From Saccostrea echinata (lineage: Eukaryota), in contig NW_026889807.1 in assembly GCF_033153115.1 (NCBI RefSeq), positions 3,224,001 through 3,288,000 on the forward strand: 64,000 nt of DNA, written 5' to 3'. A model generated the notes under the pieces. It saw only the letters and a list, made by a program, of their open reading frames with translations. It was not told the origin of the DNA and searched no databases. Below, one piece after another: positions 1 through 64,000 of the stretch. Numbering within the stretch: position 1 is the stretch's first letter; each line of letters opens with the position of its first letter. The translations under genes and the position numbers were made by a program.

Positions 1-14018: not shown

Positions 14019-15718
14019 AAAATTATACATTTGAAATAACCAGTTGAAGATAGAAAAGAACTTGGTAGAACTCTGAAACAAAGCTTTAACGCCTTGTATT
14101 CTCTCATTCGTATCATATGTTCGAATGTTTCCTAGCCCTCTGATTGCCTGAAATCCAACATTCTAGAAATATAAGTCAGAATTGTACATCTGTACCTTAT
14201 CATCCAGCTGCAGATGAGTGACATTTGATCTGTTCTACATTGAACCAAAAATAAATCGGAAAACTAAGAACTGAGATGATCGGCTATCTAAAACCAAAAA
14301 TGATTGTGAAAACACCAAACTTGGAAATTTGATAACAAATCGGGCCTTTGTCATCATTGATTTTTTCCGATTCTATTCCACATAGTCCCCAGCTGTCAAT
14401 CTGCTTATAGAAAGAAAATACACGATTTCAGGTAAGATTGATCTTGATCTTCATTAATATTTTAAGAATATACAAGATGCATTTAACTTTATTCATGTCC
14501 TTGTAAATAGAAAAAAAAAAGCTTTAAATTTCTGCGTTCGTAATCACACAACAAATCTGTCGCCAACGGAGAAAGTATCCATTCTGTGTTCTTTTAGTAA
14601 CGGAGGGTTTCAGTTACATCTTTTTTCTCCATTTTCTAAAACGATTAGTCCTGCTTTGCTTTTATTAAGGTCTTTTGTTTCATACGGGAAGACCTAATAG
14701 TGATCCTAGTGTTCATTATGCTAGGGTTAACGTACGAGGAGCGCTCAATTCCTTAACACTAATGGGGCAGAGGCCCCAAAGGGGCCAAGGCTTATAGCTT
14801 TCAAGGAATGGAGCGCTACCAGTACATAAACCCGCTTAAAATCTACTGTTTTAAATGCTTGTAATTATTGTTTGTTAATATATAATAAAAATTTATAAAA
14901 GATACACAGTAATTATATTCTTAACATATCAGTAGTATTTTATAAATAGATATAGAGATTAGAGCGAGTAAAGTGTAATAAAGTAATTTAAATCCATTTT
15001 CTGTCAACAGCTTCGATTGCATAGTGAAAAGAGTGGCTGGCTATCATGGTAAAGATACTGGGATCGAATCTCAGTGCTACCATTATGTTTTTTTTAATAA
15101 AAAAAACTTTAGTTAATGAAATTTTCTAAGTTCCTTCTTAAATAGAGAGACGGGAACTCCGGAGTAGAATTTTAGAAATGCAAATACCGTTTTCAATGTA
15201 ATTTGCAACTCTCCATTTCTGAAAAATAATGGAGCGCTCAAACAAAAGAAAGGATTTTAATAGCGAGTGCAGCGCCCGACTCAAAGCTCTGCTCGTCACT
15301 GCGAGTTCTTAAAACAACGCCTGGGCGAAGAGAAATTTCGGACTACCACACGTTGATCTAAACGAATTTTTTTCCGAGGTTACCTGTGGTCCCATAATGC
15401 TTTGCGAATTGCATCTGGCCGCAAACTACGTTTTTGCGGTAGCAACAAAAATTCAACCAAAAGAAAATAACATTGATTTAATGGATATTGTAGAAAAACA
15501 GTTGATTAAACATTTTTTATTAAAACTAGCACTGTTACAGGCTTCGATTTTGTAATGCAAATTATATACGACGTCATGTGACGTCAGAGCCTAGATCGAC
15601 GTACCAAATGTCACGTGCGGGTTGAAGAGATGGAGGAAAATTAAAACAGGTATCTTCGGTCGCCCTAACGGTTACAGCGTCAACATAGGTTTTCCGTTCA
15701 GAACAGAAGACCTATAGC
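11971..15718 (+). repeat. segmental duplication unit A, copy 2
   Basis: Colinear with 2119-5909. Confidence 0.95.
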
Positions 15719-15751
15719 TCAATGTTTCATCATCTTCTTTTTCTTATTATT

Positions 15752-16100
15752 ATTAGGTGTTCCGTTCAAAGCGGAACACTTACAGTGATTGTATTTTTTT
15801 TCCTTTTATCATCATTATTATTCCTCCAAATCTTTGTGAGCGGGATTACTCACTGCCCGTCCGAAGTTATGGTTGGGTTTTAAAATGAACTTTTGCCCGG
15901 AGTTTTTCTCAGAAACGGTTTAAGATAAAGAAGTAAAATTTTCAGGAATACTAGATCCAGATATTTGTCAATGATCAAGGTTTGCTTTGTTCGTGTTTAT
16001 CATTTCCTGTCCGAACCGGAAGTGAATATGTACTTCGATGAATTTTGACGTTTTTACTTTTTAATATTTTTCAAGATATTGTATGTATAATAGAGATTAG
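15752..16100 (+). mobile_element. Helentron-associated (HINE-like) element fragment
   Basis: TTAGGTGTTCCGTTCAAAGCGGAACACT terminal palindrome flanked by (ATT/CAT)n tracts; right boundary uncertain. Confidence 0.5.
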
Positions 16101-17052
16101 TCTACAAGTGCCAAATATATCATTTGTTTTGAAATCTGATGACGCCTTCTCTAGATTTTATTTACCGTCATTTTACCCATTTACCTAGTGCGTATACAAA
16201 ATGTAAAGAAAGATAACTCTGACTTTCGGATTGTTCGATGACGTCGGAGACGTTGTCGGCACTCTCGATCTAAAATATATAGACGTTCCATATCCACTGT
16301 TTCTTAAGCGTATTACTGAAGAACGCACAGGTATTTATATATCTAAAATAACTTATAAATGCCGACAAGCAAATTCTATTACATATATAAGGAGGACATG
16401 CAATTTCATATAACTCAGACGATCTCTTTATTCTCTGAATACATCCTAGGATTTGAATGCCAAATATCACGAGTTTCATATTTCATATAAGATTATTACA
16501 CACACTAAAATGGAAGTGACCAATAAAAAACCGTAATACAGTTTTAAATCCTTTACATATCAATTGAAATCTGCCACTTTAAAGAAAGATTAATCTTTAA
16601 ATTAGACTTGGGTATTCTATTTGATCAAAATGTTATAGACTTGTCGTTAAATTATGTACAACACGAAATAACCGAAGAATCCAATCCAAGAATTTAATTA
16701 AATATAAGGTGAAAAGGCGATTCGTGCGAAATAAGGTACTACCAGACGTTTTTTGACGTAAAGAATTGTAACAATTAAAAAAAAAAAAAAACAGGTGCGT
16801 GGATGTCTCCGAGAAACAAACATGTATTCTAATATTTTCATGCAATGATATACTTGTACATTTAAGTGACGTTTCTAATTCTCTATAATTTGATGATTCA
16901 TTAAATTTACTACTACCTTTGAAGCCCCTGATTTATATTTGGAGAAGCTGGCTCAAATAGACATTTGATCTATATTTCTATTAAAGATTTAAATCATGAA
17001 TATGTGGTTATAAGTACAGTATATGCAGAATTTTGTATTCTGTAATGCTAGA

Positions 17053-17953
17053 TTTTTTTATGCCCCCGTATCGAAGATTCGGGGGTATATAGTTTTTGCT
17101 ATATCTGTCTATCTGTTGTTTGTTTGTCTGTTTGTCCGCGAAAACTTTAACATTGACCATACCTTTTGATTGGTTGGAACTATGGCTTTCATATTTCACA
17201 TGTGTATTTCTTGTGACAAGACCTTTCTTTATTTACCACCACTATTTGATTTTTTGACCTTGGAGTTTGACCCATTTTTGCAAAATTTTACCAAACTTTA
17301 TCCTTGACAATAACTTTTGAAAAATTAATGCTTGGGCTTTCATACTTCACATGTATAATTCTTTTGACAAGACCTTCCTTTGGATACCAACAACTTTGAC
17401 CTTTTGACCCTGACCTAGGAGTTTGACCTACTGTTGAAAAACTTTAACATTGGCAATAACTTTTGAGCAATTGGTGCTAGGGCTTTCATACTTCACATGT
17501 ACAATCCTTGTGCCAAGTCCTTTCTTAGGATACCAACAACGACCCTTTGACCTTGACCTAGGAGTTTGACCTATTTTTGGAAAACTTTAACTTTGGCAGG
17601 GCTTTCATAACGTTGACCCTTTGACCTTGGAGTTTGACCTACTTTTGGAAAACGTTAACCTTGGCCATAACTTTTGAAGGGTTGGTCCTTGGGCTTTCAT
17701 ACTTCACATATGTAATACTTGTGACAAGATCATCTTTCTTTGGATACCAACAACTTTGACCCTTTGACATTGGATTTTGACCTTTTTTGGGAAAACTTTA
17801 ACCTTTGTCTTAATCTTTTCCATATCTATTCAATGGTTGCTGCTAGGTTTTTCATACTTTGCGTACCAAATATTTTATTTGCATTTGAGAAAGTTAAACC
17901 TTTGCTATCAGTTGCCAAACGGGGGCATCAGTTTTTCACAAACACATCTTGTT
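17053..17953 (+). mobile_element. Helentron-associated non-autonomous element (HINE/pearl-CvA type) with internal ~145-bp tandem array
   Basis: T-run, subterminal ATGCCCCCG with hairpin, (GTCT/GTTT)n, several TGACCTTG-rich monomers, inverted CGGGGGCAT, 3' palindrome-like TCACAAACACATCTTG, T-run. Same family as 34558-36500 in opposite orientation. Confidence 0.88.
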
Positions 17954-18384
17954 TTATAATTTAAAATTATGATACTGAAATGTTAATTTTAATAGTACAA
18001 TGAAAACTTTAAATCTTTAATAAATCTGTTTTGATATCAAAGTCAGTCGCAACCTATATTTTCACATGAAGTGCGCACGTGTTTGGCTTGTAAATAAAAA
18101 TCACTTGACCCTGCATGTACATCAGTCTTCCCCAAATAGTTCGAATGTTCTGATTCAACACACTTCTCAGAAAATAAAATGGGGACGTAGATAGAAGGAT
18201 AGTAGGCGCTGTGTGTTTAACAAACCTTTCAAATTCTCACGTCTAGGTCATAACTCTCTCTTTTGAAATTCGATTGCCTATTATACCTGAGTCACATTTA
18301 AGCCAATGGTCGGGCGAACAAATTTTTCTCCTTTCGTCGGCTGAAAAACATAATCGGCCGACACTAGTATCGGGCGATATATGA

Positions 18385-18666
18385 TATGTCACCAGATACC
18401 TGTGAAGGACTTCAAATTTACACCTCTACTCGGGGGCCTTTAAGCAGTGAGAGTTTTTTTTTAATCGTGCCAACGTCTACCGTGACAAGGAACATCGGTT
18501 TTTAAGGTTTCATTTGAAGGACCGGTGACTTTCATTTCCAGTGCCGAGCGGTTGGCGAAGGAACAATCACTAACTATGTTTACGTCTAAGGTTTGATGCG
18601 GAACGAGAATCGAGCCAGGGCCTCCCGATTACGACACAAACCCTCAAGCACTAGGCTACCGTGACC
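18385..18666 (-). mobile_element. diverged V-type SINE
   Basis: Reverse complement aligns to the young SINE copies over head, core and 3' part, with many substitutions. Confidence 0.8.
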
Positions 18667-19179
18667 TGAACTATGTTTGTGGGATCCCTTTAAGGTGATT
18701 GGTGAAAACCATCTTTGTCTATTTAAGCTTGGTAATTACAATTTTGAAATTAATTTTATGCTTTAAATCTGAAAAAAAAAAACAAAAAAACAAACAAACC
18801 TAAAAGCGAAAACCAGTAAATCAGCTAAGAAATGCACATTTATTTCTTCTTCAAATGCATTCAAATAATTTCTCTTTGCTATATTGACACAAAGAATGAT
18901 AAAAAAAAGCTGCTAGGTTTAAATGTTTCATTAAAACTCAAACACATAAATGGGCAAGGATGTATAATTCCTTCTGTTTCATTCCATTTTTGGAGATAGA
19001 GGAATAGCGGGTTTACTTCCAGAGGATAATTATCAATAGTTAAATCAAACGAATAACAAATGATATCACTACACTAAGGAGTTACTCTACATATACTCAC
19101 ATTTGTATGTTGTAGCTGTAGGTACAGTAGCAAAATCGTGAAACATTGATTACTAATCATCGTTGAAAAAAAAAAATTA

Positions 19180-19235
19180 TCACGTAGAACACGTGTTAAA
19201 ATCACGTGATTCTCGTTCGCTGAAAAGTATATAAA
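19180..19235 (+). promoter_or_regulatory. putative promoter of the Kunitz gene: E-box cluster plus TATA box
   Basis: TCACGTAG (19180), AACACGTGTT (19188-19197), AATCACGTGATT (19200-19211), TATATAAA (19228-19235) ~40 nt upstream of ATG 19269. Confidence 0.65.
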
Positions 19236-19268
19236 GTACGCTTATTAATGCAATATGAAAAAGCAATT

Positions 19269-19313
19269 ATGGAACGAATGTTCTTACTTGGCTTGGTATT
19301 GACCATTGTAATC
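19269..19313 (+). CDS. Kunitz gene exon 1 (signal peptide MERMFLLGLVLTIVI)
   Basis: ATG after TATA box, 15 codons with hydrophobic core, consensus donor GTAAGT at 19314; phase 0 matches exon 2. Confidence 0.8.
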
Positions 19314-20547
19314 GTAAGTAAATATTTTTTTTTTTCATTTTTAAAAGATAAAAAGATATAAAATATTTTTAATCCGCGGAAAATCAACAAATTTGATTTA
19401 TATATTAAAAAGATTCTTTCTTTGGTGATTTTCTCGCTGTCTATCGATGAACAACGCTTTATTGCTCCTTTAACATATACTCTTTCATGTTGGCTGCACT
19501 TGCTTCAAGGTTTCAGACGAAAGAATTCATATGACGCTAACTTTTTTTTTAAATTTCAGATCTTGGAACTCATTTTTTTTTTTTAAATAATCATCCTTTA
19601 CCCGCTCATTGTTTGGAGCTAACCCCCAACAATCTGTATTTAACAATATATAAACATAAGATGTGGGTTCTAAAAAGGACATTTTATAAATAAGTTGACA
19701 ATCAAAATTACCTGTCATATAATACGCCAAAATGAGGGATAAACCTTTGAAAGTTTGTCATTTTTTGTGTATTTAAGAAAAATATATAAATAATAGATTT
19801 CAGTTTTAAAAGCTCAATAGGAAATTACCTGATGCCCTTTCTTTCTTTTTTTTCCTCGAGAGGGAAAAATATTACCTCCAAGCTACCTGTTCAAAATAAG
19901 TTATAAAGCTAGTGAAAAAAAAAAATGATACAGATTAATTTTTGGAAGTTCTTTTTAGATTTGAAAGGATAATTTTTAAGGATAATAAGTGTTTTACTCT
20001 TTTTTATTCAATACACATAGTGAGACGTACACAGATAGTTTAAAGAGAAGAGTAAAACAGGTTCATTGTATCACTTTTTTACTGTATTAGGATATTTTTG
20101 CTGATGAAAAGTGATATGATCCTATCTATTGATCGCAGAAAATGAGCTATACACAAATTAAAAGTCGGTAAAATTTACACTGAATCTGATCTAACGAGAT
20201 GATTTAACTGGTTTAACGAATAAAACGAACTATACACCAAATCAACTTTCAGTCCTTAAAACCCTCCCGATTTTTCATATATTAACTGTCTTTGTGGTGC
20301 AAAATGCACATTGTAAGTGGTATAATCAGTAATAGGTGAATGCGCATGTTTACTTCCCTGAGTAGCTGATTAGGTTAATAGAATTTCGTTTCAAACAAGT
20401 GTTTAAAGAGTCACATTTCTATTTTGGAAAAATACCTTTAAGTTCCACGGTTCTGTTAGTTGAAACAAACTTAAAAAATCGATTAGATTTTATATACCAT
20501 CTTTTTTGTAATATATGATGATATGGTCTTTTGAACTTTACATCGAT

Positions 20548-20795
20548 AGTGACTGTTCCATGGTCAAGCGCCCAGCATTAGAATTGAAAATCACGGGTCT
20601 TTAGGATGAGACCTTAAAAACGGAGGTCCCGTGTTACGGTAGGCGTTGGCACGATAAGGAACCATCACTGCTCGATGACCTTGAATGCAAAGTATTGGTC
20701 TAAATTTGATGCCCTTCACCGGCTTTCCGTGACGTCTCTATATGAGTGAAAAACATTTGAATGAGACTTAAACAACAAAGAATCAAGCAATCAAC
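20548..20795 (+). mobile_element. 5'-truncated diverged V-type SINE in Kunitz intron 1
   Basis: GGATGAGACCTTAAAAACGGAGGTCCCGTG core and AATCAA tail. Confidence 0.82.
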
Positions 20796-21053
20796 TTATA
20801 TTAAGATTTTTTAGGGGGGGGGTGCGGGGGAGGGGGGTGGTGGTGATTAGATATCCTACCTTTTGATCAAAGCTTCTGATTCATTTTTCGTTGTACATGC
20901 ATGTAACATTTCTATGGAGGATAAGTAACTATTCCGGTATAGTTTTTCGTATAAAGAACAGAGCACACATAAGTATCAAAGGAAACGATACAGAAATGAA
21001 ATTATGAACTTAGCATCTTATTTATTTTAAATAACGCCATTGCTTTATTTTAG

Positions 21054-21093
21054 GCTGCAGTCATTGGACGAGGATATCGTCCTGGACCCTCAG
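21054..21093 (+). CDS. Kunitz gene exon 2 (AAVIGRGYRPGPS-G; end of signal peptide and linker)
   Basis: TTTATTTTAG acceptor, 40 nt open, CAG|GTAGG donor; phase 0 to phase 1 joins exons 1 and 3 in frame. Confidence 0.8.
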
Positions 21094-21431
21094 GTAGGCA
21101 ATAGTGCGCATGCGTATTATAATAAAATACATAATTGGAAATACTTTTTTACCAAAACGAAATCGATGCTATTCCGGAAAGTACAGTTAAACTCAAATAT
21201 GAAGACTTTCTAGAAAGAAAGATCAAATACTCTATAATGCCTTGAGTATAATATTAACTTAACACATCATTATACTTTCAACATCTTGAAAAGTTACGAA
21301 TTCACAAAGAAATATAAAGTTACTGCATGAACATATTTTCCATCAGTAATAATTTTGAAATATATGATGTATATTATAATAAAATGTCGAATGAAACGTT
21401 TTCATTATAATTCATTTTCTTGTCAATTTAG

Positions 21432-21605
21432 GAAAGTCAGCTTGTCGTTTACCTATGGATCGCGGTCGGTGCAATGGCTTCTGTCTCCGATATTATCACG
21501 ACATTAGAACAGGGAAATGCCGTAAGTTTATCTACGGATGCTGCGGAGGAAATGCAAACAATTTTCACAATGAAATGTTCTGCAATTGGGTTTGCAGGAA
21601 CAAAT
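21432..21605 (+). CDS. Kunitz/BPTI-type protease inhibitor domain exon (exon 3), 8-Cys variant
   Basis: TTTAG acceptor, 174-nt phase 1-1 exon, GTAAG donor. Translates GKSACRLPMDRGRCNGFCLRYYHDIRTGKCRKFIYGCCGGNANNFHNEMFCNWVCRNK with exact BPTI Cys spacing and the FxYGxCxGNxNNF signature. Terminal exon not securely identified. Confidence 0.93.
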
Positions 21606-21650
21606 GTAAGCATAACAATCTTTTATTATGCATTTGCTGTGCATTGATAA

Positions 21651-21870
21651 GGGTCGCACGTGTAGCGAAGTGGTTAGAGCGTTTGGTGTAGGGGCGCGGA
21701 GTAAATCCACAGTTTGACGTGGAGACCGGTCGTTCGGATAAAACCGTTATTGCTCAAGGGTCGTAAGTGCCGAATACAGGTCTAAATCTGCAGCCCTGCA
21801 CCGGCAAGTGGTGGCGTCTCAATATGATAGAAAAGGTCGCAACCGTGTGTTAAACAAGCAAACAAACAAA
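21651..21870 (+). mobile_element. internally deleted SINE of a second V-type subfamily
   Basis: GGGTCGC head with TAGCGAAGTGG A box, GTTCGGATAAAACCG core remnant, (AAAC)n tail; related to 30813-31137. Confidence 0.7.
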
Positions 21871-24800
21871 ACACGAATTGACAAGGTAAAATAAAATCAA
21901 ATTGATTTTCAATTAAAATAAGAAATTTTTCATGGTGTCAAAAAAAAATTGAAGCCATCATACAAAAATGAGAACAACTGAGATCTACATGTAAACAGTC
22001 ATAAAGTTTATGTATTTGTAAGCGGCATATGTTTTAGGCTTATAAAGAATTATACGTTCTAATATACTATATAGCCATGAACCTTACGGGTTTAATTTTG
22101 CGAAAACAAGGTTAAGAGACTTCTACAAATTATAATATCTATATATTTTAACTGAGCTATAATGATTTTTTGTTCATATTTAGTTTTCTATAGCCTGTTT
22201 CAATGCTAAAACTTTTAAACCTGTCTAATCCAATATACATTTAAGGGGAATTTTAACTCAGATTATTGACCAAAGAATATTGATTTTTTTAAGTTGAAAT
22301 AAGAATATTGATTGAACATCTAAGCTCGACGATTTACGTAGTTATAATACAGCTTTTGTTTTACTTGTTTTTTTTTTTTTTTTTAGTCAGTTCAAAAATG
22401 GGGTGCCTTATTAGAGCCTGTACTATCCAAACTTGTCCAACCTTTCCGCTTGATAATGATTTCTTAATATTTACACGTATAAATTCATTTCAAGTCCTCA
22501 AAATCAATGAAAACATGCAAAACAAAAATATAAACAAAATCTTGTTATTTTTGGATGGTATTTGTCAATGGGGTTTAATACCTAACTCATGACGTCATAG
22601 CTGTCGAACAAATAATCGCCTAATGAAAATGAGACGGAACGAGAATACATGTAATATAATATAAAATATAAAATGGGAGTTCAAAGCATATAGGTTAATA
22701 TATCACGTGTGTTTCATAAGGAATTAGAGTTTAAGAATCAGAATTGCAGATTTATTTTCATCATTTTGTATCTTGTAATGAAGACAGGCAGTGTCTTATA
22801 ATCCGATCAGCATTTTCCCTTTCGTTCTTAAAAACAAAGAAACAAAAGTTCAACACTATGTCGCAAACTTTGAAAAGTATTTTTTGTCGATATCGAGAGT
22901 TTGTGTTCTATTTTTTCTATAAGGTACTGCTGGAATCGTGTGGTTAACATGAATTGATGAAATTTCTTCGATCTTATGTACAGAATGTAAAAAACAATTG
23001 GTAATGTTTCATGCGAAATTATGGAATAATCTCTGTGATTGGAGAAGATGATTCTAGCAGTATTTTTCCTGGTCAAAGGATGCTTTTACATAAATATTTC
23101 TACAAACAGAATTGAATTATTCCTGGGGTTGTGTTAAGCTTTTCAATTTTCATTACGGCATATTTTCTATTTATATATGTCACATGATGACGTTGTAATG
23201 GAGAATTTCTTTTAGCCAAAGACTTATTAACGCCTATACAATAAATAATTAGAGTAAATGTTTTATTCTTGGCTTTTTGATTTAATTATCAATGTTAAAT
23301 TTTTACCAAAAGGTGTGAATTTGCCGAATAATGATCTGTGTGCTGACTTAACATACCTGCGCTATCATTGATGTTAATGTATTTTTAAGTCGTCCACTAA
23401 AATACGTTATATTTGCTTAACACATCATCCGAAATTTAACGCAGGACGTGATTGATCAAATATGTCTTTCGAGGACATATTGGACCAAACACTTCATGGC
23501 TTACATCTTGCTTTTGACCAAGACCTTCCCACTTTACAACTTGCATGTGGTATTCCAACATGTCGGATTCTCAAAAAAAAAAAAAAAAAAAAAAAAGAAA
23601 ACAAAAGAAAGAAAATGTCAACAATGATATGCATACATACTTTCGAATAGGTTAATAGAACGAATATAGCAAAACAAAATAAAATAATCATTTCGTTTCG
23701 TATGCCTAAATTCTTTGTCAATATACTCTCAAAATTTCATTATTTAATAGCATATTCTGCCACAATTAAAAGAAGATATTTTTTTACATTCAACATTGTA
23801 TCGATTTCATGGTATACAACACAGCAAAATGTCTGATGATTAAAAACAAACAAGCAAATGAATATGAAAACAATAAAACAAAATAAAACAAAAAGCAAAA
23901 CAAAACAGATTATACATGGCTATCAACTAGTGTTACATTACTGATCACTTTTAGAATATTAAATGCGCTTAAATTCCATGATATTTACAAGTGTATTTTT
24001 CAAATATCTATAAATAAAAAGAATAATCTTTCATTTACATCTATGAAGAAAGATAAAATTATACAAATCTCTGCTGTTTGATTATCTACTATATAATTTA
24101 CAATATGCTCTTTTTGTTGACAGAGCTGTTTGTCCCTGTAGGTCAGTTTGGATCAACGATGGAAAACATATCTCGGATCAGTGTAATAACAAAATCTAAT
24201 CAACTCACAGGAGAAAATAAATTTGAAATTTGAAATATGCCAATTCTAAAATAAAAATAAAAAGAAATCGTCTTTCTTATCTCTCTTATCTAATGGAAAT
24301 AAACAGTTCCAACAATTAACGAAACATTTTAATTGAATATATGGTTTTTGAAAAAAAAAATATATAGTGTTTGCACATCTAATTTTGAAATGTATATCTT
24401 ATTTTTAAGATAAGTATATCTACGAGAGAAATTTGCGTCATTCTCGGAGTATTCTTTTTTTTATCAAGTAAAACACTCTTACAAGCATCTAGATCCGCAC
24501 AAAAGACTTTTGTATATTAAAGCGTTACCATTTTTGGTTGATATTTCATTCTTTTGTCTTCTTATGTTCGTTATGATACTCTAGATGCTGCAAGATAAGG
24601 ACGTTGTGGTATATGACCAACCGAAAAGTACAGTCTATATGGCAAGATGTAAGGAGAAAATGGAATGGTCAATTGTCTTCTTTGCTAATCAAGCACATAT
24701 TGATGGCACTTTGGTGCCGTTCTGAATAACTACATCTACTTATTTTTTTTTTATTTTCTCTGTCTCGGAGTTTGCTGATATTTAAAATATGCACTTTTGA

Positions 24801-27800
24801 TTTTTTTAAGTTTTTAAAATGACATGCTGAGTAAATGCAATAGCTCATAGCATTGCATGAACAAGGCAGTTGTGGAAGCATAGGCAGTTATATTCTGTGT
24901 TACATCAGGGTATACATTTCATGGTGTCTCCCTCGTGAACAGTAGTGTGTCGAAACTCTATTGATATTTTGACAGATGCAAAACATCAAACACTCAATTA
25001 ATACAATGTGAAAAAAGACAAATCTCTTGACAGAAACTGAAATGTCTCTGGCATTCCAAGTATATGTAAAGCCTTAAGAGGTAGTAAAGTTATGAATTAA
25101 ATATAATATAATTTTGTTTTACAATTGAAAATAATAAAATGTGTTTCGACTCGGTCAAAAGTGATGTTTTTAGTCAATGTCAAATAAAATTAAATATATT
25201 AAGTAAAACATGTATAAGTATATATCAGTATAAAAACAGTAATGCAGCCTTTAGCGAAATCAGAAAAAGGGCAGAGTCCAGTGCAACAGGTTGAATTGAT
25301 CAAGTGCCTTCAAGGATATTTCATTAGCAGGTTATTCATATCAAACTAATATAAACACTTTAATTTTCAAAATGGAAACACGAAGTCAAATAGATCTCCA
25401 TTGTTATCGCTTATGAAATGATATCCACCAATTGAAAAATTTAGAGTTTGTGGATGAGTTTGTATCCATTAATGGCATATTTGTATAATTATTCAAAACG
25501 GTGCTGCAGATAATGCTACAAACTTCACTGATGATACTAATGATGTCATTTTCAGATGAAGATGTAAATCAGTTTATGATTAAAAAATATTGCATATTAA
25601 TGCACATTCATCAAACGACAATGAAAAATTACACGGATATATCAGAAATGGATTAAAAATCATGTACAACTGCATAACTATATCATCAGTGAATTTTGTA
25701 ACTTTTGAGATTGCAACTTAGCCTTCATTAATTAAATCATGTATATAAGTTATTTGGTTTTTTTTTTGTTAAAAAATCGAAATGTGAAGATAAATAGGTA
25801 TCTATTTTCCTATGTTTAATGAAATGGAATTTTTGGCATCTTATGATGTATGGATATACTAATTGAATGTCATTTTTTTATTTGTGGAGATTTTACATGA
25901 AGTATACACAAATGATAAATGAAATATCAAAGATAATTTGTAATATTTATTTTATTTTTTATATGTCGCACTCTAGGTATTTTCTCTAGTCTTGTTCGCC
26001 CATCTTCTATTTATGCCCATGAAATTATTACTCCCCTCCCATGCCTGCACCATCAGATATGTATTAAATTATGCACCTAACTCACTGGTACTTCTTAGAC
26101 CTAATAATCTTTAAATTATTCAATATCTTTTCCCCCATTTTATTCTCAAATACAATTTTGGAACAATACTGTGGCCCAAACCTACCCCCCGACGGTCGGT
26201 CATGCAATGAACCAATTCAATACGTACTATCTGAACATGTTAGCATACTATTATTTACATGATTTATCATGGTTCTACTGCTTTTAAAAAATATTTTCAA
26301 AGTATAGCAACAGTTACTTGTATAAATTTTATCCTATAATGTTTTTAAGCTATCACTGATTACCAAACTAACTAACGATAAAATTTCACATATATCATAG
26401 CTTGGAAAAAATTGAATATAAGAATACACGTACTAGATAACAGACGACATACAACGAACAGATATACCGAAAGACCACGTCCACTTTTAATCATAATAAA
26501 CCATTTTCCTATGCTGGTTTGAGAAAAACTGTTAATGTGTCACCCCAGACACATTGTTATTATAAGACCAAAGCTTTGTCTTCCATTGTTCTCTCAGATG
26601 GCTGGGGGAGTGTTTGTCTTCAAAGAAATGATAATCACGAACTCTAGATGTGACATTCACATATGTCACATTCAAAACTGCCGCCGTTTCCATGACAACA
26701 GAGGAAATATGCATTTTTAAATTGAAAGAACGAATGAGTTCTTTGGCATTAGTCCACTCTTTTTCTCAGGAGATAACACAGTTGACATCGCAAGGCAGTT
26801 ATGTAGCCATTTATGTCATTGTGACATCAACTTCGTCCATACTTTCTTTCTGTGCTTTCAAATTCAATAATGGATGATCAGTTAAGGAATAGTAAAATTT
26901 TAGATTTCATTGAATCCTTTGATATGTTACTAAAGATGAAAACTATTTATCTCACCTACAAGCCAAAATAAATGACAACATATTAAGAGCTATTTCTCTC
27001 TGTTTGAGAAAAGCTCACACGTTCTCCCACCCTTTTACTTCTATTAATTTATTCGGATATAAATTAATACATTAATAAACTGAGGTTGATTTTAATCTTT
27101 ATTAATCTTATTGCTTTCACTCTCTAGTGACGCGTATTCTTTTACTCTGTTGATACTAACATTAACAGATATAAAACGCTTGTTTCAAATGCCATGAGGG
27201 GAAATATTTTTAATAGCTCACTATCTTGTTGTCAGCGAAGACAACCTGATATTAAATTTATTGTGAGGGGTTGGTGGTAGTGATAGTAAGTAAGCAACTA
27301 CACGTCTTTTAATACAGACATACATGTAAGAAGTATGTTCTTGATAAATGCATGTAGTTATACACGACTAAATGTAAGAAAAAAGGGAAAAAAACACATA
27401 AAAAAGAAGCAGAAAATATGATAACAGGATCACGTGAAGCAAATGGACATTGCATTGTGTAGCTACTAAGGAAAAAAAAAATATTATATAAAAAGATCTA
27501 ATTTACCTTACAATGTTAAATTAATTATCAAAAACAGTTCTATTTATAACAGATTTTAAAGTAAGTAATCAGCAGTTACGAGTACAGTAACTGGTTAATA
27601 ACGACCAAAACCATTTTTGATTACTTGATTTTTGACGCAAGTCATTGTGACGTAGGCAACCCAATTTATACGATATAAAGTAACTTTTTTAACCAATCAA
27701 ATACGGCGTTACAACCAGAATTAAATTATTACTGTATGAAAGATAAAGGATTTCCTAATTTGACGCTGTCATATCTTCAGTTACATTCTGTAATGTTGAA

Positions 27801-28539
27801 AGAATCATTTTCATTCCAGTTGAAAAAAAAAAGAATTATCTCCGCTAGTTCTATAACGTGTCTTTATATTTTTTCACTTAATATTGCAAAATTCTAAATA
27901 ATACCCATTTACAATGTCCAGTTAACCCGAATATTGAGGATAACCAGTAATATACAATAAATAAGGTAATTCAGAGAATTTATGTTCCCCGATTAAGGAA
28001 AAAAGGAGGAGGATGCTCATATCGGGAGGGCAACCCCCCCCCCCCCCTTCCCCGGATTTGCAGAATTATTAAATGTATACACTGAAGCAAATAAAAAATG
28101 CCAATAAGGATATACATTGTATAGATTTGACTGCTTATTCTTTAAAATGTGTACACGAAGATTCTTTTTTAAATAATATATTTTTCACACTGAAATAATG
28201 ATTTCATGCGAAAGTTTGTACACGCAATTGGTCATAACTTCTTCATTTATTTGCTGAATACCACCATCTAGTACATGTAAATAAAAAAATATCAACAAAA
28301 AACAAACAAACAAACAAACAAACAAAAAAACAAAAACAAAAGCCTTTTACTACACAGTTCTAATAGATATTGTTAAAATATGACGTCCGCTGACAACCTG
28401 AATTAAATGTAATTAACTCTAAGACTTTGAGCGTGGTCGATGCCAACTTAAGGAAAAAAGAAGAACATGCGCGGATCTAGGGGCAGTGGAGTCGAGGGTC
28501 ACATAAAGAAGGGCGGGCGGGGCCAAAGGGAGTGGTGCT

Positions 28540-29020
28540 ATACAATTTAATTGCAAAACTTCAAAAGCTACTTGAGATATCGCCCGGATAAGTAACTTTT
28601 ACACACAGAAAGAATTGCATGAATTAACGACCTTGACCTTTTGACCTAAAAATAAATAGGGGTCTTTCGTAGGCCATAGGGAGCTGTGGTATAAAATGTA
28701 ATTGCAAAAGCTTAAAGGCTTCTCGAGATATCGAGGGGAATCGAGAGTGTTAAAAGAGACAGATATTTTGAATTTATGACCTTGATCTTCGACACTTTGA
28801 CCTAAAAATCAATAGGGTTCTTTTCTAGGCCATAGGAGGCTGCTATGTAAAATTTCATTGCAAAAGCTCAAAGGATTCTTGAGATATTGCGCTGAAACGA
28901 AAGTGTAACAGACAGACGCAGCAATACAGACAGACGGACAGACAGACAGACAGCTAGACGGACGGACAGATAGACCGAAATTAATATCCCCCACTTTCAG
29001 TGAAAGCAGGGGGCAATGAA
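28540..29020 (-). mobile_element. Helentron-associated element of a second family (partial) with tandem monomers
   Basis: Repeated GACCTTGACCTTTTGACCTAAAAAT-AATAGGG units, (GACA/GACG)n microsatellite, terminal TCCCCC...GGGGG hairpin and A-run. Confidence 0.75.
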
Positions 29021-30045
29021 ACAAAAGGTTAACGTTTTATAACAGATTTGATGAACACTTAACTGTTTTTTTTAGACACGTTTGTTTTTGATAGGTTCAG
29101 CAAAAAATATATATCCTTGTAGAAGAAATCTTAGATAAATTGTTTTAATATTGACTTTTTTTGTAAAGTTTTCAACAAACCATTTTAAAAATACATATTT
29201 ATACGCAAAATATGAACCAATTGTACTATGAAAATGTATTATTGAATCGGTTTCTAAGTAGAATCCTATAACAATATGTTTCCATTGCACAACCTATTTC
29301 ATAACTATATTGAACTTGTGCTATACATGTTTTACATTATCACATTCAAAAATAAGATGTTTTATATATCCATTATCATTTCAAATGTACTCACATTTTG
29401 CATTTTCTAGTAATTTACATTTTTGAAAAAAAAAAAAAATAAATAAATAAAACATTGAGTATTATTTATCAATTTGCAATCGAATTCACTAAGATGCTTG
29501 TCATGCATTTATTTAATCTTATTTCAATAAATATTACCTACGCAAAAGTAACAAATCAACATTGATATATGACATACATATAGATATTGAAACAGTTTGA
29601 ACGACAATTTTTAATTAAAAAGTACATTTTATAACCCCAAAGACAATAAACATCACTAGTGTATACAAACTTTGTCTTGATAAAAACACAACACTTTATA
29701 CCAAACATTATACTCTGTTTCCATACACTTTTAAAAATGTATTGCATCGCCAATTTGATTTATTTTTTCAAACACTTGAAAGATCTTAATTTTTTTTTTA
29801 ATATAACACTTTTGTCGAAGAGATCATTTGTATTTACTGTATTTAGTGGGCAATACGAGGGAGTTGTCTTTCTTCAAGGACAATCCACTTTCTAACATAT
29901 TATCTTACCAAGGCGATTTTAATTATGTTTTTTGGTATGCTTAAAATTAAATTTGACATGTATACACATGTACGTATGCATGATTTAATATATAACTTAC
30001 AACGTCGGAATCCTTATTGAAAAAATGAAATAATACTATTAATAA

Positions 30046-30180
30046 NNNNNNNNNNNNNNNNNNNNNNNNNNNNNNNNNNNNNNNNNNNNNNNNNNNNNNN
30101 NNNNNNNNNNNNNNNNNNNNNNNNNNNNNNNNNNNNNNNNNNNNNNNNNNNNNNNNNNNNNNNNNNNNNNNNNNNNNNNN
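30046..30180. other. assembly gap (135 N)
   Basis: Run of n. Confidence 1.
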
Positions 30181-30812
30181 AAAAATAACTCCATTGACGT
30201 TGATTTAACAGTTGGCCAACTGATAAACTTTGCGTATAAAGGCTTATGTCTGTTAAATTTAATGCAATTTGTTCTTATTTGTATGATATATACTTTTAAA
30301 TACTGTACATATGTACACATGAATTTAGTATGTGGGGGCTCCACCCACTTTTCCTTAAGTGATGTTTTTGCTCCTTTTCCCGACGGATTGTTTTATTCCT
30401 CCCTTTTCCCATTCACAGATAGAAGGAGAAATCTTTATGAAAAAGTCTTACTTTTCTATCAAACCTATTAGGATGATGCTTATGGAATGTTTGATAATTC
30501 ATTATTGTACCTCAAGCAGTTTAAATTTTATGGCGCTAGTCCACGAACTTTTGACAACCCCTTTTTATGTAATAAAAGGTGTGATAAATAAAACATTATT
30601 ACCTAATTAATATATTTATGCATATAAAATATCAGAAATATATAAATGTATAATTTCTTTCAATATAATTTTGTTTGCTTTTCTGCATCTTTTAGTTAGT
30701 TTGAAAACATTTTTCTATACTTTACCAACAAATCGTCTTTTGTTCGCTCTACGTATTACAATATCAGGTGTCTGAGATTTCGAAAATGTTCATTAGAATT
30801 TTCCAAACAGTG

Positions 30813-31137
30813 GGGTCGCCAGTTTGGCGCAATGGTTAGAGTCGTCGAGTAAGGAGTTGATGCTTACGTCGTAGTTTCGAATCCACTGTGAGACTTGACT
30901 ATTTTGAAAATGTATCGGCAATATATTGCACATGTGTGGCGTGGAAACCAATCATTCGGATGAGACCGTATAAGTTGAGATCCTGTGTCACAGTAGGTGC
31001 CGGTACGAAAAAGATCCCTCGCTGCTCAAAGGCAATAAGCGTCGAATACAGGTCAAAATGTGCAGTCATCCACTGGCAAGCGGTATCATTTCAATATGAG
31101 TAAAAATTTTCAAAGTGACCTTAAACAAACAAACAAA
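30813..31137 (+). mobile_element. V-type SINE, second subfamily, just downstream of the reconstructed GPCR stop
   Basis: TGGCGCAATGG A box, TTTCGAATCC B box, TTCGGATGAGACCGTATAA core, (AAAC)n tail. Confidence 0.8.
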
Positions 31138-31185
31138 ATTATACAGTGGATTTAGTCCTTTTTAAACCACTTGGAACATCTAAAG

Positions 31186-32776
31186 CTAATTATTGATTTC
31201 TTTTTCTTCAATTCGGTTATTATTTCTTTTGCAAAAGATAGAGTTTAAGAAGTTTAAAATTCTTGGTGAACTAGAAAAGCTAAAAAAAATTAAAAAGCCC
31301 TGCAAAGACGTAAAACATGTAACAACAAAGGAAATAAACCGAAATCTGCAAAAGACTATCGACCACCTGAAGAATCCAAACTGTTCCAGTCAGACTGAAT
31401 AGTTTAATTGAAATAATGAGCTCCGATTTATTCTCTTTCGATTTCCTGATGTTTTTAACAAATTTGATGCTACGAAGAGTTAAAATAAACAAGACAGTGT
31501 TAACTGTACATGTAACAGTTAAAGGGATAATAAAAGTGAGGACGTTTTGAGTGAAATGTTCTACGAAGCACAAGAATTTGCTGTATCCTATGCTTCCTTG
31601 TAAAAGAAAAGTAGAAATCATATTACCACCGACAATTATTAATGGAGTAAAGTAACAAAAGAAAACGTAAAAAGTAAATGTAGCTCTTAACTTTTTACCA
31701 CGATTTTTAGCATTCTCTCTGTAGGTAGAAAAAGTCGTAAACATATGAAAAGAACAAATAAAAAGGCAGCAGCAAAGGGAAAGCCAAAAGTAATGCAAAA
31801 TAACACCTGTTATCATACAAAGCAAAGTCGACCTTTGTAAAACATTTGCTACTGTATAAGTGATTTGCATACAAAAAAGAGAAAAAGTTGTGTTCATAAT
31901 ATTCAAACCAGGAAGAGTGCCTAATCCGGGAACTATCATGTACAGCACAAACAAGGTCAATAAGGATAAAATACTGATAATGTTTAAAACAGTTGTTAAG
32001 GTCTCAAGTTTACTGACATAATCATGATCCATAACAAGTGTAGAAGATGGCTCGGATCGGACACAAACTCGATATTTGTTGTCAAAATCTAAAACAAAGT
32101 CGCCAAAGTAAAAGATTTCTTTGGTTTGCTTTACAGTAATCCGACCCTTTATTTTTCCACTTTTGACTTCGCTTTTGTTAAATATTCTCTGACGGCAAAA
32201 AAGTAAATTACTTACAACAACAAAAAATGATGGATATGATCGATGATCTAGAAAATTATGTATGTGAGCAGCGAATGATTCATATGAATTGGGAAGTAAA
32301 TTTTTTTCTGATTTCAGAGCAATGGTAATACTGGAAAAGCTTTTACCTTTTAGATCGATCGAAATATTTTCATTTCCTTGTTTTTTAACATTCAAAGACA
32401 AGTTAGCAGGTAAAGCCAATAGATCTCTCTCTATCTGGTCCCTGTCAAAGTGTTTAGAATAAGACAAATGGAAATACAAATTCACTTGCAGTGTGAAATG
32501 AAAGTAATCTTCTTTAAAAGTAGTTACCATAGGATATATTGGTAAAAAGTAAAAATCTCTCAAAGAATTTGCACCTGAAGCTAAAAGCTTTTCATATAAG
32601 TGTTGTCTAACAGAATTTGCAACTGAATTAATAATCTTGCTCGTATCATTGCTTATCGATGTGACTTTCAATTGACATAATAAAAAGATTGCATAAGTAA
32701 TTCCTTTCGGGTGCCGAATGACTGACGTGCATTTTCCTCCAACCAGAACCTTCCCAGGATAGCAGATGTCCGTTGT
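31186..32776 (-). CDS. family-B (7tm_2; adhesion/Methuselah-like) GPCR, exon 2: stalk plus 7TM, with +1 frameshift before TM7
   Basis: TTATTTCAG acceptor at 32777 (phase 0). TM motifs LPGLNIMN, CMITGVILHYFWLS, GYSKFLCF, FIIPLTV, SLTGTVW. The canonical TM7 ISFVVTCFTSLQGFLIFFSF lies in the next frame after ~31335 and stops at TAG 31188-31186. Confidence 0.9.
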
Positions 32777-32915
32777 CTGAAATAAGATATCTATATTCAA
32801 TCCAAGTTTTTATAATAAATTCTTGTTTATATTTTCAAGCAATATCACATCTGCTCCAATCTCTGTCAACAATTATAATTTTCAACTTCATCCCCCAAAA
32901 CTACAAACTAAGCAT

Positions 32916-33119
32916 ACCGTGGAATCATTTTAATTTGGGGGGTGGGGGGGGGGTGGGGGTGAATTATCAAGGGTAAGTAAAATTTCGTTGGTTTGTGCAG
33001 ACGTTATTTTGTGTGTAACTCGTATATTCAGAAGATTACATGGATAAAAATACTGTCAAAATAATTGTTGGCGGGGATGTAAATTCGTGGATAAGGGTGA
33101 CAAACGAAATCTATACAGT
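32916..33119. mobile_element. degenerate Tc1/mariner-type MITE in GPCR intron
   Basis: TACCGTGGAATC...ATACAGTA ends with AATTTCGTTGG/AATTCGTGG internal motifs; related fragment at ~42882-42945. Confidence 0.5.
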
Positions 33120-33639
33120 ATAGCTTATTAATTCAAATGAAGGAATAAGTTTTAAATCAAAGGATGAGAATACCTCAATCGAAAAAAATGATTTGGAAAA
33201 AATAATGTCAAAATTCACATATATATAGTTTGTATTAACATTATCGTCCCTAGCAATAAGGTTACAACATTCAACACAAAGGCTTCAGAGGTAAGATAAA
33301 AATACATTGCATTCAGAAAAAAAAAAACAAAAAAACAAAAAAACAAAAAAACTATTGCCGGTTAATTATTAAGCTCATTTAAACATTTTATGTCAGCGTA
33401 ATATTTGCATAACGGTAGTCAGGGAGTTATATATATATAAAAAGATATATAATTTTGTTTACATTACGCAAAATGCAATTAATGGAACAATAAAAGTCAA
33501 CAAATGATTTTGTCGTAGGTACAAGCATTTCAAGCAGGCAACCGGAGAGACTAGTATGTAATGTTTGATGAACTGAAACGAGTTTTCAAGTCGGCAAGCA
33601 ATGTCAGGAAGCCGCATGTAAAATGTGAAGAAAACGATC

Positions 33640-33775
33640 AGAGATCCATCTCAAGAAATACTATAAACAATACAAATATGTGAAGAGGGCGTAAATACAG
33701 ACCCGTGGAAATTTCAGAGGTAGGATCAGGTGCCTAGGAGGAGTGAGCATCCCCAGTTGACCGGTCACACCCGCA
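33640..33775 (-). mobile_element. 3' terminal module of a Penelope-like retroelement
   Basis: Reverse complement GCGGGTGTGACCGGTCAACTGGGGATGCTCACTCCTCCTAGGCACCTGATCCTACCTCTG matches the tail following the RT at ~50010-50075. Confidence 0.7.
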
Positions 33776-34557
33776 GAACAACTTTGCTGATAAATTTTTG
33801 TAGAAGATATTTGAAATAAACATTGATTTGGTGTGTTTTCTCTGAAAGTTAAAAAAATTGCAATTCTTGGGAGCCTCGTACTTCGTGTAATTTAGGGGCA
33901 CATATACAGTACCGACCAGACACAACCTAACAGAAAGCGAACCCAGGGCGCATCCCGGGTTCACTCTCTGGTTTCGCTTCGGGTTCGCTTAGGGCTGACC
34001 CCGAGCGAACCCGGAGCGCACCCGTAGCGAACTCGAAGCGAACCCAGAGCGGACCCAGAGCGGACGCTGAAAGCGAACCCCAAATTCAGTAGCGGTCCCA
34101 GGAAACGAACGCGCGTTCAGTGTTCCGTAACAGTGCTGTCAATCAGGATTAGCGATTAACTCATCGTCGACCAATCAACATGCCGAACAGGTCTGTCAAT
34201 CAGGATAAGTGATAAAATGCGTTCACCATCAGCGCGTCGACAAGTCAACATACAAGTTTGTAATCTAAACATTGTACAAGCAAAGCGTGTGAATGTACAG
34301 TGTAAAAACATTATTAATATGATTTTCAAACTTGATTTTATGTATATGTATTTTAATTCTCCAGACAACATGCAATATTTACACATCCATTTTCATTATT
34401 GTTTAAAATCTAGTAATACATCGCATATTTTTATTATCCAGGTAGCATGTTAAATGTATAGTTACATATTTATTTTCTTTATATTTTTAAAATCCATTAA
34501 TATTTGGATATACATGGCGTACATTTATCAGACAATAAGTACTTTAATTCATAATAG

Positions 34558-36500
34558 AACACAAGATGTGTTTGTGAAACACTGATGCCCCCGTATGGCA
34601 GCTTGTGGCGAAGGTTAAAGTTTCTCAAATGCAAGTCAAATTCCAGGCCAAAAGTAGAAAAAAAAATGTTGGTGCCAAAATAAAGGTCTTGTCTCGAAGA
34701 ATACACCTGTAAAGTTTTAAAGCCCTAGCTGAAACTGTTCAAAAGTTATGGCGAAGGTTAAAGTTTTTTAAAAGTAAGTAAAACGTCAAGGTCAAAATTG
34801 TTGGTATCCAAAGGAAGGACTTGTCACAAGAATTACATATGTGAAGTATGGAAGCCCTAGCACCAACCATGCAAAAGTTATGACCAAGGTTAAAGTTTTT
34901 CAAAAGTAGGTCAAACTCCTCGGTCAAGGTCAAAGGGTCAAAGAGGTTGACATGCAGAGGAAGGTCTTGTCACAAGGAATACATGTGTGAAGTTTAAAAC
35001 CCCAAGTTCCAACCATTCAATAGTTATGGCCAAGGTTAAAGTTTTTCAAAAGTAGTTCAAACTTCTATGTCAAGGTCAAAGAGTCAAAGTGGTTGGTATC
35101 AGGAAGAGCATGTCACAAGAATTACATATGTGAAGTATGAAAGTCCTAGCTTCAACCATTCAAAAGTTATGGCCAAGGTTAAAGTTTTTCAAAAGTAGGT
35201 CAAACTCCTCGGTCAAGGTCAAAGGGTCAAAGAGGTTGACATGCAGAGGAAGGTCTTGTCACAAGAAATACATGTGTGAAGTTTGAAACCCCAAGCTCCA
35301 ACCATTCAAAAGTTATGGCCAAGGTTAAAGTTTTTCAAAAGTAGTTCAAATTCCTATGTCAAGGTCAAGGGGTCAAAGTGGTTGGTATCAAAAGCAAGGT
35401 AAAGTAACAAGGACTACATATGTGAAGTATGAAAGCCGTAGAATCAACCATTCAAAAGTTATGGCCAAGTCAAAGTTTTTCAAAGGTAGGTCAAGCTGCA
35501 ACCATTCAAAAGTTATGGCCAAGGTTAAAGTTTTTCAAAAGTAGTTCAAACTTCTATGTCAAGGTCAAAGAGTCAAAGTGGTTGGTATCAGGAAGAGCAT
35601 GTCACAAAAATTACATATGTGAAGTATGAAAGTCCTAGCTTCAACCATTCAAAAGTTATGGCCAAGGTTAAAGTTTTCAAAAGTAGGTCAAACTCCTAGG
35701 ACAAGGTCAAAGGGTCAAAGAGGTTGATATGTAGAGGAAGGTCTTGTCACAAGGAATACACATGTGAAGTATGAAACCCCATGCTCCAACCATTCAAAAG
35801 TTATGGCCAAGGTTAAAGTTTTTCAAAAGTAGTTCAAACTTCTATGTCAAGGTCAAAGGGTCAAAGTTGTTGGTATCAAAAGCAGGGTAAAATAACAAGG
35901 ACTACATATGTGAAGTATGAAAGGCGTAGAATCAACCATTCAAAAGTTATGGCCAAGGTCAAAGTTTTTCAAAGGTAGGTCAAACTCCTAGGTCAAGGTC
36001 AAAGAGTCAAAAAAGGTGATATCCAGAGAAAGGACTTGTCACAAGGAATACATATGTGAAGTTTGAAACCCCAAGCTCCAACCATTCAAAAGTTATGGCC
36101 AAGGTTAAAGATTTTCAAAAAGTAGTTCAAACTCCTATGTCAAGTTCAAAGGGTCAAAGTGGTTGGTATTCAAAGAAAGGCCTTGTCACAAAGAATACAC
36201 ATGTGAAGTTTGAAACCCCAAGCACCAACTGTTCAGAAGTTATGGCAAAGGTTAAAGTCTCATAAAATTTCGCAAAAGTGGGTCAAACTCCAGGGTCAAG
36301 GTCAAAAGCTCAAATATAATGGTACCCAAAGAAAGGTCTTGTCAAAAGGAATACACATGTGAAACATGAAAGTCCTAGCTCCAACCAATAAAAAGTTATG
36401 GACAAAGTTAAAGTTGACAACAGACAAACAGACAAACTGACAACAGACAGACAGGACAAAAACAATATACCCCGGTATTTTTCGATCCAGGGGCATAATA
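34558..36500 (-). mobile_element. Helentron-associated element with ~12 tandem ~145-bp satellite monomers
   Basis: ACAAGATGTGTTTGTGAAACACTGATGCCCCC end; CCAAGGTTAAAG anchors at 34884, 35030, 35173, 35319, 35519, 35662, 35807, 35953, 36099; (GACA)n; GGGGCATAAT end. Confidence 0.92.
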
Positions 36501-36957
36501 AAAATAATATATTCTCATCAGTGGACCAGTTATTAGTTTTTGTTTGTTTGTTTGTTTTGGTTTTTTGATTGCTGTTGTTTTTTTTTTTATAAGACTTCAG
36601 TTAAACTCGCCTTATAAAACAATGATTTATAGCATGGAAGTAAATTATAAATGATCTGTAACATGAAAGTCATAGCTCCAACCAATCAAAAGTTATGGAC
36701 AAGGTTAAAGTTGACAACAGACAAACAGACAAACGGACAAACAGACAGACAGGACAAAAACAATATACCCCGGGATCTTTCGATCCAGGGGCATAATAAA
36801 AATAATATATTCTCATCAGTGGACCAGTTATTAGTTTTTGTTTGTTTGTTTGTTTTGGTTTTTTTATTGTTGTTGTTGTTTTTTATAAGACTTCCGTTAA
36901 ACTCGCCTTATAAAACAATGATTTATAGCATGGAAGTAAATTATAAATGATCTGTAA
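36363..36957. repeat. ~297-bp direct tandem duplication of Helentron terminus plus flank
   Basis: 36363-36659 repeated at 36660-36957 (AACATGAAAGTC...AAATGATCTGTA). Confidence 0.92.
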
Positions 36958-37944
36958 AACAAAACTCAAATTACACTGTATGAGTATTTTTAGTGATTAT
37001 CACGACCAACATGTACATGTAATGCGCGACAAACTAGCTTAAATGTAAACTGCTAATATGAAAACTTAGCATTTTACGTGTCTCAGCTATTTCATAGATA
37101 AGATCATAATTCAGTTGTTTTTCTTTCAAACATTTAAATTACGATTTAGCAATTGCAATTACAGTTGGAAGTTCCAACTGATTTTAAAACGCATGAATAA
37201 TGTAAACAAATGAATTTGAAAGGTTTTTTTAATTAAGATACTCTTATCAACTTCACTCCATCCGATACATCGAAATAAATTTAACACCTTTTCTTCTTTT
37301 TCTTTCAAGATATACTTAGCCTGTAAGTTAAGAAAAATAAAAGTGATAATTCTACGTCGAATGTACGTTGAAATTATTTAAAATTTATCAACGTTCTCCA
37401 CATTGTCAATTACATGTACATGTTTCGATCGCCATAAAAACAGTAACGATCGATTTCACTACTGTATTTGGAATATACAAGGGGCGGGGCTTACTAGCGG
37501 CAAGATTAAAGCGGGGTCCGCTTCACACATGAGTGCGTAAAGCGAACCCGGAAAGTGAACGCCGGGTCCGCTATAGCCTACCCAGAGCTGACCCTGAGCG
37601 AACGCAGAGCAAACCCGAAGCGCACCCAGAGCGGTCCCAAATTTTCTGAAAGCGGACCCAGAGCGAACAAGGAAGCGAACCCCGGGTGCGCTTTGGGTTC
37701 GCTCTGGTATCAGGTTGTGCCGGTCGGTACTGTATCTTATTAAGATATTTCCTCTTCAGGGAAGACCTCATAGTAATTACGTTTAGATTCATATTCGTGC
37801 AAAAAAAAGGGGGGGGGGGACAAAGTTCTTCAAAGGAAAGTACAATTATCAGTCATGAATACATAGAATTTACTTAAACTGTTAAATTCGTCATATATTT
37901 TCTTTACGTCTTTCGTTATTAGCAGTGCTTGTATTTCCTAAATG

Positions 37945-38291
37945 ACCATTCGCGGTAGCTCAGTCGGTAGAGCGCTCGCTTCGTGATCGGGAGGTCGTGA
38001 GTTCGAATCTCGGCCACGACTGACCTAAGTCGATAAAAAATGGGTAGCAACTGTTCCTTCGCCATGCGCTCGACACTTTGAAGTGAAAGTTGTAGGTCCT
38101 TCGGACGAGACCTTAAAAACCAAGGTCCCGTGTCACGGCAGGCGTTGGCACGATAAAGATCCCTCACTGCTCAACGGCCCTGAGTGCCGAGCAAAGATCA
38201 AAATTTTTAAGCCCTTCACTGGTTTTTGGTAACGTCTCTATATGAATGAAAAATTCTCAAATGGGACTTAAAACAACATACAATCAATCAA
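37945..38291 (+). mobile_element. full-length young V-type SINE with perfect 13-bp TSD
   Basis: TSD TATTTCCTAAATG at 37932-37944 and 38292-38304; intact A/B boxes; (CAAT)n tail. Confidence 0.95.
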
Positions 38292-38525
38292 TATTTCCTA
38301 AATGTGCATTTCCTTAGTTCACAAAAGCATGTTAGGTTAAAACGTTTTTTTTTTTTTTTTGAGCTACAAATCTTCTAATTACAATAATGAATAATGCATG
38401 GAACATAGAACTGAGAAAGCTAATACGCAAATAAATGTTTGATAATCGTTAAATTTGAAAATACAATGGTACAGTCAAACATTAAATGTTTCATTCACTG
38501 ATATTGATTTTAAAATGCATGTTAC

Positions 38526-40690
38526 CTCGACTTTTCTTTCCATGAGTTTTGCATTTATGCCTATCTTCGGGAAAAGCAATTCTCTCATTAATTTTTTTCC
38601 GGAATATGTCGTCTGTCCCGTATATCGGCCTACATTCGCTTCTGGATGATATTGTATCTTTCATCCATGCCTTATTTTCCTCACAAAAGGAACAAAACTG
38701 GTTTCTGAACGGATAAACAAATGGGTGATTGCTAACGTCAGGTAAAGTCAAGCAGGCCTCTTTGATTTTCACATCTAAGATAATTGAATGATTACAAGCT
38801 TTTATGTCACCGTTTTGATATGAATTACACATTTGACAAAATACGTTTTTAGAACTATCAAAGGGCATAAATGCTTGGGGACTCGAATTTTCACACATCC
38901 ATTTAACAACTCCGTCTCTTTCAGATCGAGGACAATTCCACTTGGAAATTGAAGGTTTTTGATCACATGTGACCAGCTTGGACGTGTCATACGATATATC
39001 GCTCTTTTGAGATTTAGCCTGTTGCATGAGTTGGCTGAAATTCATCGAATAAATGAAATTGAATTGAGTTTCACAAATAATATTGAAGTCGACAATTTTA
39101 TAGTGATCGTGAAATAGACTGCCATCTTCTATCGTGTACTTCGTATTACAAAGAAAACAAAAGATATTTCTGTATGTTATGTTTCTTGACAAGATAAGAA
39201 CATCATAATATTTAGCATTCTCTTCACAAAGCTGTTTAACGTTGTTATACTCAGTTGTTGATATCTTTTTCAAGATATTTTCATAACACTTTGAGACTAC
39301 AAGGACACTTCCATCTTTATGAGTCTTTGAGAACGGAGACATTCGGCCAATGCATTCCACTGGATGCAGCAATGCTGTGTCAATGAAACAAGTGCACTTT
39401 CCAAGAAATAAACAGGAATATGAGCAATCACAAGTTTGCTTTGCAGTGATGTTTCGAACACTCTCTGGTAACAGGTCCTGTCTACAAAGACGCTCAGGGT
39501 AAATTGCTGCTATTGTATTGAAAAGCTGGCCAAGGCTGACATTGTCATATTTTTCCACAGTTTCGAATGGAAAATAAATCTTGTTCATTTGTGAATCTCT
39601 TATCATTTCAAAAATAGAATCACTACTAAAGATTGTGTTAAAAAGCTTCAAGTAGAATTTTTTCTTTCTTCCAGGAATATAATGTTCACTTACAACTGTT
39701 GAAAAGTCCGGAAAATGATAACGAAATACCGCTTGGCAGGCACTTCCATGGCAAAGCTTAGAGTCAGAAATGTTTAAGATCCCTATATTAAAATTACACT
39801 GGAAACAGTAGAAATTTTTATACGGATATGTTATATTTGAAATAGAACTCTGTTGACATTTGAGGACTGTTTCATTGTTTTGTATAGAACAGGAGTCTAT
39901 GACTGGCCCAGGTCTATTCTTTTTTATCAATTTGCACAAATAGCAGAATATATTCTTATGAAGTCTAAATTGATTGACGAAAGAGGATGAACAAGCAATA
40001 TTTAATTCTTCATGATCCGGGCAACTTTGAATGAAATACTCATTTGGATGTAGATATATTGGACGAACAATTTCCTCCATAATAGTTGGGGGCGAATAAA
40101 CAACAGTTGTTTTGTAAGCTTTTGACATGTCTTTCAGTTGTTGATAAGATTCAATGAAGTTGATGAAATTCGGTACTCTTAATAATTCATCTCTCGACAC
40201 CTCCCATTTCACTAAATTTATCTCGTTTTCTCCATGACAAAATGCACAAAAAACATTGCGATACGAATAATTACTAGCAACAGAGCTAACCGGGGCATTA
40301 AAATCAAAATCGTCAGAGACATTTGTACAATTCTGCGTCTCAATTTTCGTGGAATATTCAGGACAGTTCGTGATTATCTCGTACATGGGCATGCCGACGA
40401 ATTCTGATTTCTTTTCCATATGGACATGAGGGGTATCTAATTTGGCCAATGGTCTTTGAAAAAACTTATCAGGACAACAGTCCCAATGTTGAATGCAAGT
40501 TTCCTCACAGGAACATGGCTGACAGCGAGAAAGTATCACGTGAGGATCATAATTTGTCATACCTGGCCAATCAAAACACATGTGTTTCTCTCCACAGGCT
40601 TCCATATAAATGGTCATCAGCCGTGAAATATTGAATCCAGATGTTTGACAGATTAAAAAAAGTTAAACAGAAAGCAGCTGATTCAAGCAT
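38526..40690 (-). CDS. family-B GPCR exon 1: signal peptide plus Cys-rich ectodomain with two somatomedin-B-like domains and six (Y/F)(R/K)NxFCxxC repeats
   Basis: 708-aa ORF 40617-38491; SMB CQPCSCEETCIQHWDCCPD and CDCSYSCLFLGKCTCFID; repeats YRNVFCAFC, HKNIFCYLC, YKNFYCFQC, YRNIFCFLC, SKNVFCQMC, FRNQFCSFC; donor GAG|GTAAC at 38525; ATG at 40690 one base out of frame. Confidence 0.85.
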
Positions 40691-41181
40691 TGTTCTTCTC
40701 TGTAATTTATTTTCACTTTGAAATCTGTAATAATCGTAAAGCATCTTTAACTCACTGTATGCTATATTTCATATGTAATTCCACCCTCTTGTGAAATAAT
40801 AGAATTTCACAAAGTCTTTCATTATTTTAACTTCTTGTCAAATAGAATGCCTTTAAAAAGTGTAATTAAAAATATTGTTTAAATTCTTTTTTTTAATAAT
40901 CTACTATAACCAATTCCTTTTTTAAAAAAATATCATAAGGGTTATAACTCTGACACTGTTCAATGTATCTTTATTCATGCATTCTCTTTATTATTCTTTT
41001 ATTGTGAACTGGCTCCCCTGATATAAAAAGTTGACGAATACCTAACTTAAAAAGTTATTATTATTTGGAACTTAATTACAAAGATAATTTTATTCAAATC
41101 AGTTTTCAAGATTTCTTTTATAATGTTTTTCATGAAAAATGATATATTACACAGAACAGAGCCTTGCTTAAGGATTAATGG

Positions 41182-41331
41182 AATCATTCATTACTACGAG
41201 TGTGGGATAGTGAAATTCCACCGAGGGTCCAAGATTCAGGGTCTAGAACGAGGCTTTGCCGAGTCCTAGACCGTGAATCTTGGTCCCGAGGTGGAATTTC
41301 ATTATCCCATAAGAGTATGTGATGAATGATT
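41182..41331. repeat. ~150-bp near-perfect palindrome, probable terminal hairpin of the adjacent Crypton
   Basis: AATCATTCATTAC..TGGGATAGTGAAATTCCACC..CCAAGATTCA..GGTCTAG / CTAGACC..TGAATCTTGG..GGTGGAATTTCATTATCCCA..GTGATGAATGATT. Confidence 0.85.
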
Positions 41332-41804
41332 ATTTTTCACGAATTATTTTATCGAACATAACGACCATTAAAAAAAATATTTTTTTTTATTTTGTATTTA
41401 ATAAAAAAATCTGAATACACCATCAAAGAGATCGTACCTGAAAATGGTTTACACGTAATGTGTAAACTCAGAAAATAAATTTCAAATCACTTAAATCATT
41501 CTGAATGACATAAACTGGAATTTAAAAAAAAATATATATATCCGATAGCGTATACAATTCATTTCAGAAGAATCCTTCCGCGACCTACAGATAGTGCTAT
41601 TTAAAAAAGTGAAAACACAACAATCTTTTGAATGAAAATAAATTTGAATTAATAAATTTAACAACAATATTTTTAGTATATGTGATATTTATTATTAGAC
41701 ATTATTACAAATTTTATATCAGAAGCAAAGTTTACGTTCGAAATGGGTCATTTACATAAAATGACCTACATATGCATTATATGTGAAGCATGTTTTAGCT
41801 TAGC

Positions 41805-42810
41805 CTAGTCCGAGTCGGAGTCAAACACACAAACTCGTTTTCTGGGTTGATAGGTGTTGTTTGTGATATTAAATGTTACATTTCCATGAATTTGTGACCC
41901 GCTAAATATTGATCCCATAGACGTTGATGTCGAGCGCTGCATATTAACTTGGTTGTTCTGTGTTTCAATGGCGGTATTATCCGACGTCGAAGAACGGCTA
42001 CATGTAAGCGTGTGTCTCTGTAGAGCTCGGTAGGGCTCTTGTTGATGATGATGTTTCAAAACGAGAATTGTTTTGTGTACAAGCATTTGAGAATGGAACT
42101 AATGAGGATACATTGCCGGAGGAATTTGATAAAATGCTGCTTACTGCGTATTTCTGTGAGTCGTTTATTGTGCGGTAGTTATCCAATGGCTGAATGTTTT
42201 TTGTGACCTGTTACATACATTTGTAATGTGTCAGGGACATTCGAATCCGTCATGCTTTGGATGAGAGTTTTACGGACACTTGTGTTGGTGATTTTACTTT
42301 ATGTCAGGTAGGCTAGTATTCTTTTCATAGGTCATTGAGTTTGTTGACGCCCATAGGGCTACAGATGAACCATCCATCCTGCATTCTAGGACGTTTTCCG
42401 TTAGTAACGACTGAAATATAAAAGGGGTCCTCATGTTTTGAATGTTTATCTCTATACAAAATATAGGTTGATACGGGGCATTTTTCAGGGTTGGCAGGGG
42501 TTGCATACACGCCCGGCTATCAGTGACATCCACGCCAGTTCTAGTCCTCGTGGTCCTTTCATGGTACTCTAAGTAGTCGAGTTGAAGTGCCTCATCCCTC
42601 TTTAGGACTACTTCCCACCACCTCATGTTACGGTTTTCAGTCCCCCTTCGCATACCAAAATACAATGTGATGTGAAAACCAAAGCGTGCTTATCAAAGGG
42701 GTTGGTGTAGCTTTTCCAAGTTGTTCAGTCTTGTAAGGGTTTCAATTTCATCAGGTGTTAAAGAGTCGGACCTTTGGGGTTTATTTCCACTCCCCTTTAA
42801 TTTCAAAATA
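41805..42810 (-). mobile_element. degenerate Crypton (DUF3504 / tyrosine recombinase) transposon coding remnant
   Basis: Fragments in shifting frames: KGSGNKPQRSDSLTPDEI, YFGMRRGTENRNMRW, YHERTTRTRTG, MYATPANPEKCPV, WFICSPMGVNKL, ITNTSVRKT, VTGHK, LDNY; multiple frameshifts; 5' truncated. Confidence 0.88.
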
Positions 42811-42946
42811 CTCGCGTAAAATGTTCAAATGGCCCATTGTTTTTCGTGAGGTATTTGAGATTTCATTTGCCTCAATAAAAGTACTGTGGAATCATCATTG
42901 TTTGTAGGGGATCAATGTTCGTGGATTTCGTAGGTAATCCTTACCT

Positions 42947-43030
42947 GGGAAATATCCAGTCGACATATGAATGGAAGTAGGTATTGTTAATTGATAATAC
43001 GTCGTCGATATATCGATATATCTAAATGTT
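42947..43030 (-). mobile_element. short Penelope-like RT fragment (YIDD motif)
   Basis: Minus strand encodes RYIDDVLSINNTYFHSYVDWI, homologous to ~49475-49545; longer paralog at 58630-58805. Confidence 0.7.
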
Positions 43031-44924
43031 GAGAGGGCTCACATAAAATATACGGTGTTTACATTATGTAGCAGTTTTAGCTACGAATACAATTAAAATA
43101 AATTATGCACTTATTTACCGTTAACTTCTCTATTCTTTGCAAAATAACGTCCACATTTCTTTCGACGCAGCAAAATAAATGAAGTTATACTGAATCAATG
43201 TTACAAAGAATTCACAAAGACTTCTAAATAAACGTTCAAAAATAGATGTCCCTGATATTCTTTTGATTTATTTGATAACCTGTGAAATACACCCGACTGT
43301 CACCGTAAGCCTAACAATTATTGCCGAGCCATGTGACTCCGTTTACAGTGTTGTGTCTATCATAAAGCTTTTAAGAAAGACCAGAATTTATAATGACTTA
43401 AACTGATATTTGATCAGATATTCATTTTTATCTTTTTCGATTTCAGCCAAGGACTGCTTACCGGAGAAAATTTAAAGAAACAGACAAATGATCATTTAAT
43501 TTTATCATAGACAATGTTATTATTTAGCCATAGAGCATATATTATAGATAGAAAAAAAAGTGTAAAACTAATATTATTAGATTTTGACAATAAAATTTCT
43601 ATTGTTCAAATATCGATCGAATTAAAAATCAATATTTTTTTCAGTACTCTGGTAGGTAATTACAAAACCATATTGTTTTTATTTGTTGAACTTATTTGTA
43701 CTAGGTGGAAAACGAAATTTTTGTTTCGGGGGTGGTTGGTGAAATTCCGTCTTTCACTGATTGCTATAATGAAAAATGATATTTTTTATCACACGCATAC
43801 ATTAACATCTCCTAAATTTGCCAAATATTTTATATTTTAGGGAAAAGAAAATAAATACGTGCTTCGAAATAATTCAAATATTAAGATTTGAAAATAGATT
43901 TGAAGGTATGTTGAAACAAAAGTATATACACATTAATAAAACGTGCACCAATCCGTACATGTGAATATCAAACAAAGTACATATATTCCCATGTTTTATA
44001 AATGTAACTTGTATGCAATTTCTATATAGAATTTTCATGGGGATTAAAGACACGGAAATCCAATAAGGAAAAAATCTACTTTGTTTATTGATATTTCGGC
44101 GATGATCATTAAAATTTTAATTTTAGGATTTCCATTTTTCAATTTTACATAATTATGCCTAATCGTAATTAACCACAACTTACCACGAATGTAAAATGTT
44201 AAAAGAAAGCAGCTCAGGGGTGAAATCCAAATTGATGCATCTAGCAGTAATTTTCTCTCTTCTGTGTGAAATAGTGTTTTTTTTTTCTTTTATGTATGAT
44301 AGTTGTTAGACTATTGATTCTTATGTGACCATTCTTTCAGACATTTCTGTCATTCTTTTTAGACTCGGCATCTAAAACTTTCGCGTCTGGGTATAAGACG
44401 AATGGTTTTTGTTTTTCCCCTTTGGATTTTTTTCTTACAATCTGCGAAAATTTTCTAGGAAGAAACAAATCTCTACTAAATCAAATGAGTAATCAAATAA
44501 TCATATTGTTTACCTGACAATGCTACTATTCTACAGTATTTCGATGAAAATTCAAATTTCATTTTCTTATGTGTATTTTGCATTTATTATTTTCCATTTT
44601 CCGTGTTACGCATTACCTGAATTGAGAAAATATTCATAAATGTTTTTGTGCTCTTTGGTTCATGTACTTGTAAATTTCATGGAATTTTATGAAACGATTT
44701 TATTGATGCAGAATTCGTATCTATGAGTAAAAAGTCTTGCAGCTAAATTAGGGGGAAAAACGAGGAACTCATACTGCAGAAACATTGCATCGATTATCAA
44801 AGTAGGGGGATGATGCAGAAGCAAGAAATAGTGCTAGAAAATTTTTATCATTTAGAAAGACAAATTAAATGAAATAATAATCTTCATACACAAGTAATAT
44901 TAAAAGTTCTCTTGAACAAGTGTT

Positions 44925-45160
44925 TGAAATATGGAGACAAAGAATAGTATTCAGGGTCATTAGTCCTTTCAAGCAATACAAATCAGGAATAGAGCAAACA
45001 GGGACATCTAAAACATCAGAGGTGGGGATCAGGTGCCAAAGAGGATTAAGCATCCTCTGCCGACCGGTCACAGCTGCCGTGTGCTCCTTGTCATGATCTG
45101 GAAAAGTGGGGAAAAATCCCTAGAAAATTCAGTGTGTAAATAATTGTCTGACAATTAGTA
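44925..45160 (-). mobile_element. 3' end of Penelope-like retroelement
   Basis: Reverse complement GAGCACACGGCAGCTGTGACCGGTCGGCAGAGGATGC...GGCACCTGATCCCCACCTCTG...TGAATACTATTCTTTGTCTCCATATTTCA. Confidence 0.75.
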
Positions 45161-46149
45161 TTGTTGTGATGTGTGGTGTAATTGAAAATGTTGGTATTGT
45201 TTCATCATGTATATATAAAGTAACATAAAGAAATTTCTGCAACATTCCAGAGTGGTCAACACGTATGGTCATTTTTTCAAGAACATGCTTGAATTTCGTT
45301 TATGTCCAGAAATGTTCCAATAACTTCATGTATTTACAATTTCTAGAATTTTCTAGATTTATATTAATGTATAAATACACTGTCAATTGTATACATGGGT
45401 AAGACTGGCGTACAGGAAGACTGGCGTAAGGGGTACAAAGAGACTGGGATCGGATACTCTCACTGGGGCATTGTGTGTAGTAACGGACACTCTCTTGTAC
45501 ATGTATGAAGGTTTGGTACATATTACATGCGTTTATCACTTGACTGTCAAATAACGTGACCAAACCAAATTCAGTAAAGAGCGGAGTATACAATGTTATT
45601 TCAATAAATATTAGAGTCATGTGATAGTATAGTAGCTTTACAAAAATAAATTCAGTTTAAAAAAGTATGTATTTATGCACGTTTATATCCCGTTGATTTC
45701 TTCGTAATACTTCTTAACAGTGCTGCGTAACGCAAAGTACTTCAAGAAACCGAGAACAGTTGCAATGCAAAGACCAAAAATCAACGCATTTTGATAAAGA
45801 AAGGGTTTACCTTTATTTAATTTAACCGGTTAACTTGCAAACTAAAAATGAATAAATTTACACATTACCATATCAGTCAAATTAATGAATAAAATTGATA
45901 AAATTAATTTTGGATTGTTACTTCAACTTAGTGAAGAAAAATTCTACAAAATGCTACTTTTATGGAAAAAAGATATTTAACGTGAAAACCCCTAATGACA
46001 TTTTTCAAGATAGAATAAAGCTCTTATTAGAAGTTTGTGGGAGATATGGCATTTTCTTTCAATCCAATTTTGCATCTTTGATAAGATAGAAATTCCCTCA
46101 TCAGGTTTATCATTTCCTTTTGATAAGCAAAAAAGCTGAGAGAAGACGT

Positions 46150-46275
46150 TGACTGTACATTTCTCTCCAGAATATCCGGGTTAACAAAAACCGGTCACGT
46201 GATAACACGGTTTGTAACCTTTACAATAACTACACTGTTCTTGACATCCTTAGCCATACCAGCCAGCATTGCACG
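46150..46275 (-). pseudogene. MEGF10/SREC-type EGF-like repeat pseudo-exon
   Basis: TTTTTCAG acceptor at 46276, then CNAGWYG*GCQEQCSYCKGYKPCYHVTGFC*PGYSGEKCT: two in-frame TAA stops and a short deletion. Confidence 0.8.
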
Positions 46276-46310
46276 CTGAAAAAGTGAAAACATAAATTAA
46301 TTAATATATA

Positions 46311-46511
46311 CTGTAAGCGTATTACATTTGGCTGTGTATTCTTTTTAGCGGCTTTGGCGGAAGGCAGCAACCGCTAAATCAGGTACAAAGCTAAATGTCT
46401 TGTACACATACAGATAAATAAGGATATGAAGAAATGCGCTAAATCAAATCTACCTGTTAAAAAATCGATTTCCTCCAAATATCTTACACGCTAAATATAA
46501 TACATTTACAG
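46311..46511. mobile_element. Tc1/mariner-type MITE (TA TSD)
   Basis: TA|CTGTAAGCGTATTACATTTGGC matches reverse complement of GCTAAATATAATACATTTACAG|TA. Confidence 0.8.
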
Positions 46512-46731
46512 TAAACATTTCAGTTTTAGGAAACAGCCTTTACGCTACTATATCAAATCATACCAATATACCGCCTTACTGAGTGATGAAGAAGTTGGAC
46601 AGTTTTTTTTTGTCCTTCGAGTAGATAGCTAGTCCTGTATTCAATGATTTCTCAAAAAAAATATCGTAAAGAAATATCTGCTTCAATCTACATGAATTCT
46701 AGAGCAAGTTGTATTTTCAAATTCCATTTAC

Positions 46732-46825
46732 TTTTGTTACAAAATGGACCTTCAAATCCCGCAGCACATCCATTTAAACATGTCCTATTTATTGGATGAC
46801 ATTGAGCTGCTTCAATGCAGCGCAA
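46732..46825 (-). pseudogene. 5'-truncated MEGF10/SREC-type EGF-like exon
   Basis: RCIEAAQCHPINRTCLNGCAAGFEGPFCNK followed by a phase-1 donor A|GTAAAT, compatible with the phase-1 acceptor at 46276; first half of the repeat is missing. Confidence 0.75.
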
Positions 46826-48220
46826 AACATCGGAAGCTACAACTCTCTCAATAAAATCCTTCATCACATTCTGAATTTTTCTTTTATCAGGAATATTAGT
46901 CAAAAGAGAAAATAGTCTTTTATGCATCAGTTTGCAATTACAAGAAATCCATTGAATTGTTTAAGTTAAAATGAATCTCACATTTTTTTTTCTTAAAAGC
47001 AAGACCAGCTGACAAATTCAAACAGTCCTCACAGACTGAAGTGAACATATAAAGAAATCAAACTATTATCCAGCGCCTTCGGAGTGAATAGATAAAGATA
47101 CAGATTGCCCTCATACAAAACTAACAATTTGCATCGAAAATATTAAATTTAAAAGGAAAAAATATATATATATTAATTCTTTTTGAATTACATGTAAAGT
47201 CAGTAATATAGGGGTTTTAAATCATACCTGTGCTACTTCATAATATGAGATATGGAATGGTACGAACAAGACACATATATTTGTAAAAATATCTAATTAA
47301 TTGATTTCAATAGATCGCGGCTAGGTTAAGGATACACTTTATTGTCAAACTAAATTGATAATGTGCAGATTTTATATATAGCTGTAAGAAGCACATTTGT
47401 ACAGTAACGTGCTATAATGAGTTGTCAAGCCCCTCGAAAATATAAAAAAAAAAATAACAATATCCAATTTACTACAAATTCAGAATTTTTAAACACGTGT
47501 AACTAGTATTCCTACCATTCTGAAAAGTGCTGGGAGCTAGTCGTGCATTGATTACTTATTATGTAATGAAACATTATACCAGTGTATATTACATCTAATG
47601 TCTGGAGTTCATAGAAAGACGGCTAAATTTTACACAATACCCAAGCATGAGAAAGTTGCTCCCAGCTATTCTGATGTATAGGAATTTGTCTCAAACAAAT
47701 GTGATACACGTGTATCGCTGAACTTTTATGATTTTTGTAGTTGTACATATACGTTCTAATTTTAAACCTGTCACGTAACAAACAGCTGATGCAAGTAATG
47801 CCGCTTTGGCCGAACTCAGCAGAGACCCGATATATACAAGCACAAATACCACAATTCACATTCATGAAAACTATTGTTGTTAAAAAATTTTAGATTGTAT
47901 TTATTTTCTCTGAATATATTAAGGCGAATATTTCAGTGGATTCCCTAACATAGCTGCGATTTTACCTCAACTTCAAAAATTGCCACGGATTCATATACCT
48001 AAAGAATTTTTATTAATTTTAAGGAATACCGTCTTCATGGAAAACCTTACGGTAATTTGCATTCACCTTCTATGTTGGTAAATGCAGAAATTTGAAAACC
48101 TGCATATTTATCTTGGAAGTAATAGAGTTGAACACCAAACACTCAGTGTTGAATCATCATTTGTCATGAACTATATTCCTAAATACAGATCCTAAATACG
48201 TTTCTAGCCTTCAAATTCTA

Positions 48221-48318
48221 AGAACGTGTGGAAATCAGCCATCTTTCTCAGATAGTACAGTACCGTACCACTGTCTTAAGTACTGTTTAAGAAAGACAGT
48301 TGATTTTCACACGTTCTG
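48221..48318. repeat. ~98-bp imperfect palindrome
   Basis: AGAACGTGTGGAAATCAGCCATCTTTCT..AGTAC pairs with GTACT..AGAAAGACAGTTGATTTTCACACGTTCT. Confidence 0.8.
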
Positions 48319-49259
48319 ATGTGTGTGATATGTATCCTCTCAAACGGCAAAAATGAGAACTTTCAATCAAAGCTGAAAGACAACTTACAGTAATTATTTG
48401 ATCACTTAAGGGAAGGTACGGTTATAGGTACGGTGAAATCTCAAACATCGATTTCTCGAATACAATATATCGAAGTGAATTGGAAGCCCCTTTCAATTTT
48501 CAATATGTATTTTATCCCATTATCTAGAGCTTTCGAATATCTTGAAGTTTTCAGTGACATCTAAGCTATCATCAACTTTCCATCAGACAGAACATTCAGT
48601 GGCTTTTCATGCCTATCCAATTGATCATTAACCGTTCAAAAATCTTTCAGTGGTCATTTAAAAATCATTTACTTATTCTTACTTATTCTTTACTATTATT
48701 TAGGTAATAAAATTTTAAAAAATTCTCCGACAGTTTAATAATTCTCGCTTCTTTAGTAAATTGCTTATAATTATTTAATTTTTAACTTCATTTTTTTCTT
48801 CTAATTTGTTTTATTAAAATGTACATATCTGAATTATTACTTTTCGATAAGATCAGTAATGCTTACCATTCAAATCATGCAAGAAAAGTAAAAGCAATGT
48901 CTCATCAATAACATAAACAAAATCTTTCACAGTTTACAAACACTTGTCCTTTTAATTTACAAAAATAACTCTTTCAATTGGCACAACGCCCTGTGTTCAA
49001 AGAAAGATAATCCATTTATATTTATCGAAATTGAAACGTACGGATATAATGCTTTATGTACAACAATGATTTTTTTAAAAAGAAACTTTCTTCTATGATA
49101 CCAATGCTCCTTCCAAACGGCATTTTCTTCATTTTCTTCATTTGACAGCTGCTTTTTCAATAAAAATGGAAATTTACCTTGTCTCTCGTTAATTGCAATA
49201 TTATTTTGTTAAAACATTCTGATTGTACACACAAGTACTCTTAAGTTTATATTTCAAAG

Positions 49260-50116
49260 GTGCTTCAGTTTGTTATTGGCAATATCTGTGGTTGTGGTAA
49301 AATGTAGTTTTTTGAGACAAGGTCGTCCAACAATCTGTTGGAAATCCCATGGGTACCAATTGCGCCTCGTTAAAGGGTTAGCAGACCTTTTTTGTATTCA
49401 TATGAAGTGGAATTTATTTAAAATCTTATACATGAGAAAAAGAAATCTCTTGCTGTGGCCTTCCACTCGACATTTAGATATATGGACGACGTATTATCAA
49501 TTAACAATAGTTATTTCCATTCACATGTCGACACGATATATCCCAGTGAGCTTGAAACAAAAGATACCAGAGTGTGACACATTTGTATCATATTTGGATA
49601 TTTTACTAGAAAAAGGCGCTAATGGTAATCTAACAACATAGCTTTATGATAAACGTGATCAATTAAACTTTTCAATCGTCATCTTCCCTTCCTTATGCAG
49701 CAATATACCCTTCTCACCTGCATATGGTGTGTATATCTCTCAGTTGATTCGATACGCAAGAGTATGCTCTACGTTTGATCAATTTCTAAAACGGAGCTAG
49801 TTATTGACAAACAAGTTGATGATACAATCAAGAGTCTCGTTTAAAGTCGTCATTTCGAAATCTATATTTTAGATACAATGACCTTGTCAGTAAATGCAAT
49901 CTCTCATTAAGTCAAATGCTGACTGACGCTTTTCATGCTAATTGTTAGGTCATTATTTCCACACTGAAAAGTCGACGGATTTTTTCGTTATTACCCGATC
50001 ATGACAAGGAGCACACGGCGGGTGTAAAGAGTGGGGATGTCCACTTCCCATGGCACCTGATCCCACCTCTGCTTTGGAAGTCGTTGTTTGTTCTGCCCCC
50101 GATTTTTATTGTTTAA
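49260..50116 (+). mobile_element. degenerate Penelope-like retroelement: RT C-terminal half and 3' tail (tail resumes at 54820-54868)
   Basis: Across frameshifts: PMGTNCA, LADLFLYSYEVEFI, FRYMDDVLSINN, IYPSELE, SYLDILL, LYDKRD, SNIPFSPAYGVYISQLIRYARVC. Confidence 0.85.
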
Positions 50117-51186
50117 CCCCTTAACGGCCAAGTGCGCCTTTTGACGCATTTTTAGCATCACATATATTCAACTGTGGGTTTTTTTGTAAATAATTGGGAT
50201 ACAACAAAACAATTGATATTTTCTGAAACTAGAGAAGAAATTAAACATTTTTTTCTAGTCAAAGTTTTTCTGTGTTATGTTAAGAAATTATCTTAAACTT
50301 GAATTGAATATTGCATATCATTACAGGAAGTTGATAAAATTACGCATAAATGACTGATTTTGTGCTATCCTCTGTTGGCTTTATCTTAATTACAATACAC
50401 AATAAAATAAAAATGAATGCCATAACCTATAAGCTGGGAATTTTCCCTACATTCTATATTACGGACATTATAAAGTACGTGCACCCGTTAAAGAGATATT
50501 TGTTGTTGAATATTGGAACTTTTACGAGTAAAACACACAAAATGCACTATGACGTCATTTGATGTTTTACATGCACAATGAAATCGTTCATGAGCTCAGT
50601 GTAGAACAAACTGATTCTTTTGATATATGGACTGATTCTTTTGAGATATGGAAAGTCGACTTATATTGTTAACACACTGATTGCTAATAAATCCACTCAA
50701 CGGTACATTTTGCAGTTTGAAAAAAGGTACTCCCTTACAATTTCTGACTGGCATTTTATGTCACTGACCTGTACGAATTGACTTTAATCGTTTTAAAACA
50801 AACTTCGCAAGTTTTAACGAGCTTCAAAATGTTCACCATAAATAGCAAACTAATAAACGTATTTTCAAAATTGAAGTGTTCCAACTTTTTGATTGGTTGT
50901 CTATAATCAACAAATTAGCATATTTTACGGCGATATTTCAGCGAGTTTGCCCACGGGTGATGAGTAAAGACGAGATCACCCGTGGGTTTCGGACGATGGT
51001 GGACCAGTAAAAATTCCAAAGTCATGAAAACTCGCATTAATATTGTAAGTCTTTTTAACTTAATCACGATGCAAAAATTTCACAATTTGTTATACGTATA
51101 CGCTATCGATTGCAATTACGTACTCCCAGGTACCTATATTGATCAGTCATTATAATCAGCTGTTTGTCTGGCTATGTTTACTACGT

Positions 51187-51541
51187 AACGTTCACGGTAG
51201 CTAAGTCGGTAGGGCGCTCGCTTCATGATCGGGAGGTCGTGAGTGCGAATCTCGGCCGCGACTGACCTAAGTCGATAAAAAAAAAAATGGATAGCAACTG
51301 TTCCTTCGCCATGCGCTTGGCACTTTGAAGTGAAAGTTGCGGGTCCTTCGGATGAGACCTTAAAAACCGAGGCCCCGTGTCACGGCAGGCGTTGGCACGA
51401 TAAAGATTCCTCTCTGCTCAACGGCCCTAAGTGCCGAGTAAAGGTCAAAATTTGAAGCCCTTCACCGATATATGGTGACGTCTCTACATGAGTGAAAAAT
51501 TCTCGAATGGGACGTAAAACAACATACAATCAATCAGTCAA
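51187..51541 (+). mobile_element. full-length young V-type SINE
   Basis: A/B boxes, core, (CAAT)n tail; imperfect 14-bp TSD TATGTTTACTACGT / TACGTTTAATACGT. Confidence 0.93.
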
Positions 51542-52937
51542 TACGTTTAATACGTAGTACGTCGTAAACGTAGCCAAATAAACAGGTGATTTTAATCAGA
51601 TTGCTATATTTATAGAAATAACTTCTGAATAATCACACAGGAAACTCATGTTTCTTTGTTCAGGTTTATTACTTCATTTTTTCAGTCCTCACAGAGTTAA
51701 TAACAAGTCTTTTATCAAACTGGATAAAAATGGAGAACTTGGGATAAATAACAAATTCTCCCTCATTACCTCATTCTTTACAGATTAGCCGGGATTACAA
51801 ATTAATGTGAATGTGTATTGAGGAAGTCGAAAAAAATTGAATCTACTTCTAAGCAAAAATAAAACAGGACGAGTATGTAAAATATTTGCCAGAACATCGA
51901 ACGTAAAAAGCAAAATGAGCTATTGAATATAAAAACTGTCATTTTATTAATTTTTTAAAAGCTGTGGAGAAATGTTAACGAAAGTACAATCATCAGAAGT
52001 ATCCGGAAACTATGCCTAAGCTCTATAATTTTGGGAAAACGTTTTTTTTTTTTCAGTATAAAACACAAAATATTTTTAAAACATTCCCCTTTCCTTTTAC
52101 AGTGATTATGAATTATTATTTAACAAATTTATACCAAAGCTCTTGTTGTTTCACACGGGGTGGGGGTGGGGGTATGTTTACAGATAAAAGTTTTTTTTTT
52201 TTTTTTTTTTTACATGAGTTAAACATATCGAAAAAATGAAGGATCATTTATCTATTTCCATGAGTATTTTAAAATCTTAGTACTATTTTAAAATCTGGTG
52301 ATTTTTTAAAGCCTGATTTCAATGGATATTCATCTTCTAGCCCCCTTATAAAAAGAATTGTATTTAAGAGCAATCAACAATTTGACACTGGTATTAATAT
52401 TATAATTCTATCACTAGTGAAATCTTGTTTGCAATAAAAAAAAATTAATGGCAAAATTGTCATTTTTATTGAATAAAGGGGTGTAAAATGTAGGCTGGAA
52501 TCGAGAGTTAATGTGTGTAGTTCTTTGCCATACTCTCCCCATGGCCGTCTTTTAAAAAAATAATGAACTAGTGATATTGTATATTTGAGTACATAACAGG
52601 GTGTTGTGAATTCTCAGATGCAGATCGCTGGAAACAGGCAAGTAATTTTATTCAATGATAAAACTGTACTGAAAGTACATGGGGCCCCATTTGATGTCAA
52701 AAACGACTGGACATTGTTTCTTCTAAAACACATGGGTTTTCCAAAAAGAAAAAAAAAACGGGTATTTAAGGCGAGATATTTTCTCGCATGATTCCGAGGA
52801 CATCAAATCAACATTTAACAAACGAATTAATGTTCAGCAATACCCATCCTCTTCTCCCATCGACCAACGTTTTATAGATGTCAGTTTTTTGTAACGTTTA
52901 TATTTGTAATTTTAATGTGTACCATGGTGTTGAATAT

Positions 52938-54425
52938 AGTATACCCATATTTTTAGGAAGCCACCTTCCCAAAATTGTTATTTTTGTAACCATGGCAACA
53001 CTGTTCATTGAATTAAAAATAGTAAAATAAAGAATTGTGTATCTTAATGTGCTTTAAATTTTATTGAAGTCAGGCAAAAACTGTAGGAGGGAAAGCGAAT
53101 TCAAAATTGCTGAATATACCGTATAACGGGTATTTTCTGCCGTTGTCCAAATTTTGCGGAATTTTGCGGACAGGACAAATCCGCAAAAATTACAATCGCA
53201 AAATATTTTTTCAATATTCATTCAGATATTTTGTACATGCAATTATGATAAGTGGTGCGTATGTCTGACAGGGTTCTCATTATCGCAAGAACCTGCGTAC
53301 TGGAAACAGCAAAATTATTTGGAACGCAAGGTTTTTAAAATCGATGCATATGCAGACTCATGAGTGGCCACATCCTCGCTAGCGAGAAAATTCGGGTGTC
53401 ATCGAAATTCCTGTAAATAATATCAATGAAATAAGAGCTGATAAAAAAACATCTTTACTTGTACCTATTTCGCAATTATTAGTCCAAACTCCGATAGCTG
53501 CAAACGACACATGGTAGCTTCTCTTTTTTAAACACTTTTTTTTCAATCTTGTGTTTTACATTGAGACAATAATTACTGTAATCTTGTGTTTTTTAATTAC
53601 TGCTTGTATGCACTGTTTGGCTCGATTGTCTCGTGAATTTCACCTAATGCATAAGACTGACAGGATTAGTTACGCCTCAATGCACATGATACCTGTTGTT
53701 AACCGTCAACTTTAGGGTAATTCATTATGCAACTGTTTGTTTCAGCTTAAAATATAAACTCCAAATTAATTTTGATGGCAGTTAACTAGAAATGTATTTT
53801 AGAATATGGCTTGGATGTATTTATTATCATTATCTACATATATTTAAATACTACTATTTTGATAGATCGCATAACACGTCTGCTAGAATAAAGATTTCTA
53901 TTGTTGTTTGGGTGGACTGACACTGCATTAATTCATTTCAATTGGTGCTTGAAATATTTTTACAAAAACTAACTAAAAGATAGTAGTTTAATTAAGCATA
54001 ATAGCTCAATACCAGTTTTCATGCACCTTTGATCAATATGTCTTAATGAATTTATAAAACGTAAACATGACAGCGTTCTGATAGTTCATAAAGTTTAGTG
54101 CATGATCATACCCCGTAAATAATTTTTTGCGGTATAGTGCAACCGCAGAAATTGAAAATGCTACCTTTTAGGGGTTAAATCGCAAAAATTTCCAACCGCA
54201 GAAAATACCCATTTTACGGTAGTATACCCGTGTTTTGTTAGGAAGTTCCATTCTCAAAATTGCTGTTTTTGTAACCATTGCAACATTGTTCATTGAACTA
54301 AAAATACTAAAATAAAGAGTTGTGTATCTTAGTATACTCTACATGTGTACCAAATTTTATTGAAGTCAGACAAAAGCTGTAGGAGGGAAAGCGATTTGAA
54401 ATTTGCTTACGACAATCAGACAGCT
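52938..54425. repeat. two ~180-bp Helentron-type tandem monomers split by a MITE
   Basis: 52938-53116 and 54222-54410 share GTAACCATGGCAAC..AAATTTTATTGAAGTCAG..CTGTAGGAGGGAAAGCGA. Confidence 0.7.
53119..54219. mobile_element. Tc1/mariner(pogo)-type MITE, 1.1 kb, TA TSD
   Basis: TA|CCGTATAACGGGTATTTTCTGC matches reverse complement of GCAGAAAATACCCATTTTACGG|TA; CGCAAAAAT subterminal repeats. Confidence 0.85.
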
Positions 54426-55811
54426 GTAAAGCCAAAGTCTTACGGATGATTATGTGTAATTGTATAAACTCTTTCTATCAAATAAAATTGACCAGTATAA
54501 CTAAAGAAAATAATTGACTGCATGTTTTGTTTTAATAGTATCACTAAATCCTCTGTTATGGAATCATTATTTGTAAATTTGTTTGTATTTCTTGGATGAA
54601 AAAGGGGAAAAACACATCTCTTGGCAATAATGGGTCTCATTCGTTGCCATGGCAACCGCGAAGTCATTTTACTCTACATAATTAAATACATTAAGATTTT
54701 ACCTTTCAGAAAATATATAGGTTGATTTATGTAAAAGTGACCAGAAAATGTCTAAATTTCTATTTGAATTTTTAAGGCAGTTTTGCAGAAAAAATGAAAA
54801 ATTTCTGGTAGTTAAAGGGTTAATGAATTTTGAGCTTGAATACTGTTCGTTATCTCCATGTTTCATTAAATTTGTGTACTCAGAACACAAAAGTTTAGTG
54901 GATATATCTAGACTTTTGTCGCAGACAGAGTGACACGGCAGCAGTGTAATACCCGACAAATTATTGACTTCAGATAAATGCATACTTCTCATCCTTTTGT
55001 CCTACCTATGCATTAAGTTTTGGTCATTTATATAGGTAGCCTTTCTATTTTAAAGCCATATCTGGGATTTCATGAAGTGCCATATTTTTTTTTATATTCA
55101 ATGGTTTTATGGTAAAGTCGTAGACAACGTGGTTTTTCTTTTCAGAAAAATAGAGTGCACACGTAGCTGAAATTTGCAGCAAGTGTCCACTTATTCTAAA
55201 TGAATGAAACTTTATATTTTTTTTTTAAACAGAATATAGTCAGGGATAAGGAATTTATCATGCTTAAATATGCACAAGGTATATTCATACGACGCATGGT
55301 CGAAAAATGGTTTCAGGAGAGGGTACATGAGAACCATACAGTAACAGCTAGAGTTCTCCACGACCCCGACACTTTAAAATTTTCTCCCCTACAGTAAGGA
55401 TTCAAATTAAGATTCAAACTTTAAAATTTTGCGACAGGACACAGTAAGATCTTTGATAATCTGAAAATCAGAACATAAAGCTCCCTAACTGATACTTTAA
55501 TCAAACATATCTACAGTCTTCCAATTTTTAAGGCAAAGCACTTAATTGTCTCTTAATCAGGGCACTTTTTCTTGCATCACCTTGCATAATCAATTACTTT
55601 CTAGACCCTCGCTCGACTTTACCCATGAAGGAACAAAGAGAAAATATTTCTTTTAAAACTTTAATGTAACCGTATAATTGCTAGTTGCATTTTAAATTAT
55701 TAAGCATGTTATTTAAAAAATAAAGGAAATCTTATATGCCTTTACTTTAGAACCACGTCTCTAGAATTACGTTGGCACTGTAAGTCAAATACCGTAATCA
55801 TTTAATTGATG

Positions 55812-56163
55812 ATTGATTGATTGATTTTATGTTGTTTCACGTCCCGATCGAGAATTTTTCACTCATATAGAGACGTTACTATATATCGGCGAAGGGCTTC
55901 AAATTTAGAACTTCACTCTGCACACAAGGCAAACAAGCAGTGAGGGTCCTTTATCGTGCCAACGCCTACCGTGACATGGGGCCTTGATTTTTAAGGTCTC
56001 ATCTGAATGACCCGCAATTTTCACTTCAAAGTACCGAGCACTTGGTGAAGGAACAATTGCTGCTTATTTTTTTATCGACTTAAGTAAGTCGCGACCATTA
56101 TTAGAACACACGACTTTCCGAGCACGGATCGAGCACTTTACAGACTGAGCTACCGTGACGATG
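55812..56163 (-). mobile_element. full-length diverged V-type SINE
   Basis: (ATTG)n tail, core and head on the minus strand; TSD-like TTTAATTGATGA / TTTAACTGATGA. Confidence 0.9.
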
Positions 56164-56370
56164 TTTAACTGATGAAATTGTTGAAGAATTTAAAGGCACC
56201 CCCTAAAAATATTTTACTCTTCTAACGTTTTTTTTTTAATTACATTCGGCAATTTGATCAGCTGACAAAATTAACGGCAATTTTACTTTTAAACATAAGG
56301 TAAGTAGATCACTTAAATCGACTACGGTTTCTTCTGCTCAATAAAGTACTATATATATAAATGTATATAT

Positions 56371-56446
56371 TAGGGATGTCAATTTTGTCAATAATTCATA
56401 TTCGAATATTCAATGAAAGTATTCGAATATATTCGAATATTCGATA
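56371..56446 (+). mobile_element. hAT-like terminus with TATTCGAA subterminal repeats (other end not found)
   Basis: TAGGGATG start followed by repeated ATATTCGAAT units. Confidence 0.4.
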
Positions 56447-57144
56447 AAATAAAATCTGTATTATTTTAAATACGCATCCCGTTACTCTCATTACTCTCAT
56501 GAAAGGTTTAGATTACATTAAACATTCTTATCTGAATTGAAATCGCCATTTGTTGTATTCTCCGTTACGTCATGTTGTTCCAGTCAGACGACCAAACGCG
56601 TCCCTAATTTGAAGAGTTCCAGCAATGGAAATAGAACGTATTGACGTCGATCCCGATGGAAATCACGTCACTTCCTTTTTTAACGAGGACAAACTACCCC
56701 CCCCCCCCGCCCCACAAGAGCATTATTATATCCCCTTTAACTCCGTTGCGAGGGGATTAAAAACAATAAGAATCGTAATCAGGACAACATTATTGATCTC
56801 TAAACCACTAGAAGAAGGATCAAGAGGAGGATGTGTCCCCTGTCATGTGGTCACACCCACTGTAAAGCCTCTGTATTGACGAGGAGAACAGAGTGCATTG
56901 TGTTATCCGTAGTAAAGATTATTTAACGTTATCAACCAGGATTGACGTAATCAAATCGCATAAGTTGAGTGAGTTATTCTTAAAAAGCTTTTCATTTTTC
57001 TTTTTATATAGCTGCCCCTCACAGTTCTGAAAAAAACCTGTAATGTTCCTTATTATAAATAAATATGTCAAGTCTACATTTCATTTCCATTTATTTGATA
57101 ACTTCTAAAATGCACCAGACTGTCGATCACCCTTAGTCGAACAA

Positions 57145-58165
57145 ATGTGACTCTGTAAATAACACTTTGTCTATCATAAGGAAGACTATAACTTATAAAA
57201 CTGACATTTCATCAGATATTAATTTTTTTCTCTATTTTCAGAATTTAGCCAAGTATTGGTCATCGGGAAAAATTCTATTTTAAATAACAATGTATTTGTA
57301 CTTTAAAGATACAGACAAGCAATACTTTAATATATCAGATACTTTTTTAATTAGCCATTCTAAATATAACATAGATAGAAAATGTAAAATTAACATATTT
57401 AGATTTTCAGAATAAAATTTCATTGTTCAAATATCATTTGAATTTTTCGAGTGATTATTTTCACAGTACTTTGGTTAGTAATAGCAAAAGCTTTAATTTA
57501 AAGTTGGTTAACTATTAAAAAGTTGTATTACATGGAAAGAGGAATTTTTAGGGCATCCTTTTTTGTCTCCGATTTCTATAATGAAAATTAGTACTTCATC
57601 AAAAGCAAAGAATCATTTCTCCTTGATTTTCCAAATAATTCACATATTATGTAAAATCATATAAAAACGTGCGTGAACTTAGAAAAAATAATTCAAATGA
57701 TTATTTTTGAAAATAGATCTGAAGGTATGTTGAAACAATAATGTTTACTAAAACGTGAATGCACCATTCCGTAGATGTGAGTATCAAACAAAGTACATTT
57801 ATTCCAAGATATTTTACATGTTAATCGTATGTAATTTATACATGGAATTCTCATGAAATGTGAGGACACGGATATCCATGGTGGAAAAATCTCTGTTGTC
57901 GATTTAAATTTTGGCGATGGAAGGTTTAGTGAAATCTGAATTTGGATATTTCCATTTACCTTGTGAATTCCTTGAATTTCTACTTGTACTTCTACTTGTA
58001 CTTCTACTTGTACTTCTACTTGTACACATACAAAACTTATCATTAATCTTACAGAGAAGCAGGCTAGGACTGACATCCAAATACATGTACTAAGCAGTGA
58101 TCTATTCCTCTATGTGAACTGCTGTGCTTTTCCTTTTATATTTTGATAGTTGTTAGACTACAATT
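57145..58165 (+). repeat. older, more diverged partial copy of duplication unit B
   Basis: Aligns to ~43330-44310 (e.g. GAAAATAGAT.TGAAGGTATGTTGAAACAA, GATAGTTGTTAGACTA). Confidence 0.8.
57978..58025. repeat. 12-bp minisatellite (CTACTTGTACTT)x~4
   Basis: Direct reading; absent from paralogous copies. Confidence 0.9.
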
Positions 58166-58629
58166 TTCGTCGCAGGGTTGTCGTTCGTAACTTTCTCAGA
58201 CACCTCTGCAATGGGCGCACGTCAAGATTTTTGACATAAGGTAAAAAAAAAAAAATCAAGGATCATTCAAAATTAAACAAATAGCTCCTGATTTTCCTAG
58301 TAAAGCTCTACCTTATTAAAAATAGTGCAGGAATTGAACTAAAACAATTGCACTATGTCTCATGCTTATCACTGTGATATACGCAATCCAATGACATCTT
58401 TTACAAATATATAGAATTCTAGTACGAACAATTTTATCGGTTGGCAGAATTTTCTGTAGGTTGCGCATGATTTCTTTTCTAACCTAAGGCTTGAAATTAC
58501 GATGGTATGCTGCTCATTTTCTAGCAGAGAAATTGCTCTCATGGGAGATATGTCTTTGTTTTCAACCAGAGCGTTTCCAATGGCTAATCGGACAAACTTA
58601 ACCCCTTACACTGACCACATTGTACATAA

Positions 58630-58805
58630 TGTTTTTAAATTACCATGAACAATTTCTTTTTCTGGTAAAAAGTCCAAATATGAAATAAATGATTCAGACC
58701 CTGTGATATCTTTCATTTCAAGTTCACTGGGATATATCCAGTCGACATATGAATGGATGTAAGTATTGCTAATTTAATACGTCGTCGATATATCTAAATG
58801 TTGAG
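58630..58805 (-). mobile_element. Penelope-like RT fragment
   Basis: Minus strand encodes FRYIDDVL...HSYVDWIYPSELEMKDITGSESFISYLDFL. Confidence 0.75.
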
Positions 58806-59102
58806 AGGGTTCACATGAAATATACGGTCTTTACATTATATAGCAGTTTTAGCTACCGTATGTATACAATTAAAAATAAATTGTGCACTTATTTACTATC
58901 ACCTTCTCTCGATTTATTCTTTGCAAAATAACGTCCACATTTCTTTCGACGCAGCAAAATAAAAGTTGTACTGAATCAATGTCACAAAGAATTCACATAT
59001 TTCTAAATAAACGTTCAAAAACAGATATCCCTGATCTTCTTTTGGTTTATTTGATAACCTGTGAAATGCGTCCAACTGTCTTTCGATCACTCTAAGTCTA
59101 AC

Positions 59103-62100
59103 CAGAGACATATAAGAGAGGGACCGCTGACTCATTCGGGACGTTTCTAGACTTTTCACTTTAAGTTGAGTACTCTAATTCCGAATGGAAAAATGATGTT
59201 CCGATTTTCGCAGCGCCCTCACCGGGAGGCATAGAAACTATAAACAGTATGGCGTTTCATCATAGAACGGGTAGTAAACATCGCTACAACTCCGATTTTA
59301 CTCGTGGCATTAATCGCAGGGGGATGAGTTACTTTCATTTTCATGACGACAAAGAATTGAGAACAAATTTATCTACAGTAAATAGATGGAATCGATCTTC
59401 TAACCCCGACTCGAGTTGCATTTTTTCATGATGGCTTGTCTTCTGTACAACATCTACAATGAGAAATACACTGTAATATGCATTTTATAGTGTAGGATAA
59501 GAAGACCTTTTTTGACGAGGCCATTTGTTTGCAGTGTTGGTTTTGCACTGGCATGTATTATTTTATTTAGTGGTTACCTATACATGCACGTAACGTTACG
59601 TGCTAGATTTCATGCAGCTAGGTTTGTGTATTTCCCGTATTTTTTTTTTTTATATCGTTATATAAATATATCTGTATACATTCATTAAAATTAAAATAAA
59701 AAGTGCTGAAATAAGCCCTTTTTTAAAAATATCATATTGTGGTATATAAAATATATTATTATTTTTTTTTTATTATAACATATCTAAAAACACAAAATAC
59801 ACCATCATGAAACCAAGCATAAATTGTGACTTGTAGTCTAATCAAGCAACTCATACATTTTATCATTTACTGCATTTATAAAACATTGTTACAGGTGCCA
59901 TTTTGCAAAAAAAAAAGTCAATTGCAAAAAAATTAACTAAAGTGGTGCTGATCAAGAAAACCCCATCACAGTGCACATGGTCTATGCAACTCAAGTACTG
60001 CTAATGGTTTTAGGAGCCCTCTATACATTGCACACCTTAGACTTATTATGTGGTACTTATATGCAGGAAGACTGACTTTCTGTTAGATCTACAATCTAAT
60101 TAAAAATGAAATAATTTGAAGTTTACAGTATATTTATTTATATTAATCAATTCAAGCATTCTTAACATTTATTAAGCCAAAAATAAAATTTAATGAATAC
60201 TTTATATACATGTATATCAGCCCTGCAAGCTGACACAGTTAAAGAATGTTTTGCCCATACAAAAACCCTGTATTTTCTACAAAGTATATTTATATGTAAC
60301 AAACCTTTATACAATTTAAATATTCTGAATGTGAAAAAAATCATAGAAAGGATGATAAAGACTCTTTGTGAATATGTAGAGGTACTTGGTTATTATGTCC
60401 TTTATTCAAATTCAAATGACAAACATGTACTCNNNNNNNNNNNNNNNNNNNNNNNNNNNNNNNNNNNNNNNNNNNNNNNNNNNNNNNNNNNNNNNNNNNN
60501 NNNNNNNNNNNNNNNNNNNNNNNNNNNNNNNNNNNNNNNNNNNNNNNNNNNNNNNNNNNNNNNNNNNNNNNNNNNNNNNNNNNNNNNNNNNNNNNNNNNN
60601 NNNNNNNNNNNNNNNNNNNNAAAGACAAAAATATGTATTGGTTGACTTAATGTTTTATTGTCACACATTTAGGCCTTGTAGTAAATTCCAGTTTGTATAC
60701 ATCACATTGAAATTTGAAATGTACATCACACATAGCTTTTCTTTACTCAGAATTTACAGTCCAAGGAGTGGAAAAATATGTGGAAAAATATTCAATCATT
60801 AAATTCTCAGAAGTCATAAAAAAAGCCTTTACAAATGTCCTTGACTGAAAATAGCTCAGATTTTACCATTAAAAGTTAAGGATATCATTAATTCAGTTGC
60901 TGTATTGTTGAAAAACCTCGCAACAGTAGTGCAATACAAGCCAATGTTTGTTTCAGTGGCGTTTCGAGTTTGGCCATGTTTGATGCAGCAGCATGGTACA
61001 ATTTTAAGCTTTGCAGCTTACTAAACTACTATTCGTTGCCTTTTTCATTTTAAGATCTCACTTTAAACACCATTATAAAGCAGGTCAAGGTCTTTTGAAA
61101 GACAACAGGAAACTTTAGAATCTTGTAGAATCAATCAGTAGAGGTACCATAATATCTGAAAATAGGAAAATGCAAATCAATGAATAAAGAATTTAATAGC
61201 TTCATGAGATGAAACCTGGGTTAGGGCAATTGTATGTATATTTAAAAAAAAAAAAACAACACACACACACTATAAAAGCAGTTTTAAAAAAAACATTCTC
61301 CCCCTAAAACAAGGGCACCTAAAGGCGGAGCATCCCCTCACAAAGAGCATAATTATCTTTAAATCATGGCAGCATTCGACATCGATCCTGATGCAAATTT
61401 AGATGTTAACAGTTACATGTAGCAGGTTGATATATTTTTTAAAATCATTGTGAAATAATAGAAAGAAAATTGCCACTCACTTAATAGATTTATGGTGGTA
61501 GGAATAAAGTCCCACATTAAAATAAGCATTCTGCATTTCCACTGCTGGCAAGCTGTATCTGTTGCTGAGGAAACTGATTTCATACCTGGAGATAACATGA
61601 AGAACCAATTTTCATAAAATTGAATAATGAGTATCTACATGTTTACATGATGTAAAAAAATAACATGCTGATTATTCACTCTTGGATATACAAAAATTCA
61701 ATCACATGACAGACTACATAAAACCATCAACATTTAAGATAAAATAATACATTCCATGACTATCATCAGGTCTTATGTTGAGAAACTCTCAGGCCCCATA
61801 GGAGGGAAGGAATTTCAGTTCTGGGGACACAACCTATTTTAGAAATTTTGGTTGAGCCAAAAAAATAGTTTGTCTGACTTTAATTTAAATATTTTTTTTA
61901 AGGGACACATTATAGTAACTGTACAGTAGTTTCTAATGTTAAGCTTTGTATACACTCTGACATGTAACATGTAGTATCGGGGGGGGGGGGCTTTCCCCTT
62001 TTCCAAACATACCCTTTTACACAACCTTTTACTGTTGAAAATATCCACTGAAAGCTGCCCCCCCCCTTCTCCATGAAATAGGATTTCCGACAATTCTACT

Positions 62101-62615
62101 CTTTTTTTTTTTTTGGTTTTGCTTGTCCAAGATTTTCAGATGTACCCCCCCCCCTTTTACAATGATACTTAACTACGTGCCTGTATACTGGCAAAATTAT
62201 TTTCCCCTTGCTCACCGGTTCTTGCGGGCCTGAGTCTACAATTATCATGATGATATATGGGAACAACTTTTATACAAGACAAAATTTTAACTCAAATTAT
62301 TGTATCGATGTGACCATGACTTGCGTGTCAACATCTGATGATCTAAAGTTCTACGTTGTTTTTTTTTTTTTTATAACTCGTTATAGCTTGAAAAATACAT
62401 CTAAGATATCAACTTATGTAAATAGTAATTGACGTACAGGCTATATATAATAAAATATAGAATATAATCGCAATATTTACCCCAAAGGCTGCGAAGACAA
62501 CACAGCAGCTGTTATGACAGGAAGTCTTTCTATGCCTCCCGGTGGGGGCGCTGCGAAAACATGAAGATAATTTGGCGCGAAAATGAGTCAGCGGTCCCTC
62601 TCTTATATGTCTCTG
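59103..62615. mobile_element. non-autonomous P-superfamily-like DNA transposon, perfect 34-bp TIR, 7-bp TSD
   Basis: TIR CAGAGACATATAAGAGAGGGACCGCTGACTCATT at 59103-59136, inverted at 62582-62615; TSD GTCTAAC at 59096-59102 and 62616-62622; second inverted pair at ~59205-59238 / ~62527-62559; empty site (GCCTAAC) in the paralog at ~43309. Confidence 0.88.
60433..60620. other. assembly gap (188 N)
   Basis: Run of n. Confidence 1.
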
Positions 62616-64000
62616 GTCTAACAAGTATATCCGAGCCATGTGACTCCGTTCACAATGCTGTGTCTCTCATAAAGCTTTTAAGAAAGACGAGAATTTATAA
62701 TGACTGATATTTTATCATATAATCATTTTTATCTTTTTTTGATTTTAGCCAAGGACTGCTTACCGGAGAAAACACTATTTATTCATATTTTAAAGATTCA
62801 GACACATGATCATTTAATATTTTAGAGACATTGTTATCAATTAGCCATAGAGAATATATTATAGAAAGAAAAAATGTAAAACTATCATTATTAATTTTTG
62901 ACAATAAAATATTCATTGTTCAAATATGGATTCAATTTTTACAACGAATTTTTTTACAGTTCTCATGTAACAAAACAATATTGATTTTAGTTGTTGAACT
63001 TATAATGATTTGTCCTAGATGGAAAAAGGAATTTTTGTTTCGGGGCTGGTGGGTAAAATTATGTTTTTTCTCTAAATGCTCTAATGAAAAATGATATTTT
63101 TATCAGACGCACACCTTGACATCTCCTAAATTTGCCAAATAATTCGTATTTTATGGAAAAGAAAATAAATATAAAGATTTGAAAATAGGTTTGAAGGTAC
63201 GTTGAAACAAAAGTAAAAACACATTAATAAAAGGTGTATGCACCAATCCGTACATGTGAATATCAAACAAAGTACATGTATTCCCATGTATTTTAAATGT
63301 AACCTGTATGCAATTTCTACATGGAATTTTCATGGGGAGTAAAGACACGGAAATCCAATATGGAAAAATCTACTTTGTTTATTCATATTTCGGCGATGGA
63401 CTGATCATCAAAATTTTTAATCTTAGGATTTACATTTTCCATGAGAATTTCATGTAATTATGCCTAACTGTAGTTAACCACAATTTACCATGAATCTAAA
63501 ATGTTAAAGCATAGCAGCCCAGGGCTGAAATCCAAATATACATGTATGTACTTAGCAGTAATTTTCTCTCTTCTGTGTAAACTGGTGTTTTTTTCCCTTT
63601 TATGTATGATATTTGTTAGACTTTTGATTCTTATGTGTCCATTCAACATAAAGAAACTTCTGGAACATTCCAGGAATGGTAAACATGTATGGTCATTTTT
63701 TTCTAGAACATGCTTGAATTTCGTTAATGTCCAATGTTAAAGTAACATAATGTATTTACAACTTATAGATTTTTTTTAGATTTATGTTAATGTATAAATA
63801 CACTGTCGATTGTATGCATGGGTAAGACTGGCGTACAAGAAGACTGGCGTACGGAGCACAAGTCTGGGATAGGATACTCTCACTGGGGCATTGTGTGCAG
63901 TAACGGGCACTCTGTTGTACATGTATGTATGTTTGGATTCTTGCTGTCAGTCTGTGCTTTTTGGTTTTTATCTATTACTGTAAATAAATTTTTGTTAAAT

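What the first reader, a model, noticed from the sequence alone, without database searches (positions are those of the whole stretch)
31186..40690. Two distant ORFs form one ~1250-aa family-B GPCR with an unusual SMB-repeat ectodomain and no GPS
Seen: the 708-aa Cys-rich ORF and the 506-aa 7TM ORF are on the same strand, bounded by a GT donor (38525) and an AG acceptor (32777) around a 5.7-kb TE-filled intron. Known: LPG..., HYFWL and SLQG are secretin/adhesion-family TM motifs, and adhesion GPCRs normally carry a GAIN/GPS (C..C.HL|T) before TM1. Here the pre-TM1 region reads FCRQ...YRVC instead, more like Methuselah-type receptors. Inference: a poorly characterised invertebrate receptor class with a matrix- or ligand-binding SMB ectodomain that is not autoproteolysed.
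Basis: partly seen in the sequence, partly recalled or inferred. Interest (0 to 1): 0.7.

Follow-up and report, generated by a model that had tools for sequence, protein, structure and literature searches.

The report
Frameshifted oyster Methuselah-like receptor gene copy
The two reading frames are the two coding exons of one roughly 1,250-residue cell-surface receptor gene, one of about 100 related loci in this shellfish genome and a member of an already described Methuselah-like family that likely senses an outside protein without cutting itself; this copy carries three frameshifts, so it is either a recently dead gene or an assembly error.

Summary
Observation confirmed. Exon 1 (40690-38526) and exon 2 (32776-31186) are split by a 5,749-bp phase-0 intron. 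All 20 of 20 paralogue loci examined have an intron at the same place, and annotated 1,200-1,320-aa bivalve homologues join both parts. The copy has three +1 frameshifts and no in-frame stop; read through, it gives 1,250 aa. The receptor has no GAIN/GPS: the stalk folds (pLDDT 92) as a ferredoxin/SEA-like domain plus a small disulfide beta-module. It is not new. Its subclade is sister (97/98) to C. gigas 'Mth-like 3', the gene that de Mendoza et al. 2016 placed in an oyster expansion of the Methuselah/Methuselah-like family, where SMB-bearing members were already noted. 'SMB-repeat' overstates the case: the ectodomain is a duplicated module of one sub-threshold SMB-like motif plus three Cys repeats, in a region that homologues carry as Pfam DUF8401. 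The genome holds at least 108 such loci, 24 visibly broken. Whether this copy is a young pseudogene or a consensus error is unresolved; no reads were available. Not found in my literature searches: the SEA-like stalk and the size of the expansion.

The parts
38526..40690 (-). Coding exon 1: signal peptide plus duplicated Cys-rich ectodomain (2 x [SMB-like motif + 3 Cys repeats]); homologues carry Pfam DUF8401/PF28443 here
   Evidence: the two halves align by HHalign at 99.85%, E 6e-31
40637..40690 (-). Likely signal peptide (about 18 aa, hydrophobic), interrupted by frameshift 1
   Evidence: homologous N-termini in L013-L018; judged by eye, no predictor run
40655..40661 (-). Frameshift 1: +1 in a T7 run
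40468..40515 (-). SMB-like motif 1 (CxCxxxCxxxxxCCxD)
   Evidence: PF01033 13.6 bits, below the 23.1 cut-off; motif in 17 of 17 genomic exon-1 sequences
39379..39432 (-). SMB-like motif 2, with a conserved Cys replaced by Phe in this copy
38592..38598 (-). Frameshift 2: +1 at an A7 run near the end of exon 1; the Pro conserved in close paralogues is also absent
32777..38525 (-). Phase-0 GT-AG intron, 5,749 bp, at a position conserved across the family
   Evidence: 20 of 20 fetched paralogue loci (12 GT, 8 GC donors); RefSeq model P0022 equals L031 exon 1 + exon 2 at this junction
34750..36423 (.). 146-bp tandem repeat array inside the intron, followed by ACAG-type microsatellites
31186..32776 (-). 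Coding exon 2: stalk + 7TM + helix 8 and tail; TAG at 31186-31188 in the shifted frame
32336..32701 (-). Predicted ferredoxin-fold (SEA-like) stalk domain without a GS[VIL] or furin site in its beta2-beta3 region
32063..32197 (-). Small disulfide-bracketed beta-module (C...VC) just before TM1, where adhesion GPCRs have the GPS
   Evidence: nearly invariant C194/C238; the published alignment lines up this module in oyster, Nematostella and Drosophila Mthl proteins
31272..32041 (-). Class-B (7tm_2-type) seven-helix domain; TM7 is out of frame after frameshift 3
31332..31338 (-). Frameshift 3: +1 in TTTATTT at the start of TM7

Best explanation
This is a two-exon gene of the oyster expansion of Methuselah-like class-B GPCRs, carrying three frameshifts in this copy; intact members likely work as single-chain, uncleaved surface receptors whose duplicated disulfide-rich ectodomain would bind an extracellular protein or peptide and pass the signal through a predicted SEA-like stalk and a small Methuselah-type module to the seven-helix core and a G protein. 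Shown here: gene structure, family size, class-B 7TM, no GPS motif, ectodomain duplication, purifying selection on this lineage. Predicted: the stalk fold. Inferred: ligand binding by the ectodomain, by analogy with Drosophila Mthl10-Gbp wound signalling, and G-protein coupling. As assembled, this copy makes no receptor (first frameshift at codon 10-12). I put a very recent pseudogene at about 55% and assembly error at about 45%.
For: Same phase-0 intron in 20 of 20 fetched paralogue loci. P0022 equals L031 exon 1 + exon 2 exactly. Among representatives of 1,000 aa or more found with the ectodomain profile, 28 of 30 also carry the stalk. Of 32 selected homologues (those 30 plus P0016 and P0007), 28 have 7tm_2 and none has GPS or GAIN. 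In the 7TM tree the window's subclade is sister to C. gigas 'Mth-like 3' P0219 plus P0227 at 97/98. P0219's C-terminal part reads as Cgig_10025895, which de Mendoza 2016 lists as a Mth/Mthl member in Table S3 and in a PP=1 oyster clade. The Atlas places homologue P0016 in 7tm_2+DUF8401(+SMB) clusters from Cnidaria, Arthropoda, Mollusca and Echinodermata. The stalk model is a ferredoxin fold, not GAIN. Branch dN/dS is 0.32-0.38, like intact paralogues, with 0 stops in 1,230 codons against about 26 expected if the branch were neutral.
Confidence: 0.72

Rival explanations
1. This copy is an intact, working gene and the three +1 insertions are long-read consensus errors.
For: All three lesions are +1 at or in base runs, with no deletions and no stops. 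dN/dS matches intact paralogues. Most other broken copies show mixed deletions and stops. No haplotig partner of this locus is in the assembly (best other match 84%).
Against: 84 of 108 loci have an open frame of 490 aa or more without a stop, so errors are not dense genome-wide. Two of the three lesions are not clean homopolymer extensions. The copy lost 2 of 60 conserved Cys, against 0-1 in intact paralogues. Sister locus L014 has similar +1 lesions plus 2 stops and a 4-nt deletion. Real pseudogenes exist, with lesions shared by the near-identical pair L087/L088.
Confidence: 0.45
2. The receptors are GAIN-less, force-gated adhesion-type receptors: the ectodomain tethers to matrix or a neighbouring cell and tension on the SEA-like stalk, as in mucins, Notch or Gpr126, switches on the 7TM.
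Confidence: 0.2
3. The two ORFs are separate genes: a secreted Cys-rich protein and a short 7TM receptor.
For: Several automatic models are 7TM-only or exon-1-only.
Against: Splice sites and phase are conserved in 20 of 20 loci whose introns range from about 0.15 to 5 kb. Exon 2 has no start or signal peptide. Joined models of 1,200-1,320 aa exist in oysters, scallops, mussel and pearl oyster.
Confidence: 0.03

Closest known systems
Oyster Mth/Mthl expansion (Cgig_10025895, Cgig_10006654 and three more; de Mendoza, Jones, Friedrich 2016, PMC4768249); NCBI 'probable GPCR Mth-like 3' (P0219)
   Same: Same 7TM (45% identity over 431 aa of exon 2 to P0219; sister clade at 97/98). Cgig_10006654 shows the same ectodomain motifs, junction and pre-TM1 module.
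   Different: The paper listed 5 oyster members and no domain in their ectodomains; here there are at least 108 loci and a resolved architecture, and this copy is frameshifted.
7tm_2 + DUF8401 (PF28443) + occasional SMB proteins (Pfam 38 / ESM Atlas clusters)
   Same: Same domain set in Cnidaria, Arthropoda, Mollusca and Echinodermata.
   Different: The bivalve form has the ectodomain module duplicated, about 1,250 aa against 650-875 aa for most clusters.
Drosophila Mth, Mthl10, Mthl15
   Same: Class-B 7TM without GAIN. The pre-TM1 Cys module is aligned with Mthl15 and Mthl1 in the published alignment.
   Different: No Methuselah_N domain; a much longer ectodomain and an added SEA-like domain. 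Ligands are known only in insects (Mthl10-Gbp, passage in PMC9117934).
Adhesion GPCRs (ADGRL3, ADGRD1, Gpr126/ADGRG6)
   Same: Closest solved 7TM by profile and fold; long Cys-rich ectodomain; SEA-type fold as in Gpr126.
   Different: No GAIN, GPS or tethered agonist. GPS-bearing receptors fall outside the family at 100/99 in my tree (3 rows only, long branches).

Membership tests
Class B GPCR (7tm_2) | 7tm_2-type seven-helix domain | tested here: met
   36 of 46 family exons hit PF00002 (L013 E 1e-9); profile hits adhesion and secretin receptors in PDB; AF2 gives 7 TM + H8. The window's own truncated exon does not hit.
Adhesion GPCRs | GAIN domain before TM1 | tested here: not met
   The high-confidence stalk model is a ferredoxin alpha/beta fold plus a small beta-module, and its match in Gpr126 is to residues 372-503, the SEA domain; no GAIN Pfam hit in 32 homologues or 46 stalks.
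Adhesion GPCRs | GPS motif / autoproteolysis site | tested here: not met
   C.C.H[LM][TS] absent in 46 of 46 stalks and 30 of 30 long homologues; no PF01825.
Mth/Mthl family (7TM-defined, de Mendoza 2016) | 7TM falls in the published Mth/Mthl clade | tested here: met
   Indirect: the window groups at 97/98 with P0219, which reads as Cgig_10025895, a listed member. My own tree had no Drosophila sequence, and deep nodes inside the published clade are weakly supported.
Mth/Mthl family (7TM-defined, de Mendoza 2016) | Cys-bracketed membrane-proximal module in place of a GPS | tested here: inconclusive
   The module is present and conserved and is aligned with Mthl proteins in the paper, but a profile search did not hit the solved Mth ectodomain.
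Arthropod Mth sensu stricto | Methuselah_N ectodomain (PF06652) | tested here: not met
   No hit; the paper reports it as arthropod-only.
Somatomedin B domain | PF01033 above the curated cut-off with a full 8-Cys pattern | tested here: not met
   Window 13.6 bits vs 23.1; 4 of 31 alignment members at E<=0.05; 2 of 32 homologues pass the cut-off. SMB-like, not SMB proper.
SEA domain | Ferredoxin-like beta-alpha-beta-beta-alpha-beta fold in an extracellular stalk | tested here: inconclusive
SEA domain | GSVVV-type autoproteolysis or furin site in the beta2-beta3 loop | tested here: not met
   0 of 46 furin, 1 of 46 GS[VIL].
Mth/Mthl family (7TM-defined, de Mendoza 2016) | Peptide or protein ligand and G-protein signalling | not testable with these tools
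   Needs deorphanisation.

The most novel reading that the evidence does not exclude
The roughly 100 oyster receptors form a birth-and-death repertoire of innate damage- or pathogen-sensing GPCRs with diversified duplicated ectodomains. They would keep an ancestral Methuselah-like architecture (SMB-like/DUF8401 module, unrecognised SEA domain, Mth-type lid, 7TM), making SEA, not GAIN, the stalk module of this ancient class-B branch, furin-cleavable in cnidarian members.
Probability: 0.25. Interest if true: 0.6.

Novelty: new member of a known kind. Interest (0 to 1): 0.3.

Why it matters
The locus itself is ordinary: one possibly dead copy in a described family. The by-products have modest value. 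The oyster Mth-like expansion is far larger (at least 108 loci here, near-identical duplicates included) than the five genes in the 2016 survey. Annotation often splits these genes and mislabels them as adhesion or latrophilin receptors. The stalk has a confidently predicted ferredoxin/SEA-like domain that my searches did not find described. If the family is a variable immune or wound-sensing repertoire, it would matter for shellfish disease biology and for the origin of class-B ectodomains.

Tried and rejected
RNA or DNA runs for the locus: none was listed, so no reads were laid; this is no evidence on expression. Search for longer homologues of exon 2: nothing; the ectodomain profile then found them. 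Exact look-up of the window ORFs and L013 exon 1: not in the collection. PDB sequence searches with ectodomain, stalk and pre-TM1 profiles gave no meaningful hit. Foldseek on the stalk had no E<=0.001 hit. Neither GAIN nor the Mth ectodomain appeared in the fold lists; absence from a list is not proof. The ectodomain was not folded by me (both jobs went to exon 2); the Atlas model of homologue P0019 is low-confidence and matched only DUF8401 clusters. An allelic copy in the assembly was not found. Literature searches with no result: somatomedin B + GPCR + Methuselah-like; somatomedin B + GPCR + mollusc + secretin + expansion; Methuselah-like + SEA domain + GPCR. Methuselah + bivalve + GPCR gave two insect papers. 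Earlier scan notes: nothing. Rejected: GAIN in the stalk; an old pseudogene (0 stops against about 26 expected); 'SMB-repeat' as the main ectodomain content.

Full report
Observation. The two ORFs lie on the minus strand as stated. The donor GT is at 38525 and the acceptor AG at 32777, phase 0, giving a 5,749-bp intron. Alignment to intact paralogues shows three single-base insertions: T7 at 40655-40661, A7 at 38592-38598 and TTTATTT at 31332-31338. Read through, the gene gives 1,250 aa; paralogue L013 gives 1,251.

One gene. A genome search with the 7TM part gave 121 matches, which collapse to 108 loci on 34 contigs. Of these, 84 have a stop-free frame of at least 490 aa. This is a lower bound for the search but includes near-identical duplicates such as C16/C54. 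A search with the second half of exon 1 gave 43 matches. I fetched 20 loci chosen for having both matches. All 20 have a GT (12) or GC (8) donor and a YAG acceptor at the homologous position and phase, with introns of about 0.15-5 kb. The ectodomain profile found 2,595 representatives at E<=0.001, and the best 150 were listed. Of the 30 listed with 1,000 aa or more, 28 also carry the stalk. Of those 30 plus P0016 and P0007, 28 of 32 have 7tm_2 and none has GPS or GAIN. The ten looked up are oyster, scallop, mussel and pearl-oyster models, and P0022 equals L031 exon 1 + exon 2 letter for letter. Against: the nearest annotated relatives are often partial, 7TM-dominated or exon-1-only models, and no sequencing run was listed.

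Family. De Mendoza, Jones and Friedrich 2016 (PMC4768249; I read parts 1-2 of 3 of the main text and supplement parts 4, 6 and 8-12) define an ancient Mth/Mthl family by the 7TM. They name an expansion in Crassostrea gigas, report SMB domains in Nematostella, amphioxus and acorn-worm members, and list five oyster genes. One, Cgig_10025895, reads as the C-terminal part of stored protein P0219 ('probable GPCR Mth-like 3', compared by eye). Another, Cgig_10006654, shows the full architecture found here. Window exon 2 is 45% identical to P0219 over 431 aa. In a 37-row 7TM tree its six-row subclade is sister to P0219 + P0227 at 97/98 (22 of 46 genomic exons used, no Drosophila rows). The five oyster genes form a clade at PP 1 and bootstrap 99 in the published trees; deeper nodes inside the family are weak. 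Passages of Nordstrom 2008 (PMC2246102) describe an SMB/kringle-bearing ten-gene expansion in amphioxus, and passages of PMC6408891 an octopus Methuselah-like expansion. Atlas clusters with 7tm_2 + DUF8401 span four phyla.

Is this copy alive? Its branch has dN/dS 0.32-0.38, like intact paralogues, and 0 stops in 1,230 codons. Neutral drift over the whole branch would give about 26 stops, and zero stops becomes plausible only below about 0.02 neutral substitutions per site. It was therefore under selection until recently at least. For assembly error: all three lesions are +1 at runs, unlike the mixed deletions and stops in most of the 22 other broken loci examined. For real decay: 24 of 108 loci are visibly broken, two lesions are not clean run extensions, two conserved Cys are lost, and L014 combines similar +1 lesions with true stops. 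I put pseudogene at 55% and error at 45%.

Mechanism. Most likely an intact member is a single-chain receptor. The duplicated disulfide-rich ectodomain binds an extracellular protein or peptide, and the stalk and membrane-proximal module couple this to the 7TM and a G protein. The ligand step is inferred from insect relatives (Mthl10 activated by Gbp in wound calcium signalling; passage in PMC9117934) and from the birth-and-death pattern typical of sensing repertoires (general knowledge). A force-gated, adhesion-like mode through the SEA-like stalk is the main rival (0.2).

Verdict. The SEA-like stalk and the size of the expansion were not found in searches of an open-access library, which misses most subscription papers. 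Interest 0.3.

Noticed in passing
L019-L025 and L027 (exon-1 donors): A subclade of 8 paralogues uses a GC donor (AG|GCAAGT) at the conserved intron; L026, in the same group, has GT.
   Followed up: partly
window 41172-41397: A roughly 225-bp self-complementary, MITE-like repeat about 480 bp upstream of the start codon, with many 86-92% copies across the genome.
   Followed up: no
window 34750-36760: A 146-bp tandem array followed by ACAG-type microsatellites; from memory this resembles bivalve Helentron-associated/pearl-type elements, not tested.
   Followed up: no
window 33932-34080 and 37569-37707: Two GC-rich 11-bp-unit repeat patches in the intron, partly inverted relative to each other.
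   Followed up: no
L014 (G000:C28:3271500-3279500): A neighbouring paralogue with three +1 insertions in runs (one at the same TM7 T-run as the window copy), a 4-nt deletion and 2 stops.
   Followed up: partly
G000 C16 vs C54; C48 vs C58: Paralogue clusters occur twice at 98-99.5% identity, suggesting retained haplotigs; L073 differs from L034 by a +2 frameshift in a C-run.
   Followed up: partly
PMC4768249 supplement part 4: All three Nematostella Mth/Mthl proteins show furin-like basic sites in the region that appears to correspond to the SEA-like stalk; read by eye, not aligned.
   Followed up: no
window 41805-42689 (-) and 49213-49641 (+): Short degenerate ORFs that from memory look like tyrosine-recombinase/Crypton and retroelement remnants; no Pfam hit.
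   Followed up: partly
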